NCBI GenBank assembly: GCA_944393375.1
Contig: CALXZX010000001.1
Location: 6,988 to 70,987 of the forward strand
DNA from: an uncultured Clostridia bacterium
GTDB taxonomy: Bacteria; Bacillota; Clostridia; TANB77; CAG-508
Direction of reading: 5' to 3'
DNA length: 64,000 nucleotides
The position numbers and the translations under genes are program-made. Under the pieces are notes generated by a model. That model was given only the letters and a program-made list of their open reading frames with translations, was not told where the DNA came from and did no database searches. Of this stretch, positions 1 through 64,000 are shown in pieces; the first letter of the stretch is position 1, and each line of letters opens with the position of its first letter.

Positions 1-2307
1 AGTCTCTTTTTCTACATATTTTGCATTTGCTTGTTTAATAAGTTCTTCAGTAATCTTTTCAGGTTCTGAAACATGTTCTTTAATATATGCTAACATATCA
101 ATTCCATAAGTATTTAAGATATCTTGATTTAAAGCTTCTATATTTACTTCGTTATTCTCTGGTTCTACATACATTTGAACAGTAGCTTCTGCAACAGCAT
201 TTATCATATCCATGATATTGTCATGGATATTTTCACCATTTAGTACTTCACGTCTTTGTGCATAAATGATTTCTCTTTGTGCATTCATAACATCATCATA
301 TTTTAATACATTTTTACGAATTGTAAAGTTTCTTCCCTCCACTTTCTTTTGGGCATTTTCAACTGCTCTAGATATAATCTTAGAATCAATTGGCATATTT
401 TCATCTGCACCTAATGAGTTATATACCTTTGTAATCATATCTCCACCAAAGATTTTCATTAAATCATCATCTAAGGCAATATAAAATTTAGATTCACCAA
501 TATCTCCTTGACGTCCAGAACGTCCTCTTAACTGGTTATCAATTCTTCTTGATTCATGTCTTTCTGTTCCGATAATTTTTAATCCACCAGCATCAATTAC
601 TTTTTCTTTTTCTTCTTTAATTTGTTCATCATATTTATTTACTAATTCTTTAAATTGTTTTCTAGCATTTAAAATATCTTCATTGTCTGTCTCATAATAG
701 GTGTTTGCTTCTTCAATTAATTCGTGAGACATTTTCTTTTTTCTCATTTCTTCTTTTGCTAAAAATTCACTGTTTCCACCTAAGATAATATCAGTACCAC
801 GTCCTGCCATGTTTGTTGCAATCGTTACTGCCCCAAACTTACCAGCTTGTGCAACAATTTCTGCCTCTTTTTCATGGTATTTGGCATTTAATACTTCATG
901 CTTGATACCTTCTTGTTTTAATAACTTGCTCAATTTTTCAGATTTTTCAATAGATACTGTACCTACTAGAACTGGTTGACCTTTTTCATGACTTTCTTTG
1001 ATGCTTTTTACAATTGCTCTAAATTTTGCATTTTCATTTTTGTAAATAACATCATTTTCATCTTTACGAATCATTGGTTTATTGGTTGGTATTTCAACAA
1101 CATCTAAGTTATAGATTTCTTCGAATTCTGCTTCTTCTGTCATAGCAGTACCTGTCATACCAGATAATTTATCATACATTCTAAAGTAATTTTGGAATGT
1201 AATCGTTGCTAATGTTTTTGATTCATCTGCAATTTTTACATGCTCTTTTGCTTCAATGGCTTGATGTAATCCATTGTTATATCTTCTTCCATACATGATA
1301 CGACCTGTAAATTCATCAACAATTAATACTTCCCCATCTTTTACGATATAGTCAATATCTTTTTTCATAACACCATATGCTCTTAAAGCTTGATTAACAT
1401 GATGTACTAATGTTGAGTTTTCTAAGTCATTGAAGTTTTCTAATCCAAATGCTTCTTCTGCTTTTTTAATACCTTTTTGTGTTAATGATGCAGATTTTGC
1501 TTTTAAGTCTACGATATAATCATATTTTTCATTATCTTCTGCTTGCTCATAATCTTTTACATCTTCTTCTACGATAACTTTTGGTGTTAGTCTTCTAACA
1601 AAATTATCTGCTTTCTTATATAAATCAGATGATTGATTTGCTCTACCTGAAATAATAAGTGGTGTTCTGGCTTCATCAATTAAAATACTATCAATCTCAT
1701 CAACAATGGCATAATGTAATCCTCTTTGTACTAATTGGTCTTTATAAATAACCATATTATCTCTTAAGTAATCAAATCCAAATTCATTGTTTGTACCATA
1801 TGTTACATCAGCATTATATGCTTTTTGTTTTTCTTTAGGTTCCATTCCTGCAATAACCAATCCAACAGACAACCCTAAGAATTTATATAATTTTCCCATC
1901 CATTCGCTATCTCTTTTTGCTAGGTAATCATTTACTGTAATAACATGAACACCTTTTCCTTCAAGTGCATTTAAGTATACTGGTAATGTAGCAACCAATG
2001 TTTTTCCTTCACCTGTTTTCATTTCTGCAATTCTACCTTGGTGTAATACAATACCACCAATTAATTGTACATCAAAGTGTCTCATACCTAAAACTCTTTT
2101 AGAAGCTTCTCTTACTACTGCATAAGCTTCTGGCAATATATCATCTAATGTTTTACCATCTGCTAATTGTTTCTTAAAATACTCTGTTTTTCCTCTTAAT
2201 TCACTATCACTTAATTTTTCCATTTCTTCTTCAAGTGCATTAATTTTAGCAACTAATGGCTTTACTCTTTTTACTTCCTTCTCACTATATGTTTTAAATA
2301 ATCCCAT
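1..2307 (-). CDS. secA: Preprotein translocase ATPase SecA (C-terminal end lies beyond window start)
   Basis: Reverse-strand translation from ATG at 2305-2307 (RBS aggagg 8 nt upstream) gives [14 protein letters not shown]...[19 protein letters not shown]...[10 protein letters not shown], i.e. SecA DEAD-motor motifs; ORF open to position 1 (not in ORF track because truncated). Confidence 0.93.
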
Positions 2308-2526
2308 TGTTAATCGGTCCTCCTAAGTTTATTTTTTACTTTGTTACTATATCACTAAAATCTATTTTTATCAAGTGCTTTAAAAGTATTTATTTAAAAA
2401 TAGAAAACGGCTTGTTATTGCTTAGATGATAAGAAAAAATACTTAATATTATACATTTAAATTAGCATAATAGATTTTTTCATACATATATTTAAATAGC
2501 AAAACTTATGAGAGAAAGGATGTATT

Positions 2527-3075
2527 ATGTTTATATATAATTTTAAAGTAAATGGTAGTAAAGTTTTTAAATATTTTTTTACAGGAATTGTTTTAGTAAT
2601 TATTGTTATTTTAATTTTTGTTAGTATTAAATTATTTGTTGGTGCTAAAAATGATAGGAATGTTTCTAGTTGTATACCCCAAAATGATATTTCTGTTATT
2701 TCTGCAAAAAATTATACCAATGTTTTGAAAGCAGTTCATGAAAATATAGATAATTATGTTGGGGTAAAAATTCAGTTTACAGGCTATGTATATCGTGTGT
2801 TAGATTTAACAGATACCCAATTTATATTAGCAAGAGATATGATTATTTCTTCTGATTTTCAATATGTGATTGTAGGTTTTCTATGCGAATATGAAAATGC
2901 ACAAAGTTTTGAAAATGAAACATGGGTGGAATTAACAGGTGAAATTACAAAAGGTAATTATCATGGTGATATGCCAATTGTAAAAGTAACAGACATGAAA
3001 ACAGTTGATAAACCAAGTGAAGAATATGTATATCCTCCAGATGATACCTATATTCCTACAAATGGTGTGTTATAA
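2527..3075 (+). CDS. Hypothetical membrane-anchored protein (N-terminal TM helix)
   Basis: 182-aa ORF with hydrophobic N-terminus FFTGIVLVIIVILIFVSI; no family recognised. Confidence 0.45.
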   Translation: MFIYNFKVNGSKVFKYFFTGIVLVIIVILIFVSIKLFVGAKNDRNVSSCIPQNDISVISAKNYTNVLKAVHENIDNYVGVKIQFTGYVYRVLDLTDTQFILARDMIISSDFQYVIVGFLCEYENAQSFENETWVELTGEITKGNYHGDMPIVKVTDMKTVDKPSEEYVYPPDDTYIPTNGVL

Positions 3076-3081
3076 AAGCTA

Positions 3082-3105
3082 AAAAATACCCTTATAGGGT
3101 ATTTT
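3082..3105. terminator. Bidirectional intrinsic terminator hairpin between convergent genes
   Basis: aaaataccc-ttat-agggtatttt palindrome flanked by A/T runs between ORF ending 3075 (+) and gene ending 3114 (-). Confidence 0.5.
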
Positions 3106-3113
3106 ATTTTTTT

Positions 3114-3712
3114 CTAATTTTTATAATTACTAGAAATTCTTTTTTCTAACATTTTTACATTACTATATACTTCATTCCAATCAAATACTCTATTAATGTT
3201 ATTTCCAATACATTGTTTATTGTAATAAGTATCAAGTACAATAACAGGAATAAATTCAGACATTTCATTTATATATTGAGGATCATCTTCCATTAAAATA
3301 TCTAATTTGTTTTCAATGCAAAAAGGTTTTTTTTCAATTTTTCCTACTAATAATTTATCATAAACAATTCCATGTTCTTTCAAAAATTTTTCCGTGGTTT
3401 CATAAGGTGTTTTAAACATTGGAACAGCTCTTGATGATATAATATAAATTTTATGTCCTTCATCTTTTAGTTTTCTAATTACTTCTTTTGAATTTTCTTT
3501 AACTTGGGCTTGTAATACAGCTTCCTCTAAATATCTTATACAAAAATCCATATTTTCTTCTGGTGTCCAGTCACACAAATTATAGCTCGCAAATCCATCT
3601 TCGTGCATTTTTAAATCTCTTTTTACAACTGTATCATTATATCTTTTACAATATTTTTTAATATGGGTGTTGTGTCTGTTATAGTATTATCAATATCAAT
3701 TCCTATATTCAT
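3114..3712 (-). pseudogene. HAD-superfamily 5'(3')-deoxyribonucleotidase-like hydrolase, frameshifted in an A6/T6 homopolymer
   Basis: N-terminal 29 codons MNIGIDIDNTITDTTPILKNIV... (HAD motif I DxDxT) start at 3712 with RBS aggagg and hit a stop; the downstream 164-aa ORF (3114-3608) continues in the +1 frame. One extra A in the tract at 3654-3659 would give a continuous MNIGIDIDNTITDTTPILKKYCKRYNDTVVKRDLKMHEDGF... Confidence 0.6.
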
Positions 3713-3780
3713 ATTTTCCTCCTTAATTATTTATCATTGCTTAAAATTATACCACAAAATATACTTTCTTTCAATAAAAA

Positions 3781-3820
3781 TAGTTTTATCTAAAAGTAGT
3801 TTTATCTAAAAGTAGTTTTT
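3781..3820. repeat. Tandem direct repeat, 16-bp unit tagttttatctaaaag x2.5
   Basis: Exact copies at 3781-3796 and 3797-3812 plus a partial third; 80 bp upstream of guaA start. Confidence 0.7.
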
Positions 3821-3900
3821 GTTTATATATCGTAGGTTTTTATTTACTTTATCGACAAATTGTGATATTATATATACATATTTTAAATTCGGAGGTAAAT

Positions 3901-5439
3901 ATGAAAGAAAATGAATTAATTTTAATCTTAGACTTTGGTGGACAATACAATCAATTAATTGCAAGAAGGGTTAGAGAATGTAATGTGTATTCTGAAGTTG
4001 TACCATACAATATTTCTATCGAAAAAATTAAAGAGAAAAATCCAAAAGGAATTATTTTTACAGGTGGACCTGCAAGTGTATATGGAGAAGATTCCCCTAA
4101 ATGTGCAGAAGGTATTTTTGATTTAGGTATTCCTGTTTTAGGAATTTGTTATGGTATGCAATTAATGACCTATACTTTAGGAGGAAATGTAGCAAGAGCA
4201 AATACAAGAGAATATGGGACAACTAAAGTAAACATTGATAACACATCTTCCCTATTCCAAGGATTTGAAACAACAAATGATTTCTTAATGAGTCATACAG
4301 ATTTTGTATCAGAGGTACCAAATGGGTTTAAAAATATTGGTTCAACAGACCATTGTCCAAATGCAGCAATGGAAAATGTAGAGAAAAAACTATATGGTAT
4401 TCAATTCCATCCAGAAGTAAACTTATCTGTTAATGGAACACAAGTGATTAAGAATTTCTTATTTAACATTTGTGGCTGTTCTGGAGATTGGCAAATTTCT
4501 TCTTTTGTAGAAGATAGCATTAAAACTTTAAAAGAAAAAATTGGAGATAAAAAAGCTTTATGTGCCCTATCTGGTGGTGTTGATTCATCTGTTGCAGCTG
4601 TATTGTTACATAAAGCAATTGGTAAAAACTTAACTTGTATCTTTGTTGATCACGGACTACTTCGTAAAAACGAAGGTGACGAAGTTGAAGAAGTTTTCAG
4701 AAATCAATTTGATATTAATTTAATTAGAGTAAATGCGAAAGACAGATTCTTAGCCAAACTTGCTGGTGTTACTGATCCAGAAAGAAAGAGAAAAATTATC
4801 GGAGAAGAATTTATTAGAGTTTTTGAAGAAGAAGCTAAAAAAATTGGAACTGTAGACTTTTTAGTACAAGGTACTATCTACCCTGATGTTATCGAAAGTG
4901 GTTTAGGAAAAAGTTCTGTTATTAAAAGTCATCACAATGTTGGAGGGCTTCCAGATTATGTAGATTTCAAAGAAATTGTAGAACCGTTAAGAAATCTATT
5001 TAAAGATGAAGTTAGAAAAACAGGATTAGAATTAGGAATACCAGAAAACTTAGTATTTAGACAACCATTCCCTGGACCTGGACTAGCTATTAGAGTGATT
5101 GGAGATATTACTGAGGATAAATTAGATATCCTAAAAGAAGCAGATAGCATTTTTAGAGAAGAAATTGCAAATGCTGGACTTCATAAATCTATTAATCAAT
5201 ACTTTGCAGTACTAACAAATTTAAAATCTGTTGGTGTTATGGGTGATGAAAGAACTTATGATTACACCATTGCCCTACGTGCAGTAGAAACGACAGATTT
5301 CATGACTGGCGTTTGGAGCAAAATTCCTTATGAAATACTAGAAAAAGTTTCTTCAAGAATTGTTAATGAAGTAAAACATGTTAATAGAGTAGTTTATGAT
5401 ATTACTTCAAAACCACCTGCAACAATTGAATGGGAATAA
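3901..5439 (+). CDS. guaA: GMP synthase (glutamine-hydrolysing)
   Basis: [26 protein letters not shown]... GATase domain plus ATP-PPase SGGVDSSV motif; RBS ggaggtaaat before ATG 3901 (track ORF starts earlier at 3862). Confidence 0.95.
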
Positions 5440-5447
5440 AATGAAAA

Positions 5448-5552
5448 GGGAAATTGGGGACGGACTCATTTTTCCCTTTTTTTGTATAATATTTTAGTAA
5501 ACAATTAAAACTTAAATAAAAAAGGGAAAAATGAGTCCGTCCCCAATTTCCC
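5448..5552. repeat. 29-bp perfect inverted repeat pair (5448-5476 and 5524-5552) separated by 47 bp AT-rich spacer; likely bidirectional terminator / MITE-like element
   Basis: gggaaattggggacggactcatttttccc and its exact reverse complement gggaaaaatgagtccgtccccaatttccc; each arm also has an internal gggaaa...tttccc hairpin followed by T-run; sits between convergent guaA and AI-2E transporter gene. Confidence 0.65.
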
Positions 5553-5559
5553 GATTGTT

Positions 5560-6657
5560 TCATTTTTTATCAAAAATGGTTTTAAATACACCTTGGTCAA
5601 TCAAATTAGCAAATATATTCTTAATAATGATTAAAGCAATTGGTCCTAATAATAACCCTATAACTCCTGTTATTTTAAATCCTGTATACATAGCAATTAA
5701 AGTAAAAATCGGATGAACACCAATATTTTTACTAACTAACTTTGGCTCTAAGAATTGTCTTACAATAGACATAATAATAAACAAGGTAACAATGGCTATT
5801 CCTAAAGATAAATCACCATTTAGTCCAGAAATAATCGCCCATGGAACCATAACTGTTCCAGAACCTAAAATCGGAAGTGCATCAACAAAACCAATAAACA
5901 GTGCCATTAATAAAGGATACTGTATATTAAATTTTAAAAAAGATAATATATATAATCCTACTAAAGAAATAATAAATGAAACTAAAATCAAAGTTACTTC
6001 TGCTTTTAAATATCCACCTAATGTTTGAATCAAATCTTTTAAATGTGTACTTAATCTTTTTACCCATGCTTTTGGCAAATGATATTCTATTTGGTCTAAA
6101 ATATATATTTTATCAACACAAATAAAATATAATGCTAATATTGTAATTCCAACACATATTGCTATTTCGGGTATCTTTGTAACTATATTAATTAAACCAT
6201 TTAAGGCATTTCTTAGCCAATTCGATATGGTTTGTAAAAAATCTCCACTCGATTCTTGAACAATATTTAATATTTCATCAGATAATTTAATTTTATCAAA
6301 ATGAAATTGCTCAATAAATCCTTGTAATTGAATAGATACTTTATCTACATAGTCATTTAATCCTTGTAATAAACTAGATGATTCTGAAAATAATGTCACA
6401 ATAATCCATGCTAATATTCCTAAAATAATAGCAGATACAAGGATAAAAATAATAATAGAGCTAGTCCTTCTGGTTAATTTTGTTTTTCGCATGATGAATT
6501 TTATGAGAGGTTCTATGATTAGTGAAATAATAAATGCTATTAAAAAAGGCATATAAAAAATAGATAATTTTAATGCAACATACAAACCTAATATTAATAA
6601 TAAAACATATATGATATTTTTTAATACTCTTGTCCAATATGGTATATTTACAATCAT
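5560..6657 (-). CDS. AI-2E family transporter (UPF0118; YtvI-like sporulation integral membrane protein)
   Basis: 365-aa polytopic membrane protein with AI-2E-type C-terminal region ...GSGTVMVPWAIISGLNGD... Confidence 0.7.
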   Translation of the reverse strand: MIVNIPYWTRVLKNIIYVLLLILGLYVALKLSIFYMPFLIAFIISLIIEPLIKFIMRKTKLTRRTSSIIIFILVSAIILGILAWIIVTLFSESSSLLQGLNDYVDKVSIQLQGFIEQFHFDKIKLSDEILNIVQESSGDFLQTISNWLRNALNGLINIVTKIPEIAICVGITILALYFICVDKIYILDQIEYHLPKAWVKRLSTHLKDLIQTLGGYLKAEVTLILVSFIISLVGLYILSFLKFNIQYPLLMALFIGFVDALPILGSGTVMVPWAIISGLNGDLSLGIAIVTLFIIMSIVRQFLEPKLVSKNIGVHPIFTLIAMYTGFKITGVIGLLLGPIALIIIKNIFANLIDQGVFKTIFDKK

Positions 6658-6830
6658 CTCTCCCCCTCCCTCTTATGGTGAATCTATAAATTTTTATAAT
6701 TTCAAATCAAATTTAATTTCATTATTTATTATATGTATCATAAAATTTTATATACGAATAAAAAAAGAAAAACAGTAGAATTCGTTCTATATCATTAACA
6801 AAATTCTACTGTTATAAAAATATTTGCTAA

Positions 6831-7277
6831 CTATTCTGCATTTTTATTTGTATCACAATCACAAACATCTTCAAATGTAATACAAATTTCTCTATCGTCT
6901 AGTTTCGCTCTATTTTGTGCAATATCTCCTAATGTTAATATTCCAACAACTTTTTTATTACTATCACAAACAGGTAATCTTCTTACTTTGTTTGTTCCCA
7001 TTTTATTTTCAGCATTTGCCATATCTTCATCTTCTTCACAAGTACATACATTTGTTGACATGATATCACTTACCGGTGTTGATTTTACATCTTTATCGCA
7101 AGCAATACTTCTTAAAATGATATCTCTATCTGTTACAATACCACATAAACAATTATTTGTATCACAAACAGGTATTGAACCAATATGATTTTTACTCATT
7201 AATTTTGCAACATCACATATTGTTGTTTCTGGTTTCACACAACAAACATCTGTACACATACAATCTTTAACCTTCAT
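6831..7277 (-). CDS. CBS-pair domain protein, unusually cysteine-rich
   Basis: Tandem CBS-like motifs (DVAKLM..., GSIPVCD..GIVTDRDIILR, RLPVCDSNKKVVGILTLGDI) with 15 Cys in ~150 aa; ATG at 7275-7277 preceded by aaaggtgg. Confidence 0.7.
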   Translation of the reverse strand: MKVKDCMCTDVCCVKPETTICDVAKLMSKNHIGSIPVCDTNNCLCGIVTDRDIILRSIACDKDVKSTPVSDIMSTNVCTCEEDEDMANAENKMGTNKVRRLPVCDSNKKVVGILTLGDIAQNRAKLDDREICITFEDVCDCDTNKNAE

Positions 7278-7393
7278 TTTCTTTACCACCTTTCAAAATT
7301 TCTCCTATTTATTTTTTACATTTTTTAAATTTCTATTCAAAGTTAATTTTGAAAAATTGGTAAAATTTTCATTTTTTAGATAAAAATGATTTT

Positions 7394-8020
7394 TTAATAT
7401 TCATAGATATCATATAAAGGTTGATAGTTTCTAGGCATGATTGGTGGTCTCATTGGTGGACGTGGATTATGTGGTGGTCTTGGTGGAAAATGATTATGAG
7501 GTCTTCCTAATAATTCTCTAATTAACAATATTTTTATCAAATCTCTCAAATTATTATTTCTAGGACTTCTTCTATTTTCCGTTTCCATTTTTCTACTTTC
7601 AACTTCTTGTTTTTCAGAACTTTTCTTTTGAACACCTTCTTTATGTATCTCATTTCGGTTTTGAGTGTTGGAATTGGTTGTAGAAACTGTATTTCCTAAA
7701 TTAATATTGACATTAATCTGATTGTTATCTTCTATTGCTGAATAAATTTCATCAGTCATTCGTTCAATTTCTTCTCTGCTATTTGCTCCCATATTCCCTT
7801 CACAAGCTTTTTTAACCATTGGATATATAATTTTATATATCTCAGGATAAAAGTCTTCTAAATCATTTCTCATGTTTATTTGAGATGGATTTTGATATTC
7901 ATTTTGATACATTTGATTTTGATTCATATTTGTTGTACTTGGATATCCTAAAACACTTCTTATGTATTCTTCATATTGGTTATCATACATTTCTAATTCC
8001 TCCTTATTTATTTTATACAA
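7394..8020 (-). CDS. Hypothetical protein with Pro/Arg-rich C-terminal tail (possibly spore-associated)
   Basis: 208-aa ORF, acidic/Tyr/Gln-rich N-half, C-terminus PRPPHNPRPPMRPPIMPR; no confident family. Confidence 0.45.
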   Translation of the reverse strand: MYKINKEELEMYDNQYEEYIRSVLGYPSTTNMNQNQMYQNEYQNPSQINMRNDLEDFYPEIYKIIYPMVKKACEGNMGANSREEIERMTDEIYSAIEDNNQINVNINLGNTVSTTNSNTQNRNEIHKEGVQKKSSEKQEVESRKMETENRRSPRNNNLRDLIKILLIRELLGRPHNHFPPRPPHNPRPPMRPPIMPRNYQPLYDIYEY

Positions 8021-8124
8021 GATATGTTGATAACCTCTAAAAGGTGCATAAAATTTAACTTTTTTGTGATTTTGTGGTATAATTATATTGATGCTTAAAG
8101 GTTACTATTTATAGGAGGTGCCAC

Positions 8125-8295
8125 ATGATAGATGAAGTTAAAATAATTTTCGAAGAATGGGCTGATAATCTGCCTATTTTAAGGAAACTGCAACTGGCTA
8201 ACCAAATTCTCTTTATTTCTAAGACTTTGATAGAATTGAGTTCTAGAGAAAGGAGAATTGTGAAAGAAGCTGAAAGTTTTCTTTACAATGAATAG
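8125..8295 (+). CDS. Small hypothetical protein (56 aa)
   Basis: ATG at 8125 preceded by ataggaggtg RBS; MIDEVKIIFEEWADNLPILRKLQLANQILFISKTLIELSSRERRIVKEAESFLYNE; followed by hairpin 8310-8333; below track length cut-off. Confidence 0.35.
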   Translation: MIDEVKIIFEEWADNLPILRKLQLANQILFISKTLIELSSRERRIVKEAESFLYNE

Positions 8296-8309
8296 TATCC
8301 GGTAGAAAA

Positions 8310-8333
8310 CGGGAACCTGCAATATGGTTCCCG
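8310..8333. terminator. Hairpin cgggaacc-N8-ggttcccg, probable shared terminator for small ORF (+) and murD (-)
   Basis: 8-bp GC-containing stem seen directly; T-run follows on + strand a few nt later. Confidence 0.4.
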
Positions 8334-8349
8334 TGTAATTATATATTTT

Positions 8350-9753
8350 TTACTTTAAATTTCTTACTAAATTCTTAAATTGATTTCCCCTATCTGCGAA
8401 ATTCTTAAACATATCAAAACTTGCACTAGCAGGAGAAAATAGAACAACATCTCCACTTTTAGCATTTTTTCTTGCAATTGGGATAGTTTCTTCTAATGTT
8501 TCACACATATAAATATCTAAATTCTTATTTTCTTTTTCCAATTCTTCTTTTACAGCATCATAAATTTTTCCTGCCGTTTGCCCAATCAAGATCAATGTTT
8601 TTACTTTGTCAATAATTGTTTTTGCAAGAGGTGTGTAATCTAAGTTTTTGTCATATCCACCTGCAATCAAAACAATCTTTTCTTTAAAGGCATTTAATCC
8701 AGATAAAGTTCTAGAAGGTGAAGAACTTGCAGAATCATTATACCATTTTACCCCATCGATTTCTTCTACAAATTCAATTCTATGTTCTACAGGTTTAAAC
8801 TCTTTGATTGCTTTTACAGCAGTTTCTATATCCACTAAACTTGCTGTTGCAGCAATGGCTGTTGCAATATTTTGATAATTATGATTTCCTCTTAAAATGA
8901 CGTCATCTGTATTTAAAATATGTTTTCTGACTTTATCGTCACATTCTTTTATTACATCTTCATCAACAATATATCCATTGTCTAATTTTGTTTGACCACT
9001 AAAGAAGATAACTTTTCCATTTGCCTCTTTTGCACATTCTCTTGTAATTTCATTATCATAATTTAAAACTAAAATTCCATTTTCATTTTGGTATTTGAAA
9101 ATATTTTTCTTAGCGTCAATATATTCTTGATAATCTTTATGAATATTTAAATGATTTGGTGTTATATTAGTAATAACAGCAATTTGTGGACTCACTTCCA
9201 TTCCCATTAATTGAAAACTACTTAATTCTAAAACAACCATATCTTCAGGTGTCATTTCTGATAGTTTTGTAAATAATGGTGTTCCAATATTTCCTCCTAA
9301 AAATGTTTTATATCCAGCTTTTTGTAAAATACTATTTATTAAACTTGTTGTTGTTGTTTTACCATCACTTCCGGTTACACCAATTACCTTTGCTGGACAC
9401 ATTTGCATTAATAATTCTACTTCGGTTGTTATCAATGCACCTCTATTGGATTCTTCTACCAATTCAGGTTTTGTTGGTAAACAACTAGGAGAACGAAAAA
9501 TTACATTGAAATTTTTCAAATGTTGCAAGCAATCTTTTCCAAAATGTATCATAAATCCATAATTGGTAATTTTTTCAACAATATTCCTAGGAATTTGATT
9601 ATATTCTCTTTCATCAAATATGGTTACATTTGCTTTTTTATCATATAAATAATCTAAAAGTGGTAAATTACTAACACCTAATCCTATTATAGCCACTTTT
9701 CTATATCTTATGTAATCATTGAACTCATTTAATTTTTCATTGTTATAACTCAT
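8350..9753 (-). CDS. murD: UDP-N-acetylmuramoylalanine--D-glutamate ligase
   Basis: GVTGSDGKTTTTSLIN P-loop and Mur ligase architecture, 467 aa. Confidence 0.9.
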   Translation of the reverse strand: MSYNNEKLNEFNDYIRYRKVAIIGLGVSNLPLLDYLYDKKANVTIFDEREYNQIPRNIVEKITNYGFMIHFGKDCLQHLKNFNVIFRSPSCLPTKPELVEESNRGALITTEVELLMQMCPAKVIGVTGSDGKTTTTSLINSILQKAGYKTFLGGNIGTPLFTKLSEMTPEDMVVLELSSFQLMGMEVSPQIAVITNITPNHLNIHKDYQEYIDAKKNIFKYQNENGILVLNYDNEITRECAKEANGKVIFFSGQTKLDNGYIVDEDVIKECDDKVRKHILNTDDVILRGNHNYQNIATAIAATASLVDIETAVKAIKEFKPVEHRIEFVEEIDGVKWYNDSASSSPSRTLSGLNAFKEKIVLIAGGYDKNLDYTPLAKTIIDKVKTLILIGQTAGKIYDAVKEELEKENKNLDIYMCETLEETIPIARKNAKSGDVVLFSPASASFDMFKNFADRGNQFKNLVRNLK

Positions 9754-9926
9754 TTGTTAATCCTCCTAAAATTTTAATATTATTTAATTATTAATTTTTA
9801 TTTTACATATCAATTATCTTTATATTTGATATTATATATCAATTATATAAAAAAAACAAATAATGGGTGAATATTTTTTTATAGATTCGTACAAAATAGT
9901 AATATACTTTGAGGAGGTGCTTGTAT

Positions 9927-10016
9927 ATGAGTAAGAAAAAGAAAGAAAATAAAAATAATAATAATTCAAATAATCAAAACAACAATAATGAAAGACAAAA
10001 TAATAATAACAAATAA
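9927..10016 (+). CDS. Possible small Lys/Asn-rich peptide (29 aa)
   Basis: Strong RBS gaggaggtg 7 nt before ATG; MSKKKKENKNNNNSNNQNNNNERQNNNNK; followed by imperfect hairpin 10029-10065; low-complexity so uncertain. Confidence 0.25.
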   Translation: MSKKKKENKNNNNSNNQNNNNERQNNNNK

Positions 10017-10099
10017 CATGTTAAAGAGACAATTTGAAGATAATTCTAATTGCCTCTTTTTTTATATATAGGATTTTTAATAAAATATATATTTTTGTC

Positions 10100-12106
10100 T
10101 TATTTTGTACCAAATATCCTGTCTCCAGCATCACCTAATCCTGGTACAATATACCCTTTATCATTTAATTTTTCATCAATACATGCTGTATAAATTTTTA
10201 CATCTGGATGTTCTTTCTTTAATCTTTCAATTCCTTCTGGTGCAGATATAATACACAAAAATTTAATTTTCTTAACACCATCTTTTTTTAGCATTTGAAT
10301 GGTATCTGCTGCTGAACCTCCTGTTGCAAGCATTGGGTCTAAGATAATCGCTTCTCTTTTGGCAATATCTTTTGGCATTTTATAATAATATTGCACTGGC
10401 TCTAGAGTTTCTTCATTTCTATATAGTCCAATATGTCCAATTTTTGCATTTGGTACAATTTTTAATAATCCATCTAACATACCTGTTCCTGCTCTTAAAA
10501 TTGGTACAAAAGCGTAATTATCTTCATCTAATACTCTTGCTTTTGTTTTACAAATTGGTGTTTCTATTTCAATTTCTTTTAATTTTGCATCTTCTAATGC
10601 ATGATAGCATAATAGTGTAGCTATCTCTCCTATAATTTCTCTAAATTCTTTTGTTCCTGTATTTTTATTTCTAATGATAGATAATTTATGTTCTACTAAT
10701 GGGTTGCTTAATACAGTTACTTGATTTGTTTCATCATTTTTTATTTCTTCCATTACATTTGCCTCACTTTTATAATCTATTTCTTTTTGTTTTTCTTCAG
10801 TTTTATTTATGTTTTCATCATCATCTTTTTCATCTGGTAATAATAAATTTAATAAGATACCAATAATAGCTGCTAAACTCATTCCTGAAATGGTTACAGA
10901 TAAATCTCCATGAATAATGGAAATAGCTGCTCCTCCTAATCCTAGTACTAACATAGTAGATGCAACAACAATATTTTTAGATTTTCCAAAATCAATTTTA
11001 TTTTCAATTAATACTTTTAAACCATTTACAGAAATAAATCCATATAATAGTAAAGATACACCACCTAAAACAGCATCAGGAATGGTTGATACCAATGCAG
11101 TGAATTTTCCTAAAAATCCTAAACAGATAGCGATAACTGCTGCTAATCCAATGACCCATACAGATGCTACTTTTGTCATTCCGACAACAGATGTATTTTC
11201 ACCATAAGTTGTGTTAGCTGGTCCTCCTAAAAATCCTGCAACAAATGTTGCTAAACCATCACCCAATAAAGTTCTGTCTAATCCTGGGTTTTTTAATAAA
11301 TTCTTTCCAATAATTGTACTTAGTGCTGTGTGGTCACCTATATGTTCAGCTATTGTTACCAAAGAAATTGGTACAATCGTTAATAATGCTGAAAAGTTAG
11401 GTGTATAATTTAAGAATGGGACTACAAAACTTGGCATACTAAAGAAGCTAGCTTCCAACACTGGTACAAAATCAACCAATCCAAAACAGATTGCTGAAAT
11501 ATATCCTACAACAATTCCAACTAAGAATGGAATAATTTTTAAGAATCCCTTTCCCCTAACCATTACAATTGCTGTTGTTAAAAAGGTTATCAAAGCAACA
11601 CCTATACATCTCCAATCAATTTGTGTTCCAGTTCCTAATCCTACTTGTGAAATGGCATTTGGTGCTAAACTTAAACCTATAATCATAATCATTGGTCCAA
11701 TAACAACTGGTGGTAATAATTTGTCTATCCATTTTTTGCCTGCAAAATGGATAATGGTTGCAAAAATAACATAGACAAGCCCTACTGCCATAACACCAAC
11801 CATAGCACCTGAAATACCACCTTTTACATAAGCTGCTGCTAGTGGTGCAATAAAAGCAAAAGAACTTCCTAGGTATACAGGTGATCTTCCTTTTGTACAT
11901 AAGATGTAAATTAATGTTCCAATTCCTGATGTCACTAATGCTACTGGAATAGTAAGAACTGTTTCGCCTGCTGCTGTATTTACCATAATAGGAACTAGGA
12001 TAGTTGCTCCAAACATAGCAAAAACATGTTGTAACGCAAGGATTATCCATTTGGCAATAGTTGGCTTCTCATTTACATCTAATAGTAATTTTTTTGTTTG
12101 TTCCAT
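10100..12106 (-). CDS. Fusion protein: NCS2-family uracil permease (UraA/PyrP-like, N-terminal ~430 aa) + uracil phosphoribosyltransferase (Upp, C-terminal ~210 aa)
   Basis: Single 668-aa ORF; N-part polytopic NCS2 permease; acidic linker DEKDDDENINKTEEKQKE; C-part VTVLSNPLVEHKLSIIRNK...ILDPMLATGGSA...GLGDAGDRIFGTK = UPRT PRPP-binding and C-terminal motifs. Confidence 0.8.
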   Translation of the reverse strand: MEQTKKLLLDVNEKPTIAKWIILALQHVFAMFGATILVPIMVNTAAGETVLTIPVALVTSGIGTLIYILCTKGRSPVYLGSSFAFIAPLAAAYVKGGISGAMVGVMAVGLVYVIFATIIHFAGKKWIDKLLPPVVIGPMIMIIGLSLAPNAISQVGLGTGTQIDWRCIGVALITFLTTAIVMVRGKGFLKIIPFLVGIVVGYISAICFGLVDFVPVLEASFFSMPSFVVPFLNYTPNFSALLTIVPISLVTIAEHIGDHTALSTIIGKNLLKNPGLDRTLLGDGLATFVAGFLGGPANTTYGENTSVVGMTKVASVWVIGLAAVIAICLGFLGKFTALVSTIPDAVLGGVSLLLYGFISVNGLKVLIENKIDFGKSKNIVVASTMLVLGLGGAAISIIHGDLSVTISGMSLAAIIGILLNLLLPDEKDDDENINKTEEKQKEIDYKSEANVMEEIKNDETNQVTVLSNPLVEHKLSIIRNKNTGTKEFREIIGEIATLLCYHALEDAKLKEIEIETPICKTKARVLDEDNYAFVPILRAGTGMLDGLLKIVPNAKIGHIGLYRNEETLEPVQYYYKMPKDIAKREAIILDPMLATGGSAADTIQMLKKDGVKKIKFLCIISAPEGIERLKKEHPDVKIYTACIDEKLNDKGYIVPGLGDAGDRIFGTK

Positions 12107-12146
12107 TAGAACGCCTCCTTTTATTTTCTTAGTAAGTATTTAGATA

Positions 12147-12178
12147 CAAAAAAATATCAATTCTTTTCGAATTGATAT
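12147..12178 (-). promoter_or_regulatory. Leader-region intrinsic terminator (candidate transcription attenuator) upstream of the permease-Upp fusion gene
   Basis: On minus strand AUAUCAAUUC-GAAAAG-GAAUUGAUAU followed by UUUUUUUG, ~40 nt upstream of the RBS aaaggagg at 12113-12120. Confidence 0.5.
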
Positions 12179-12388
12179 AAACACTTACCTTATGAATTTA
12201 AAAATTGGGAACGCAAAATAAACAATATTTCTATTGATATTACTTGTTTTTAGTCTTGTAATATTTTCTACAAATTTTGTCATTTTTCTACACCCTTTTT
12301 AACTATATACCAATCCATAAGAAAAATCAATATTTTTTTAAAAAATTATAGTAGACTATTTTTAATAAAATAATCTACTATTTATCCT

Positions 12389-13207
12389 TTAAACTTTTTT
12401 ATATTTCTGATATTTTTTGTAGTTTATTATTAAGAATATAATAAGTGCCACACATGTAATAATTATCATGCCTAAAAATGCATTTCCAGCTTTTGGTAAA
12501 GTCTTATTTGCCACTGTTGTATCATTTTTTTCAATTCCATTATTATTTATAGTATTGGCATTGATAACATTATTATTATTTATATTATTTTCTTCTGAAT
12601 TATTATTATCTTCTTGTTTATCATCTTCTATGGTATTCCCATTTACTAAAACATCTAATGAAATGTCTGCAACTTTTGCTTCATTATAATCATCCGTACC
12701 AATTGTTACATCAGTAAAAGTTATTTTTTCTTGTGTTGTAGCTATATTATCTTTTACTTTTAAAGTAATTGTAGCTATATCGCAACTTCCCATTAACATT
12801 CCGTATAAAGGATACATAAATGCAAAATAAAGCTCTCCTGTTTCTGGAGAAAATCCATGTAATTTCCACCCATATTTATCTTTTCCTTCTTCTGGAATAT
12901 CATCTAAAAGTGCTTCTTCTATTCCATCTTCATTTAACTCAAATACATCTTTATTATAACTAATTTTAGCTGACAAATATCTAACTCCTCTGTCATCTCC
13001 AAAACCATCAATTTGTTCCGTACTAAGATTACTTAATTTTAATCTTACAACATCTCCCATATTCACTTCTGTTTTATCGATACTTACTTGTAAATATTCT
13101 GGTAAATTATCTGCTCCAAAGCTTATAATAGGATTTGCTATAAATATCATTATTAAAAAAGTCAATATTAATAATTTAAATTTTGATTTTAACGTATAAT
13201 TTTTCAT
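12389..13207 (-). CDS. Cell-wall-anchored surface protein with LPKAG sorting-signal-like C-terminus
   Basis: Signal peptide; Asn-rich stalk; C-terminal LPKAG + hydrophobic segment + KKYQKYKKV positively charged tail. Confidence 0.6.
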   Translation of the reverse strand: MKNYTLKSKFKLLILTFLIMIFIANPIISFGADNLPEYLQVSIDKTEVNMGDVVRLKLSNLSTEQIDGFGDDRGVRYLSAKISYNKDVFELNEDGIEEALLDDIPEEGKDKYGWKLHGFSPETGELYFAFMYPLYGMLMGSCDIATITLKVKDNIATTQEKITFTDVTIGTDDYNEAKVADISLDVLVNGNTIEDDKQEDNNNSEENNINNNNVINANTINNNGIEKNDTTVANKTLPKAGNAFLGMIIITCVALIIFLIINYKKYQKYKKV

Positions 13208-13221
13208 ATGTTTCTTCCCCT

Positions 13222-14973
13222 TTATATATTATATTTTTCTCTTTTTGTATAAGTTGTATGTAATAATCTTTCAGCAATTTCACTTCCTGGTTTTTCCAAG
13301 AAATCTTTGTATAATTTTTTCATAACTGGATTTTCATGTGATTTTCTAACAATACTTCTTTCATCTATAGAATATAAGGCATCTGCTCTTAATTTTCTAA
13401 CATCCACTTCTGCTCTTACCTTAGAACTCTTAATTGGTTGACCACCACCCATGATACAACCTCCTGGGCAAGCCATAATTTCAACAAATTGATAATTGGC
13501 TTTACCAGATTTGATTTCTTCTAGTATGGTTCTTGCATTTGCTAATCCACTTGCTGCAACAACATTGATATCTTTTCCTGCAATGTTAATCGTTGCTCTT
13601 TTAATACCTTCTCCCCCTCTTACTTGTTCAAAGTCAATTTTAGGTAAATCTTTTCCTGTTAAGGTATCTTGTGCTGTTCTTAAAGCTGCTTCCATAACAC
13701 CACCAGTTGTTCCAAAGATAGCTCCTGCGCCACTTGCTTCTCCCATAGGACTATCAAAATTGCTATCTTCTAGCTTTTCAAACTCAATGTTAGCTTGTTT
13801 AATCATTCTTGCTAATTCTCTAGTAGTAATAACATTATCTACATCATATAAGTTATCTTCCATCATTTCTGGTCTTTGTCTTTCAAATTTCTTTGCAATA
13901 CATGGCATAACAGAAACAACATAGATTTTTTCTGGGTCTAGTCCTTCTCTATTGACATAATATGTTTTTAGAATAGCACCAAACATTTCATGAGGTGATT
14001 TACAACTAGATAGATGTGGTAATAATTCTGGATAATTCATTTCTATATATTTTACCCAACCTGGACTACAAGATGTAATCATTGGTAAATTATCATTTTT
14101 CGTAAATCTTTCTATAAACTCATTTGCTTCCTCCATAATCGTAAGGTCAGCACCTGTATTGGTATCAAATACTTTATCAAATCCTAAACGTTTTAATGCA
14201 GTAACCATTTTTCCGACTACATTTGTACCAATTGGCATACCAAATTCTTCTCCAAGAGCGACTCTAACTGCTGGAGCTGTTTGTACGATAACGGTTGTTT
14301 CTGGGTCTTTTAATTTTACCCATACATCATTAATAGTTTCTTTTTCATGTAAAGCACCTGTTGGACAAGCTTCTATACATTGCCCACAAAATGTACAGTT
14401 AACATCATTTAAACTATGGTCTCCAACAGTTGATATACATGATTCAAAACCTCTATTAATACAATCAATAGCACCTATTTTTTGTACATTTTTACATGCT
14501 GCAACACATCTTCTGCATAAAATACATTTATTAAAATCTCTTACAATTGATGGTGATAAATCATCAATTTTGTGTTCTGTTCTTTCTCCTTCAAATTCAA
14601 TATTTAAAACATTGAATTTTGTAGCTAAAGCTTGTAATTCACAATTTCCTGAACGTGTACAAGTTAAACAATCTTTCGCATGATTTGAAATTATCAAATC
14701 TAAAATCACATGACGTGCTTCTAATACATTTTGTGTATGTGTGTGAACAACCATACCTTCTTCTACAGTTTGAATACATGAAGTAGCAAATCCCCTTCTT
14801 CCTTCTACTTCAACAATACACATTCTACAATCTCCCACTTCATTAATATCTTTTAAGAAACATAATGTTGGGATGTCAATTCCTGCTGTTTTTGCAGCTT
14901 CTAATATTGTTGTTCCTTTAGGTACTGTTATTTTTTGATTGTCAATTGTTAAATTAACCATTTCTTTTTCCAT
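13222..14973 (-). CDS. hydA: [FeFe]-hydrogenase catalytic subunit (HydA/HndD-type, with N-terminal 2Fe-2S and 4Fe-4S ferredoxin domains)
   Basis: TSCSPGW, MPCIAKKFE, EIMACPGGCIMGGGQP H-cluster motifs; N-terminal 2Fe-2S ferredoxin fold CRMC..C; start ambiguous (GTG 14979 / ATG 14973 / ATG 14961). Confidence 0.9.
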   Translation of the reverse strand: MEKEMVNLTIDNQKITVPKGTTILEAAKTAGIDIPTLCFLKDINEVGDCRMCIVEVEGRRGFATSCIQTVEEGMVVHTHTQNVLEARHVILDLIISNHAKDCLTCTRSGNCELQALATKFNVLNIEFEGERTEHKIDDLSPSIVRDFNKCILCRRCVAACKNVQKIGAIDCINRGFESCISTVGDHSLNDVNCTFCGQCIEACPTGALHEKETINDVWVKLKDPETTVIVQTAPAVRVALGEEFGMPIGTNVVGKMVTALKRLGFDKVFDTNTGADLTIMEEANEFIERFTKNDNLPMITSCSPGWVKYIEMNYPELLPHLSSCKSPHEMFGAILKTYYVNREGLDPEKIYVVSVMPCIAKKFERQRPEMMEDNLYDVDNVITTRELARMIKQANIEFEKLEDSNFDSPMGEASGAGAIFGTTGGVMEAALRTAQDTLTGKDLPKIDFEQVRGGEGIKRATINIAGKDINVVAASGLANARTILEEIKSGKANYQFVEIMACPGGCIMGGGQPIKSSKVRAEVDVRKLRADALYSIDERSIVRKSHENPVMKKLYKDFLEKPGSEIAERLLHTTYTKREKYNI

Positions 14974-14992
14974 ATCCACATCTCTCTTTCTT

Positions 14993-15388
14993 TTAACTAT
15001 TACTAAATTTTAGCTTATTACTTTTTCTTATCAAAGAAATAGGTATAAGTAATAACCATACATTAATTATGATTTGTATTATTAATATTACATATAAAAG
15101 TATAATATCATAATATTCATCTGGAGGTAAATGTCCATATTCATTATATATATAGTATTCTGTTAATTTTGTAAAACATATATTAATGATAAGTAAAATA
15201 TTATATTTTTTTGTTATTACTTTTCCATTATTCATTTTTAATGCTTTAAACATTAATATTATCGAAATAATCAATACTATATAAAATATGATAAAATCAT
15301 AGCAATTTATTATCTGTTCTAATGTTCTAGCAATTTTTTCTTCTTCCGAAATCATTAGATATGCTCCTATTATTGGTTGATGTTCCAT
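14993..15388 (-). CDS. Small hypothetical membrane protein embedded in hydrogenase operon
   Basis: ATG (MEHQPIIGAY...) with RBS aggaga; two hydrophobic segments; fills 450-bp gap between hydB and hydA on same strand. Confidence 0.35.
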   Translation of the reverse strand: MEHQPIIGAYLMISEEEKIARTLEQIINCYDFIIFYIVLIISIILMFKALKMNNGKVITKKYNILLIINICFTKLTEYYIYNEYGHLPPDEYYDIILLYVILIIQIIINVWLLLIPISLIRKSNKLKFSNS

Positions 15389-15506
15389 ATTTTTTTCTCC
15401 TATTTTATAATTTTCTAATAAAAAGATTATAAGGGCATTCAAGAACATTCTAAATTTTTAAAGGATTATCCTCTTATCATAAAAAAGAGAAATTTAATGA
15501 ATGTCC

Positions 15507-17363
15507 CTAACCAATTGCATGGAATGGACAGCTTGTAATACAAGTACCACATTTAATACATTTTTCTTGATTGATAATTCTTTTGTCTCTTCCTGAACCA
15601 TCAATGGCATTGACTGGACAATGTTTTTGACATAAACCACAACCTTTACATTTTTCCTCATTGATTACAATTTTTGCCATTGCCTTACATTCCTTTGTTC
15701 TACATTCCTTTTTTACAGCATGTTCTCTAAATTCTTCTCTAAAATATTTCATTGTACTAACAACTGGGTTTGGTGCTGTTTGCCCTAATCCACATACACT
15801 AGATTTTTGAATATTGGCTGCTAGTTTTTCTAATTTATATAAATCTAGTTCTTCTCCTTCACCATTACATAGTCTTTCTAAGATTTCTAACATTCTTTTT
15901 GTTCCAATTCTACAAGGTGTACATTTACCACAGCTTTCACTTACTGTAAAGTCTAGATAGAATTTTGCCAAGGCTACCATACATTTGGTATCATCCATAA
16001 CAATTAATCCACCTGATCCCATCATAGAACCAATCTGTTTTAAAGATTCATAATCAATTGGAGTGTCTAAGTGTTCTTTTGGAATACAACCTCCTGAAGG
16101 TCCTCCTGTTTGTGCAGCTTTAAATTCTCTGCCATTTGGAATCCCTCCACCAATATCATAAATAATTTCTCTTAAGGTTGTTCCCATTGGTACTTCTACT
16201 AATCCGATATTGTTAACATTTCCACCTAAAGCAAATACTTTTGTTCCTTTTGAAGTTTCTGTTCCAATTGAAGAATACCACTCTGCACCATTTAAAATAA
16301 TTTGTGCAATATTAGCATATGTTTCTACATTATTAATTAATGTTGGTTTTCCCCATAATCCTGATTGTGCTGGATAAGGTGGTTTTACTCTTGGTTGCCC
16401 TCTTTTTCCTTCAATAGATTCTAATAATGCTGTTTCTTCACCACAAACAAAAGCACCTGCTCCTAATCGGATTTCAATATCAAAACTAAAATCTGTATCA
16501 AAGATGTTTTCTCCTAGTAATCCATAATCTCTTGCTTGGTCAATTGCAATTTTTAATCTTTGAACTGCAATTGGATATTCAGCTCTAACATAAATATATC
16601 CTTTATTTGCCCCAATGGCATATCCTGCAATTATCATAGCTTCTAATACAGAGTGTGGATCTCCCTCTAAGATACTTCTATCCATAAACGCTCCTGGATC
16701 ACCTTCATCGGCATTACAAACGACATATTTTTGATCTCCCACAGAAGCTTTGGTAAGTTCCCATTTCTTACCAGTAGGGAAACCAGCTCCACCTCTACCT
16801 CTTAGACCTGAATCTTTTATGACATCAATCACTTCATCTTGTGTCATTTCTTTTAATACTTTTTCCAATGCTTTATATCCATCAAATGCTATGTATTCAT
16901 CAATTTCTTCAGGATTTACAACACCACAATTTTTAAGAGCAATTCTCTTTTGCTTTTTATAAAAGTTTAATTCATCCAAACTATTTACAACCGTTCCATC
17001 TATATCTTTGCAAAGTAATCTTTCTACTCTTTCACCTTTTACAATATGTGTTTCAATAATTTCTTCACAATCTTCTGGTGTTACCATTGCATAAAAAGTA
17101 TCTTCAGGTCTAATGATAACAATAGGTCCTTTTGCACAAAGACCAAAACAACCTGTTTTAATAACTCTTACATTGTCTATATGTTTTTCTTTCAAAATTT
17201 TTCTAAAATTTTCTAAAATTTCAGGTGATTTTGAAGAAGTACATCCTGTACCATGACAAACCAAAATATGTTTTTCTCTGGTATCTGCTTTTGTATTAAC
17301 TCTTAAATCCAACTCTTTTCTTTTTTCTTCTCTTATTTTGTGAATTTCTTCTAGACTTTTCAT
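15507..17363 (-). CDS. hydB: NADH-dependent hydrogenase subunit, NuoF-like flavoprotein (HydB/HndC) with extra ferredoxin domains
   Basis: 618 aa; FMN/NADH-binding GAGAFVCGEETAL.. and multiple CxxCxxCxxxCP motifs. Confidence 0.9.
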   Translation of the reverse strand: MKSLEEIHKIREEKRKELDLRVNTKADTREKHILVCHGTGCTSSKSPEILENFRKILKEKHIDNVRVIKTGCFGLCAKGPIVIIRPEDTFYAMVTPEDCEEIIETHIVKGERVERLLCKDIDGTVVNSLDELNFYKKQKRIALKNCGVVNPEEIDEYIAFDGYKALEKVLKEMTQDEVIDVIKDSGLRGRGGAGFPTGKKWELTKASVGDQKYVVCNADEGDPGAFMDRSILEGDPHSVLEAMIIAGYAIGANKGYIYVRAEYPIAVQRLKIAIDQARDYGLLGENIFDTDFSFDIEIRLGAGAFVCGEETALLESIEGKRGQPRVKPPYPAQSGLWGKPTLINNVETYANIAQIILNGAEWYSSIGTETSKGTKVFALGGNVNNIGLVEVPMGTTLREIIYDIGGGIPNGREFKAAQTGGPSGGCIPKEHLDTPIDYESLKQIGSMMGSGGLIVMDDTKCMVALAKFYLDFTVSESCGKCTPCRIGTKRMLEILERLCNGEGEELDLYKLEKLAANIQKSSVCGLGQTAPNPVVSTMKYFREEFREHAVKKECRTKECKAMAKIVINEEKCKGCGLCQKHCPVNAIDGSGRDKRIINQEKCIKCGTCITSCPFHAIG

Positions 17364-17428
17364 ATTTTCCTCCTTTTTGTCCTTTTGGGGACGTTTCTGT
17401 TTAGGACATTTTTAATCAGAATGAATTT

Positions 17429-17842
17429 TTACATTTCTTCCATATATTTGGATAATTTTGCTAAATTTTTAGAAAGTCCAATAACTTCAATAGGCACTCT
17501 TATTAATCCTTCTTTTGTTGCTACATAATTTTCTATATGTATCTTTTCCAGATTCATTATATTTTCTAACTCTTTTACAACATAGTGTAATTGAATACAA
17601 TGTGGAGATTTATCGACTGTAACAAATTTTATTTCTTTGATATCATTTCTTGCTAACATACCTGCTATTTTTGTGATAACCATATTTAGATGTGTTTCTT
17701 CTAAACATACTTCATAAATATTTGTTGATTCTTGTTCTAGCTTTTTATATATACTTGGAAACATATTTTCTAAACAACTACCTATAATTATCATTTTTTC
17801 ATTAATATCAAAGCAATTTGTTTTTAATAAATCTTTTTTCAT
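17429..17842 (-). CDS. Small 4-Cys protein in HndB position of hydrogenase operon
   Basis: 137 aa, four Cys (C10, C33, C46, C82), between NuoE-like and NuoF-like genes as in hndABCD. Confidence 0.45.
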   Translation of the reverse strand: MKKDLLKTNCFDINEKMIIIGSCLENMFPSIYKKLEQESTNIYEVCLEETHLNMVITKIAGMLARNDIKEIKFVTVDKSPHCIQLHYVVKELENIMNLEKIHIENYVATKEGLIRVPIEVIGLSKNLAKLSKYMEEM

Positions 17843-18343
17843 TTATTTCTCCTTGTTGTTTATAATTTCATCCAAAACTTCATCCAATTTCTTAACAGTT
17901 GCTTTTCCATATACTTCACCATTTACTGTAAATACTGGTGCTAAACCACATGCCCCAACACATCTAGTTTCTTCAATAGAAAACAATCCATCTTTTGTTG
18001 TTTCACCTGATTCAATTTGTAATCTTTCTTTTAATCTATCCATAATTTTTTGAGAACCTTTTACATAACATGCTGTTCCCAAGCATACTGCAACATTATA
18101 TTTTCCTTTAGGTTTTAGGGTAAATCTCGAATAAAAAGTTATGACTCCATAAATCTCTGCCATTGGAATATTTAAAAATTCTGAAAGTTCTATTTGTGCA
18201 TTTTGTGGAATATATCCATAATGCTCTTGTACCTCATTTAACATTTGAATCAAATTATCTTTAATAGGTAAATATTCATCAAACAATTTTTGCATAAATT
18301 CGTCCCTTTTAGGACTACCACATTGACATTTATTTTCGCTCAT
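17843..18343 (-). CDS. hydC: NuoE-like 2Fe-2S thioredoxin-like hydrogenase subunit (HydC/HndA)
   Basis: VAVCLGTACYVKGS...CVGACGLAPV motifs. Confidence 0.85.
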   Translation of the reverse strand: MSENKCQCGSPKRDEFMQKLFDEYLPIKDNLIQMLNEVQEHYGYIPQNAQIELSEFLNIPMAEIYGVITFYSRFTLKPKGKYNVAVCLGTACYVKGSQKIMDRLKERLQIESGETTKDGLFSIEETRCVGACGLAPVFTVNGEVYGKATVKKLDEVLDEIINNKEK

Positions 18344-18492
18344 TTCAATACCTCCTCGTATATATTATTGCGTAACTACATAGATTATATCAGACTAACA
18401 TTTTTTATACAAGTTTTTTCTCTTTTTATATTGACTTTTTTGTCGAAAAATGTGAAAATTTAATTATGAAAACATGAAAGGGGGATTCATTT

Positions 18493-19065
18493 ATGGGATA
18501 TTATGATTATTATTCTTCTTATCCAAGTTATTATGATTATTACGATTATGGATATGCAACAGAAACATCTGCATTTACAGCTTTATGGGCTGTTTTAGGA
18601 GCCTTTTTAGGTATTATCCTTGTTATTGGTTTAGTGGTTGCCATCTTGCAATTAGCTGGAATGTGGAAAGTTTTCACAAAAGCTGGTGAGAAAGGTTGGA
18701 AATGTATTATACCAATTTATAACTTGGTTATATTATTCAGAATTTCTGGACTTTCACCATGGATTATCTTTGGATATTTAGCAGGTATTATTCCAATCAT
18801 TGGATGGATTGTATGTTTGGGTATTAGCATCTATCAATGTAATTCTTTAGCAAAAGCCTTCGGAAAAGATGTTGGTTATACAATTGGACTATTATTCTTA
18901 CCAACTATTTTCTACATGATTTTAGGATTTAGTAAAGCGCAATATGTTGGAAAAGGAAATGTTTCAACTGCAAGCACATATCAAGGTGATGGTGTTGTCA
19001 ATATTTCTGAAAAGCCACAAGATGAACCACCAACAAATAATGATGATGATAATGCTAATTTATAA
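18493..19065 (+). CDS. DUF5684-like membrane protein with Tyr-rich N-terminus
   Basis: 190 aa; MWKVFTKAGEKGWKCIIPIYNLVILFRISG core; promoter TTGACT-17-TGtGAAAAT upstream. Confidence 0.5.
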   Translation: MGYYDYYSSYPSYYDYYDYGYATETSAFTALWAVLGAFLGIILVIGLVVAILQLAGMWKVFTKAGEKGWKCIIPIYNLVILFRISGLSPWIIFGYLAGIIPIIGWIVCLGISIYQCNSLAKAFGKDVGYTIGLLFLPTIFYMILGFSKAQYVGKGNVSTASTYQGDGVVNISEKPQDEPPTNNDDDNANL

Positions 19066-19088
19066 AAAAATGTCGAAATTTATAAATA

Positions 19089-19118
19089 AAAAATAGAGGT
19101 TATGCCCTCTATTTTTTT
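19089..19118. terminator. Bidirectional intrinsic terminator
   Basis: aaaatagagg-ttatgc-cctctatttttttt between convergent 18493-19065 (+) and uvrB (-). Confidence 0.6.
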
Positions 19119-19143
19119 GACTATTTTTCTATTAGCAATTTAC

Positions 19144-21108
19144 TTAATTATTTTCAATTAATTTTTCTAATTCCTTTATTTTATCACGTAATTCAGCAGC
19201 TTTTTCAAATTCCATTTCAGCTGCATATTTTAACATTTCGTCTGTTAATTTTGTAATCGTGTCTTTGATGTCTTCTTCTTTTTCTAGCTTATATTCTACT
19301 CCTATATCATCTGTAATCGTTACTCTAATAGAATCACGTACAGATTTTCTAATCGTTTTAGGTGTTATATGATGTTCTTTGTTATATGCTTCTTGGATTC
19401 TTCTCCTTCTATTGGTTTCTGAAATGGCTTTTTCCATACTTTCTGTTAATTCATCTGCATACATAATAACGGTACCATCTGTATTTCTTGCTGCCCTTCC
19501 AATAGTTTGGATTAAAGACCTTTCTGAACGTAAAAATCCTTCTTTATCTGCATCTAATATCGCAACTAAAGATACTTCTGGAATGTCTAAACCTTCTCTT
19601 AATAAGTTAATACCAACTAAAACATCAAATTCACCTAATCTCAAATTTCGAATAATTTCCATTCTCTCTAATGTTTTGGTATCAGAATGCATGTATGTAA
19701 CTTTAATATCTAATTCTTTTAAATAATCTGTTAAATCTTCTGCCATTTTCTTTGTTAATGTTGTTACCAAAACCCTTTCATTTTTTTCTACTCTAATACG
19801 AATTTGTTCTAATAGGTCATCTATTTGATTTGTAACTGGTTTTACCTCTATCTTAGGGTCTAATAATCCAGTTGGTCTAATAATTTGTTCTACAATATTT
19901 TCTTTACTATGTTCTTTTTCATAATCTCCTGGTGTAGCACTTACAAATATAACTTGATTTAATTTTTTCTCAAATTCTTCAAATGTTAATGGTCTATTGT
20001 CAAATGCAGAAGGTAATCGAAATCCATAATTTACTAAAGATTCTTTTCTTGAATGGTCTCCATTATACATGGCTCTTACTTGTGGAATTGTCGCATGAGA
20101 TTCATCTATTAACAATAGGAAATCTTTTGGAAAATAATCAAACAATGTATATGGTGGGCTTCCTGGCTTTCTGCCACTAATATGTCTAGAATAGTTTTCA
20201 ATTCCAGAGCAAAATCCAGTTTCCTTCATCATTTCAATATCAAAATTGGTTCTTTCTTCTATTCTTTGTGCTTCTATTAATTTATTATGGTCTTTAAAAT
20301 ATTTAATTCTTTCTTCTAATTCTTCTTCAATGGTAGTAATGGCTCTTTCCATCTTATTTTTTGTCGTTACATAGTGAGATGCTGGAGAAATCAAAACATG
20401 TCTTCTAGTTCCAATTGTTTTTCCTGTTAATGGATTAATTTCTACTAATTTTTCGATTTCATCACCCCAAAATTCTACTCTAATAGCAGATTCAGATTGG
20501 TCAGAAGGGTAAATTTCAACAATATCTCCTTTTGCTCTGAAAGTTCCTCTTTTGAAATCGATTTCATTTCTCGTATATTGCATAGTGATTAATTTCCTTA
20601 AGACCTCATCTCTGCCTTTTTGCATTCCTGGTCTTAAAGATAGCATCATTTCTTGATAATCTTCTGGATCACCTAAACCATAAATACAAGAAACAGAAGC
20701 TACAATAATAACATCTCTTGTTTCAAATAAAGATAATGTTGCTGAATGTCTAAGTTTATCTATCTCATCATTAACAGAGGAATCTTTTTCTATATAGGTA
20801 TCTGATTGTGGGATATAGCTTTCTGGTTGGTAATAATCGTAATATGACACAAAATATTCCACATTGTTTTCTGGAAAAAACTCTTTGAACTCAGAATAAA
20901 GTTGTCCTGCTAATGTTTTATTATGTGCTAATACAAGTGTTGGCTTTTGTACCTTTTGAATGATATTTGCCATTGTAAATGTTTTTCCAGAACCTGTAAC
21001 ACCAAGTAAAGTCTGAAATTTCTTTCCTTCTTCTATGCCTTTTGATAAATATTCAATTGCTTGTGGTTGGTCACCTGTTGGTTTATATTCTGAATGTAAT
21101 TTAAACAT
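19144..21108 (-). CDS. uvrB: Excinuclease ABC subunit B
   Basis: 654 aa; [10 protein letters not shown] Walker A, helicase motifs, C-terminal UVR domain. Confidence 0.95.
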
Positions 21109-21200
21109 ATTTCCTCCTTGAAATTTATGTTTTCATTTAAAGTATATCAAAAAAGATGGACTTTGTGAATATTTTGTTTACATATTATCTGTTGGTAGAA

Positions 21201-21812
21201 TTAATATTCGTCTATTGCTCTTAAACTTTCTAATATTTTAGATATTTTTTCTTTTACTTGATGTCCCGTTACATGGTATGCATGTATGCCGTTTCTGATA
21301 GCACTATCAATATTTTCTTTATTATCATCAAAAAAGTAAAGATCTTCTGATTTTGTTTTAAGTATATCTATCACATATTGATAAATATCATCATCTGGTT
21401 TCATCATATGCAATTTATATGATAAAAACATTTCATCAAATAGAGATGTATCAAAGTTTTGCTTCAACTTTTTATAATCAATTTCTTTTAGATTTGATAA
21501 TAAGCATACTTTATATTTTAATTTTTTTAGATAGTTTATTGTATCAATTGTATCTTGATAAAATTCATCATTATTTATATACATATCTTCAAATTCATCT
21601 AGAGTTATATCTTTATTCATATATTGTTTTAAATACTCAAAAAAATCTTTAGTGGTTATCTCTCCTTTATGTGCTTTTATTGCTTCTTCACTGAAATTAA
21701 ATTTTTTGACAAATTCATCAAAATTTATCTTCCAATTTATTTGGTCATATAATCTTCTTATATTCATTGGTACAGAAAGTACTCCACCTAAATCAAAAAC
21801 AAAGTATTTCAT
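21201..21812 (-). CDS. HAD-superfamily hydrolase
   Basis: MKYFVFDLGGVL motif I, 203 aa. Confidence 0.7.
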   Translation of the reverse strand: MKYFVFDLGGVLSVPMNIRRLYDQINWKINFDEFVKKFNFSEEAIKAHKGEITTKDFFEYLKQYMNKDITLDEFEDMYINNDEFYQDTIDTINYLKKLKYKVCLLSNLKEIDYKKLKQNFDTSLFDEMFLSYKLHMMKPDDDIYQYVIDILKTKSEDLYFFDDNKENIDSAIRNGIHAYHVTGHQVKEKISKILESLRAIDEY

Positions 21813-21949
21813 TTTTTATTCTCCCTTCATTTTGCAATGATGTTTCATATAACTCTCTTGTCTATTTCTTAAATTTTATCATAATAATAAAAAATTGCAA
21901 CCAGCTTTATATAAAAGGTTACAATTTTAAACTTTAATATTTATATTTT

Positions 21950-22480
21950 TTACTTTATCCAATTTTGAACTCTACCTTTTGCCTCATATACCATACTTCC
22001 TTGAATAGCTAAACTATCTAATACAGTTGCACCTTTACATATCTTTTTTACATCTGATACAACAGTTCCTAATCCTGAACCTTCATGTGTGGTAAATACT
22101 TTTATCATTTTTCCTGTGAAATCTAATTTTTCCAATTGTGTAAACATACTCATTGGCATAGTTCCCCAATAAATTGGTGACCCTATATATATCACTTCAT
22201 ATTCTGAAATGTCCTCTAAATATTTTTTTAACTCCGGTCTTGCATTTTGTCTTTTTTCTTCTAAAGCTTCATCACAACAAGCTTTATAATTTTTAGAATA
22301 TGGTTTTACTGGTTCTACCTTAAATAAATCTGCTCCTGTTAACTCTTGTATATATTCTGCAATAACCTCTGTATTTCCTTTTTCAATATTTCCAACTGCA
22401 TAATTTTCATCTGCTCTTGAAAAATAAATAACTAAACTTTTCTTTCCTTTTACACTTTCTTTATTTCCAAATAAAGACAT
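21950..22480 (-). CDS. Flavodoxin-family protein
   Basis: SLVIYFSRADENY...YIGSPIYWGTMP pattern. Confidence 0.7.
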   Translation of the reverse strand: MSLFGNKESVKGKKSLVIYFSRADENYAVGNIEKGNTEVIAEYIQELTGADLFKVEPVKPYSKNYKACCDEALEEKRQNARPELKKYLEDISEYEVIYIGSPIYWGTMPMSMFTQLEKLDFTGKMIKVFTTHEGSGLGTVVSDVKKICKGATVLDSLAIQGSMVYEAKGRVQNWIK

Positions 22481-22547
22481 TATTTCTCCCTCCTTCTTTC
22501 TCTTATTTCATTTTTAGAAATGTGTTTCAATCTATATCTAGAAATTT

Positions 22548-23240
22548 TTAATTATTTTCTGGTTTTAATGGTCCATAGAAATATGATGCTGTTGCTCCAC
22601 CATCAATTAAGAAGTCGGCTCCTGTTATAAAAGCTCCTTTGTCTGTCATTAGCAATTCTGCTACATTTGCTACTTCGTCTGCTGTTCCTGGTCTACCTGC
22701 TGGGCATTTGGCAAACATATTCTTGTAAAAGTCTCCACGAATTCCATTAAACTCATCAATAGCAAGAGGTGTTACAATAATTCCTGGTGATATAGAATTT
22801 ATTCTGGCTCCTCTTTCACCCCATTTTACAGATTCTGCCATAACTCTTTTTTCATTACATCTTTTTGCTAATTGATAAGCATGTAATGTATCTTTTATAT
22901 TTTCTGGTTGTAATACATCTAAATTTAATAATTCTTCTGTTGGTGTAGTTGCTAATTGTTCATCAATCACTGCTCCTAATTGCTCCATTCTATGTCCAGA
23001 TTGAGATGAAATGGTTACACCTGTTCCACCTTTTTTGATTAAATGTAAGATAGATTCTCTTGAAGAAATATCACATTCCATTGGTTCTACATCAAACCCA
23101 GCTTCATTCATAATTTTAGCGATAGCATTTGCATTTTCTATATTTTTATCTCCTACAACAATTTTCTTTCCATATCCTAATCTTCTGGCTATGGCCATTC
23201 CTATTTGACCTGCTCCTGTCCATAAAATAACATCTTTCAT
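22548..23240 (-). CDS. SDR-family oxidoreductase (short variant)
   Basis: 230 aa; Rossmann N-terminus TGAGQIGMAIARRL, YxxxK-like HAYQLAK; RBS gggagg. Confidence 0.55.
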   Translation of the reverse strand: MKDVILWTGAGQIGMAIARRLGYGKKIVVGDKNIENANAIAKIMNEAGFDVEPMECDISSRESILHLIKKGGTGVTISSQSGHRMEQLGAVIDEQLATTPTEELLNLDVLQPENIKDTLHAYQLAKRCNEKRVMAESVKWGERGARINSISPGIIVTPLAIDEFNGIRGDFYKNMFAKCPAGRPGTADEVANVAELLMTDKGAFITGADFLIDGGATASYFYGPLKPENN

Positions 23241-23366
23241 TTTACTTTCCTCCCTATTTATATATTTTTCTATTTAATAAAATTATACACTTCACATTTT
23301 TAAAGAACAATTCCGATTTCTTATTCGTCAGATAAGTTATACTTATCTCAAAAATATAGGAGGAAA

Positions 23367-23392
23367 AAGAGTTTCTGAATTAGAAACTCTTT
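23367..23392 (-). terminator. Intrinsic terminator downstream of membrane flavodoxin gene
   Basis: aaagagtttc-tgaatta-gaaactcttt perfect hairpin followed on minus strand by UUUUU. Confidence 0.5.
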
Positions 23393-23424
23393 ACAATCTA
23401 TTTTAAATTTATATTCTATTTTAT

Positions 23425-24123
23425 TTATTGTATACTCTCTTGTATACTATCTGTCCAATCTTGAATGTCAGAATCTGATGGGTTAGATCTAAAACGATGT
23501 CCTTCTAACCAATTTCCACCATTTGCTTCTTCAGCCAATAATTCTCCACTTTGTCCTAAACCAGATGAAGATGATGTACAGAATGGAATAACTGTTTTTC
23601 CATTAAACTCATTTGCCTTTACAAAAGTATCAACAGGCCATGCAGCAATTCCCCACCAAATAGGGTATCCAATTAATACTGTATCATATTCATCCCAATT
23701 ATCTACTGTAGTAGATTGTAATTCAACATCTCTTAAAGATTCATCTTCATATTCTCTTGTTACTCTTGAATTTTGGTCATTCCAATTTAAATCTTCTGAT
23801 GTATATTCATCTACTGGTACAAGTTCAAAAATATCAGCTCCTAAGTTTTGTGCTATTTGCTGAGCAACAGCTTCTGTATGATTTTGTGCTGAGTAATATA
23901 CAACCAATATTTTGCTACCTATTCCTGTTTCTGTATTTTCTCCCTCTGCTGTATTTGTTGCCTCTCCCGTTTGTGTTTCATTTGTTTCTACTACATTTTC
24001 TTCATTACTATTTGCAATTTGATTTTCATTTTCTTGTGAATTACTATTTGCAAAATATGCAACTGCTACTATTGCAATACATAATATGACAATAATAATT
24101 CCTATAATTACTTTCTTATTCAT
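23425..24123 (-). CDS. Membrane-anchored (predicted extracytoplasmic) flavodoxin-like protein
   Basis: N-terminal signal anchor IIGIIIVILCIAIVAVAYF, Thr/Glu/Asn-rich linker, then flavodoxin fold KILVVYYSAQNHTE...LIGYPIWWG. Confidence 0.6.
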   Translation of the reverse strand: MNKKVIIGIIIVILCIAIVAVAYFANSNSQENENQIANSNEENVVETNETQTGEATNTAEGENTETGIGSKILVVYYSAQNHTEAVAQQIAQNLGADIFELVPVDEYTSEDLNWNDQNSRVTREYEDESLRDVELQSTTVDNWDEYDTVLIGYPIWWGIAAWPVDTFVKANEFNGKTVIPFCTSSSSGLGQSGELLAEEANGGNWLEGHRFRSNPSDSDIQDWTDSIQESIQ

Positions 24124-24162
24124 TTTTTACCTCCTAAAATTTATTTAATATCAATGATATTT

Positions 24163-24196
24163 GTATTATATATGTTTGGAGTTACTCCAAGTCAAT
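24163..24196 (-). promoter_or_regulatory. Sigma-A-type promoter (TTGACT / TATAAT-like) with 15-bp palindrome ttggagt-t-actccaa in the spacer
   Basis: On minus strand TTGACTtggagtaactccaaacaTATATAAT upstream of 23425-24123 gene; motif shared with 26885-26906. Confidence 0.45.
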
Positions 24197-24309
24197 CTCT
24201 TTTTTATAATTTTTTAGTTTTTTATTGTAACACTTATTAAAAGCTTTCTATGTAATGTAAAATTAGAAGAATATAATACAAAAGGGATCCTTTTAAAGAA
24301 TCTCTTTTA

Positions 24310-25218
24310 TTAATGATTTGTTTTAAATTCTTTTTCTAAAATGTTGGCAAATTCTTCTTTTAGAATATTAGTTGTAAGCTTGTTCCAAAAAACATAGTAA
24401 TTTTTTTCTACCGTTTCTCCATTTCTTACAAGTAATATTCTTGAAATTCCATCTTTTGTTTCTTTCATATTTGGCACACCTTCTATTAATAAAAAACCTT
24501 TATTTGCTGCCACTAACATTCTTGCTTCATCTAAAGTTTCTGTAAAAATAAAATTTCCTTTAAATCCTAGTGTATTACCATAATAATCTAACTCGATATC
24601 TTGTTGATTTTTAGAAGAAATAATGATACAAGAAATTTGCTTTAAGTCTTCAAAAGTAACCTCTTTTAACTCATGTAAAGCAAGTTTATTTGATATTTCG
24701 ATATAGGTAGTACTGGTATATAAAAAATGATTAACATATTCTTCTGACAAAGCCCTTCTTTGGTCATTCATAATAAGGTCTAATTTATCATTTTTCATTA
24801 ATTCATATAATTCTTCATGATTTCCTGTTTGTATTTCTATATCAATATTAGGATATATATCTGAAAATTTCATAATTGCTTTATGAACTTCTAACCCACA
24901 ATAATTATTGATATATCCAATTCTTAATATATCATTTTTCTGTGTAGCAATTCTTATCATGGTTTGTTTGATTCTATTTATTTCATCCACCATAAATAAG
25001 CTTTGCTTATAAAAATATTCTCCAGCATTTGTTAAGGTAAAACCTCTATTTTTTCTTTCTAATAATTTAACATCTAACTCATCTTCTAGAGATTTTATTG
25101 CTTGTGAAATAGCAGATTGTGATATATAGTTTTCCTCTGCTGCTTCTGTAAAACTATTATTTTTTACAATAGATATAAAATATTGCATTTGCTTGAAAAT
25201 CATATTCTTTTTCTCCAA
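24310..25218 (-). CDS. LysR-family transcriptional regulator
   Basis: N-terminal HTH FKQMQYFISIVKNNSFTEAAEENYISQSAISQAIKSLE. Confidence 0.85.
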   Translation of the reverse strand: MEKKNMIFKQMQYFISIVKNNSFTEAAEENYISQSAISQAIKSLEDELDVKLLERKNRGFTLTNAGEYFYKQSLFMVDEINRIKQTMIRIATQKNDILRIGYINNYCGLEVHKAIMKFSDIYPNIDIEIQTGNHEELYELMKNDKLDLIMNDQRRALSEEYVNHFLYTSTTYIEISNKLALHELKEVTFEDLKQISCIIISSKNQQDIELDYYGNTLGFKGNFIFTETLDEARMLVAANKGFLLIEGVPNMKETKDGISRILLVRNGETVEKNYYVFWNKLTTNILKEEFANILEKEFKTNH

Positions 25219-25317
25219 TTCTAAAGATTTTTTATTTTTTTACTTTCTTTCTACAGATTGTTCTACTTTCCCTTCTTCAGCTCTTATCTTGTCCACAACC
25301 CCTGATGAAACCATTCT

Positions 25318-26828
25318 TTACTTTATTTCATAAAAATTAACTATACTATTCGTAATTGCTTGTGCATATAAATTACCATTTTCTAAAATATTATCTAAAT
25401 CTTCATCTACATTGATATATCCAAGTTCTACTAAATATCCTTCTACACCTACATTTGAATTTCGATATTCATTGACACCATAAGCTTTATTTGTACCATC
25501 TACATAGGCCCCTGTTGCAATTCCTCCAATTTCTCTTATGATATACAAATATGGAATAGAATCAAATATTCCATTATATGTTTTAAAATAAGAACTACTA
25601 TTTCTATAATTTTGAAGTTCTATTGTTCGAACATACACACCTTCTTCTATTTTATCTGTTTCCATTGTAGAATATTGTGTTCCTGCTGTTCTAACAATAT
25701 TATCTGCCAGCATTTTTGCTAATGTTAAGTTACTATTAGGAGAGGCATAAATTTCAACACCACCATCTACATTATCTGAAAGATTACTATTTAAATGTAA
25801 TGATATAAGAATTTTTGCATGAGATTTATTTGCCATGGTTATTCTTCCGTCTTCATCATAAATATTATACATTGTGTATTCTTCTGATTCTGTTCCATCT
25901 CTTGTTAATAATACTTTTAATCCTATTGCTTCTAACTGTGTTTTTAATTCAAGAGCACAATCTAAAGCAATTTCTGATTCCATATATCTTCCTGATACAG
26001 CTCCTACATCATTTCCACCATGTCCTGGGTCAATGACGACATCATACACATCTTCTGGCAATGCATTTACAGTTGTTATATGAAATCCTAAAATAGGCAT
26101 ATTATGTATTGTTGTAAAATCAATATATATTCTATTATTTGTATGATTTCTTGTTAAAGTATAATATTCTATATTTCCATATTCTGTATCATTAGATAAA
26201 GAATAATATTTGATTTCATTTTCTGAAAATTCAACTTTTAATAAAATATAATAATCTTCAACATTTAAACTTTCTAAATCTAATCCTGTATTAATTTCTT
26301 TCAGTGTAGAAAAAGAAAGCTTATGATTTTCATATGTGTATTCTGTATCTATACCAATTTCTTCTTCTGATGCTGTCTTAGCTATTACTTCTGCAGACTC
26401 TATTGGATTGTCTTCATAAATATCAATCTCTCCTTCTATATTGAAATGGGTGCCATATACAATATATCGATTTATATTTGCATATGCATCAGTTTCAATT
26501 TCATCAATGATTTCATTGATATTGGATAAGAATCAAGAGATGTATGTACATTTTCTATGGCACTACGATTTATATTCTGATTTTCCAATGTATTATGTTG
26601 CCATTCCCATGTTTTTTCTACTTCTTCAGTTGCTTCAGCAACCAATATGTTGTTTTCTTCGTTTGTTGATACTATATTTTCTGTATTAGCTGTGTCGATT
26701 ATATCTGTTGTTTGGTTTGTACTAACACGATTATAGGTATATAGTATTAATGCAATAAGAACAACCAATAGCAATACTGTAATGATTATTTTCTTGGTTG
26801 TTTTCTTTTTGTTGTTTTCATTTTCCAT
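25318..26828 (-). pseudogene. Membrane-anchored N-acetylmuramoyl-L-alanine amidase (Amidase_3), apparently frameshifted
   Basis: C-terminal Amidase_3 domain (VVIDPGHGGNDVGAV...) ORF 25318-26100. Its frame stays stop-free for 144 codons upstream to 26532, with no ATG/GTG/TTG start before the MPILGF Met. A 118-aa ORF (26472-26828; RBS aaggtgg, TM anchor) ends in the overlapping +1 frame. Confidence 0.5.
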
Positions 26829-26884
26829 ATATCATTCCACCTTAAATTAGATTTCCCCTCCATTCCTATTTTTTATATTAGCAT

Positions 26885-26906
26885 TTAGAGTTAGCTCTAA
26901 GTCAAT
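26885..26906 (-). promoter_or_regulatory. Promoter with palindrome ttagag-ttag-ctctaa adjoining -35 TTGACT; paralogous to 24163-24196 element
   Basis: Minus strand TTGACTtagagctaactctaaatgcTAATAT upstream of 26828 start. Confidence 0.4.
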
Positions 26907-27032
26907 AGCTTTTTTAAAAATTTTTTTATATACTCTTTTCTTATTGCAAAAATTTTTATTGTATTTTCATTTTTCCATATAGTAAAAGACAAGAAGCTGT
27001 AATGCTACTTGTCTTAACTATTTTATATTTTA

Positions 27033-28211
27033 TTATTTCTCTACTAATTCACTTACACGTTGTTTTCCATCTACTTTTACATTAAGAAATAGTTTCTTTT
27101 CTAACATAGCTTTATTTATAGCAAATGTTGCCTTCAATCCATTTTCTTCTGATGTTGTACCTAGTGAGGTTGGATAATATGTATTTCCTTCCCCATCTGT
27201 TATATAAATCATTTCTTTTTGTACTTTTTCCCATTCTTCAGTTTCCATATTCATTCCGGTCATAATTGTATTTCTTATATCTTCTGATTGAAATTGAATA
27301 ACTAGTCCTGTTTCTGTAAGAGACATTTTATTCATTTTTACTTCTGGTATTCCTTCTTTTAACTGTAACTGTGTTGTTTGCCTTTCGTAAAATTTCTCAG
27401 GCACTTCAATTTCAAAAATCCATTCAGCATCACTAATATCAAAATTTTCTTCATAATATTTACCTTCTGATGGATCTATATCTCTCATTGTATATCCTAA
27501 TTCAAAAATACGTATATATATTTTTTTACTTCGTGGAAATCCTTTTGTAGAATTCATTGTAAATCCAGATACAATTTCTCTGTCTTCTGCACGAATATTT
27601 CCACAACTAGCACTATCACTGTATTGTATAGAAAAAATATCTTTTTTATTATATTTTACCCCTAAATCTTCATAAATGTACTTTCTATAATTTCCATATG
27701 GATTTTTCTTGTCATCCTGATAAGTTCTTTCAGAAATTCCATATATGTTGTTTTCATCATCATAAACAGCAAAGCCAAACTCAAATGTTTCTGAATTTAA
27801 TTGGATTCCTTCATCAAATATAAAGTGAATATTTGCCTCAAAATGGTCATCTGATAAGATTAATGAATCCACTTTTGCACTAATTCCATCTTGTTTGACA
27901 TAGCCCATATCAATCACTTCGTTATATCCAGATTCAATCGCTTGTTGAATAATTCCCGAACCTGTTGCATATTCCCTGTTTTGATATTCTTTAAATTCAA
28001 TATCCCATTGGATTTTTGCATAAATTTGTGTTGATAACACACCTACTAATATAACGGCAATAAACATAGCTGCTATATTTAATACCTTTTTCTTCTTACT
28101 TTTCATCTTACCCACTTCTTTCTTAGTTTTAGAAAGAATTGCTTCGTAATTTGAATCTATATTATATATTTCTTCTGTGTATTCTTTAAAAGTTTTGTTA
28201 ATCATTTTCAA
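27033..28211 (-). CDS. Putative anti-sigma factor (single-pass membrane protein; RsiV/DUF4179-like architecture)
   Basis: Short cytoplasmic N-term, TM LNIAAMFIAVILVGVL, large extracytoplasmic domain; start overlaps sigma gene stop by 14 nt (translational coupling). Confidence 0.5.
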   Translation of the reverse strand: MKMINKTFKEYTEEIYNIDSNYEAILSKTKKEVGKMKSKKKKVLNIAAMFIAVILVGVLSTQIYAKIQWDIEFKEYQNREYATGSGIIQQAIESGYNEVIDMGYVKQDGISAKVDSLILSDDHFEANIHFIFDEGIQLNSETFEFGFAVYDDENNIYGISERTYQDDKKNPYGNYRKYIYEDLGVKYNKKDIFSIQYSDSASCGNIRAEDREIVSGFTMNSTKGFPRSKKIYIRIFELGYTMRDIDPSEGKYYEENFDISDAEWIFEIEVPEKFYERQTTQLQLKEGIPEVKMNKMSLTETGLVIQFQSEDIRNTIMTGMNMETEEWEKVQKEMIYITDGEGNTYYPTSLGTTSEENGLKATFAINKAMLEKKLFLNVKVDGKQRVSELVEK

Positions 28212-28740
28212 TCACTTCCTTTCCTAGAAAATTTTTTAATTCTTTTAATGTTCTAAAAATTCTGTTTTTTACATTTGATTCGTTCAATTGTAATTCTTTT
28301 GCTATCTCTGAAATTTTTAGTCCAAATGAGAAATATAAATAAAATATTTTTGCTGTTATCATATCTTTATTTTTTACGTATTCCCAAACCGTTTTTACAT
28401 TATCTTTTGTGATAATTTCTTGTTCCAAGTCAAAATCATCTTTTACTTCTATATTTTCATCTTCTTTTTCTTGATAATATATTACTTTGTTATGTTTCAT
28501 ACTTTTATGATAATGTCTTTTAATAATATTATTGGCAATTCCTAAAATATATTGATTTATATGTTCTATTTTTAATATCTTCTTTTTCTTAATAAGTAAT
28601 AATAATTCCAAATATGTATCTTGAAGAATATCATTGATATCATCTATATTATGGCATTTGATAACAATAAACTTTAAAGTTGTTTGATAACTGTTTCTAT
28701 AAATTTCTTTAAAATTTTCTTCCTTTATTTGTGCACACAT
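28198..28740 (-). CDS. ECF-type sigma-70 family RNA polymerase sigma factor
   Basis: Region 2 DILQDTYLEL and region 4 HTH LKISEIAKELQLNESNVKNRIFRTLKEL. Confidence 0.8.
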   Translation of the reverse strand: MCAQIKEENFKEIYRNSYQTTLKFIVIKCHNIDDINDILQDTYLELLLLIKKKKILKIEHINQYILGIANNIIKRHYHKSMKHNKVIYYQEKEDENIEVKDDFDLEQEIITKDNVKTVWEYVKNKDMITAKIFYLYFSFGLKISEIAKELQLNESNVKNRIFRTLKELKNFLGKEVIEND

Positions 28741-28893
28741 TTGTATACCCCCTTTACTATATAGTCATATTATATCGTAAAAAAGTTTCAAAAAAATATA
28801 AAAAGAGAAAAAATCTGAATAAAAATTATTCAAATTCTTTCTCTTGGTCTTATTATATAGAAATCTTTATTTCATTAGTATATGTATACATTT

Positions 28894-31887
28894 TTATATC
28901 TTATATTTTCTATATTTGATATATGTAAATATAGCAACAATACTTGTGATAACAATGCCAATCATTAATATATTTCCAAGTCCTGCATAAGGTAATTTTG
29001 AATTACTCGTAGAACTATTATTTTTTCCTGAATTATTAATTGTATTTGTCTGATAATCATCATTTATATTGTTATTATTAGTACTTTCATTATTGTTTGT
29101 ATTACCTGTGGTAGTATTGTCATTATCATTATTGCCTGTGTTAGTTGTATTATCTGTGCTTGTATTGTTATTTGTGTTAGTGTTAGTATTCGTGTTTGTA
29201 TTATTATTATCGTTATTGTCATTATCATCTTCTTCAATATCTATCACAAATTCTATAACTGTTCTATTTCCTGCTTCATCAGTTGCTGTTAATACATATG
29301 TACCATTTTCAGAAATTGTATCTCCATTTTGATAATTTTCTACAACATTTCCATTTCTTGTTAATATTACACTTGCTAAGTTTTCATCTTCTATTCTAGG
29401 TGTTACTTCAGTTCCATATGTCGTACCATCTCGTACTCCTGTAATGGTAGGTGGTGTTGTATCATCTGGATCTGGAGTCGGCTCTGGTATCACAATTTCT
29501 GTAATGGTAATAACTTTTACTGTTTTATTTCCTTGTTCATCTTCAGCATAAATTGTATATGTTCCATTCTCTGTAATCCTTGCAGCTGCTTCTGCAGCTT
29601 TATCCCATTTTATAAGTGTCAGAGCTGTTCCATTATTCTCAAAATATTCTATTGGTTGATTTCCATTAGCCATTTTTATCGTTGCAATTTGAGATTGTGT
29701 ATCTGTTACATTGATTGTTACTTTTATAGATTCATTTTCATTAATACTTTCATTTGTTGTTTGAATTGTTGGAGGTGTTGTATCATTAATTTCTGGTTCT
29801 TCTATAATCGTGGTTACTTCAAATACTTCTATTTTAGCATTTCCAGCTTCATCTTCGAAATATACTGTATAAGCTCCATTTTTCATAACATTAATAGAAG
29901 CTATTGTCATATTATCCTCTTTTTGAAGTGTTAATTCTTGACCACCATTTTCAAAATATTCTATGGCTTGTTCTCCTTGTGCTACTTTTACCATATGAAT
30001 ATCTGTAAATTTGTCTGAAAGTGTCATGGTTACTTCAACATTTTCATTATCTGTATTTTTTTGATTGATTATAATTTGAGGTGCTGTCTTATCAATAGTA
30101 AATCTTACTACTATTTCATTTCCAGCCTCATCTACTGCATTTAAAACATATTTGCCCTCATCTTCAATTGTGTCCCCATTTTGGTAACCTTCTACATCTA
30201 TTCCATCTTTTGTTAAATAAATTTCTGCCAAGTGTTCATCAACAATTGTTGGAGTAACAGAATGATTATATATACCATTATCTTCAAGGCCATTCACTTG
30301 TGGTGGAGTTGTATCTTCTTCAGTTGGTGGTGTTTCATCTATATTTGTAATTTCTATTGTTTTTATAGATTCATTATCATTTTCATCTCTCGCATATACC
30401 GTATAAGTTCCAGTAGCATTGATTGTAAATTCTGTATTGATAACAACTCCCACCTTATCTTGTCCAATTCGTATACCATTTGTTGCAAAATATGTTATGT
30501 TTTGCTCACCACTCGCCCATTTTACTTCATCAATAGTTGATTTATCCCCTTGAACAGTTACATCAATTTGTTTTGGGTTTTCTATATTTTGTGTAAGCAT
30601 AATGGTTGGTGGTTCATTTGGCTCTGGTTCTGGATCATTAATCCCTATAAGGTTTCTTGTATACATATAGGTATATCCTTGTTCGTCTTTAATAAATATG
30701 TTAATTGTGCAATTTTCTTGAACCGAATAATTCCCAATAACTTCCCTACCTGGTTCTATTGAAATGGTCTCTCCATTATTTTCAAAATAGTCTAAATCAA
30801 TATCGTTTCCTATGGCTACTTTCATTTCAACAATATCACATATGGTATTGGTTGCTGTTATTGTTAAATCTCCAGGAGAATTTTCATCTTGTTCAATTGT
30901 TATATTCATAATATTATCTTCTGTCGTAATCCTTTTTTGTGTCATAAGTCTATAACCAGCTTCATCTTCTATATAAAACACATATGTATCATCTTCTGGT
31001 GCTGTATAATTTATATTAACAGTTTGTCCTTCTGTAATTGGTAAACTTTCTATTGTTTCGAAATCATCAAAATCTGTTATTTCTGAACTTTTAGCTACTT
31101 TTACAGATATAATATTACAAATAGCATCTGTTATATTTAAACTAACTTCTCTTACATTTGTTCCATTTGTAATCTCCACTGAAATTGGTGTATTTTGTTC
31201 TGCCAAATAAATTTGACTAGTTGTTTTGTTTCCTTTACTATCTTCTGCATAAATGACATATAATCCTTCTTCTGTTATTTCTGTATATCTTATAGATACA
31301 TGATTACTCTCTATAAATTCTATATCGGTTCCTTCTATACTAAAATCAATCTTATCATTTATCTTTTCTTTTTTGGCAATCTTTAATTTTGTTATCATAT
31401 TTTGATTACTGGTTACATCAATATTTAAGATTAATGGATTTTCATCATCTTTTGTTAATGTTATTTGTGGCATATCATTAGGGTCATTTACTGTCAACCT
31501 TGCTAAAAATGCATACCCTTTTTCATTTTTAGCATAAACTGTATAACTTCCATAACCATCTAATTCAAATGTTTCTTCAATTCTTTGTGCTGGAGTTATA
31601 TCAAAAGTATAAATATCATCATGTTCTTCCTCGAAATAAGAAGCATTATCTGTATCTATATATTGGTGCACATATTTTAAAGTCGTAATGTTACACTCTG
31701 TATCTGTTGCTGTTATATGAACAGTATTTCCATCTCTTTCTAATACTATATTAAGTGGAAAATCAGCTTCTTCAGAAATTAATGATGTTCCACTGTCTAC
31801 TGCTTTTGATATAACTGGTAGACTAATTGGCAAAATCATAATTACAATTACTAAAATTACTAGAATTCTTTTTAATTTATCATTCAT
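28894..31887 (-). CDS. Large (997 aa) cell-surface repeat protein (Ig-like repeats) with Asn/Thr-rich stalk and LPYAG sorting-signal-like C-terminus
   Basis: Signal peptide; >6 degenerate ~90-aa repeats with G(T/A)YT(V/I)YA.DE.GN cores; TNTNTN low-complexity stalk; C-terminal LPYAG + hydrophobic + KYRKYKI. Confidence 0.7.
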   Translation of the reverse strand: MNDKLKRILVILVIVIMILPISLPVISKAVDSGTSLISEEADFPLNIVLERDGNTVHITATDTECNITTLKYVHQYIDTDNASYFEEEHDDIYTFDITPAQRIEETFELDGYGSYTVYAKNEKGYAFLARLTVNDPNDMPQITLTKDDENPLILNIDVTSNQNMITKLKIAKKEKINDKIDFSIEGTDIEFIESNHVSIRYTEITEEGLYVIYAEDSKGNKTTSQIYLAEQNTPISVEITNGTNVREVSLNITDAICNIISVKVAKSSEITDFDDFETIESLPITEGQTVNINYTAPEDDTYVFYIEDEAGYRLMTQKRITTEDNIMNITIEQDENSPGDLTITATNTICDIVEMKVAIGNDIDLDYFENNGETISIEPGREVIGNYSVQENCTINIFIKDEQGYTYMYTRNLIGINDPEPEPNEPPTIMLTQNIENPKQIDVTVQGDKSTIDEVKWASGEQNITYFATNGIRIGQDKVGVVINTEFTINATGTYTVYARDENDNESIKTIEITNIDETPPTEEDTTPPQVNGLEDNGIYNHSVTPTIVDEHLAEIYLTKDGIDVEGYQNGDTIEDEGKYVLNAVDEAGNEIVVRFTIDKTAPQIIINQKNTDNENVEVTMTLSDKFTDIHMVKVAQGEQAIEYFENGGQELTLQKEDNMTIASINVMKNGAYTVYFEDEAGNAKIEVFEVTTIIEEPEINDTTPPTIQTTNESINENESIKVTINVTDTQSQIATIKMANGNQPIEYFENNGTALTLIKWDKAAEAAARITENGTYTIYAEDEQGNKTVKVITITEIVIPEPTPDPDDTTPPTITGVRDGTTYGTEVTPRIEDENLASVILTRNGNVVENYQNGDTISENGTYVLTATDEAGNRTVIEFVIDIEEDDNDNNDNNNTNTNTNTNTNNNTSTDNTTNTGNNDNDNTTTGNTNNNESTNNNNINDDYQTNTINNSGKNNSSTSNSKLPYAGLGNILMIGIVITSIVAIFTYIKYRKYKI

Positions 31888-31951
31888 TTTGATTCCTCCT
31901 CTTAAGAATACATTTTTATATCTATAATTTTTTACATATCATATCAAGAAT

Positions 31952-31983
31952 ATTATACCATTGCAAAGGTATTTTCGCAATGG
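31952..31983 (-). promoter_or_regulatory. Promoter (TTGCGA-17-TGgTATAAT) spanned by palindrome ccattgc-N12-gcaatgg upstream of large surface protein gene
   Basis: Seen directly; palindrome arms overlap -35 and -10. Confidence 0.4.
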
Positions 31984-32058
31984 TGATTTATATTTCTTTT
32001 GTAAATTTTATGACAATAAAAAAAGAACTTCTATTTTTTAGAAATTCTTTTATCTTTT

Positions 32059-32955
32059 TTATTCTGATTCACCTTTAATATCAGCTTCTACTTCTTCATT
32101 ATTTTTATTATTTTTGTCATGTACTTTCAAATAATATGGCTGTATATCAAGCAAACTATCCATATATACAATATTTCCATTTTTGTCATTTATTTTTAGG
32201 TTTGGGAATGTTCTTATCATTTTTTTATCTCCCCAAAATTGATAAATAAATTTTGATAATTTCTCGTTCCCATAGATTTTATCATATTGTTCTATGACTA
32301 GTTCTTTGTTTGCAACATCAATATCATTTTGAACAATCATCCTTACTAAAAAAAATTCAATTGCAAAACCAGTAGATACACAATCTATCATCAGTAAGAT
32401 AAATACTGTCATAACAAATGTTTTTAAGCCTTTATAGGTTTTAAATTTGCTTTTTATCCAATTAATAACTCTGTCGACTCTTGGATTTAAAGAGGCAATC
32501 AAATAGATTCCTAAAAATCCCCAAAAAACTGAAAAATACACACAAATCCTTCCATTAACATTTAGTGGCATATTCGAATAATCCCACCATTTTACACCTA
32601 ATAGCATTTCTCCAACAAAACTTACTACATATTCTACAATAGAACCAACAATAAATCCACCTATAAAAAGTGTATTAAACTTTCTGGGAAATTTGTGTAA
32701 ACAAACAATCATGATGACAGCACCTAAACCATAAATTCCACAAAACGGTCCATATAAGAAACTTTGTCTACTTTCCCATACCCCTTTTGTTATCATCCCA
32801 TATATGGTTTCTATGATATATCCTAATACACTATAAATAATAAAATATGCTAAAATTCTCCATATACTAATTCCATTAATTGTTCTTTTTTTCTTTACAT
32901 TTGGTTGATTTTGAGTTTCATTATTTTCTTCCTTTTTTATTTCTTCCTTTTTCAT
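32059..32955 (-). CDS. Polytopic membrane protein, paralog 1 of a three-member family (resembles PF06541/DUF1113 'putative ABC-transporter type IV' family)
   Basis: Shared motifs E(T/M)IYG...SRQ.FL(Y/F)GPF...YG.G and WWDYSN..LN.NGR with 35993-36646 and 36942-37490. Confidence 0.5.
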   Translation of the reverse strand: MKKEEIKKEENNETQNQPNVKKKRTINGISIWRILAYFIIYSVLGYIIETIYGMITKGVWESRQSFLYGPFCGIYGLGAVIMIVCLHKFPRKFNTLFIGGFIVGSIVEYVVSFVGEMLLGVKWWDYSNMPLNVNGRICVYFSVFWGFLGIYLIASLNPRVDRVINWIKSKFKTYKGLKTFVMTVFILLMIDCVSTGFAIEFFLVRMIVQNDIDVANKELVIEQYDKIYGNEKLSKFIYQFWGDKKMIRTFPNLKINDKNGNIVYMDSLLDIQPYYLKVHDKNNKNNEEVEADIKGESE

Positions 32956-32974
32956 ATATTGCTAAAAACCCTTT

Positions 32975-34750
32975 CTATACTAAACTTTTCAATTCTTTCA
33001 TTTTATTTTTATAAAATTGAACAATCACTTCATAAGTACGTATATCTTCTAAATCAACATCTATCATTTTTAAAAGATCTATTGATTTCTTACTACATCC
33101 TTGACTTAGCATATCAATATATCTTTCTACATATCCTTCTTCTTTATTCAAAATTTTTGTTGCAATACAAATAGCCGCTGATATTCCTGTTGCATATTTA
33201 TATACATAAAAATCTCTATAAAAATGAGGGATTCTAGCCCAACCATATTTGCTATTATCTTCTAAAACAACAGATTCCCCCATATATTTTTGATTTAAAG
33301 TGTAATAAATGGTATTTAAATCTTCAGAAGACATCATATTTCCATTTTCTATCTTTTCATGAACTTCTTTCTCAAATTCAGCAAACATAGCCTGTGTATA
33401 GAAAGTTGCTCTTATTAATTCTAATAACTCATATATAATTTCTGCTTTTTTCTTTTTATCTGTTTCATTCTTAAGTTGATATTCTGTTAGTAAAATTTCA
33501 TTAACTGTTGATGCTACTTCAGCCACCATAATAGTATAATCTGCATCAAAAATATTTTGATTCTTATTTGAATAATATGCATGCATACTATGTCCTAATT
33601 CATGAGCAATCGTTCTGACATCGTATTCGTCACCAACATAATTCATCAAAATAAATGGATGTGGAGCATAAATGCCCATATTATAGCCACCTTTTTGTTT
33701 ATTTGGTTTTTCATACACATCTATCCAATGATTTTCAAAAGCATGTTCTAGCATATTTCCATATTCTTTTCCTAATATAGCTAATGCATCTTTTACAATC
33801 TTTTTAGCTTCTTCATATGGTATTTTGTCTCCATTTTTTGTGAATGGATTTACATAAATATCATACATATGCATATCTTCTAGTTGTAATAACTTCTTCT
33901 TTAATGCCATATATTCATGATTTGCTTTTATTCCTTTATGAACACCTTCCATTAATGTATCATATACTTTTATACTAGCTTCATCATTGTCTGTTACTTC
34001 ATCTAATGAAGATTTGTAATTTCTTAGTTTTGCAGTAATTACTGTTTGTTTCACATTTGTTAGATACATTTCTGTGATGGTATTGATAAATTCACTATAC
34101 TTTTTTAACATTAAATCATATGCTTGTTTTCTTACATTTTGATTTTTACTTCTGATATATACAGAATATGTGGCATCTGTTAATTCTACTTCTTTTCCTT
34201 CTTCATCTATGAATGTTCCAAACTTGAATTCTGCATTTGTTAACATATCATATATATTTTTAGGCGCATAAAGAATTTCTGAATAGTTGGCCAATAAATT
34301 TTCTTCTTCTTTACTTAATATATGTTTCTTTTTTTCTAAAATATTTTGAATATCTCTTTTATATGGTTCTAATCTTATATCTTCCTTTAAATAGTTATTA
34401 ATGACGTTTTCATCTGTAAATGTGATTTCAGGTGTTATATATGCAGTTGCTGTGCTAAATTCTGAATTTAAATTTTCTACCTCTTTAAATAACTTGATTC
34501 TTTCTTGGTCTGCCATGTTTAAATGATAGTTTAACATTCCATAAGCATATACTTGTTCAAACTTTATTAATGTTGTTTCATATAAGTGATAACATTGATA
34601 TAAATTTTCTGAATTATCACACAATATACCTTTATAACTTTCTATTTGTTTTAATTTATCTCTTACATTTTTCATTTCATCATAAAATTCTTCTTTATTT
34701 TTAAATAAATCTGTTAAATCCCAACTGTATTTATCTTGTAGTTTTTCCAT
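32975..34750 (-). CDS. pepF: Oligoendopeptidase F (M3B family)
   Basis: HELGHSMH zinc motif; strong RBS gaaggagg before MEKLQDKYSWDL (track ORF extends to 34804). Confidence 0.85.
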   Translation of the reverse strand: MEKLQDKYSWDLTDLFKNKEEFYDEMKNVRDKLKQIESYKGILCDNSENLYQCYHLYETTLIKFEQVYAYGMLNYHLNMADQERIKLFKEVENLNSEFSTATAYITPEITFTDENVINNYLKEDIRLEPYKRDIQNILEKKKHILSKEEENLLANYSEILYAPKNIYDMLTNAEFKFGTFIDEEGKEVELTDATYSVYIRSKNQNVRKQAYDLMLKKYSEFINTITEMYLTNVKQTVITAKLRNYKSSLDEVTDNDEASIKVYDTLMEGVHKGIKANHEYMALKKKLLQLEDMHMYDIYVNPFTKNGDKIPYEEAKKIVKDALAILGKEYGNMLEHAFENHWIDVYEKPNKQKGGYNMGIYAPHPFILMNYVGDEYDVRTIAHELGHSMHAYYSNKNQNIFDADYTIMVAEVASTVNEILLTEYQLKNETDKKKKAEIIYELLELIRATFYTQAMFAEFEKEVHEKIENGNMMSSEDLNTIYYTLNQKYMGESVVLEDNSKYGWARIPHFYRDFYVYKYATGISAAICIATKILNKEEGYVERYIDMLSQGCSKKSIDLLKMIDVDLEDIRTYEVIVQFYKNKMKELKSLV

Positions 34751-34877
34751 GTTCTTATCCTCCTTCTTTCCTATTCTACCATACCTGAATTTTATATACA
34801 ACAAAAAACACCTTTATTAGTATATAAATTTCTGTAGTAGATTATACAAATAAAAGTGTTTTTACATAACATATTCA

Positions 34878-35183
34878 TTAATAAACAGGGATTTTTATCT
34901 CCATTCCTTCAGATAAATTACTAGTTGTCATATGATTAATTTCTTTTAATTCTAATATAACATTTTGGATATCCTGATTTTGAAAATATACATTTTCTTG
35001 TATTTCCTTTTCTGCAATCTCCCATAATGTTTCTCCTTTTACAACATATTCCGTTTTATATTTTGTTTCACTATTGGAATATGTCTTATGGCTTGCAATA
35101 CATATGATAGCAATCACTATACATGTCAAAATCGTGATTGTTCTTATAAATTTATATTTATTAATAATTTTTATATGTTTCAT
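34878..35183 (-). CDS. Small membrane-anchored LysM-domain protein
   Basis: TM then YVVKGETLWEIAEK LysM signature. Confidence 0.6.
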   Translation of the reverse strand: MKHIKIINKYKFIRTITILTCIVIAIICIASHKTYSNSETKYKTEYVVKGETLWEIAEKEIQENVYFQNQDIQNVILELKEINHMTTSNLSEGMEIKIPVY

Positions 35184-35277
35184 AACAGTCCTCCTTTAAG
35201 AATATATGTTCGGTATATTTGTATTATATACGAACATTTATTCTTTGTCAATACCTGTTACAAAAAAATGTTTGTTT

Positions 35278-35856
35278 TTAAATTAGTATGGGGCTGATTT
35301 GTTCTCCTTCTAGGGCATATTCTATTGTTTTTATGATATATTCTGCATCAAATACAATTGACCTTGGTTTTGTTATGGGATTATCTTGTCTAAACGGCAC
35401 AAAATAATAATTTTTTCTATTTAATAATTTTCCTATGTTTTCAGCATTACCACTTAATCCGTTATTAGTAGATGGTGCAATGACTAGTGGTCGATTATTT
35501 CTCAGATGTGATTTTGCAGCCATAGTGGCAGGTGTATCTATAATATCACAGGCTAATTTTGACATTGTATTTCCAGAACAAGGTGCAATAATCATTACAT
35601 CTGTCATTTTTTTAGGGCCAATTGGTTCTGCATCTACAATTGTATGAATAATTTTCTTTCCTGTCATTTCTTCTATTTCATTAATAAAATCTTCTGCTTT
35701 TCCAAATTTTGTATCTAATTGATAACTATTAAAAGACATGATAGGTACAATTTCTGCTTCTTTTTTTATTAATTCTTTCATTTTCGGTAACACTTTTCGA
35801 AATGTACAAAACGAACCTGTTAATACAAATCCTATTTTTTTTCCCTTTACTTCCAA
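35278..35856 (-). CDS. dpaB: Dipicolinate synthase subunit B-like flavoprotein (SpoVFB/DpaB; HFCD family)
   Basis: KKIGFVLTGSFCTF...AEPIGPKKM...IAPCSGNTMSKLA...MAAKSHLRNNRPLVIAPSTNNGL...YFVPFRQDNP closely parallels SpoVFB throughout. Confidence 0.65.
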   Translation of the reverse strand: MEVKGKKIGFVLTGSFCTFRKVLPKMKELIKKEAEIVPIMSFNSYQLDTKFGKAEDFINEIEEMTGKKIIHTIVDAEPIGPKKMTDVMIIAPCSGNTMSKLACDIIDTPATMAAKSHLRNNRPLVIAPSTNNGLSGNAENIGKLLNRKNYYFVPFRQDNPITKPRSIVFDAEYIIKTIEYALEGEQISPILI

Positions 35857-35992
35857 ATAAACTCCTCCTTTCCTTTTACCTCTTATATAATATGATTTTA
35901 TGTAAATAATGCTTTCTATTTTTCATAATATCTATAAAGAAAAATAGAACAGTACATATATACTGCTCTATACTCATAAATATTGATTCTTT

Positions 35993-36646
35993 TTAATTCT
36001 TCACTTCTATTTTATTTTCATAAATTACGTTCATCACCTCATCTGAATAATATTTATCAAAAAATACATCTATATTATTTGTTGCTGCAATTTCACGATT
36101 TCTTTCATCTTGTCTAATGGCTGCCATTGAAGATACAGATATATTAAATAGCATAAATATAGCAAATAAAGCGGTTATGGTTCTAAAATATTGATTTTTT
36201 ATAATCTTATCAATATGATTGATTAGTGGCATAACATATTTCATAAACAATATTCCTCCTATTCCCCAATACGTACAATGTAACAAACTTGTCCTTCCAT
36301 TTATATTAAACCATAAATTCGAATAATCCCATGATATGGTTCCAAATAAAAGCTCTTGAAAATAAGAACATAAGTATTCTACAACTCCTCCTAATACCAT
36401 TGTTACCAAAAAGATTTTTAGATATCCTCCCTTTATTTTAGGAACAACAAAATAGTAAGCTAATATTCCTAATCCATATACTTGTGCAAATGGCCCAAAT
36501 AATAACCCTTGTCTTGATACAAAATGACCATTTTGAACCAATCCTACAATCATTTCCACTACATATCCAATTAAACTTCCTATAATAAACACCCAAAATA
36601 CTTTAATACATTGATTTACCCATTTTTCTTTTTTCATTTGCTTCAC
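35993..36646 (-). CDS. Polytopic membrane protein, paralog 2 (PF06541-like)
   Basis: Family motifs as above. Confidence 0.5.
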   Translation of the reverse strand: MKQMKKEKWVNQCIKVFWVFIIGSLIGYVVEMIVGLVQNGHFVSRQGLLFGPFAQVYGLGILAYYFVVPKIKGGYLKIFLVTMVLGGVVEYLCSYFQELLFGTISWDYSNLWFNINGRTSLLHCTYWGIGGILFMKYVMPLINHIDKIIKNQYFRTITALFAIFMLFNISVSSMAAIRQDERNREIAATNNIDVFFDKYYSDEVMNVIYENKIEVKN

Positions 36647-36941
36647 CCCTTATATTATTATTTTATAAAATCTTTTGTTCTACTCAAATTGCTTTGCCTT
36701 ACATTTCTATTACATTTTTGTAATTTTACTATATCATGCAAATCTTAATAATACTTTTAGAGATTCTTAAATTTACTTAAATACTTTCTTAAGAAAAATT
36801 AAGAAAACATCTGATTTTTTTGGCTATTTCACAAAAATAAAAAATAGTTACATATATTTTTACATAATATATATAACTATTTTTTGTAGATTTATAAAAA
36901 TTTATATATTGATAATTAAAATATTCAAAAAGAAATGTCCA

Positions 36942-37490
36942 TCAATTTAAATATTTTAATACTGAAAATATTGTATCTAATAGTAATATTCCAATCAGTA
37001 TAAAACAGATGATTTTTTGAAGATTATTTGCATTTCCTTTTGTTAGTTTTTGTATTTTATCTTGTATATATGGATGTAATTTTTCTAACAAAATTAGTCC
37101 AATAACACCCCAAAATATAGAATATAATAAACTAACTCTCCCTTGAATATTTAGGAAATCATTTGAATAGTCCCACCATCTTAGACCAAATAGCATTTCT
37201 AATATAAAAGAAACCATATATTCAAACAATGTAAAAGCAATTGTTGCAATCAAAAACTTTAAAAATGGCTTTTTATATAATTTTTTTGTCGCCATTAATA
37301 ATAAGACTGCCCCAAAACCATATATTGGACAAATCGGTCCAAATAGAAATCCTCTTTTTACAAAATAACCATGTACAAACATAGCATAAATGGTTTCTAT
37401 TAACCAGCCTAAAAATGAATAAACAAAAAAATAAATGATATATTCGATTATTTTATCTTTTGTACTTTTGGCTTTAACTACATTTTCCAT
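36942..37490 (-). CDS. Polytopic membrane protein, paralog 3 (PF06541-like)
   Basis: Family motifs as above. Confidence 0.5.
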   Translation of the reverse strand: MENVVKAKSTKDKIIEYIIYFFVYSFLGWLIETIYAMFVHGYFVKRGFLFGPICPIYGFGAVLLLMATKKLYKKPFLKFLIATIAFTLFEYMVSFILEMLFGLRWWDYSNDFLNIQGRVSLLYSIFWGVIGLILLEKLHPYIQDKIQKLTKGNANNLQKIICFILIGILLLDTIFSVLKYLN

Positions 37491-37511
37491 AAAATTCCCC
37501 TTTTTCCCTTT

Positions 37512-38243
37512 CTATTTTATGTCATCTTGTATTGATTTTAATGCTTCTTGTGTCACTTTGCTTTTATCAAACTTGTTGATAACAAATACAACCACACCAA
37601 CTAATAAAAATGTAATGGCATATATGACTAAACTTGATTTCCAATCACCTTTCATTAATGTATTTCCTGCAAATGTTGATGAAACAACTGAAGGTAATCT
37701 AGCAAATGTAGATATTAATATAAATCTTAACGGTTTTATTGGCAATAGCCCTGCAATATATACCAATAAATCTTTAGGTGTTCCTGGTATCATAAATAAT
37801 ATAATCATTATCCATTCAATTTTCTTTGGGTTTTTAAATATTTTACTATTTTCAATTTTCTTTACTTTTTCTTCATTATAAAAATCATATACAAATTTTC
37901 TTCCTAATTTCCTTACTAAGAAAAAGATTCCTGTTGTAATAATACATACAGATATGGTAATAAATAGTAATCCACCCCATCCACCATAGCACATACCTGC
38001 TAATATTTCTATTGGTTCTCCTGGCAATATGAATAAGAATATTTGTGCTACTTGAAGCCCAAACAGCATTAATAATCCAATCATTCCTGAATCATTTACT
38101 TTATTTTTAAAAGCTTCTTGTCCTTCCACTGTACTTAAATTTTTCATAACCGGTATTAAATAGGCTAATACAGCTATAATAATTGCTATTGCAATCACTG
38201 CTAATATGATTCTAAATATTTTTATCTTGGTTTTTCTACTCAT
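37512..38243 (-). CDS. TVP38/TMEM64 (DedA-related) family membrane protein
   Basis: 243 aa; LFILPGEPIEILAGM core. Confidence 0.65.
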   Translation of the reverse strand: MSRKTKIKIFRIILAVIAIAIIIAVLAYLIPVMKNLSTVEGQEAFKNKVNDSGMIGLLMLFGLQVAQIFLFILPGEPIEILAGMCYGGWGGLLFITISVCIITTGIFFLVRKLGRKFVYDFYNEEKVKKIENSKIFKNPKKIEWIMIILFMIPGTPKDLLVYIAGLLPIKPLRFILISTFARLPSVVSSTFAGNTLMKGDWKSSLVIYAITFLLVGVVVFVINKFDKSKVTQEALKSIQDDIK

Positions 38244-38472
38244 CTTTATCCTTTCTGTTTATGTAAAAATAAACCATACCATATATATTATACCACATTT
38301 TTCCTAAAATGTATGCATTTTCCTATATTTTTGTCTTACATTTTTGTCACACTTAGTATATCAAGTATTTATTAAGTATTTTTTTACGAAATATTAAAAT
38401 TTTCTTAATATCTTTTTCATAATAGTAAAACACATCTCAAATTTAATCTAAGATGTGTTTTATTTCAATTTT

Positions 38473-39420
38473 TTACCTGCTGTCATGTACTTTGGGTTCA
38501 TTTTTTAATACATTTTCTTTCATTACTTGATTAATAATGTTTATGTCACTTGCAATATCATGGTGCCCATTTGGTATTTTAGTTTTTGAAATTTTAATTT
38601 CATTTTTATCACATATTTCTTCAATGTATTTTGATGATTTTTCATCAACCATTCCATCTGATATTTTTCCTTTAAAAATTGTTTTACTAGATAAATATAG
38701 CATAATTGCATTTATATTTCTTGTTTCTAAAGCCCTTGTTAACGTTTTTTCCGAACAATTGGTAGTAATATTTGTGAAATTAACTTGTTTTAATCTTGCC
38801 AATGTTTCTTCATTAAACATACTTGCTAAAAAATTTCTATCATATCTATTTAAATGTTTAGTTGGTACTCCCTTTTTATCTACAATAGATATATCATAAT
38901 CCATATGAGATTGACTAAATACATTCCAATGTATTGTTTTCAAAGCTTTTAATAGATTATTAGATTGATTTTCTTTTTTGGTTTTTGGCCTAATTTTCTG
39001 TAAACTCGGTATTAGTCTTTTTAATAAACTATCTGATATACTCCCTACAAGTTCATCAAGTTTTTTATATAATAATCTTGGAGATGCAAAAATAGTACCC
39101 AAAAATGGTGCCTGATATGCTATTACATTTAACTTATTTAAATTAGAATCTCGTAAATATTTTAAAGTTGCTGTAACTATGCAACCACCTTTAGAAACGC
39201 CTAAAATATGTATTTTTTTGCAATTTTTTTCTTCTTTTAATTTATTGATGTGTTTAGCCAATAATTTTGCTTCTTCCTCATGTGGTCCATCTTTATCTAC
39301 TAAAATCGTTTCACATTTAATTCGTTTGTTACTTTCATCTAATATTGGCAAAAAATTACTGATTCCCCATCCTGTTGTTTCTCCTGCTTTTCCATCTATA
39401 GAATAATTTTCTCGTCTCAT
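38473..39420 (-). CDS. Alpha/beta-hydrolase-fold protein (lipase/esterase-like, GxSxG = GVSKGG)
   Basis: 315 aa; ILGVSKGG nucleophile elbow. Confidence 0.45.
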   Translation of the reverse strand: MRRENYSIDGKAGETTGWGISNFLPILDESNKRIKCETILVDKDGPHEEEAKLLAKHINKLKEEKNCKKIHILGVSKGGCIVTATLKYLRDSNLNKLNVIAYQAPFLGTIFASPRLLYKKLDELVGSISDSLLKRLIPSLQKIRPKTKKENQSNNLLKALKTIHWNVFSQSHMDYDISIVDKKGVPTKHLNRYDRNFLASMFNEETLARLKQVNFTNITTNCSEKTLTRALETRNINAIMLYLSSKTIFKGKISDGMVDEKSSKYIEEICDKNEIKISKTKIPNGHHDIASDINIINQVMKENVLKNEPKVHDSR

Positions 39421-39722
39421 TCCGTCCTATCAAAATAAAATACTCATACTCATCTTGTTGTTTTCTATTTCCAAAATCAGTATTATATCTTACAACTGAA
39501 AATGCTTGTCCTTTTTCTTTTTCTCGTGGCTTTTCCCATTTCTCGCTATCTAAATTATATTTAAATAATGACCTACATTTTGCTAAACATTTTTTATGAC
39601 CGATATTTTACAATTGCCATATCACTTTGGTATTTTTTCTTTGATTTACATTGAGGTTTTTTTATGCGTAATTTTTCTAATCCCTTTCTTTTCATAATTA
39701 ATATGCCTCTCTATCTTTTTAT

Positions 39723-40160
39723 TTATTCTTTTTTCCATGTCATAATATATTCTTTTTCATTAAATTGTTCATTTAATTGGATTTTACTATTTTTAAATTG
39801 TAGCTTTGAAAAAAATATAATACCATTCATGTTTTTTTCAAATATCTTTATATATATTTCTGTATTTTCTTCAAGATTATTTCTATAAAAGTTTAGCAAT
39901 TTAGTTCCAATTTCATGTCCTCTATTTTCTTCTTTTACATATATTGCTTTAATTTCATTGTCATGAATAGAAATAAATCCTAAAATTTCATCATTTTCTA
40001 CATACACATAAGTTTTAAAATTCTCTAAAAAGTCTACTTTTACTTGATTATAGATTTCTAACCAATAATCTTTTTCAATAAAACTATTTGCTTTAAAATT
40101 TCCTTTTACCCATATTGTCATGACTTTTGTTAAGTCATCTTCTTTTATTTTTCTTATCAT
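39723..40160 (-). CDS. GNAT-family N-acetyltransferase
   Basis: ILGFISIHDNEIKAIYVKEENRGHEIGTKLL acetyl-CoA binding region. Confidence 0.75.
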   Translation of the reverse strand: MIRKIKEDDLTKVMTIWVKGNFKANSFIEKDYWLEIYNQVKVDFLENFKTYVYVENDEILGFISIHDNEIKAIYVKEENRGHEIGTKLLNFYRNNLEENTEIYIKIFEKNMNGIIFFSKLQFKNSKIQLNEQFNEKEYIMTWKKE

Positions 40161-40250
40161 ATAATCACCTTTTTCCTTTGTTTTTTCTTAATGTAACAAA
40201 AAAATGTGTATTTTTCAATATATTTTTGTTAAAATCTGGTGATTTGTATC

Positions 40251-41051
40251 TTAATCTTTTATATTAGGTATATCCATAAACCTTCCAATTGCATATCCTA
40301 AAATACTTTCACCTGCTACTAAGATAATTGAAACAATTACATTAAATTCCATTGTTCTTGCCCATGAAATTATATATATGATATATAATACCAAAAGAAA
40401 TACATAATTAAGGAATAAGAATTTTAAAAAATCAGGAGAAAGTTTTTGTATTGTTTTTTCTTTTTCTATATAGTAACTAATAAGTCCAATTAATCCTGTA
40501 CCTCCAAATACAAGTAATACCATTACAGGAATCATTAAAAAAGGTGTCGTTATAGAAAATACAACATTACAAATAATCATGAAAATAAAAATAATCTTAA
40601 ACATAATAGAAATATTTGTATGTTGTTGTGTATCCTTTTTTAAGGTTTTCCTGATTTTAATTGTATTTAGAATAAACATAAGGATAAGTATGAAAGTAAA
40701 TGCTAAATTTTTCATAGGAATATAGATTCCTTCTTCTTTTATTAAATTATTTTGCCAAGGGATATTTTCTAAATATAAGGTTTCTTCTTTCCCATTTTCA
40801 TAATAAACTTCATAATGATTGTTATCCCATACTTCTTCATATATAATTTTCTTTGCTTCACTATCTGTTCTAAAATTTTCTTCTCCCACATATGCATAAA
40901 TTTTATCTTTATTGTTCTCATTGATATATAACTCATATTGTTCTGAAAACCTCAACGTATATGTTGAAAATACTAGTATGCAAATAGCTAAAATTCCATT
41001 TATAATTCTGTATATTGTTCTTAAAGATGTTTCTTTTCTATTATTTTCCAT
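40251..41051 (-). CDS. Hypothetical membrane protein
   Basis: 266 aa; N-terminal TM, C-terminal multi-TM region. Confidence 0.45.
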   Translation of the reverse strand: MENNRKETSLRTIYRIINGILAICILVFSTYTLRFSEQYELYINENNKDKIYAYVGEENFRTDSEAKKIIYEEVWDNNHYEVYYENGKEETLYLENIPWQNNLIKEEGIYIPMKNLAFTFILILMFILNTIKIRKTLKKDTQQHTNISIMFKIIFIFMIICNVVFSITTPFLMIPVMVLLVFGGTGLIGLISYYIEKEKTIQKLSPDFLKFLFLNYVFLLVLYIIYIISWARTMEFNVIVSIILVAGESILGYAIGRFMDIPNIKD

Positions 41052-41170
41052 GAACGCCTCCTTTTGTCAGTTATATATCATTGTTTTATGTTTGTCAATA
41101 TTTTTTTATCGTTTTTCAATATACACAGTTATAAAAAAGAAGATATATTTTAGTATATCTTCTTAAAATT

Positions 41171-41866
41171 CTATTCTTCTTCAAATATTTTATCTGCTTC
41201 TTCTTGTGTTAAATATTCATATTTAAGCATCTTATTTAATACTTGTTTTTGCCTTTGCTTTGCAAGTCCTGGATTGACAGTTGGTGCATATACACTTGGT
41301 GCATTGGGTATTCCTGCAAGCATAACACATTCTCCGTCTGTCATTTCATTTGGATTTTTTCCAAAATATCCTCTTGAAGCTTCTTTTACAGTATCATATC
41401 CGTTACCAAAATAACTAGTATTTAAGTACAATTCTAAAATTTCTTCCTTACTCAAATTTCTTTCAATTTTAAATGCCATAAACATTTCTGCAATCTTTCT
41501 AGTCATCTTTTTTTCTTGTGTAAAATATATATTTTTTGCCAATTGTTGTGTAATGGTACTTCCACCTTCTACATAACTCATTGCTTTTAAGTCATTGATA
41601 AATGCCCTTCCAATTGCTATGATATCAATTCCTGGATGTTGATAAAATCTATGGTCTTCTACACTAATGATTGCATCTAAATAGATTTGTGGTAATTCAG
41701 AAAGTTCTGTATAATTTTCTTTTTCTTGTATTTGTTCTACTTTATCTTCAAGTGGTATATTCTCTATTGCCTCCTTATACATACTATATCCATTTCCTAC
41801 AAATAATAAAGCAATACTTAATAAAATTAATACTACTAAACATACAACTTTTAGAAATGCTTTCAT
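41171..41866 (-). CDS. mtgA: Monofunctional peptidoglycan glycosyltransferase (GT51)
   Basis: EDHRFYQHPGID and GGSTITQQLAKN GT51 motifs with N-terminal TM. Confidence 0.85.
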   Translation of the reverse strand: MKAFLKVVCLVVLILLSIALLFVGNGYSMYKEAIENIPLEDKVEQIQEKENYTELSELPQIYLDAIISVEDHRFYQHPGIDIIAIGRAFINDLKAMSYVEGGSTITQQLAKNIYFTQEKKMTRKIAEMFMAFKIERNLSKEEILELYLNTSYFGNGYDTVKEASRGYFGKNPNEMTDGECVMLAGIPNAPSVYAPTVNPGLAKQRQKQVLNKMLKYEYLTQEEADKIFEEE

Positions 41867-41903
41867 TTTACCACCTCATTTCTTTCTCCTTATTTTACTC
41901 CTT

Positions 41904-42257
41904 TTATTCTACATTCATTTCTGCTTTTACAGCTTCAGGCAATTCTTCTTTTTGGACTTCTTTCCAATTAGTAACACCTCTTATAGACATCACTTCTAAT
42001 TCTAAATAAGCATCTTCCCTCAATTCTCTAGATGTTTTAAATTGAATTTCTTTTTCTTTTCCATTTTTGCTATATGCCATTAATGTATATTGATATTTCA
42101 TATCATCATTACCAGATAATTCTTCTATTTTTGTATTATCAATTTGTGTATAATACAAAGATTTATGAATACATAAGAAATAATAGGCACCTATCATTAA
42201 AGCAATGACAATAATGACTGCAATTATAATTGGAATTTTTTCTTTAAAATCTTCCAT
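41904..42257 (-). CDS. YxeA-family small membrane-anchored protein (BceAB-associated)
   Basis: 117 aa, TM + DUF1093-like domain, immediately downstream of BceB-like permease. Confidence 0.55.
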   Translation of the reverse strand: MEDFKEKIPIIIAVIIVIALMIGAYYFLCIHKSLYYTQIDNTKIEELSGNDDMKYQYTLMAYSKNGKEKEIQFKTSRELREDAYLELEVMSIRGVTNWKEVQKEELPEAVKAEMNVE

Positions 42258-42260
42258 TTT

Positions 42261-44357
42261 CTATTCCTCCTCTTTAATAATGTTCTTGCTACCAATATAT
42301 GTTGCTAAGAAATATAATCCATAGATGATACCAATAATAATAGCAGTTACTATCACAGAAGGTAATAAATCGCTTGGAGATGCTAATGCAGCAAGCATTG
42401 ACAATATAAATTTAATTCCAAATATAGAATGTATAATCGCAAGAGCTAATGGTAACATGAAAAATATAAATATCTGTCTAAATAATGCTCGATTGATCAT
42501 CTTTTCATCACAACCGATTTTTCTTAAAATGGTATATCTTTGTTTGTTATCAGAACTTTCTGTCAATTGTTTTAATGCTAAAATGGCAGAACTTGCAATT
42601 AAGAAGATAACCCCTAGATAAATCGCAATAAATATGATAATGGTTGCTAATCCTTTACTTGCTTCTATTAAACTAATTTTTGTCATTCCATCTAGCTCTA
42701 TACCTTTTTGATCTAAATTGTTCAATAGTGTATTATTCTCTGCTTCTGTAAATGTTTTTTCTATTTCTTCTTTTTCTTCATCTGTTTCGGCATTATAATT
42801 TGCTGCTAAAAATTGTTCTTCTTTCCATTCTTCTTTTAATTCAAAACTATCTGGAACTAATATAATTCCTGTATTCACATGACTTGTAGACATTTCAATA
42901 AATCCACTTTTACATTCGTTATATTTAGCATGTAAGGTTTTTCCATTAATTTGTATGGTTGCGCTTTCTTTTAAGGCTTGATTTCTTAATTCTTTCATAT
43001 TATCGAAATCGCAAAGTACAATATATTCATCATTATTTAGGCTATATTGTTCTTGCCCATAAAGTTCTGCAATTTTATTATAATCTGACACTTTTATAAC
43101 TTCTTCTGGCATATCATACAAAAGCATTGAAAATTGTGCTTTTGCTTGTTCATAATAATTTCCTAAACTATATTTCAAAGTCCATTCAGGAATCGCATAA
43201 ATTGGAATTTCCACAACATCTTTCAATAAATTCATATCATATCCATTGGTTTCTAATGTATAAGAGATTGGATATTTTGAATCTTCAATTTGTTCTTCTG
43301 TAGGATATATCATCTGACCTGTATAGGAATCTTCATAACTTTGTGGTAAATTAGCAGTCTTATATAAATTAACATCTACTGGCGTCATTTCTTCCAATTC
43401 TGAATCCAATGAATTTTGTATAGATAAACTACTAGATAAAACACTTATCGTCATAAATAGCATTAAGCAAATAACAGACATACTGATAACGGTTGTATTT
43501 ATCTTATTATTTAATTGTCTTAATACAAACATATTGGTTCCTTTTAGATATATCTTTTTTCTTGTTTGTATGATTCTTAATATAAATCCTGATAAAGACC
43601 AGAATACACCTATTGTTCCTACAATTCCCATTAAAATTGGCACTAACATTTTTTCTTCTGTATTTAATTCATAGATGCCACCTGTAACTATATAATAAGC
43701 ATATCCTAACAATCCTGCTGAAATTAAGAATATGATAATAGAGATGATTGGATTTTTAATTTTTACTTTTTCATTTTTTCTAACAGCTGTCAATAAATTA
43801 ATTAATTTGTATCTTGAAATAGTAAGTGTATTAAATATCATAACAGCTATATACATAACTGCAAAATAAATACAAGTTTTAATACAAGCATCTTTTGAAA
43901 ATACAAAGGTGAATTCACTCATATCTGCTTGAAAAAGTTTAGCTACTAGTATAGACATAAATTGAGAACCAAATACACCTATAAAAATACCAACAATTAA
44001 TGAAATGATTCCTACTAATATGGTTTCTATCAATATAATTTTTGATATCTGCCTTCTTCCCATCCCTAATGTCATATAAATACCAAATTCTCTTTTTCTT
44101 CTATTTACTAAGAAGTTATTAGCATATACAATTAAAAATCCAAGTACAATGGCAATAAATACAGATACCATTCCTAACATACTAATCATGAGTTTTATCA
44201 TATCTCTTGTGGATTCAGACACTTCTAACATAGCTTGTTGACTATCTAAAGAGTTAAACATATAAAAGATAGCAACACCTAATACTAATGTTAAAAAATA
44301 AATGGCATAATCTTTAAAACTTTTTTTCATGTTTTTTACAGATAATTTAAATAACAT
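42261..44357 (-). CDS. BceB-type ABC transporter permease (FtsX-like, 10 TM with large extracellular loop)
   Basis: 698 aa, FtsX-fold repeats, overlaps upstream ATPase gene. Confidence 0.85.
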   Translation of the reverse strand: MLFKLSVKNMKKSFKDYAIYFLTLVLGVAIFYMFNSLDSQQAMLEVSESTRDMIKLMISMLGMVSVFIAIVLGFLIVYANNFLVNRRKREFGIYMTLGMGRRQISKIILIETILVGIISLIVGIFIGVFGSQFMSILVAKLFQADMSEFTFVFSKDACIKTCIYFAVMYIAVMIFNTLTISRYKLINLLTAVRKNEKVKIKNPIISIIIFLISAGLLGYAYYIVTGGIYELNTEEKMLVPILMGIVGTIGVFWSLSGFILRIIQTRKKIYLKGTNMFVLRQLNNKINTTVISMSVICLMLFMTISVLSSSLSIQNSLDSELEEMTPVDVNLYKTANLPQSYEDSYTGQMIYPTEEQIEDSKYPISYTLETNGYDMNLLKDVVEIPIYAIPEWTLKYSLGNYYEQAKAQFSMLLYDMPEEVIKVSDYNKIAELYGQEQYSLNNDEYIVLCDFDNMKELRNQALKESATIQINGKTLHAKYNECKSGFIEMSTSHVNTGIILVPDSFELKEEWKEEQFLAANYNAETDEEKEEIEKTFTEAENNTLLNNLDQKGIELDGMTKISLIEASKGLATIIIFIAIYLGVIFLIASSAILALKQLTESSDNKQRYTILRKIGCDEKMINRALFRQIFIFFMLPLALAIIHSIFGIKFILSMLAALASPSDLLPSVIVTAIIIGIIYGLYFLATYIGSKNIIKEEE

Positions 44358-45114
44358 CGTTCAAATCACCTCCAAGAAGTGTTTGTACTTCAATTATCTT
44401 TTCAAAGAATTGTTTTCTAGTATCTTCTCCTTTTACTAACTCATTAAAGATTTTTCCATCTTTAATAAAAATAATCCTATCCGCATAACTTGCTGTGAAA
44501 GCATCATGTGTAACCATTAAAATAGTTGCTCCTAAATTTCGATTTAAGTGTTCAAAAGTTTCTAATAATTGTCTTGCAGATTTACTATCTAGTGCACCTG
44601 TTGGCTCATCTGCTAAAATCATTTTTGGATTTGTGATAATGGCTCTTGCTGATGCCACCCTTTGTTTTTGTCCACCTGATATTTGATATGGATATTTATT
44701 TAAAATATCTGATATTTCTAGTTTTTCTGCTACTTCTTTTACTTTTTTATCAATTTCATGTGCATTTACTTTTTGAATGGTTAATGCCAATGCTATATTT
44801 TCATAAGCAGTTAATGTATCTAATAAATTAAAATCTTGGAATATAAAGCCTAATTCTTCTCTCCTAAATTTGTTTAATTTATTCCCTTTTAGTTTCGTAA
44901 TATCTTGGTTATTAATAATAATCTTTCCTGCTGTTACTCTATCAATCGTTGAAATACAGTTTAATAAGGTTGTTTTTCCTGAACCTGACGCACCCATGAT
45001 TCCAACAAATTCCCCTGTTTCTACATTAAAACTAATTCCTGCAATTGCTTTTGTTAAATTGGATTTGTTTCCATAGTATTTTTCTATGTTTTTCACTTCT
45101 AATACATGACTCAT
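44347..45114 (-). CDS. BceA-type ABC transporter ATP-binding protein
   Basis: GASGSGKTTLLN Walker A, LSGGQKQRVASARAI signature, ILADEPTGALD Walker B. Confidence 0.9.
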   Translation of the reverse strand: MSHVLEVKNIEKYYGNKSNLTKAIAGISFNVETGEFVGIMGASGSGKTTLLNCISTIDRVTAGKIIINNQDITKLKGNKLNKFRREELGFIFQDFNLLDTLTAYENIALALTIQKVNAHEIDKKVKEVAEKLEISDILNKYPYQISGGQKQRVASARAIITNPKMILADEPTGALDSKSARQLLETFEHLNRNLGATILMVTHDAFTASYADRIIFIKDGKIFNELVKGEDTRKQFFEKIIEVQTLLGGDLNDVI

Positions 45115-45186
45115 ATATATAAACCTCCATTTATCTTTTATTCTGTATTTATTATACGGCTTATTCTTTTTTCTTTCTATTGTTTA

Positions 45187-45215
45187 ATCTTACATTTAGA
45201 TTACATTTTTGTAAG
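45187..45215 (-). promoter_or_regulatory. Candidate BceR-type response-regulator box TTACA-N4-TGTAA (+ third half-site TGTAAG) upstream of bceA-like gene
   Basis: Minus strand ttacaaaaatgtaatctaaatgtaag ~30 nt upstream of TATAAT at 45151-45156. Confidence 0.4.
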
Positions 45216-45258
45216 AAAGGCGTGCGTTAAAGAAATTAAAGATTTCTATATATAAAGA

Positions 45259-45289
45259 AAAGGTAAGATATTTTTTGTATCTTACCTTT
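45259..45289 (-). terminator. 12-bp perfect stem hairpin (aaaggtaagata-N7-tatcttaccttt) downstream of TA operon
   Basis: Seen directly; insulates TA module from bceA promoter. Confidence 0.45.
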
Positions 45290-45533
45290 GATTAGTTTAA
45301 TATAATACTATACCTCTTTTTATATATTTATTTTTACTTTTAAACTATTTCTTTTAGTCATTTGTTGATATCTTAAATTTTATAAATTTATTTTAAAAAA
45401 TCTATATTATGATATTATTTATAAAATTATTCTAAAATTTATAATATTCTTATCAATCTTTATTATTATTCACTCCTAACTTTTATGAATTATTAGTCTC
45501 CTTATTTATCTATTAAATTATAAAAATATAAAT

Positions 45534-46559
45534 TTAAAATTCATTAATTTCTTTTGCAAATGTAAATGGTATAATTTCATTATCTTTTGTTTCTATATAT
45601 GCTTTTTCTTTATGCATATAGTCAGAAATTTCATAACTTTTATAGTTTTTAAATTTATTTATAACTCTATCTATAATTTCTTTTTCTTCTTTTTTTAATT
45701 TTTTTATTTTATATTCTTCATTGAATTGAATTCTATATTCCTCATATTCACTTTCATTGATAAATAAATTAGATTTTATTGAAGATAATTCGATAATCTC
45801 TCTATGTCCTATTGGTAAAGCACCATATGGCATATGCTCATAAACTAATCCTGTAATCGTATATCCATTATTTTTATAACTCAAACTATCTATATACCAT
45901 AATAACTTCATTAATACAACTTTTTTCGTTGGTCCCATTTCTTTTGTAATATATCCTAATACATTTGTTAGATTTCCTATATCTAATACTGTATTACCAT
46001 TTATAATAGATTTTTCATTATATTGTATATACTTTGCAATTAATTCTTGTTCATTTAAAAAACTAATAATATTTTTATCAATCACTTCTTTGATATTTTT
46101 TTCAATTTCATCATATCGTTTAAACTTACTCCTATTCTTTTCTAATAATTTTAAAGCAAATAATGGATTATCATTCAATTCTCTAATCATATTATCAACA
46201 CTAGCATCTTGAATTTGTTTTGTTTCATATCTTGTTATAGTAATTTCACCTAAATTTAATAAATATGCCATTTCACTTTGTGTTAATTGATATTTCTCTC
46301 TTATTTTTTTTATTTCTTTTGATGTTAATAAATCTTTTTTCTTTCTATATTCATCTAAACTATTAATTAAATTAACATTCCACAAATCTCCAGACATAAA
46401 TATATTATTGTCTGGATATTTGTCACATTTATAATATAATTCTCTATATTTAATTTTTTCTCCTTTTATGATTGTTTCTCTTTCTTCTTCAATTAAACTA
46501 ACATCATGGTTTTCTTCACAAATAGAACAAAACATATTTACTTTCTTTAATTCTTTCAT
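45534..46559 (-). CDS. Antitoxin-like protein: MqsA-like Zn-ribbon + XRE-HTH N-terminus fused to Panacea (DUF4065)-like C-terminal domain
   Basis: MFCSICEEN...YYKCDKY Cys ribbon; LTSKEIKKIREKYQLTQSEMAYLLNLGEITITRYE matches MqsA HTH; C-terminal KKVVLMKLLWYIDSL...LVYEHMPYGALPIGH resembles DUF4065 core. Confidence 0.55.
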   Translation of the reverse strand: MKELKKVNMFCSICEENHDVSLIEEERETIIKGEKIKYRELYYKCDKYPDNNIFMSGDLWNVNLINSLDEYRKKKDLLTSKEIKKIREKYQLTQSEMAYLLNLGEITITRYETKQIQDASVDNMIRELNDNPLFALKLLEKNRSKFKRYDEIEKNIKEVIDKNIISFLNEQELIAKYIQYNEKSIINGNTVLDIGNLTNVLGYITKEMGPTKKVVLMKLLWYIDSLSYKNNGYTITGLVYEHMPYGALPIGHREIIELSSIKSNLFINESEYEEYRIQFNEEYKIKKLKKEEKEIIDRVINKFKNYKSYEISDYMHKEKAYIETKDNEIIPFTFAKEINEF

Positions 46560-46564
46560 TTTAT

Positions 46565-46969
46565 TTATTCTACCTCCTTTCCTCTATACGGAAATCTAGT
46601 TGTCTCATATTGAGCATAATGAAATGACATACATAATATAACCTTACTATCATAACTTTTGATTTTTATTTTTATATATACCTGTTTTTGATTATATATT
46701 TTAGAAAATACATAATAATCTCTTGAATTTCGATTTCTTTTATCTGGACAACATTCTACATATTCACTAAGCTTCAATTTTTTTAGTTCTTCTTTTACAT
46801 CTTCTGTTTCAAATCCCAAATCTCTTAGGCAATATTCTGTTGAATATTCTATTGGCTTATCTTCTCTTGGCATAATATCTAATCTTGATTCAGGAATTTT
46901 TAATATGTTTCTTACTTCTTTCAAAAATGTTTCTACATTTCCTTTTGTTGCTTGATATCCTTCTGCCAC
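46565..46969 (-). CDS. MqsR-like toxin (mRNA interferase family) candidate
   Basis: 134 aa; C-terminal QVYIKIKIKSYDSKVILCMSFH parallels MqsR YLKITVIHDVLIVSFK; toxin-first gene order as in mqsRA; GTG start with RBS aggaggtaaag. Confidence 0.45.
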   Translation of the reverse strand: MAEGYQATKGNVETFLKEVRNILKIPESRLDIMPREDKPIEYSTEYCLRDLGFETEDVKEELKKLKLSEYVECCPDKRNRNSRDYYVFSKIYNQKQVYIKIKIKSYDSKVILCMSFHYAQYETTRFPYRGKEVE

Positions 46970-46990
46970 TTTCTTTACCTCCTGTTTGCA

Positions 46991-47045
46991 TTAACTATCA
47001 ATTGATAGTTAACATCAGTATACACCCCATTCATAATTATGTCAA
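46991..47045 (-). promoter_or_regulatory. TA-operon promoter (TTGACA-17-TATACT) with 22-bp perfect palindromic operator TTAACTATCAATTGATAGTTAA just downstream
   Basis: Seen directly on minus strand; palindrome 46991-47012 overlaps the transcription start region. Confidence 0.55.
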
Positions 47046-47106
47046 TACTTTTATAGAAATTAATGATGCATTTAGAAAATGTCTACATCCTTTAACATCA
47101 TTCTAA

Positions 47107-48123
47107 CTACTTCAAATTCGTATAACTATTTTTAGGGAATATAATCCTTACTTCTGTTCCTTTATCTTTCTCTGAATTTAATTCTATTCCAAGACTTAAT
47201 TTATCACATAATTTTTTACACAAGTATAAGCCAATTCCAGTAGATTTTTGTCCTATCAATCTTCCATTTTCTCCTGTAAAACCTCTTTCAAATACTCTTG
47301 TAATCTCTCCTTTTTTTATTCCAATTCCATTATCTTGTATATATAAAATCACTTTATCATTTTTTGATCTTGCAAATATCTCTATTTTCTTATTTTCGTC
47401 TTTGGAATATTTAATTGCATTTTGTATAATTTGATTGATAATAAATGTTGCCCATTTACTATCTGTATAAACTTCATGTTCTAAATCTTTTAATTCTAAT
47501 GCCACTTTTTCATTTAGTAATGTACTTTTATTTTTTAATATAGCACCATTTACAATTTCTTTTAGATTGGTTTTTGTGATGATATAATCTTTTTCAACAG
47601 CATTACTTCTTGCATAAAATAAGGCTTGTTCTGTATAATTTTCTACCTTGTCTAGTTCTTCATCTATACTTTTAGTTACTTCATTTTTATGGTTTTCAAT
47701 AATCATTTTACTTGCCGCAATTGGTATTTTTACTTCATGAATCCATAATTCTATATATTCTTTATAATCTTCTTGAATACGTTTATAGTAATTTACATTT
47801 TCAATCATAGACTTTCCTGCATCTTGCATCACTTCTTTTAAAATTTTGCCTTCTGAAAAGTTAGCATTTTTGATAATTTCAGAAATCAAATACTTTTCGT
47901 GTAAATCTTCCATATTATTTTTTAATTGATTATAAAAATGTTGTTTTCTTTTATATTCAACAAATATGGAAATAGCAATGACAATTATGATAATAGCAGC
48001 TATGTAAATTTGTGCAATCATTCCAATATGATAAGCAAGTAATAATATTTCTATACTAATTAATGCCAATATAACAGTTACAATTAGCAATACTTTATCT
48101 TTTATAAAATCTTTAAATTTCAT
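47107..48123 (-). CDS. Sensor histidine kinase (BceS-like, intramembrane-sensing)
   Basis: Two N-terminal TM, HisKA and HATPase_c motifs (...DNGIGI...GTGIGL). Confidence 0.85.
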   Translation of the reverse strand: MKFKDFIKDKVLLIVTVILALISIEILLLAYHIGMIAQIYIAAIIIIVIAISIFVEYKRKQHFYNQLKNNMEDLHEKYLISEIIKNANFSEGKILKEVMQDAGKSMIENVNYYKRIQEDYKEYIELWIHEVKIPIAASKMIIENHKNEVTKSIDEELDKVENYTEQALFYARSNAVEKDYIITKTNLKEIVNGAILKNKSTLLNEKVALELKDLEHEVYTDSKWATFIINQIIQNAIKYSKDENKKIEIFARSKNDKVILYIQDNGIGIKKGEITRVFERGFTGENGRLIGQKSTGIGLYLCKKLCDKLSLGIELNSEKDKGTEVRIIFPKNSYTNLK

Positions 48124-48815
48124 TTTAACAAATACCCCTGTCCTCTTTTCGTTTCTATTCTATCATGTAATCCTAATTCCTCTAATTTAGTTCTTAGTCT
48201 CTTTATATTGACATTTAATGTATTATCATCAATAAATTCTTCGCTTTCCCATAAATAATCCATGATTTCATCTCTTGATACTACTTCATTCTTATGAGTG
48301 CTTAAATAGTATAAAATATTATATTCATTTTTTGTTAAATCCATTTTCTCATTATCTTTTTCTATGGCTCTTTCTGCTATATTTAATACAAAACCATTAC
48401 AATCAATTTTTTCTGGGTTTCTTCCTGCATTTTGATTTCTTTTTAATAAACCATTTATCTTTGCAAGCAATATTTGTATGTTATATGGTTTTGTAACATA
48501 TTGGTCTGCTCCATAATTTAGGCTCATTAATTCATCAATTTCATTATCTCTACTTGTTACCATAATAATTGGGACATTAGATACTTTTCTTACTTCTTTG
48601 CAAACAAATTCTCCATCTGTATATGGCAAATTGATATCTAATAATACCAAATCAGCTTTTTCTTCTAGTATATCTTGTATCGTATTATCAAAGTTTTCTA
48701 ATGTTTTTGCTTTAAATCCATTCTTATTTAGAAATGTTTCTAACTCTTGCCTTAATTTTTTATCATCTTCAACAATTAATATTTTACTCATATCTCTCTT
48801 TCCTTTATTTATCAT
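48120..48815 (-). CDS. OmpR-family response regulator (BceR-like)
   Basis: Receiver LIVEDD...DLVLLDINLP, winged-helix C-terminus. Confidence 0.9.
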   Translation of the reverse strand: MINKGKRDMSKILIVEDDKKLRQELETFLNKNGFKAKTLENFDNTIQDILEEKADLVLLDINLPYTDGEFVCKEVRKVSNVPIIMVTSRDNEIDELMSLNYGADQYVTKPYNIQILLAKINGLLKRNQNAGRNPEKIDCNGFVLNIAERAIEKDNEKMDLTKNEYNILYYLSTHKNEVVSRDEIMDYLWESEEFIDDNTLNVNIKRLRTKLEELGLHDRIETKRGQGYLLK

Positions 48816-48847
48816 TTATACTTTATTGCTATTATACGAATTTTTAT

Positions 48848-50434
48848 TTATTTCGTCAAATGTTTTAATTTTATTAAAGCATTAAATTCTTCTTCAAGCT
48901 CTTTTTTTCTTTTATCATCTTTTGTCATTGCTAGTTCTGAAGTAATTTGTGATAGTTTAAAATCTAATAATAGTTTATCATTTTCATGATGATTTTGTTG
49001 TTTTTTACTTTTTTCTTTTTCATATTGTAAATAAGAAGAATAATTTCCTTCATATTCTACGATTTTATGATTTTTTATCACTAAAATATCTGTTGCAATA
49101 TGATCAATAAATGCTTTATCATGTGTAACAAATAAAATCGTTCCATTATATTCTGTTAATAGCTTTTCTAAACTTTCAATTGATTCTATATCTAGAAAAT
49201 TAGTAGGTTCATCTAATATAAGTAAATGATTGTCTGATACTAATATCTTAGCAATCGATACTTTTACCCTTTCTCCACCACTTAAATCTTTTATCTTTTT
49301 TTCCAAATCTTTATCTTTAAATAGAAGATTGGCTAATGTGTTTTTTACAACCATTTCTGATTGATTCGTATCTTGCATCACATTTTGTAATACATTTTTA
49401 CTAAAATCTAAGTTTGAAAAATCCTGTGAAAAATAGCCTATTTTTATATTGGGATTTACTTTTATCTGATGATTACCATTTATGATTTGGTTTATAAGTG
49501 TTGTTTTTCCTGCTCCATTTTCTCCTATTAAAGCTGTTTTTCTATTGGTTTTTACAACACAACTTGCATTTTCAAATAACAGTTTATCTCCTAATTTTAT
49601 ATTTAAATTTTCAATATATATTGCAATTTTATTTTTCATTCTTTCTTCTGTTTGATATTTCATATATATTTTTTTATGATTTTGTGGTTTTTCTTTTACT
49701 TCTAATTTATTTAATCTTGTCTGTAATGCATTTGTGTGTCCTTCCAATTTTTCTCTTATATTTTCAACACCTCTTTTATGTAGTCTTGCCTCAGAATTTC
49801 CCATTCGCTTTGGTGTTTTTCGAATTTCTTTTGCTGTGTTTTTTGAAACATGAATTGCTTTTTCTAACCTATATTTTTCATTTATATATTGCATATATTC
49901 AAATTCTTCTCTTTTTACTTCTGCCTCTTTTTGTAACTTATATTTTGAATAATTGCCCTCATATCTTTTTACTTTTCCATCTTTTATTTCAATAATTGCC
50001 GTACAAATTTCATCTAGTAAACTTCTATCATGAGATATGATTAGTATCGTTCCTTGATATTTTTTTAACTCTTTTTCAATATGAGTAATTCCATTCTTGT
50101 CTAAATTACTTGACGGTTCATCTAGTAATAGGATTCCGTTTTTATCTAATACTTTTTTATGAAATGCTTCTTTCTTTTTTTCTCCACCACTTAAATTCCT
50201 ATTTTCATAATTGATTTTTTCAAATTGCTCCATATATATGATATTTTGCTTACGAATGATTTTTCCTGTATCTGGTTGTATTCTTCCAGCTATGATGTTT
50301 AATAATGTGGTTTTTCCTGAACCATTTTGTCCTACAATTCCTATTTTTTCATTTTCATATATTTTTAAATCGTCAATTTCTAATATTTTTCTATCTCCAT
50401 AATTTTTTGATATATTTTTTAATTCTAATACCAT
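48848..50434 (-). CDS. ABC-F family ATPase with ~100-aa inter-domain linker (candidate antibiotic-resistance ARE ABC-F; ribosomal protection type)
   Basis: Two ABC cassettes without TMD (GQNGSGKTTLLN... / GENGAGKTTLIN...), Lys/Arg-rich linker KYRLEKAIHVSKNTAKEIRKTPKRMGNSEARLHKRG; likely start MVLELKN at 50434 with SD aaaggaggag. Confidence 0.8.
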   Translation of the reverse strand: MVLELKNISKNYGDRKILEIDDLKIYENEKIGIVGQNGSGKTTLLNIIAGRIQPDTGKIIRKQNIIYMEQFEKINYENRNLSGGEKKKEAFHKKVLDKNGILLLDEPSSNLDKNGITHIEKELKKYQGTILIISHDRSLLDEICTAIIEIKDGKVKRYEGNYSKYKLQKEAEVKREEFEYMQYINEKYRLEKAIHVSKNTAKEIRKTPKRMGNSEARLHKRGVENIREKLEGHTNALQTRLNKLEVKEKPQNHKKIYMKYQTEERMKNKIAIYIENLNIKLGDKLLFENASCVVKTNRKTALIGENGAGKTTLINQIINGNHQIKVNPNIKIGYFSQDFSNLDFSKNVLQNVMQDTNQSEMVVKNTLANLLFKDKDLEKKIKDLSGGERVKVSIAKILVSDNHLLILDEPTNFLDIESIESLEKLLTEYNGTILFVTHDKAFIDHIATDILVIKNHKIVEYEGNYSSYLQYEKEKSKKQQNHHENDKLLLDFKLSQITSELAMTKDDKRKKELEEEFNALIKLKHLTK

Positions 50435-50436
50435 AA

Positions 50437-50471
50437 AAACTCCTCCTTTAATCATATTAAAGAAGGAGTTT
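50437..50471 (-). promoter_or_regulatory. Leader terminator/attenuator hairpin whose 3' arm contains the ABC-F Shine-Dalgarno
   Basis: Minus-strand RNA AAACUCCUUCUUUAAU-AUG-AUUAAAGGAGGAGUUU then UUUAUGG (16-bp stem, one G-U). Confidence 0.55.
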
Positions 50472-50545
50472 ATTATTTATCACTTTAAACCTCATCTAGT
50501 TTTTGCATATATTTTTATATGTTCATTTGGTAGTTTTACATACAT
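50457..50545 (-). promoter_or_regulatory. Two overlapping leader uORFs (MYVKLPNEHIKIYAKTR* and MRFKVINNKLLL*, ATGA stop/start overlap); the second terminates inside the 5' arm of the terminator
   Basis: Read directly from minus strand; first preceded by aagg SD-like sequence. Confidence 0.35.
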
Positions 50546-50669
50546 AAATACCTTAAAATTTGCATTATTAATAAACCATTCTAAAATATGATTATATCTT
50601 ATTTTATATTTTCTAGTTTATTAATAATCATTTTACCACCATTTTAACTTTTCTTTTCAATTCATTTCT

Positions 50670-50698
50670 ATTGTAACATATCTTTATTCATTTTTCAA
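50670..50698 (-). promoter_or_regulatory. Sigma-A promoter TTGAAA-17-TACAAT for ABC-F leader
   Basis: Consensus-like hexamers with 17-bp spacing, ~235 nt upstream of ABC-F start. Confidence 0.5.
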
Positions 50699-50706
50699 TA
50701 GAATAC

Positions 50707-51366
50707 TTACTCTGTTGTTGAATCTCCTATATAGTAAATTTTTCTTTTGAATATAAACTTATTGGTTTTTTTCCAATAGAATAATAGTCCACCAATAACA
50801 AAAACAATTGCCAATACAGCCAATGTAATATGAGAATATTGTTCAAAAATACCAAGCATATTTGCCCAATTTTCTCCTACTATATTTCCAATTATTAATA
50901 AAACTGTGTTCCATATAGCAGAACCTGAGATTGTATACATTAAGAATTTACCCATAGGCATTTCACTCATTCCTGCTGGTATAGAAATTAAACTTCTAAC
51001 AATTGGAATAAATCTACAGAAAAATACCGTTTTGTTTCCTTTTTCGTCAAACCATTTATCTGCTTTATCAATATCTTCTGTTTTTAATCTAAGCATTTTT
51101 CCAACTTTTCCTGAAACAAGTTTTTTTAATCTTTCTTTATTTAATATTCTTCCTACATAATATAAAACAATTGCACCAACAACTGACCCTAAGGTTGCTG
51201 CTAGTATCATAACCACTATATTAAGATTTGTATGTGTAGTCATAAATCCACCAAATAATAATACAGCTTCTGATGGAATTGGTGGAAAAATATTTTCTAC
51301 TGCGATTAATAAAAACACTCCCAAATATCCGAATTGTTCCATTATAGATAACATTATCTCTTGCAT
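50707..51366 (-). CDS. DedA-family membrane protein
   Basis: LGVFLLIAVENIFPPIPSE...RFIPIVRSLISIPAGM DedA motifs. Confidence 0.8.
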   Translation of the reverse strand: MQEIMLSIMEQFGYLGVFLLIAVENIFPPIPSEAVLLFGGFMTTHTNLNIVVMILAATLGSVVGAIVLYYVGRILNKERLKKLVSGKVGKMLRLKTEDIDKADKWFDEKGNKTVFFCRFIPIVRSLISIPAGMSEMPMGKFLMYTISGSAIWNTVLLIIGNIVGENWANMLGIFEQYSHITLAVLAIVFVIGGLLFYWKKTNKFIFKRKIYYIGDSTTE

Positions 51367-51378
51367 ATATTTTCTCCT

Positions 51379-52323
51379 TTAATCATTCATTTCTTTTTCA
51401 CCATTATATTCATTTACTAAATATAATGGTCTATTTTTACTTTCATTAAAGATTCTTCCTAAATATTCCCCTACAATTCCAAATAATAATATTTGTATTC
51501 CAGAGAAAAATAAGATTAACAAGATGATGGCTTGATATGCTTGTATTGCTGTACTTGTTACAATACATTTTGCAATCACATATACAAAATACACAAACAA
51601 AACAACAAATGTTGGTATACTGATATATGTAGATATTCTAAGTGGTGATGTCGTAAATGATGTAATTCCATCAATTGCTAAATCTACTAACTTTTTGTAA
51701 TTCCACTTTGTTTTTCCTGCAATTCTTGGGTCTCTATCATATAATACTTCTTTTTTCTTATACCCTATCCAACTAAACATACTTTTAGATTGTCTTTGAG
51801 ATTCTCTCATTTTTTTCAATGCATTTACACATCTTCTGTCTAATAATCTAAAATCTCCTGTATCTTCTTGAATTGGTATATTAGTTAAATGTTGTAATAC
51901 CCTATAATACATTTTGGATGTAAATTTCTTTAACCAAGTTTCTCCTTTTCTTGAATTTCTTTTGGCATAAACATCATCATATCCTTCTTCCCAGTATTTT
52001 ACCAATTCTGGAATCAATTCTGGTGGGTCTTGTAAATCTGCATCCATAAAAATAACACAATCACCTGTTGCATAATCTATTCCTGCAATCATAGCTATTT
52101 CTTTTCCAAAGTTTCTTGAAAAATCAACATAACTAATTCTGTTATCTTTTTGTCTATATTCTTTTATTAAATTGATTGTATTATCTTTACTTCCATCATT
52201 TATAAATAAGATTTCAAATTCATAATGTTTCATAGAACCCATTAGTTTTTCTAATCTTTCATATAAATGTGGTAATGATTCTTCTTCATTATATGCTGGT
52301 ATGATTATTGTTATTTTTTTCAT
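51379..52323 (-). CDS. Polyprenyl-phosphate glycosyltransferase (GT2, GtrB/CsbB-like, two C-terminal TM)
   Basis: IIIPAYNEE...INDGSKDNT...MDADLQDPPELIP; start at MKKITIII (RBS aaggaagtg). Confidence 0.8.
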   Translation of the reverse strand: MKKITIIIPAYNEEESLPHLYERLEKLMGSMKHYEFEILFINDGSKDNTINLIKEYRQKDNRISYVDFSRNFGKEIAMIAGIDYATGDCVIFMDADLQDPPELIPELVKYWEEGYDDVYAKRNSRKGETWLKKFTSKMYYRVLQHLTNIPIQEDTGDFRLLDRRCVNALKKMRESQRQSKSMFSWIGYKKKEVLYDRDPRIAGKTKWNYKKLVDLAIDGITSFTTSPLRISTYISIPTFVVLFVYFVYVIAKCIVTSTAIQAYQAIILLILFFSGIQILLFGIVGEYLGRIFNESKNRPLYLVNEYNGEKEMND

Positions 52324-52762
52324 CAATTTCACTTCCTTGTTTGTTTGCTTTTTTGTTTGTTTTAAATGCAAAGAATTTACTAATAAAAAAGTTTAGTATA
52401 ACAACAATTACTGTAATGGTTACTTTTGTTATGACATATTCAACATTCAATACTGTATATAGCAAAAATACACCTGCCATTTCTATAGCCATTGTAAAAG
52501 ATCTTCCTAAGATAAATTTTAAAAATTCTGTCCATTTTTCTTTTGCTGTTTCAGCAGTGGAATTAAATACCATTTTACGATTAGTAAAATAAGCAAATAA
52601 AATAGATATAATAATTCCAATTGTACTGGCTAAATTCCCTTCAACTTGAAATGCCTTTACCAATACAGTTGAAACAGCTATATTGATTAATGTTGTTAGT
52701 ACACCAAATATTAAATATGATATTGTTTCTCTTGTACATAGTTTTTTTATGATTTTTTCCAT
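52289..52762 (-). CDS. GtrA-family membrane protein (flippase-associated)
   Basis: 157 aa, 4 TM, GtrA-like. Confidence 0.7.
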   Translation of the reverse strand: MEKIIKKLCTRETISYLIFGVLTTLINIAVSTVLVKAFQVEGNLASTIGIIISILFAYFTNRKMVFNSTAETAKEKWTEFLKFILGRSFTMAIEMAGVFLLYTVLNVEYVITKVTITVIVVILNFFISKFFAFKTNKKANKQGSEIDEKNNNNHTSI

Positions 52763-52904
52763 TTCTTTTCTCTTTCTTTATTATTTTATTTTTTAATTCA
52801 ATATTATTTCAATAATTTTGTCTATTTAATTATATATTTTTTAAAATCTTACTTATTATATCAATAAATATATTCCTTGTAAAGGTTATAGCTATTTCTT
52901 ATTC

Positions 52905-53802
52905 TTAAAAATAATAACTTTTTATTATTCCTGGAATGAATAATAATATATATATCATTTTATTTTTCATTCCTTTTATGTTTTTCATTTTATATTGTTT
53001 TGTTAAATAACTAAATAAAATGTAATGTTTTATAACATATAATCTCTTTTTAAAAGAAACATCTTGCATATCATGTTGTTCTAAAATTTCTTTAAAATAT
53101 ACATAATGACCATATGGATTTTCCTTAAAAACTTTTTTTATATTTTTCGTATATCCATCTTCTTTATATTCACATATCATAATTGGTTTATTGATACATT
53201 TCATTTTATATTTTAAATCCATTTCATGATACATTCTAGCTTCAGTTGAAAACTTTTCATGATTTTCTATCTTGTACTGATATTGTTTTCGGACCTCTGC
53301 AAAAAACACAATTGCTTTTTCTCCCGTTTCTCCGTTCTTTAAAATACAAATCAAACATAGTAGTTTCTTCTTTTTGAAATAGGTTTCCAATATTATTTCC
53401 TTTTAAATCATATTTTAAAAAACATAAACCATATACATCTTTTCTTTCTTTTGTCTCATAATAAGTTTGTAAAATATCATAAAATGCATTATCTGAAAAT
53501 ATATCATCAGAATCACATTCTACAATCAAATCTCCATCAGCATATTGAACAACATGATTGATAGCTGACATTTTTCCTTGATTTTCTTGTTTATGATATT
53601 GTATTTCTATCTTTTTTTTATTTATGTACTGATTGATTACTTCTTCTGTATTATCTGTTGAACCATCATCTATAACGAGCCATTGTACTTGTACACTTTG
53701 CCTTATTTCATCATTTAGTTTTAAGTTTTTCACAATGCTGTTGTATAAATTACCAAGCATATTTGCTCTATTATATGTTGGTGTAATAATGGATAATTTC
53801 AT
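52905..53802 (-). pseudogene. Family-2 glycosyltransferase, frameshifted at a T5/A5 tract (53316-53320)
   Basis: N-terminal GT2 fragment MKLSIITPTYNRANML...VIDDGSTDNT...ECDSDDIF ends ...FDLYFKERRNGRKS*; remainder continues in +1 frame (AIVFFAEVRKQYQ...); deleting one T in aattgctttttctccc would join them. Confidence 0.6.
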
Positions 53803-53804
53803 AA

Positions 53805-54912
53805 TTATTCTTCCTTTAATAATTTTTCTAATTCTTTGATGATATGTTGATTTTCATATGTTTGTTTCTTCTCATCAAATGTTTTTATATTATTTTCAAT
53901 GATATATTTTAATTTATTATAAATTTCATGTTCATCATTTTCTACAATCACTGCATTTTTATAATTCTCAACTGCTTCTCTTGCTGCTGTATTGGTAATG
54001 ATAATTGGCTTATTCAAAATTTTTGCTTCTTCTAGCACCATACCATATCCTTCAAATTTAGAAAGTAAGCAAAATATATCTGCTTGTTTCATATATGGGT
54101 ATGGATTGTCTTTGGCACCTAATAAGAAAAATGTTTCTTGTAAATGTTCGTCTTTTATTAGTTTTTCTAATTTTTCTCTTTCTGGTCCATCACCAATAAT
54201 ATAAAATTTATTATGAAAATGATTTGCAATTAATTCTCTGTGGATACGAATTAATCTATCAATTCCTTTTTGTTCTACTAATCTTGCTACTGTCAAGAAA
54301 TTAATTTGGTTATTATCAAAATTAAAATCTATCTTTTCTTCTGCTTTTTCTATTACTTTTTGTGCCTCTATATAATTATAGATAACTTCTTCTGTCGGTT
54401 TCATATTCGGATATCGTATATCAAATACTTCTTTATTATCTTTACTAACAAATATCAACTTTTGATATTGATTATAGATTTTTCTGTCTATCATTAATTT
54501 TAATTTTGCCTTTAAACCATTTCCATACACTTTTGAAATATCATTATGAATCCAAGCAATTTTCTTTGTATGTTTGTTTTTCGTACTAAATAGCCTTGTA
54601 ATCGGTCCTTCCAAAAAAGCTATTTCTATATCATAATCACCTTGAATATATTTTTTATAATATTTCTTTTGGAAGCATAAGATTTTTAATGATATTTTTA
54701 TTTTTTCCAACTTACTGAATTCTTTGTATGGTTTGTCAAATATTCTTTTTACTTTTATCTTATTATTTAAACTTTTTTCTAATTCACCTTTTCCATAAAT
54801 CGTAAATATAGTGATATCAAATGTATCACATAAACGATTTACCATATCGACTAATACTCTCTCTGCTCCACCGAATTGTTAAACTCGTTATTCCAAATAC
54901 TATCTTTTTCAT
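53805..54912 (-). pseudogene. GT4-family glycosyltransferase, N-terminus frameshifted by single-base insertion near 54872-54873
   Basis: ATG at 54912 gives MKKIVFGITSLTIRWSRESISRYGKSFM*; removing the C/G in caattCggtgg yields the canonical GT4 start MKKIVFGITSLTIGGAERVLVDMVNRL... continuous with the 346-aa ORF (EX7E-type C-terminal motif GYGMVLEEA). Confidence 0.6.
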
Positions 54913-54982
54913 ATTTTCATGTATTCCTTTCTTAAAAAACAAATCTGATTGGAAAAGAATTAAATTCTAATTATTTTCTAAT

Positions 54983-55969
54983 CTAAACGAATTTTTCTTG
55001 TAACTTATCACGTATAAATTTAATTCTCGCTAAATTTGTATATAGTTTTAATGTAGGATTATTGACACTTCTCATATACAAATTCTTTAATCCTTTGTCT
55101 TTTAAATAGGTATTTTTCTTCCAATTAGGAAATTGTGTATTTAAGGATTTCCATGCAAATTGGATAATCTCTTTTCTTTTCTTTTTATCTTCAATCATAA
55201 CCATTCTAAGCATAGAACTACATAAGATATATCTTGCATAAGTATATTCCATTTCTTCTTTATACTCATCAAACAAGTTGTTTGTTTTGTAATATTCGAT
55301 AACATGTTCTAAAACATCAATAATTTCTTTCGTTCTCGTATTTTGCACATTTGAGATAGAATTTTCTCTTTGTACATAATGGATAAATGATTTTTGAACA
55401 ATTCCATAATGATGTATGAATGGTAATAGTTTATAGAAAAATTCCACATCTTCATATCGATATCCTTTTGGAAATTCTAAATGGTTATCTTGCACAATTT
55501 CTCTTTTAATCAATTTATTCCATGCGACAACTCTTGTATGGATAAACATTTCTTTTTTATTGCTATATTGTTTTCCTTTGCTTTCTAATGTCTTATCTGG
55601 ATATTCCCATAAAAAATCACATTCTACATAATCCAAATCTTCTTTTTTGGCTTTATTATACATTTCTTCATACATATTGATTTCAACATAATCATCAGAA
55701 TCTAAAAAGGCAATATATTCCCCCTTAGCATGTGGAATCGCATAATTTCTAGCATCTGATAATCCACCATTTTCTTTTTCCAAATAGATAATTTTATTCG
55801 GATATTTTTCTACAAATTGTTTGGCAATTGCCTCTGATTTATCTTGACTTCCATCATTCACAAGCAAAATTTCAATATCATCTAATGTTTGATTTACTAA
55901 AGATCGCAAACATTTTTCTATATAATTTTCTACATTATAAAATGGAACAATGATACTAACCTTTATCAT
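54983..55969 (-). CDS. Family-2 glycosyltransferase
   Basis: VSIIVPFYNVENYIEKCLRSLVNQT...LLVNDGSQD...FLDSDD. Confidence 0.85.
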   Translation of the reverse strand: MIKVSIIVPFYNVENYIEKCLRSLVNQTLDDIEILLVNDGSQDKSEAIAKQFVEKYPNKIIYLEKENGGLSDARNYAIPHAKGEYIAFLDSDDYVEINMYEEMYNKAKKEDLDYVECDFLWEYPDKTLESKGKQYSNKKEMFIHTRVVAWNKLIKREIVQDNHLEFPKGYRYEDVEFFYKLLPFIHHYGIVQKSFIHYVQRENSISNVQNTRTKEIIDVLEHVIEYYKTNNLFDEYKEEMEYTYARYILCSSMLRMVMIEDKKKRKEIIQFAWKSLNTQFPNWKKNTYLKDKGLKNLYMRSVNNPTLKLYTNLARIKFIRDKLQEKFV

Positions 55970-56940
55970 GATTTAACCTTTCTTCTTAAATTTAAATACC
56001 ATTTAATATTTAAGCTTAAAATGATTTTCCTAAATAATTGTCTTATATCTTTTGCCTTAATATTTTTTGTCATTTTTCTTTTTCTAATTTCTTTTATATA
56101 TTGCTTTTGATCTTTTTTCTCTAATGTTTCTATTTTTAATAAAATGGCATTTGTATAATAAATTTTTAATGTTTCTGCTGTTTTTTTGTTTAATTTATAT
56201 CTTTCAATTTTTAACAAAGCCTCATCATACTGTTTTAGAGCATCATTTGCTTTTTTCTTTGTTTTTTCATAACTGTCATTTCTTGTAATGCTTCCTTTTA
56301 CTTGTACATAATGATATCCATAAAAATTAATAGAAATCATTGTTTTGGCAAGTACGATTACAAATGGAATTAATCCAAAATCCTCATGTTCTGTTCCCAC
56401 CTTAAACTCTAATTTGTTCTTTGTAAATATCTCCTTTTTTATCACATACACACAAGGAGAGTCTAATAAAACATCTGTAGCATATAATTTTTCAAATCCT
56501 TCTTCTCCTGTTTTATCTTCAAATACAGGTCCACTAACTGTTTCTATGACATTTCCTTTTTCATCTTCTCTTTGCAATTTAAATTTAATTAAATCCATAC
56601 CTTTTTCCATATATTGTTTTACTAAACCATATAAATGGATATCTAAGTAATCATCTGCATCTAAAAACAAGATATATGTTCCTTTTGCTTTTTTTATTCC
56701 ATAATTTCTTGTATCTGCAACCCCTGTATTTTTCTTTTTGTAATAAGAAATGATTTTTGGATTTTTTTCTTTAAATTCTTGTATAATTTTATCAGATTCA
56801 TCTGTACTTCCATCATTAACTAATACCATTTCTAAATCTTCATCTTTTTGTTTCAAAACAGATTCCATGCATCTTTTTAATGTTTTTTCCGCATTATATA
56901 CGGGAATAATGACACTTAATTTTTTCAATATTCTCTCCAT
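55966..56940 (-). CDS. Family-2 glycosyltransferase
   Basis: LSVIIPVYNAEKTLKRCMESVL...LVNDGSTD...FLDADD. Confidence 0.85.
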   Translation of the reverse strand: MERILKKLSVIIPVYNAEKTLKRCMESVLKQKDEDLEMVLVNDGSTDESDKIIQEFKEKNPKIISYYKKKNTGVADTRNYGIKKAKGTYILFLDADDYLDIHLYGLVKQYMEKGMDLIKFKLQREDEKGNVIETVSGPVFEDKTGEEGFEKLYATDVLLDSPCVYVIKKEIFTKNKLEFKVGTEHEDFGLIPFVIVLAKTMISINFYGYHYVQVKGSITRNDSYEKTKKKANDALKQYDEALLKIERYKLNKKTAETLKIYYTNAILLKIETLEKKDQKQYIKEIRKRKMTKNIKAKDIRQLFRKIILSLNIKWYLNLRRKVKS

Positions 56941-57007
56941 CTTTCTTTTTAAAATATTGCTTCTAATCGAAAACGTCCAAACAGAAACGTCCCCAATTGT
57001 CCCAAAT

Positions 57008-58102
57008 TTAAAATATTGTTTCTAATATTTTTACAATGTTTTCATTATATGCTTCATAATCAAATGAATTTTTTATTTCATATCCATTTTGTATAAATTC
57101 TTTCATTGCCATATATATAGATTGTGTATCTTTTTCTACAACCATTCCTTTTCCTTCTTCTACTTGTTCATAATCAGATACTTTTGTTGTGATGATTGGT
57201 TTATGCAATACAAAACTTTCTAAATATACAACTGGATATCCTTCATATTCAGAAGATAAAATGATACAATCACTCATTACAAAATACGGATAAGGATTCT
57301 TTTTTCTTCCCAAAAAGAGAATTGTATCTTCCAAGCCATATTTTATAACAAGATCTTCATATAATTTCGTATCTGGTCCATCACCAACCAATAAAATTTT
57401 AAATAAAAAACCATCTTCTTTTAATTTTTTTGAAGCTTCTATAATTCTTGTTAATTTTTTTTGTAATTCATCATGTCTTCCTACATTTAGAAAAATAGGA
57501 ATTTCTTTTTTGGCTAATTCTAAGACCACTTCTTCTGTAATAGCTTCTTTTGATTTTTCTTCAATTCTTTTTCCATTTATCATATTGTTACATACAATAA
57601 CCTTTTCTTTCATGTCTGGAAAACTTTCTATAAAGTGATTTTTTCCTTCGTTTGAGACAAATATGATATGTTTAAATTCTTTGCAATGTAAATTCTCAAA
57701 AAAGGCAATCATCTTGTTTCTATCTCCATGATATAAACTAAGATAATCTGCATGACACCACAAGGCTGAATTTTTTGATGCTATTCTTGCCATAAAACTA
57801 CTTGCTAAAGAATATGTAGCAAAACTTGCTGAAAAATCAAATTTGTTTTTATATTTTATAATAAATTTTATTCTATTCAATAAATTACTTATCTTTCTTA
57901 AAATAATATTTTTACTATTGTTGGTGTTATACTCAACCACTTTTATTTTTTTACTTAATCTGTCTAAAAACACACCTTCTCTTTTTTCTAATGCAATCGT
58001 TATATCATAACCTCTTTCTGATAAATCATTTACTAATGTAACAAGTGCTATTTCTATTCCACCTAAGTCTAAGTTATGTGTTGCAAAAAAAAGTTTTTTC
58101 AT
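57008..58102 (-). CDS. GT4-family glycosyltransferase
   Basis: N-terminal LGGIEIALVTLVNDL, C-terminal EGYPVVYLES. Confidence 0.8.
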   Translation of the reverse strand: MKKLFFATHNLDLGGIEIALVTLVNDLSERGYDITIALEKREGVFLDRLSKKIKVVEYNTNNSKNIILRKISNLLNRIKFIIKYKNKFDFSASFATYSLASSFMARIASKNSALWCHADYLSLYHGDRNKMIAFFENLHCKEFKHIIFVSNEGKNHFIESFPDMKEKVIVCNNMINGKRIEEKSKEAITEEVVLELAKKEIPIFLNVGRHDELQKKLTRIIEASKKLKEDGFLFKILLVGDGPDTKLYEDLVIKYGLEDTILFLGRKKNPYPYFVMSDCIILSSEYEGYPVVYLESFVLHKPIITTKVSDYEQVEEGKGMVVEKDTQSIYMAMKEFIQNGYEIKNSFDYEAYNENIVKILETIF

Positions 58103-58324
58103 TCATTTTCTCCTCTATTTAGACATTATTTTTCTTCATTATCTTATCATTATATTGTTTTTTTTGCAAGTAACAGTTTTATTTATATAAAAACACTTTC
58201 TTTATATAGCAAAATAGCTGAGTCAGAAATCTTAAAAAATTCCTACCTCAACTATTAAAATTTTAAATCAATATTTCTTTTAAATTATACTCTTTATAGT
58301 ATGTTTTTATAGTTATATCCTTAA

Positions 58325-60301
58325 TTATAAATGTTCTACTAAAATTTGAGAAATTGTAAATATTTGTAATACCAAAATAGATATCCCCACAAATTTTGTA
58401 ACTTTTTCCTCATTGTATAAAGATTTTACTTTTACAACACTTCCTAATAATAACATTACTAATGGTAATATTGGTAAGAAATATCTACCTTGTATACCTG
58501 CTATACTTGTTTGTCCAACAGTTGTCCATTGAACGTATAAACTTGTAAATATTAATCCTACAATTGCTAATATAACTAATGATATCCAAACTATTTGATA
58601 TCTTTTAAATTTATCTTTTAACTCATTATCTGTAATCGCTGTAAATAGATAAATTCCTAAAAATGCATATGGTACAATAGAATATAGTTTAATTAACTCT
58701 CCCCATCCTAAATCGGCTCCAAATAGAGATAATAAATAATTACTACCATTAAGATTGAACGTATATAAGACATTTTGTATGTATAAAATTGGATTTTGTA
58801 ATGCTAGTAGTACTTGAATTTTCGAATCTCCTTCTCTAAATGTAGACAAATATCTACTAGATATTGCTAACCAAATTAGATTTATCATCATCGCGATTCC
58901 TGCTATTATGCAGAAGTTTAATATTTTATTTTTATTCCCTGCATTTTTAAATTTTTCTTTTGGAATAATTAAAATTAATCCAACTAATGGTATATATACA
59001 ATCTTACACAATGCAATGACAATAGATGAAATAAGCAGAATCACTTTTTCTTTCATTTCCAGTTGTTCTTTTTTTTCAAAGGCTAAGTGTAATATATAAG
59101 CAATATAGAAAAAGGCTACAGAAATTGTCATAGAATCAGGAGATAAAGATGTAAATCCTTCAATTGCAATTGGTATCATTGCTGGTACTAATAACAATTT
59201 TTTCCCAAACGGAATAAGTTTTATTGCAAAATATAATACTAATAATGCAAATATCATGTTAACGATTCTTCCACCATATGTTATCAAATATACATTATCT
59301 GTCACTAATCTTGCTAAAGCTATACCTGTTGCTTGTGGTATATATTGCACAAAAGAATATACAGCTGCTGTTTCTGGATTTAGGATTCCTTTATTATCTT
59401 CGTTTAGTTTTATATTTAAGAGTTCTTTCATTGTTTGGTAATCTAATTCTGTCCAATTGGTTGGAAATACCTTTGACACACCTTCTGGCATCATTGACCC
59501 TTGTACACCATCTTCTTGTGGTGTCATTAGCGTTCCTTGTGATACTTCATATGCTTTTAGCCAATGATAATATTCATCATGATTTTTGAATGTTGGCATT
59601 GTTACTAAAAAAAATATACATGCAAATGGTGCTATCATTAAAAAGATATTCTCAATCTTCATACTTTTTTTATAATATATAATACTTGATACAATATAAA
59701 CTCCTAATATGAATATAATTAAAATAACAGAATATATGATTGTTCTGATATTACTTTTATATAAGTCTTGAAAAATGATGGAAGCTCCTTGTATTTCTTC
59801 GCCATTAATGGTTAAATGGTTTTTCAAAAATTCGTTTTTATCTGTATATTTAACACTATAAAATTTATTAGCATCTTCCAAGTCATTAAATCTTATAAAA
59901 ATTTGATATTCTTTATCTTTTGAATCTTTTTGTTTTGGGAATTCTAATGTATATTGTGAGGTTTCTCTTACATAATTACGTAAAATCTCTCTTTCTTGTA
60001 TTACATTTCCATTAGCATCTTTTATCCCTACTGTTACTTTTCCACCACAATTCACATCCACTTTATATGGTTCAAAATCTATTTTTACTTTTTTTAAATT
60101 ATTATCAATCGCAACAAAAGTTTGTACAATTTCCGTTCCTGCTGAAGCATCTTCTAATGTTCCAGTTTCTTCTTGTATTTCTCCTGTTGTATAAAGTTTT
60201 TCTTCTATTTTAAGTGAATAATTTGCTATTAAAACAATTATCAAAACTGCTATTGTTAAAATACCATAAAATTTCCAATCTTTTTTTAAATTTATCTTCA
60301 T
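58325..60301 (-). CDS. Large polytopic membrane protein with N-terminal extracytoplasmic domain (DUF2142/GT-C-like, polysaccharide-associated)
   Basis: 658 aa; TM anchor, ~180-aa soluble domain, then >10 TM with HDEYYHWLKAY segment. Confidence 0.45.
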   Translation of the reverse strand: MKINLKKDWKFYGILTIAVLIIVLIANYSLKIEEKLYTTGEIQEETGTLEDASAGTEIVQTFVAIDNNLKKVKIDFEPYKVDVNCGGKVTVGIKDANGNVIQEREILRNYVRETSQYTLEFPKQKDSKDKEYQIFIRFNDLEDANKFYSVKYTDKNEFLKNHLTINGEEIQGASIIFQDLYKSNIRTIIYSVILIIFILGVYIVSSIIYYKKSMKIENIFLMIAPFACIFFLVTMPTFKNHDEYYHWLKAYEVSQGTLMTPQEDGVQGSMMPEGVSKVFPTNWTELDYQTMKELLNIKLNEDNKGILNPETAAVYSFVQYIPQATGIALARLVTDNVYLITYGGRIVNMIFALLVLYFAIKLIPFGKKLLLVPAMIPIAIEGFTSLSPDSMTISVAFFYIAYILHLAFEKKEQLEMKEKVILLISSIVIALCKIVYIPLVGLILIIPKEKFKNAGNKNKILNFCIIAGIAMMINLIWLAISSRYLSTFREGDSKIQVLLALQNPILYIQNVLYTFNLNGSNYLLSLFGADLGWGELIKLYSIVPYAFLGIYLFTAITDNELKDKFKRYQIVWISLVILAIVGLIFTSLYVQWTTVGQTSIAGIQGRYFLPILPLVMLLLGSVVKVKSLYNEEKVTKFVGISILVLQIFTISQILVEHL

Positions 60302-60355
60302 TACTTATCTCATCCTTTATTATTTTCGTTTGTTTTCTTCTTATGAATTCATATT

Positions 60356-60709
60356 TTATTTTATATTTAGCAAAATAACTCCAACAATAATCAAAGCAAT
60401 TCCACCTATTGCATAAGCATTTAAATGTTCTTTAAAAATAAAAACACCTGCTATTATAATTAAAATTTGTGTAATTCCTGTAATAATTGGGTATATATAA
60501 CTTAGGTCAAAGTTTTTAATAATATAAAATGTATAAATTAAAAAGCTACCAATATATGCAATAAAGCCTAGCATTGCTTTTAAGCCCATAGAAAAATTAA
60601 ATGTACCATCTTGTATAGCAATTTGTATATTACTTGATCCTGCTTTTACTAAAACAAGACCTCCTACTGTTAAAATCAAATATATGATAATACTAAGAAT
60701 TTTCATCAT
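60356..60709 (-). CDS. Small 4-TM DMT/SMR-like protein (ArnE/ArnF-like lipid-linked sugar flippase subunit)
   Basis: 117 aa, EamA-like half. Confidence 0.55.
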   Translation of the reverse strand: MMKILSIIIYLILTVGGLVLVKAGSSNIQIAIQDGTFNFSMGLKAMLGFIAYIGSFLIYTFYIIKNFDLSYIYPIITGITQILIIIAGVFIFKEHLNAYAIGGIALIIVGVILLNIK

Positions 60710-61073
60710 CTGTTTCCTCCTTTATTCTTTTTTCTAACTTTTCTACTTTTGCTGATAATATTGCATTTTCTTGTATTAAAGTTGTAACTTTTTCAAATAG
60801 TTTTGAAAATGCCAAACTAATATAAAATATTATAACAATTATTAAAAATAGACAAATTAGGAATAAAGCATTTGTTGGCTCTGCTATATGTAACACTTTT
60901 GAAATCCCAATAACAATATTCGGAAAAATAGCACAAAGCAATGTTATAAATCCAAAGCATAGCCATAAAAGTGTATATCGATAAGATAATTTTTTCTTTT
61001 GTGTAACTGTTAAAATAAATATACAAAAGAAAAATGTTGCTAAAATTAAGATTATCTGTAATCCACGATCCAT
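60693..61073 (-). CDS. DUF2304-like small membrane protein with C-terminal coiled coil
   Basis: 126 aa; typically paired with polyprenyl-phosphate GT2. Confidence 0.5.
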   Translation of the reverse strand: MDRGLQIILILATFFFCIFILTVTQKKKLSYRYTLLWLCFGFITLLCAIFPNIVIGISKVLHIAEPTNALFLICLFLIIVIIFYISLAFSKLFEKVTTLIQENAILSAKVEKLEKRIKEETDDENS

Positions 61074-61110
61074 ATTTTATATCCTCCTCTTATTATAAAT
61101 AATTTAGACA

Positions 61111-61809
61111 TTATATTTCTCTATTCTTAAAAATACATGCCAATACAACAGCTAGTCCTACCTTTACAGCATAATATATTGATTTTATTGGAGTTATTGA
61201 AGATGATCCACTATCTCTTTCTTTCATCTTCATTGGAATTTCTATGATTTTAAAATCATTTTTTGCTATAAAAGCATTTGTTTCTGGTTCTGGATAATCA
61301 ACCGGATAATTTTTAGCAAATAGATTTATTACTTTTTTACTTGCTGCTCTATATCCTGAAGTTGTATCTTTAATTTCTTTTTTCGTAAATAACTTTATAA
61401 TTTCAGAATACAGTACAATTCCCATTCTTCTAATAAATGTAGATTGAAATCCTTCTTTTTCCAAAAATCTAGACCCTATTACCAAATCATTTCCTTCTTT
61501 AACTTTTTTGATAAGTTCTGGTATATATTTAGGATCGTGTTGGCCATCTGCATCCATTTGAATTGCCACATCATAGTCATTTTCATATGCATATTTATAT
61601 CCTGTTTGGACTGCTCCACCTATCCCCAAATTAATAGGTAAATGTATAATATGAAAATTATTTTGTTTTGCTATTTCTAATGTATTATCTTTTGAACAAT
61701 CATCTATGATTACATAATCAACATCAGGGCAAATTGATTTTAAATTTTCTACAGTATTTACGATTGCTCCTTCTTCATTATATGCTGGTATGATTACTAG
61801 TGCTTTCAT
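61111..61809 (-). CDS. Polyprenyl-phosphate sugar synthase (GT2, DPM1/GtrB-like, soluble form)
   Basis: ALVIIPAYNEEGAI...IIDDCSKDNT...QMDADGQHDP. Confidence 0.8.
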   Translation of the reverse strand: MKALVIIPAYNEEGAIVNTVENLKSICPDVDYVIIDDCSKDNTLEIAKQNNFHIIHLPINLGIGGAVQTGYKYAYENDYDVAIQMDADGQHDPKYIPELIKKVKEGNDLVIGSRFLEKEGFQSTFIRRMGIVLYSEIIKLFTKKEIKDTTSGYRAASKKVINLFAKNYPVDYPEPETNAFIAKNDFKIIEIPMKMKERDSGSSSITPIKSIYYAVKVGLAVVLACIFKNREI

Positions 61810-61881
61810 TATTTCCTCCTATTACTTCATAAATTCTATACAAATTAACAAAAATTATTTATTTTTAATGTTATGTTTACT

Positions 61882-63363
61882 TTAAAAAACACATAAATGC
61901 ATAACATTATTTTCAAAAATAATTTGTTCTTCAGAAAAATAATCCCATGATTTTTGTTCAAATTGTTCCTTTATTTCTTGATTACTTTCTACAACATTAA
62001 ATTCTCTACCTGTATACAATTTTAGTATCCTGCTTACACACCAATCAGCAGAATACGCTTTAATATTAATGTCTCCTGATGCTTTTAATTCTGGGTATAC
62101 ATATTGTGGTGTTTTATCTCTATAAATGGCAATTGTATCAATTGTATTTCCTGTTTCTTTTTCATAGTTCAATATTTCTTGATTAATTTCTAAACTTACT
62201 TGTTTATCTATATAATTTCCAATATAATTGTCTCTTGTATAATTCATAAAATATACATATTGTATCAACAAAAATATAATTAATATGCAAATAATGACGT
62301 TTTTCATTATTTCTTTTATATCAAATTTTGAGAATAAATACAATACTAAAATTCCAATAATGGCTGCCATTGGATATGAGCTTCTAGCAACAAACCATAT
62401 TGAATTTGTATCTTGTAACATTTGTGGAGCTACTGTGGCAAATAATGTACCTACAATTAAATAAAATGCTCCTAATATTTTCAAGGCTTTTTGTTTTGCA
62501 TTTATATTTTCTCTTATCGCTTTATAAATAATGATTCCTAATATAATAACTATAACTACTAAAAATAAATATTTTGGTAATAAATCATAGCTATTTACTA
62601 ACATTCTTTTTGTTCCATCAATCACCTTCATAATTGATTCAGACAAAATCAGTTGTCCATTTACTCTTGTATTTGTAAAGAAAAATCGCACTAATAAGAA
62701 ATTCAATAATGCTGGAATTCCATATGTTAAAGCAACAATTACATTATTAGCAATAAATTGTTTTACATTTTTTGAATATTTTACAATATAGATTAATGAT
62801 ATAGCAACAAATAATCCAACAGTTCCCTGATAACAACAGTTTGCTATTACCATTAAAATTCCTGCCCATATAATAGATTTCTTATTTCCTTGAAAAAACT
62901 TATCCATTTGTTCTACTGCTAATACACATATTAAAACAGATAATACCATAATTCCTTTTTCTATGTATAAAAATAATTCTAAAGAAAATGGATTTATTAA
63001 TATCAAAGTAGCTATTATAGCACTTAGTATATGATTTTTTATATCTTTTTGTATTAGTTTATTCAATCTATATAATGCAATTATTATACAAATAACTGCA
63101 AATACATACGATAATATATATGTCCATTCACTACTTAATTTTAGTATTCCCATGACTCCATATGCTGCAACTGCCGTTACAATTCTTCCACAAGATAAAA
63201 AGTGTTTTACACTACTCATTAATTCATTTGTAAAAACGCTATAAGTATCTGGAGCATATTGTAATTTACAAAGTGCTCCAAAAAATACAATTGCTATTAT
63301 GGTAAAAATATATAAATCCTCATTTTTTATAAGTTCCTTCATTTTACTTTTTAAGTTTTCCAT
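61882..63363 (-). CDS. Polytopic membrane glycosyltransferase-like protein (GT-C/GtrII-like)
   Basis: 493 aa, ~11 TM then soluble C-terminal domain; downstream of polyprenyl-P sugar synthase and flippase. Confidence 0.45.
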   Translation of the reverse strand: MENLKSKMKELIKNEDLYIFTIIAIVFFGALCKLQYAPDTYSVFTNELMSSVKHFLSCGRIVTAVAAYGVMGILKLSSEWTYILSYVFAVICIIIALYRLNKLIQKDIKNHILSAIIATLILINPFSLELFLYIEKGIMVLSVLICVLAVEQMDKFFQGNKKSIIWAGILMVIANCCYQGTVGLFVAISLIYIVKYSKNVKQFIANNVIVALTYGIPALLNFLLVRFFFTNTRVNGQLILSESIMKVIDGTKRMLVNSYDLLPKYLFLVVIVIILGIIIYKAIRENINAKQKALKILGAFYLIVGTLFATVAPQMLQDTNSIWFVARSSYPMAAIIGILVLYLFSKFDIKEIMKNVIICILIIFLLIQYVYFMNYTRDNYIGNYIDKQVSLEINQEILNYEKETGNTIDTIAIYRDKTPQYVYPELKASGDINIKAYSADWCVSRILKLYTGREFNVVESNQEIKEQFEQKSWDYFSEEQIIFENNVMHLCVF

Positions 63364-63387
63364 TTTTATTTTTTCTCCTATATTTTA

Positions 63388-64000
63388 TTATAGTTCCTCA
63401 GCAAATCCCTTTTGTAATTTATTAAATATTAAATATCCTATGACAATTGCTACTAAAACAACTGCAATTAAAATCAAAATACTTTGAATGTCTGGCATTG
63501 TTTGATTATAAAAAATGTCACGATATCCCTCAATAATATATGTCATTGGATTTAATTTTAATATCCATGCTGCTTCTGGTGGCAATGTTTCTACTGAGTA
63601 CACAATTGGTGTTGCATAAAATAGTAATTGTAAAAATATACCTATAAAATGTTGTAAATCTCTTACATACACACAAATACTAGAAACAATAAAAGATATT
63701 GCTAATAATAATAAGTACTGTGCTATAAATATTAGTGGATATACTAGAATATATTTTGTTATACCAATTCCACTAAAAATGACAAATGCAAATATGATAA
63801 TAGTAGAAATTAAGAAATTTACTGCTTCACTAGTAACAACAGAAATTGGTAATATCTCTCTTGGAAAATATACCTTTTTTAGAATATTCCCGTTTTCTAT
63901 CATCGTAAATGCTGATCTTGAAATAGAAGTTGAAAAAAATGTCCATGGTATTAATCCACAACACAAGAAAACAACATAATTTTCTTGTGGATTTTTTAAA
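63388..64000 (-). CDS. ABC-2 type transporter permease (TagG/Wzm-like), N-terminus beyond window end
   Basis: C-terminal part ...NPMTYIIEGYRDIFYNQ...; reading frame open to position 64000. Confidence 0.75.
   Translation of the reverse strand, partial: LKNPQENYVVFLCCGLIPWTFFSTSISRSAFTMIENGNILKKVYFPREILPISVVTSEAVNFLISTIIIFAFVIFSGIGITKYILVYPLIFIAQYLLLLAISFIVSSICVYVRDLQHFIGIFLQLLFYATPIVYSVETLPPEAAWILKLNPMTYIIEGYRDIFYNQTMPDIQSILILIAVVLVAIVIGYLIFNKLQKGFAEEL

Follow-up and report, generated by a model that had tools for sequence, protein, structure and literature searches.

The toxin and antitoxin genes lying between bceS and bceA very probably constitute an intact, mobile type II toxin-antitoxin (TA) cassette of the published MqsR:PanA class, and their placement within a Bce module is most likely incidental. 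The window, the whole 64-kb stretch of DNA analysed here, carries both genes on the minus strand in the order toxin then antitoxin, with an intergenic gap of 5 nt (Table 1). The pair looks exotic from sequence alone, and the first-pass annotation had taken it for an unusual TA architecture; however, the MqsR:PanA architecture is already known, and an MqsR toxin with a zinc-binding domain (ZBD)-HTH-Panacea antitoxin was reported to be the commonest pairing of PanA with a known toxin (Kurata 2022, PMC8832971). The Bacillus fungorum MqsR:PanA pair has been dissected experimentally (Ernits et al. 2023, PNAS, PMC10440598), and PGAP annotates such pairs routinely. The main value of our analysis is this clean negative on novelty.

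By homology with E. coli MqsRA and B. fungorum MqsR:PanA, the 134-aa protein would be an mRNA endoribonuclease with Y98, K100 and H117 at its active site, Y98 being the probable equivalent of MqsR Y81 and B. fungorum Y97. The N-terminal ZBD of the antitoxin would bind and neutralise the toxin, and an HTH dimer would bind the palindrome over the transcription start, leading to autorepression of the operon. Panacea would not be the neutraliser; it is probably a sensor or regulatory module that frees the toxin in response to a signal such as phage infection, a role published as a hypothesis (PMC10440598). A Herbaspirillum MqsR:PanA pair showed no neutralisation in E. coli (PMC8832971).

Table 1. 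Features of the TA cassette and the surrounding bce locus (positions in the window)
Feature	Position	Strand	Remarks
OmpR-type response regulator	48120-48815	-	Response_reg and Trans_reg_C
Histidine kinase (bceS)	47107-48123	-	HATPase_c; stop codon 47107-47109
Left junction, 61 nt, bceS stop to cassette -35	47046-47106		Common to the window and L008 only; no consensus terminator
Cassette promoter TTGACA-17-TATACT	47017-47045	-	-35 at 47040-47045, -10 at 47017-47022; 11/12 matches
22-bp perfect palindrome TTAACTATCAATTGATAGTTAA	46991-47012		Putative operator for antitoxin HTH dimer; directly 3' of the -10, overlapping the predicted start of transcription
Toxin Shine-Dalgarno GGAGG	46978-46982	-	8 nt 5' of the GTG; read from sequence
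Toxin gene, 134 aa	46565-46969	-	GTG start; divergent MqsR-family (RelE-superfamily), predicted endoribonuclease
Antitoxin gene, 341 aa, PanA type	45534-46559	-	Zinc-binding domain, XRE-type HTH, long helix, then Panacea (DUF4065)
Zinc-binding domain, residues 1-56	46392-46559	-	Alignment A2, TIGR03830 match, model strands; putative toxin-neutralising element
XRE/MqsA-type helix-turn-helix, residues ~75-135	46155-46337	-	HTH_3, HTH_37, TIGR03830, alignment A2; structure matches 3GN5, 3FMY, 5J9I
SocA/Panacea (DUF4065), residues 216-321	45597-45914	-	PF13274
Spacer, 244 bp, antitoxin stop to native terminator	45290-45533		12.7% G+C; window species and L008 only; not in the cassette as found in other contexts
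bceRS intrinsic terminator hairpin AAAGGTAAGATA-N7-TATCTTACCTTT and T-run	45259-45289	-	12-bp stem
BceR-type response-regulator box 5' of bceA	45187-45215	-	TTACA-AAAA-TGTAA (45201-45214) and downstream AAATGTAAGA repeat
bceA promoter -10 TATAAT	45151-45156	-	Alignment A4
ABC ATPase (bceA)	44347-45114	-	ABC_tran 123 bits
FtsX permease, 698 aa	42261-44357	-	Two FtsX stretches

The toxin, the antitoxin and their promoter

Against the Pfam model MqsR_toxin (PF15723), the toxin scored 25.5 bits with an E-value of 1.8e-5, 0.7 bits under the gathering cut-off of 26.2; the same model was matched at E<1e-3 by 40 of the 63 aligned members of the toxin family (best 8.7e-8). Our hhalign comparison of the toxin with MqsR gave an E-value of 2.5e-5 and paired MqsR Y81, K83, K96 and K56 with Y98, K100, H117 and E72 of the window toxin, respectively. 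The AF2 model of the toxin (pLDDT 94.9) had 3HI2_D and 3HI2_B as its top Foldseek matches, both at prob 1.00, with TM (target) values of 0.77 and 0.72 and rmsd values of 3.8 and 2.5 A, respectively; the matches that followed fell to prob 0.63 or lower. The 134-aa toxin is predicted from this model to adopt the MqsR fold. Its N-terminus carries an additional helix-strand segment of approximately 35 aa.

Single-sequence phmmer searches of the toxin and antitoxin against PDB sequences returned nothing meaningful, and a 63-sequence toxin profile run against the same sequences missed MqsR, its top matches being spurious SarA. The window toxin was linked to MqsR only through fold comparison, hhalign and the Pfam HMM. 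The catalytic residues of E. coli MqsR are K56, Q68, Y81 and K96. Three of these (K56, Q68 and K96) are not kept as such in the toxin family, in which L65, I99, K100, F116 and H117 are invariant and Y98 is near-invariant; all six residues are present in the window toxin.

The antitoxin exceeded the cut-offs of two domain models. It scored 71.6 bits (cut-off 61.8) against the NCBIfam model TIGR03830 (CxxCG_CxxCG_HTH, MqsA), with residues 11-133 covering 121 of the 127 model positions, and 81.9 bits (cut-off 25.7) against PF13274, covering profile positions 1-112 of 113; against Pfam PF15731 it reached 20 bits, under the cut-off of 30. A precomputed PF13274 assignment was found in nearly all of the 832 antitoxin homologues. 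Full-length MqsA headed the Foldseek matches of the antitoxin model (3GN5_A and 3GN5_B, prob 1.00), and 3FMY was matched with a TM of 0.74. The predicted structure is MqsA-like overall, with an XRE-type HTH C-terminal to a three-stranded zinc domain (strands 2-10, 17-31 and 34-44), and residues T107, T109, R110, Y111, E112, K114, I116 and Q117 of the HTH are invariant in alignment A2.

The first-pass annotation had described ORFs of 134 and 341 aa separated by 5 nt, an MqsR-like toxin and an MqsA-like/Panacea antitoxin, and a strong promoter with a 22-bp perfect palindrome upstream, all of which were confirmed. Its "MqsA-type Cys ribbon" stands only in part: a zinc domain is present, but it has three Cys plus an invariant His. 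The putative zinc site consists of invariant C11, C14, H18 and C45, with C11-S-I-C14 as the first motif and C45-D-K-Y48 as the second. The fourth Cys of the MqsA site was absent in all 26 homologues checked, down to 43% identity (alignment A2). Since this Cys is missing and H18 is invariant, the site is probably of the C2HC rather than the C4 type.

The cassette promoter is the best promoter-like site of the region, and its -35 and -10 elements are kept in homologous cassettes at unrelated locations. The GGAGG of the toxin is likewise kept in most cassettes of the clade, with small variants such as the AGAGG of L091. The window contained no other perfect palindrome with arms of at least 9, and the 22-bp sequence occurred once, away from bceA. 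First-order Markov simulations of the window produced arms of at least 11 in 7.5% of cases, so the significance of the palindrome rests on its conservation and not on chance statistics. Its 18-bp core, AACTATCAATTGATAGTT, was identical in approximately 29 further cassettes whose MqsR and PanA proteins were only 31-53% identical, and in every such cassette the core was located within or just 3' of the promoter.

The palindrome is 22 bp long in the window, where the outer arms are degraded, versus 36-38 bp in relatives. In the perfect palindromes of 36-38 bp, the symmetry of the outer arms is maintained by compensatory changes, which hint at a constraint on DNA structure (cruciform or template-switch) beyond plain repressor binding. 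An RNA 5'-hairpin is unlikely to be the cause of the outer arms, since the predicted transcription start falls inside the left arm. The 18-mer was also observed without a TA pair at approximately 90 metagenome loci. Loci with two copies of it (11 checked, ORFs read in one) adjoin tandem ECF-sigma-like genes and were set aside as unrelated to the TA pair.

The insertion site in the bce locus

The genes flanking the pair make up a Bce-type module for resistance to antimicrobial peptides: an OmpR-type regulator, an intramembrane-sensing kinase, an ABC ATPase and a large FtsX-type permease (approximately 650-700 aa). The N-terminus of the kinase, as read from its sequence, has two hydrophobic helices with about 4 residues between them, which is the intramembrane-sensing layout, and its best NCBIfam match was the Bce-like kinase SapS (235 bits, under the equivalog cut-off of 550). 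An Rfam scan of positions 44900-47300 yielded nothing credible, the sole match being a chance snoRNA (E 0.64).

Comparison with related genomes bore out the proposal that the pair had been inserted between a BceS-like kinase and a BceAB-like transporter: bceS and bceA are contiguous without the pair in the closest relatives, and the same cassette occurs in unrelated contexts. The distance between bceS and bceA was only 104-415 bp, corresponding to an empty site, in 37 of 50 related species. The cassette itself measures approximately 1.5 kb, beginning at its own -35 and ending with the stop codon of the antitoxin, and the segment inserted in the window lineage extends over approximately 45290-47100, between the bceS stop and the pre-existing bceRS terminator. 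In a multiple alignment, conservation of the cassette stopped approximately 10-15 nt past the antitoxin stop codon. A conserved 3' tail of approximately 165 nt, which relaxed blastn had indicated after the antitoxin in other contexts, proved by multiple alignment to be AT-rich noise.

The terminator hairpin is one of two terminator-like matches in all, versus 0.2 expected. It lies directly 3' of bceS in the empty-site relatives L011 and L013 and was seen only in bce loci; the idea that it travels with the cassette was rejected because it is confined to these loci, empty sites included. As its distribution shows, the hairpin is the native bceRS terminator, which would now also end the TA transcript. 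The first-pass annotation was thus right about its presence and wrong in attaching it to the pair.

The box upstream of bceA fits the consensus ACA-N4-TGT of BceR-like regulators (cited in bioRxiv 10.1101/2022.11.16.516778), and TTACAAAAATGTAA at 45201-45214 was invariant across seven related loci (alignment A4). Despite the insertion, the BceR box and the bceA promoter are unaltered relative to the empty sites. The spacer between bceS and bceA is most likely a permissive landing site that has been used recurrently in the clade.

Distribution and alternative readings

The toxin and antitoxin stay together across four different genomic contexts, namely the bce locus and three others. In one case, an 81%-identical antitoxin and its toxin adjoin AAA_21, SLFN_AlbA_2/HATPase_c_4 and Y2 transposase genes in a defence island, and cassette homologues were found on IMG/VR and GenBank phage contigs. 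The region between bceS and bceA is occupied by a HigB-like and HigA-HTH/M78-like pair in L007, L064 and L040. These observations, together with the published sensor hypothesis for Panacea (PMC10440598), lend some plausibility to the tentative reading that the cassette is mainly an abortive-infection or phage-defence module, in which Panacea senses a phage cue and frees the RNase, and that the spacer is a miniature defence hot spot where toxin-first cassettes are swapped. However, the PADLOC defence models gave no significant match, and carriage by phages is equally consistent with a selfish or addiction role. This reading concerns the biological role of the pair and does not conflict with the TA mechanism.

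It is more doubtful that the spacer from bceS to the terminator or bceA promoter serves as a recurrent landing pad in the sense of a micro defence island within an antimicrobial-peptide resistance operon. Sister species would swap toxin-first cassettes there whose long antitoxin bears a sensor, either MqsR:ZBD-HTH-Panacea or HigB:HigA-HTH-M78-like, and the two-component system for envelope stress might exert partial control over cassette expression. The possibility of such partial coupling arises because there is no terminator between bceS and the cassette.

We consider it very unlikely that the pair is an inactive relic, with a non-toxic toxin and an antitoxin that lasts on its own, as a repressor or an anti-addiction factor. 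Among relatives, the toxin has been deleted twice independently while the promoter, operator and antitoxin were kept; the "truncated toxin" of L005 was left out of this count because it stems from a breakpoint in the sequence close to the end of a contig and may be an assembly artefact. The two deletions also point to a cost imposed by the toxin, in favour of a working TA pair. The toxin also has 2-3 times the evolutionary rate of the antitoxin, and the degraded outer arms of the window palindrome would fit decay as well. However, six independent metagenome contigs carry both ORFs intact and with no or next to no difference in sequence. The dN/dS values (toxin 0.17-0.34, antitoxin 0.09-0.14) indicate purifying selection on both genes, which suggests that both are functional. 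The six invariant or near-invariant residues of the toxin are all present, and the promoter, ribosome-binding site and operator core are intact, again in favour of an active cassette.

A functional tie to the Bce module is very unlikely, whether through control of the toxin by bceRS read-through or envelope stress or through regulation of bceAB by the antitoxin HTH, and the "stress-linked" role suggested by the first-pass annotation was not supported. Transcripts of bceRS could enter the pair, since no consensus terminator stands between bceS and the cassette promoter, and L008, L009 and L106 also have the cassette at their bce locus, and in L091 it adjoins a fused ABC-FtsX gene. However, 37 of the 50 related Bce loci function with no cassette, and the same spacer also houses other cargo unrelated to it. 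The cassette has its own promoter and operator and is found in contexts without a transporter; moreover, the single palindrome is not near bceA, and the regulatory sites of bceA match those of the empty sites. The reading in which Panacea acts as a proteolytic adaptor that hands the toxin to ClpXP (type VI), and not by binding inhibition, draws on the presence of Panacea in SocA, which serves SocB as its ClpXP adaptor (PMC8832971). It is highly improbable given that the PanAT pairs that were tested are type II by classification, with stable complexes (PMC8832971), that in B. fungorum neutralisation is achieved by the isolated ZBD and not by isolated Panacea (PMC10440598), and that the ZBD is strongly conserved in the window pair and its homologues.

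As an MqsR:PanA cassette, the pair and its relatives offer material for questions about PanA: closely related cassettes in which the operator core is identical and the promoter geometry shifted, a C2HC variant of the zinc site, two natural toxin-deletion derivatives with ZBD-HTH-Panacea under its own promoter, and one chromosomal site that is empty, MqsR:PanA-filled or HigBA-filled among sister species. The set could help to test which cue Panacea senses and how TA cassettes extending from promoter to stop codon move without a recombinase.

Comparison with known systems

The B. fungorum MqsR:PanA pair and the MqsR-like PanT group of Kurata, compared here by published description, are likewise toxin-first bicistrons with an MqsR-like toxin and a ZBD-HTH-Panacea antitoxin. 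The catalytic Tyr of B. fungorum MqsR was shown to be essential (PMC10440598); this residue, Y97, is at the position equivalent to Y98 of the window toxin. The window pair differs from the B. fungorum pair in coming from an uncultured gut Clostridium and in its site within a Bce module. A putative zinc site of the C2HC type is a feature of the window pair and of the homologues that could be aligned with it (alignment A2, down to 43% identity).

E. coli MqsR/MqsA (3HI2, 3GN5 and 3FMY) resembles the window pair in its toxin fold (TM 0.72-0.77) and toxin-first order, and MqsA likewise has an XRE HTH after its N-terminal zinc domain, and a palindromic operator in its own promoter. In contrast to E. 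coli MqsR, the window toxin has approximately 35 additional N-terminal aa and His117 in place of K96. The window antitoxin has C-C-H-C where MqsA has C3, C6, C37 and C40, and an added linker plus Panacea of approximately 200 aa. The MqsA operator is of the type ACCT-N(2-4)-AGGT, from which the window operator AACTATCAATTGATAGTT differs.

The Caulobacter system SocA/SocB, a type VI TA system that includes the founding Panacea protein, shares the PF13274 domain. However, SocA is without a ZBD and HTH and acts as a ClpXP adaptor, SocB is an unrelated toxin, and the gene order is different.

The HigB/HigA-type cassettes of L007, L064 and L040 are also toxin-first, with a RelE-superfamily toxin, and lie in the same bceS-bceA region; their long antitoxin combines an HTH with a C-terminal accessory domain (COG2856/M78-like). 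Their sequences are unrelated to those of the window pair, and they have an HExxH metallopeptidase-like domain and neither zinc ribbon nor Panacea. These cassettes are located on the opposite side of the terminator hairpin from the window pair and are flanked by duplicated copies of the hairpin.

The gene pair and its protein families

The toxin and antitoxin genes are embedded in a module whose description as Bce-type is sound. The histidine kinase begins with two hydrophobic helices about 4 residues apart, and its top NCBIfam match was the Bce-like kinase SapS (235 bits, under the equivalog cut-off). The permease gene is followed on the minus strand by DUF1093 and monofunctional peptidoglycan transglycosylase genes (41171-42257, directly downstream of bceB), and bceR is immediately preceded by an ABC-F family ATPase gene (48848-50455). 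In many relatives DUF1093 comes after bceB; the ABC-F gene is retained in the closest ones alone, and the transglycosylase was found in the few annotated contigs; the ABC-F, bce, DUF1093, and transglycosylase genes may form an extended envelope-stress gene cluster. In the related loci L011 (7230-7290), L010, L008, and L007, about 57 nt extra, possibly encoding a short leader ORF with a TTG start, separate the bceA promoter and RBS-like site from the bceA start; the window (45112-45130) and the related locus L013 lack this segment.

Coordinates of the cassette, the flanking module and features of compared loci (window positions unless a related locus or contig, L plus number, is named)
Feature	Position	Strand	Remarks
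Permease	42261-44357	minus	698 aa; two FtsX stretches
ABC ATPase	44347-45114	minus	
BceR-type box	45201-45214		TTACAAAAATGTAA; upstream of ATPase gene; fits ACA-N4-TGT consensus of BceR-like regulators
Terminator-like hairpin	45259-45289		
Antitoxin ORF	45534-46559	minus	341 aa; 5-nt gap after toxin ORF
Toxin ORF	46565-46969	minus	134 aa; GTG start; GGAGG 8 nt upstream
Perfect 22-bp palindrome	46991-47012		TTAACTATCAATTGATAGTTAA; directly after promoter -10
Cassette promoter	47045-47017	minus	TTGACA-17-TATACT; 11/12 positions match
Histidine kinase	47107-48123	minus	
OmpR-type response regulator	48120-48815	minus	
HigB/HigA-like pair	L007:7212-8589, L064:7221-8598, L040:7156-8536		Same spacer as window 45290-47100
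Internal toxin deletion	L106:4793-4988, L108:354-549		
Cassette, other context	L091		Beside fused ABC-FtsX gene
Cassette, other context	L095, L096		Between glycosyltransferase and acetyltransferase
Cassette, other context	L099-L102		Defence-type island: AAA_21, Schlafen-AlbA_2, Y2 transposase

The toxin, which the first-pass annotation had likened to MqsR, is a divergent member of that family. It matched the Pfam model MqsR_toxin with an E-value of 1.8e-5 (25.5 bits, 0.7 bits under the gathering score), and 40 of 63 aligned members of its family matched this model (PF15723) individually; phmmer, run exhaustively against 1.84 billion cluster representatives, returned 254 relatives at E<1e-3. 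L65, I99, K100, F116, and H117 were invariant in the 63-sequence alignment, and Y98, C113, S115, D76, and Y70 nearly so. When the AlphaFold2 model (pLDDT 94.9) was compared with 350,542 PDB chains, the top matches were both MqsR chains of 3HI2 (probability 1.00; TM 0.72-0.77, normalised to MqsR; rmsd 2.5 A for chain B), with a clear gap before the next matches. An hhalign comparison of the toxin family with E. coli MqsR (E 2.5e-5) paired Y98 with Y81, K100 with K83, and H117 with K96; a profile search of PDB sequences with the toxin family did not retrieve MqsR. Compared with E. coli MqsR, the toxin has an extra N-terminal helix and strand of about 35 aa, and a His replaces K96.

The antitoxin matched NCBIfam TIGR03830 ("type II TA system antitoxin MqsA family"; 71.6 bits, cut-off 61.8) over residues 11-133 and Pfam SocA_Panacea (81.9 bits) over residues 216-321, the latter bearing out the suggested Panacea/DUF4065 C-terminal domain. 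In its AlphaFold2 model (pLDDT 89.3), an N-terminal domain of three strands leads into an HTH and a long helix, followed by a C-terminal alpha/beta domain; the top PDB matches were both chains (A and B) of 3GN5, the full-length MqsA of E. coli (probability 1.00), and the HTH matched 3FMY and HigA2. The antitoxin departs in one detail from the proposed MqsA-type Cys ribbon: at the second CxxC it reads C45-D-K-Y48, and 26 homologues, down to 43% identity, all lack a fourth Cys. In the same set, C11, C14, H18, and C45 were invariant, and the predicted zinc site is best read as C2HC.

The bceS-bceA spacer as an insertion site

The relatives retrieved by a kinase search were species-level and all uncultured gut Clostridia, including Candidatus Scatovivens. 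Among 50 loci having both the kinase gene and bceA, the bceS-bceA gap was only 104-415 bp in 37, which agrees with the proposed insertion of the pair between kinase and transporter genes, and 451-1000 bp in three; eight carried other cargo, and two contained an MqsR:PanA pair, in addition to the window species. Comparison with the unoccupied L013 locus, whose kinase is 93% identical, placed the inserted segment at approximately 45290-47100, which precisely fills the interval from the bceS stop codon to the hairpin. The hairpin, BceR box, and bceA -10 and RBS were present and near-identical in empty sites; therefore, the hairpin, which had been described as insulating the pair from the bceA promoter, is the native bceRS terminator, and the Bce regulatory region is intact.

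What cassettes elsewhere have in common with this one begins at the -35 and ends about 10-15 nt beyond the antitoxin stop. A 61-nt left junction and a 244-bp spacer of 12.7% G+C between the antitoxin stop and the terminator (45290-45533) are private to the lineages of the window and of L008, another cassette-bearing locus; no ORF, Rfam match, or similarity outside the L008 lineage was found for the 244-bp spacer. The cassette also occurred in three other contexts (toxin 64-79% and antitoxin 81-88% identical), which, with its absence from the spacer in most relatives, favors the suggested mobile insertion. Full-length homologues were found on faecal phage contigs, and neither a recombinase nor terminal repeats accompanied the cassette. 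The putative defence island adjoining the 81%-identical copy (L099-L102:6491-10500) encodes a 456-aa AAA_21 ATPase with a 190-aa partner, Schlafen-AlbA_2, HATPase_c_4, and SMEK_N proteins, and a Y2 transposase; its upstream flanks vary between contigs.

The spacer tolerates insertions and has been used repeatedly. Sister species with kinases 87-96% identical (L007, L064, and L040) carry a different toxin-first pair there, with a copy of the bceRS terminator hairpin on both sides. Its toxin is a 105-aa RelE-superfamily protein with weak YoeB and HigB matches, and its 363-aa HigA-HTH antitoxin (HigA model TIGR02607, 54.8 against a cut-off of 47.7) has a C-terminal HEIGH/M78-like domain. The spacer of L063 contains an acyltransferase gene, and those of more distant species contain other genes. 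Since the precise insertion points differ, the spacer is not a site-specific attachment site. In close relatives with kinases up to 94% identical (L015:7003-13002, and also L018, L019, L020, L025, L044, and L046-L048), the 6 kb beyond the kinase gene contain other genes and no bceAB; more generally, the stretch following bceS is a rearrangement breakpoint.

The putative palindromic operator

The strong promoter and 22-bp perfect palindrome reported upstream of the pair were both present. The promoter is the best sigma-70-like site of the region, and the palindrome is the sole perfect one with arms of at least 9 nt in the 64-kb window. When the whole window was simulated with a first-order Markov model, 7.5% of the simulations produced arms of at least 11 nt; thus, chance is excluded by conservation and not by these statistics. 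The -35, -10, palindrome, and start region were conserved in six clade cassettes from different genomic places (window, L009, L091, L096, L100, and L106), with slight RBS variation in L091 and L100. In a scan of metagenome and viral contigs, the 18-bp core AACTATCAATTGATAGTT adjoined MqsR/PanA-like pairs in 29 of 122 loci (two of the 29 being IMG/VR contigs), whose proteins were only 31-53% identical to those of the window. The core lies just after the -10 in the window's clade; in most of the distant cassettes (L109, L112, L115, L127, L138, L140, L154, L172, L178, L184, L203, L226, and others) it is the spacer that separates TTGAC(A) from (T)ATAAT. The operator has moved within the promoter with its sequence kept, and the DNA site is better conserved than the proteins. 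This conservation, the constant location within the promoter, and the invariant HTH recognition region of the antitoxin provide strong comparative evidence for operon autorepression via the palindrome, to which the antitoxin would presumably bind.

In the relatives, the palindrome is perfect over 38 bp (L009, L091, L096, and L100) or 36 bp (L106), whereas only 22 bp are still perfect in the window (region 46983-47020). The outer arms differ among cassettes (ATC/GAT, ATT/AAT, ATA/TAT, and GTT/AAC) yet are perfectly symmetric. An RNA hairpin does not explain this symmetry, since the left arm contains the predicted transcription start; the symmetry may reflect an extended operator, cruciform formation, or correction by template switching. 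Some gut metagenome contigs with no MqsR/PanA gene nearby also carry two copies of the 18-mer, spaced 726-791 bp apart (L120, L121, L129, L130, L133, L135, L166, L185, L186, L188, and L190). In L121, the one contig whose ORFs were examined, two tandem ECF-sigma-like genes have one copy ahead of each, and the motif appears to be used in an unrelated way in these loci.

Selection, function and relation to known PanA systems

Purifying selection acts on the toxin gene (dN/dS 0.17-0.34) as well as on the antitoxin gene (0.09-0.14), and the toxin evolves faster: identity between the window and L008 was 77% for the toxin and 94% for the antitoxin (77-78% and 93-94% when L008:7155-7559 and L009:7162-7566 were both compared with window 46565-46969), and the first ~100 nt of the toxin gene were the most divergent part (70% DNA identity) and account for most of its divergence. 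Two lineages have lost the toxin independently while keeping the promoter, operator, and antitoxin. The gene is cleanly absent from L103-L105 where L096 has it (L103:4840-5010, L105:925-1095), and in L106-L108, a bce locus from a different species, a deletion of residues 45-104 has taken out Y98 and K100. Such loss is the expected decay path of a costly toxin. In L005 (4525-5113), from the same species as the window, the toxin gene diverges completely after approximately codon 61, near the contig end, owing either to rearrangement of the allele or to chimeric assembly.

The pair is probably an intact type II MqsR:PanA cassette, in which an RNase toxin would be neutralised by the zinc domain of the antitoxin, the antitoxin would autorepress the operon through the palindrome, Panacea would act as a regulatory or sensor module, and the position in the Bce locus would be incidental. 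A role in phage defence is plausible and compatible with this mechanism, although we regard it as a tentative possibility. That the pair is an inactive relic is unlikely in view of the selection data and the intact invariant residues. Functional coupling to Bce is slightly more doubtful still: read-through from bceRS is possible since no consensus terminator precedes the cassette, but empty sites are many, the cassette is autonomous, and the bceA control region is unchanged. A SocA-like adaptor mechanism is highly improbable given published data on PanAT pairs.

A word-indexed search returned 832 antitoxin homologues, many with precomputed PF13274 and PF15731 matches. DUF4065 was predicted in 2013 as an alternative MqsR antitoxin, and MqsR-like is the most frequent recognised toxin domain beside Panacea antitoxins (n = 90; Kurata et al. 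2022, PMC8832971). Ernits et al. (PMC10440598) reported neutralisation by ZBD or ZBD-HTH and not by Panacea or HTH-Panacea, found toxin Y97 essential, and proposed Panacea as a sensor. Full-length homologues on Clostridium plasmids already carry the PGAP name "type II TA system antitoxin MqsA family protein". From these two studies and the existing naming, the architecture is not unusual, contrary to the first-pass suggestion. Four features keep some interest: the exchange of toxin-first cassettes at the hot spot, the naturally arisen toxin-loss derivatives, the C2HC variant, and the changes by which the long palindromes stay symmetric. The observation itself is confirmed, and the identity and insertion of the pair are supported; its novelty is not; it belongs to the known MqsR:PanA class.

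Follow-up and report, generated by a model that had tools for sequence, protein, structure and literature searches.

The window, by which we mean the whole stretch of 64,000 nucleotides analyzed here, stems from an uncultured Clostridia bacterium of the chicken gut. On its minus strand, like all features of the leader that precedes it, lies the gene for an ABC-F protein (Table 1). The domain search identified two Pfam ABC_tran domains and found no membrane domain in the protein, and the ATPase motifs are intact in the translation (GQNGSGKT, LSGGEK, LLLDEP; GENGAGKT, LSGGER, LILDEP). The inter-domain linker, which the initial annotation had described as basic and about 100 residues long, indeed comprises about 104 residues (K+R 28 versus D+E 16, pI 9.9); its length is within 2 residues of the linker of VgaA_LC, and the alignment of the two has one 2-residue gap, at the tip. 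It is thus a long linker, of a size comparable to those of factors that protect the peptidyl-transferase centre.

In whole-protein HMM comparisons, the protein passes the NCBIfam model for ribosomal-protection ABC-F proteins, NF000355, scoring 487.1 bits where 380 are required. The top-scoring subfamily models are those for Vga (NF000170, 550.9 bits) and CplR (NF043038, 523.3 bits), although neither cut-off is reached (725 and 780, respectively). The housekeeping models remain far under their cut-offs (EttA 368 versus 599, Uup 277 versus 900), and NF011646, which is named only “ABC-F family ATPase”, is not reached either (285 versus 762). The best PDB matches, both with full-length alignments, are VgaA_LC (1e-113) and Lmo0919 (2e-98), and every one of the nearest solved structures belongs to a resistance factor. 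Among named resistance proteins, Vga(A)/Vga(A)LC of staphylococcal plasmids comes closest; identity is about 42% to plasmid Vga(A)/Vga(C), again over the full length and with a linker of similar size, and about 41% to CplR (C. sporogenes locus L056). We predict that the gene product is an ARE-type, Vga/CplR-like ABC-F ribosomal-protection protein. By homology, it would most likely protect against drugs of the peptidyl-transferase centre (pleuromutilins, lincosamides and streptogramin A), a spectrum that is an extrapolation because the protein scores under both the Vga and the CplR subfamily cut-offs.

The true start of the gene is ATG 50434, at a spacing of 7 nt from its Shine-Dalgarno (SD) sequence. 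The start chosen by the ORF lister, ATG 50455, was rejected, as it lies in the loop of a hairpin and lacks an SD. It is also excluded by several relatives with a one-base insertion, in which the loop codon reads ATG ATT TAA and is followed by an immediate stop, so that the 535-aa versions in databases are over-extended.

Table 1. Coordinates of the ABC-F gene and of its leader elements, in 5′ to 3′ order along the transcript (positions counted from the first letter of the window).
Feature	Position	Strand	Remarks
Promoter	50670..50698	(-)	-35 TTGAAA (50698-50693), 17-nt spacer, extended -10 TGTTACAAT (50678-50670)
Mini-uORF1 ATGGTGGTAAAATGA (MVVK*)	50628..50642	(-)	UGA overlaps uORF2 AUG (AUGA)
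uORF2 ATGATT...AAATAA (MIINKLENIK*)	50599..50631	(-)	conserved candidate sensor uORF
P1 (anti-antiterminator), 5′ strand	50614..50630	(-)	uORF2 codons 1-6; minimum-energy fold
Antiterminator, 5′ strand	50569..50593	(-)	conserved box AAUCAUAUUUUAGAA plus UGGUUUAUUA; overlaps P1 3′ strand
P1, 3′ strand UGGUUUAUUAAUAAUGCA	50561..50578	(-)	minimum-energy fold and pair counts
Variable spacer	50476..50560	(-)	contains first 20 nt of uORF3
uORF3 MRFKVINNKLLL*	50495..50457	(-)	“last uORF” of the initial annotation; UAA inside hairpin 5′ arm
Antiterminator, 3′ strand UAAUAAACUCCUUCUUUAAUAUGAUU	50450..50475	(-)	terminator 5′ flank, 5′ arm and loop
Terminator/SD-sequestering hairpin AAACUCCUUCUUUAAU-AUG-AUUAAAGGAGGAGUUU	50437..50471	(-)	16 bp, 3-nt loop
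ABC-F SD AAAGGAGGAG	50449-50440	(-)	in 3′ arm of hairpin
U-run UUUUU	50435..50439	(-)	between SD and start codon; three U pair with AAA at stem foot
ABC-F gene, 528 aa	48848..50434	(-)	Vga/CplR-like (ARE1-like) predicted ribosomal protection protein

The leader was compared with its relatives in a set of 18 distinct leaders, whose proteins are 52-92% identical. Promoter, uORF2, box and hairpin are kept in all of them, while the spacer varies freely. The promoter (TTGAAA-17-TACAAT with an upstream TG, score 10/12) recurs in relatives as TTGnnn-17-TGnTAnnAT, down to about 52% protein identity; taken as a class, promoter-like matches show no enrichment over expectation in this AT-rich region (25 versus 32.7 expected). 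Transcription would start near 50662, giving a leader of about 228 nt.

Two short uORFs follow. The first, mini-uORF1, has a GGUGG that doubles as the SD of the second. In 17 of the 18 leaders (all but L030), a mini-ORF that begins with ATG, GTG or TTG has its stop overlapping or abutting the start of uORF2, and in 15 of the 18 the two uORFs are joined by an AUGA or UAAUG overlap. This overlap persists although the uORF1 codons vary freely and the length of uORF1 changes. An equivalent of uORF2, which has 10 codons in the window, stands at the same position in every leader of the set, with 9-12 codons and SD duplex energies between -5.4 and -13.0 kcal/mol (background: 5th percentile -5.2, median -1.1 kcal/mol). 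The window has -8.2 kcal/mol for uORF2 and -12.0 kcal/mol for the main ORF. Across the set, the uORF2 peptides begin with M-[I/K/R/S]-[I/S]. A search by eye for arrest motifs of the macrolide type (+x+) or the phenicol type in the uORF2 peptides yielded none that is consistent across lineages. We regard the second member of the coupled pair, which is presumably translated, as the candidate sensor.

Three helices can be formed by the leader, and the 18 related leaders support the idea that they are mutually exclusive. P1, the anti-antiterminator, pairs uORF2 codons 1-6 with UGGUUUAUUAAUAAU. The antiterminator joins the conserved box and its adjoining segment to the flank, 5′ arm and loop of the terminator. 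The third helix is the terminator hairpin itself (about -18 kcal/mol, with one G-U pair among its 16 bp). Between the upstream and downstream strands lies a spacer of 20-110 nt that differs even among relatives of about 90% identity and is nearly gone in L085. The leader as a whole folds with -49.4 kcal/mol, compared to -29.1 ± 3.8 kcal/mol for shuffled sequences (z = -5.4; 0 of 200 shuffles as good). Rfam gave no match with E ≤ 1 between 44000 and 56000, and none at the gathering score over the whole window. The promoter, the short uORFs with their ATGA overlap and the 16-bp hairpin with the SD as its 3′ arm, followed by U-run and AUG, had all been reported in the initial annotation and are present as described; the anti-antiterminator and the antiterminator had not been identified there.

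Covariation is found in all three helices. In the 18 leaders, the P1 core is paired in 87%, with four pairs changed on both sides (for example U-A to C-G in 7 sequences), and the terminator is paired in 96.9% of cells, with a compensation of C-G to U-A in 5 sequences. Taken together, P1 and terminator are paired in 90.9% of cells versus 49-62% when the partner strand is slid, a comparison that favors the helices, since they were derived from the window sequence. Both sides have changed in 19 cells of these two helices, compared to 8.2 ± 2.6 in shuffles. For the 22 pairs of the antiterminator, 96.2% of cells are paired versus 44-54% with the partner slid, a comparison with the same bias, and 8 pairs have changed on both sides; none of 500 shuffles came as high. 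The 18 leaders represent about six lineages, and all covariation counts thus include inherited changes. By a regular expression for the box, leaders of the window type are confined to 18 loci within the window's own clade.

Folding with and without the uORF occluded, the comparison put forward in the initial annotation, gave different answers for the finished and the nascent transcript. In equilibrium folds of the full-length leader, the terminator stays when uORF2 is occluded, with L090 as sole exception among the leaders listed. As the terminator persists at equilibrium, the switch must, we propose, be kinetic. The equilibrium test is uninformative for a co-transcriptional switch, and we therefore folded nascent transcripts instead, with the leader cut before the 3′ arm of the terminator and uORF2 either free or occluded. 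With uORF2 free, no nucleotide of the terminator 5′ arm pairs with the box in 17 of the 18 leaders, the antiterminator forming in only one. With uORF2 codons 1-3 occluded, 15-22 nucleotides of this arm are paired in all 18, their partners being the box and the segment next to it. For the window, a ribosome with its P site at positions from uORF2 codon 1 through the last sense codon brings about the switch in the nascent folds; one on the uORF1 start does not. Six cplR-type leaders served as a positive control, and the switch was recovered in four of them (L048, L056, L036, L040); for the other two, L015 and L018, the boundaries were mis-set in the test.

Together, the elements, their conservation, the covariation seen in each of the three helices and the switch predicted by the nascent folds support a model that we consider probable, in which three exclusive helices make the leader a ribosome-dependent attenuator of an ARE-type Vga/CplR-like ABC-F gene. 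When drug is absent, ribosomes would translate uORF2 and depart. P1 would then form, lock the downstream strand and bury the box, leaving the terminator free to form, and transcription would halt at the U-run just 5′ of the AUG; in any read-through mRNA, the SD would remain buried. When drug is present, a ribosome arrested on uORF2, anywhere between the start codon and the penultimate codons, would occupy the 5′ strand of P1. The freed box and adjoining segment could then pair with the flank, arm and loop of the terminator as they emerge, so that the terminator would be blocked, transcription would go on and the SD would be exposed. We infer drug stalling, termination and a resistance phenotype, like the translation of uORF2 and the drug spectrum, from the arrangement of the locus and from related systems. 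The idea of an inducible ARE-type ABC-F gene behind a ribosome-sensing attenuator, with which the initial annotation had set out, is supported by the NF000355, VgaA_LC and Lmo0919 matches and by the cplR precedent, with induction itself suggested by analogy.

The leaders of cplR and vmlR have been dissected by mutation (Obana et al., 2023, PMC10201436; Takada et al., 2022, PMC9226507). In C. difficile cplR, experiments have shown that the terminator stem holds the SD of the main ORF and that the transcript ends at the start codon (PMC10201436). The cplR leaders of C. difficile and Clostridium, also from the class Clostridia, share with the window a length of about 210-230 nt, a 5′ hairpin with a regulatory uORF, a 3′ hairpin, in the window a predicted intrinsic terminator, whose stem contains the main-ORF SD and whose U-run abuts the start codon, and an alternative antiterminator for combined transcriptional and translational attenuation, which is a prediction for the window (PMC10201436). 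In addition, the Clostridium leaders L015 and L018 share an AATCC(T)nTAGAA box 3′ of the uORF. Apart from the distance between the proteins, the window differs in its longer uORF (MIINKLENIK, 9-12 codons in the clade, versus the 3 codons MR[I/M] in cplR), in its antiterminator strand (a AAUCAUAUUUUAGAAUGG box, compared to an SD mimic such as AAGGAGAG in cplR-type leaders) and in the overlapping mini-uORF1 ahead of the sensor uORF, unlike cplR.

The vmlR leader of B. subtilis follows the same logic, with anti-antiterminator (SL-1 with the uORF), antiterminator and terminator; there, a drug-arrested ribosome keeps the anti-antiterminator from forming (PMC9226507), as we propose here. Its uORF begins M-I-N, near the M-I-I-N of uORF2. 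However, it has only 3 codons (MIN), terminator (SL-3) and SD-sequestering hairpin (SL-4) are separate, a NusG pause hairpin is present, and VmlR belongs to the ARE2 subfamily and not to the Vga-like group. By sequence comparison, the vga(A)LC leader (L096) resembles the 5′ part of the window's leader, with the SD AAAGGAAAGGGTG, the uORF ATGATTAACTAA (MIN*) and then a TAATCCTATTTTC box, but its terminator (GCCTCC...GGAGGCTTTT) lies apart from the gene SD, its uORF has 3 codons, and it is plasmid-borne and from Bacilli. More distantly, attenuation of the ermC and trp types has the same four-segment scheme: when a ribosome stalls on segment 1, segment 2 is free to pair with segment 3, and segment 4 (the SD or the terminator 3′ arm) is thereby released. 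These systems regulate a methyltransferase gene or a biosynthetic operon instead of an ABC-F gene, and respond to macrolide-specific nascent-peptide arrest or a shortage of charged tRNA, whereas the inducers here would act at or near initiation.

Control could be purely translational, ermC-like, in which case the hairpin would only mask the SD, the T-run would be AT-rich spacer, and there would be no premature termination. The conserved hairpin of 13-16 bp is AT-rich, with four G-C pairs and a short run of five U, three of them paired; L085 has UUUU only, and a simple terminator scanner had no hit at the leader. We think that this miss is an artefact of the scanner's rules, because the maximal stem takes three of the five U and leaves too few T in the tail, which with a stem of 13 bp reads UUUUUAUG. 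A cplR polyU mutant is still tightly regulated, so masking of the SD alone can suffice (PMC10201436). Against this stand the transcript end at the start codon in C. difficile cplR and the predicted partner of the antiterminator, namely the terminator's 5′ arm and its loop, as a co-transcriptional decision requires. Moreover, of 83 related ABC-F loci, 76 have the SD paired in a hairpin, and 71 keep a T-run of at least 4, often of 6-8 T, right after it and before the start codon. Purely translational control is therefore unlikely in our view.

Within the attenuator model, the 4-codon mini-uORF1 could take the place of uORF2 as the sensor, as the 3-codon uORFs of cplR (MRI), vmlR (MIN) and vga(A) (MIN) would suggest. 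It is kept almost throughout the set with its stop overlapping the uORF2 start, its SD is the better one in most relatives (GAAAGG, -8.1 kcal/mol), and the Clostridium cplR-type leaders L036 and L040 carry the same GGAAAATGGTGG...AAATG motif 5′ of their uORF. In those two leaders, however, the uORF that is conserved and has been published is MRI, the downstream one, and not the upstream MVD. The third codon of mini-uORF1 is free to vary (GTA, GGA, GAG, ATG, AAA or ACG, and TGA in L003), and in four leaders its ATG has become ATA or ACG, leaving GTG alone. Its SD is degenerate in the window (-3.0 kcal/mol). With a ribosome placed on the uORF1 start, finally, the antiterminator is not released in the window, in L001-L005, in L030 and in L087-L091. 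A sensing role of mini-uORF1 is thus very unlikely, and uORF2 remains our candidate.

The initial annotation had instead drawn attention to the last uORF, uORF3. If this were the operative element, a ribosome that ends or stalls at its UAA within the hairpin 5′ arm would melt the hairpin and expose the SD, whether through stalling or by unmasking it directly in the course of translation. This uORF exists and ends where it was said to, and the pattern M(R/K)FK... recurs in the six sequences of the clade with at least 90% identity (the window and L001-L005). In L007, a 246-aa gene stops at the equivalent site inside the hairpin arm, which in principle makes it plausible that a terminating ribosome could unmask the SD. 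As a sensor, uORF3 was rejected on SD strength and conservation: it lacks an SD, with a duplex energy of +1.1 kcal/mol for the window and no better than -2.0 in any relative, versus the background median of -1.1 kcal/mol, and its in-frame ATG is missing from the other 12 of the 18 leaders. It is cut to MR* in L081 and L083, is absent from L082, L030, L050, L085 and L087-L094, and sits in the freely varying spacer. We consider its operation as the switch highly improbable. That the protein is a housekeeping translation factor like EttA, Uup or YdiF, with a structured 5′ UTR unrelated to antibiotics, is hardly credible in spite of the missed Vga and CplR cut-offs and a chromosomal neighborhood of cell-envelope genes, given that the ARE model is passed and the housekeeping models are not, that resistance factors are the closest structures, and that the leader holds the full set of uORF, anti-antiterminator, antiterminator and terminator typical of ARE genes.

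With uORF2 as candidate sensor, mini-uORF1 may have an accessory role. Its overlap with uORF2 may act as a termination-reinitiation relay onto a sensor start codon that would otherwise be buried at the foot of the anti-antiterminator, a tentative idea that we hold to be possible but doubtful. If true, the relay, combined with a sensor uORF lengthened from 3 to 9-12 codons, would constitute a two-uORF design that has not been described for ARE ABC-F attenuators, and which could widen the range of arrest positions, and perhaps of drug classes, that induce the gene.

Otherwise, the predicted switch is an ordinary new example of a known system, the ribosome-stalling RNA switch of the cplR/vmlR type. 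It mostly confirms the generality of the attenuator logic in Bacillota, with an SD-sequestering terminator as in cplR, and offers comparative studies a natural variant, in which the uORF is longer and the antiterminator strand differs; it raises no new question. The locus also adds a predicted Vga/CplR-like ribosomal-protection gene, with a predicted inducible switch that is intact, to the resistance genes of uncultured Clostridia. Its closest relatives stem from metagenome-assembled genomes, of the chicken gut and of other origin. Poultry is treated with lincosamides, pleuromutilins and streptogramins, which makes such genes relevant to resistance surveillance.

The initial annotation had further suggested that the gene, located immediately 5′ of a BceRS-like two-component system, may belong to a composite resistance island of three units. 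Such an island would join it to the BceRS/BceAB-like module of two-component system and transporter. A response regulator and a kinase do lie 3′ of the ABC-F gene in the window, L001-L005, L095 and L085; they are present there in the relatives of about 90% identity and in one of 59%. They are not found there in L081, L083 and L092, and relatives of 76-79% identity have a metallophosphoesterase and an acetyltransferase at that place instead. The adjacency thus holds for part of the clade and hints, weakly, at such an island.

The ABC-F protein carries a pair of ABC ATPase domains and lacks any membrane domain. It passes NF000355, the NCBI model for ribosomal-protection ABC-F proteins (487 bits, cut-off 380), and scores far under the cut-offs of EttA, Uup and other housekeeping ABC-F models. 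The nearest solved structures are all resistance factors (VgaA_LC, 1e-113; Lmo0919/VgaL, 2e-98; MsrE; VmlR), with housekeeping proteins ranking behind them, and the VgaA_LC alignment is full length, its one gap, of 2 residues, falling at the tip of the linker between the domains. The initial annotation had proposed an antibiotic-resistance (ARE) rather than a housekeeping ABC-F with a basic linker of about 100 aa, and both points are supported, the linker being ~104 aa long with a pI of 9.9. The best subfamily model, Vga (551, cut-off 725), is missed, as is CplR (523, cut-off 780). Among named plasmid genes, vga(A) and vga(C) come nearest (~42% identity), and the closest relatives (~90%) come from uncultured Clostridia metagenome-assembled genomes, two labelled chicken isolates. 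Judged by these comparisons, the protein is a Vga/CplR-like ARE protein of an uncharacterised clade outside both named subfamilies.

The leader contains what the initial annotation had described, namely a TTGAAA-17-TACAAT promoter, coupled uORFs with an ATGA overlap, a last uORF ending inside the 5' arm of a hairpin, and the 16-bp hairpin itself, whose 3' arm is the Shine-Dalgarno sequence (SD) AAAGGAGGAG, followed by UUUUU and the ABC-F AUG. Taken together, promoter-like matches are not in excess in this AT-rich DNA (25 against 32.7 expected); this promoter is kept in related leaders. The leader folds at -49.4 kcal/mol, compared with -29.1 +/- 3.8 in shuffles (z = -5.4). A simple terminator scan of the leader gave no match, which we tentatively attribute to the rules of the scanner: the maximal stem takes in three of the five U, and the tail is UUUUUAUG if the stem is counted as 13 bp. 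The ATG at 50455, picked as gene start by the ORF lister, was rejected, since it sits in the hairpin loop, lacks an SD and reads ATG ATT TAA in relatives carrying one extra base. The sequences thus indicate that the 528-aa start is correct and that 535-aa database entries (homologues P0005 and P0011-P0028) are over-extended because gene callers chose the loop ATG (MIKGGVF-M..., window 50434-50455, minus strand).

Features of the ABC-F leader and its surroundings, in window coordinates
Feature	Positions	Strand	Remark
PgfS-like GT2 glycosyltransferase and DedA/UptA-like undecaprenyl-phosphate transporter	50707-52371	-	both under NCBIfam cut-offs
Promoter -35, TTGAAA	50698-50693	-	17-nt spacer; 10/12 together with -10
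Promoter -10, TACAAT preceded by TG	50678-50670	-	same 10/12 score
uORF1, ATGGTGGTAAAATGA (MVVK, stop)	50642-50628	-	stop overlaps uORF2 start
uORF2, ATGATTATTAATAAACTAGAAAATATAAAATAA (MIINKLENIK, stop)	50631-50599	-	at matching position in all 18 leaders
P1 (anti-antiterminator), uORF2 codons 1-6 with UGGUUUAUUAAUAAUGCA	50630-50614 and 50578-50561	-	predicted fold
AT (antiterminator), long-range	50593-50569 and 50475-50450	-	box and start of P1 3' strand against terminator 5' flank, 5' arm and loop
uORF3, MRFKVINNKLLL, stop	50495-50457	-	UAA within hairpin arm
Terminator hairpin, AAACUCCUUCUUUAAU-AUG-AUUAAAGGAGGAGUUU	50471-50437	-	16 bp
ABC-F gene	48848-50434	-	528 aa; AUG at 50434
OmpR-type response regulator and small SapS/BceS-like kinase	47107-48815	-	32-nt gap after ABC-F
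Toxin-antitoxin-like pair	45534-46969	-	between kinase and BceAB-like transporter
BceAB-like transporter	42261-45114		after toxin-antitoxin-like pair

Eighteen distinct leaders, whose encoded proteins are 52-92% identical, were gathered from genome contigs, contigs of database homologues and a pattern scan of metagenomes. Conserved among them are the promoter, an SD-like AAAGAAAGG with (A/T/C)(T/C)GGTG after it, a 9-12-codon uORF at the uORF2 position, the box AATCATATTTTAGAA (part of the 5' strand of AT), and the SD hairpin with its T-run. The spacer from the box region to the hairpin, 50560-50476 in the window, is not constant even at ~90% identity, and is down to ~10 nt in L085, a locus with 59% ABC-F identity.

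The uORF2 peptides are MIINKLENIK, MIIINKLENIK, MIIINKLDNIK, MIIINKLQQIK, MIINKLKYMK, MIINKLENEK, MKITNKIYK, MKINNYSKKEK, MKINNLILKIIK, MSSTNK(S/L)NK(T/I)K and MRITNKIN(R/Q)TK. In 18/18 leaders the uORF2 SD forms a duplex with the 16S 3' end of -5.4 to -13.0 kcal/mol (-8.2 in the window; background 5th percentile -5.2). The corresponding value for uORF3, the last uORF of the initial annotation, is +1.1 kcal/mol in the window; only the six members of the >=90% clade, L001-L005 and the window, have its in-frame ATG, and it is shortened to MR and a stop in L081 and L083 and missing elsewhere. The putative sensor is therefore uORF2, not uORF3. uORF1 is present in 17 of the 18 leaders, starting with ATG, TTG or GTG; stop of uORF1 and start of uORF2 overlap in AUGA in 13 leaders and in UAAUG in two, uORF1 ends two bases before uORF2 in L003, and L030 has a lone uORF with a strong SD and no uORF1. 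The third codon of uORF1 varies freely among leaders, and in the window the SD of uORF1 itself is degenerate (-3.0 kcal/mol).

The initial annotation was right about hairpin and uORFs but missed two further helices, P1, whose counterpart is called the anti-antiterminator in vmlR terminology (PMC9226507), and AT; P1, terminator and AT are predicted to be mutually exclusive. The helices were taken from the window sequence, and their pairs were then counted after aligning the 18 leaders, minus the variable spacer, with MAFFT. In this sample of about six lineages, and with P1 misaligned in a few rows (L089, L085), 90.9% of P1 and terminator cells are standard pairs, compared with 49-62% after sliding the 3' strand by 1-3 columns, and both sides change in 19 cells (shuffles, 8.2 +/- 2.6). 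Within P1, one pair is U-A in nine sequences and C-G in seven; one terminator pair is C-G in ten and U-A in five. For AT, 96.2% are paired (44-54% when slid), with both-side changes in 8/22 pairs (1.8 +/- 0.8 in shuffles); none of 500 shuffles reaches the observed values. In L089, CAUAAUAU replaces AAUAUGAU in the terminator loop, matched by AUAUUAUG in place of AUCAUAUU in the box. As a separate observation, TTCTTT in the terminator 5' arm (window 50459-50464, minus strand) is invariant in 18/18 leaders. It fits TTNTTT, the NusG-dependent pausing motif reported for the vmlR leader (PMC9226507), although its conservation may simply come from the arm being anti-SD sequence.

The initial annotation had proposed folding the leader with and without the uORF occluded. 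At equilibrium, the full leader with uORF2 blocked keeps its terminator, L090 being the sole exception among the leaders listed; a kinetic attenuator would be expected to behave in this way, so the result is uninformative. Nascent transcripts cut immediately before the terminator 3' arm are predicted to switch to AT. When free, they form P1, and no terminator 5'-arm nucleotide pairs with the box in 17/18 leaders, the exception being the minimal L085; with uORF2 codons 1-3 unavailable, the box and the segment next to it take up 15-22 nt of 5' arm and loop in 18/18. In the window, AT forms with a ribosomal P-site anywhere from codon 1 to the last sense codon of uORF2 and for the codon directly before uORF2; a ribosome on the uORF1 start gives no AT. 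As a positive control, the expected switch appears in 4/6 cplR-type leaders (L048 Metaclostridioides, L056 C. sporogenes, L036 and L040), where the anti-SD arm partner is an SD mimic, e.g. AAGGAGAG.

Together, the protein comparisons, conserved uORF2, three covarying helices and the predicted switch support the antibiotic-attenuation architecture originally suggested, in which an ABC-F of ARE type is preceded by a ribosome-sensing attenuator and the terminator of the latter also holds the SD. The elements, their conservation and covariation and the predicted alternative folds are seen in the sequences; for switching in the cell we infer a model by analogy with the experimentally studied cplR and vmlR leaders. 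In the absence of drug, uORF2 would be translated and vacated, P1 would form, and the terminator would end transcription at the U-run, with the SD masked in any read-through mRNA. A drug arresting ribosomes at or soon after initiation would leave a ribosome on uORF2, blocking P1; the box segment could then capture the emerging terminator 5' arm, so that transcription goes on and the SD is free. The cplR leader, too, has terminator and SD sequestrator in one, and its transcript stops at the start codon; there, mutating the uORF start abolishes induction, mutating the terminator stem makes expression constitutive, and mutating the polyU leaves regulation intact (PMC10201436).

The hairpin, on whose conservation the proposal had been made to depend, is widespread: among 83 ABC-F loci with usable upstream sequence (Clostridia, Bacilli, others), 76 pair the SD in a local hairpin, and in 71 of these a run of four or more T precedes the start codon. 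The AATCATATT-type box occurs in only 18 of the 83, all of the window's own clade. The 5' part of the window leader resembles GGAAAATGGTGGAC.GAAATGAGAATCTAA (uORF MRI, stop) in L036 and L040 (Clostridium), ATGAGAAT(T/G)TAATCCTTTTTTAGAAC in L015 and L018, and AAAGGAAAGGGTGAAC...ATGATTAACTAATCCTATTTTC (uORF MIN, stop) in vga(A)LC, where, unlike in the window, terminator and SD are separate. It differs from these ARE leaders in its longer uORF and in using another strand as antiterminator, and looks like a diverged relative of them. Attenuators of this kind are already well described; as far as the sequences tell, the 9-12-codon uORF and the overlapping mini-uORF are the only unusual points. Rfam models, taken at their gathering scores, match nothing in the 64-kb window, be it an rRNA, a riboswitch or a leader already known.

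Two relatives lack the uORF leader, so the protein clade has seen repeated loss or replacement of it. L007 (51% identity; 1429-2194) has instead a 246-aa ORF whose TAG lies 25 nt upstream of the ABC-F start and inside the conserved SD-sequestering hairpin (5' arm), which suggests that a terminating ribosome unmasks the SD (translational coupling) rather than attenuation. L006 (53%; ~2900-3000) lacks uORF and box alike and has only a promoter-like TTGAAC-17-TATAAT and a short SD hairpin of 9 bp.

From the UptA-like stop (50707) to the -35 of the ABC-F promoter is a distance of 9 nt, with no terminator predicted in between, and the glycosyltransferase and UptA-like pair is kept upstream of ABC-F in 76-92% relatives. 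As for the possible composite resistance island proposed earlier, a two-component system lies directly 3' of ABC-F, as it does in ~90% relatives (L001-L005) and in L085 (2675-4159, 16-nt gap), but not in 76-79% relatives, which have a metallophosphoesterase and an acetyltransferase in its place; in the genomes compared, the linkage appears recurrent, not obligatory. Attenuator read-through into the two-component system is conceivable. A strong promoter-like TTGACG-17-TATAAT (11/12) overlaps the ABC-F stop (window 48831-48859, minus strand) and could drive regulator and kinase independently. In the toxin-antitoxin-like pair, the 134-aa MqsR-like toxin has a weak Pfam match, barely below cut-off, and its 341-aa partner combines an MqsA-type zinc-ribbon/HTH with a SocA/Panacea domain.
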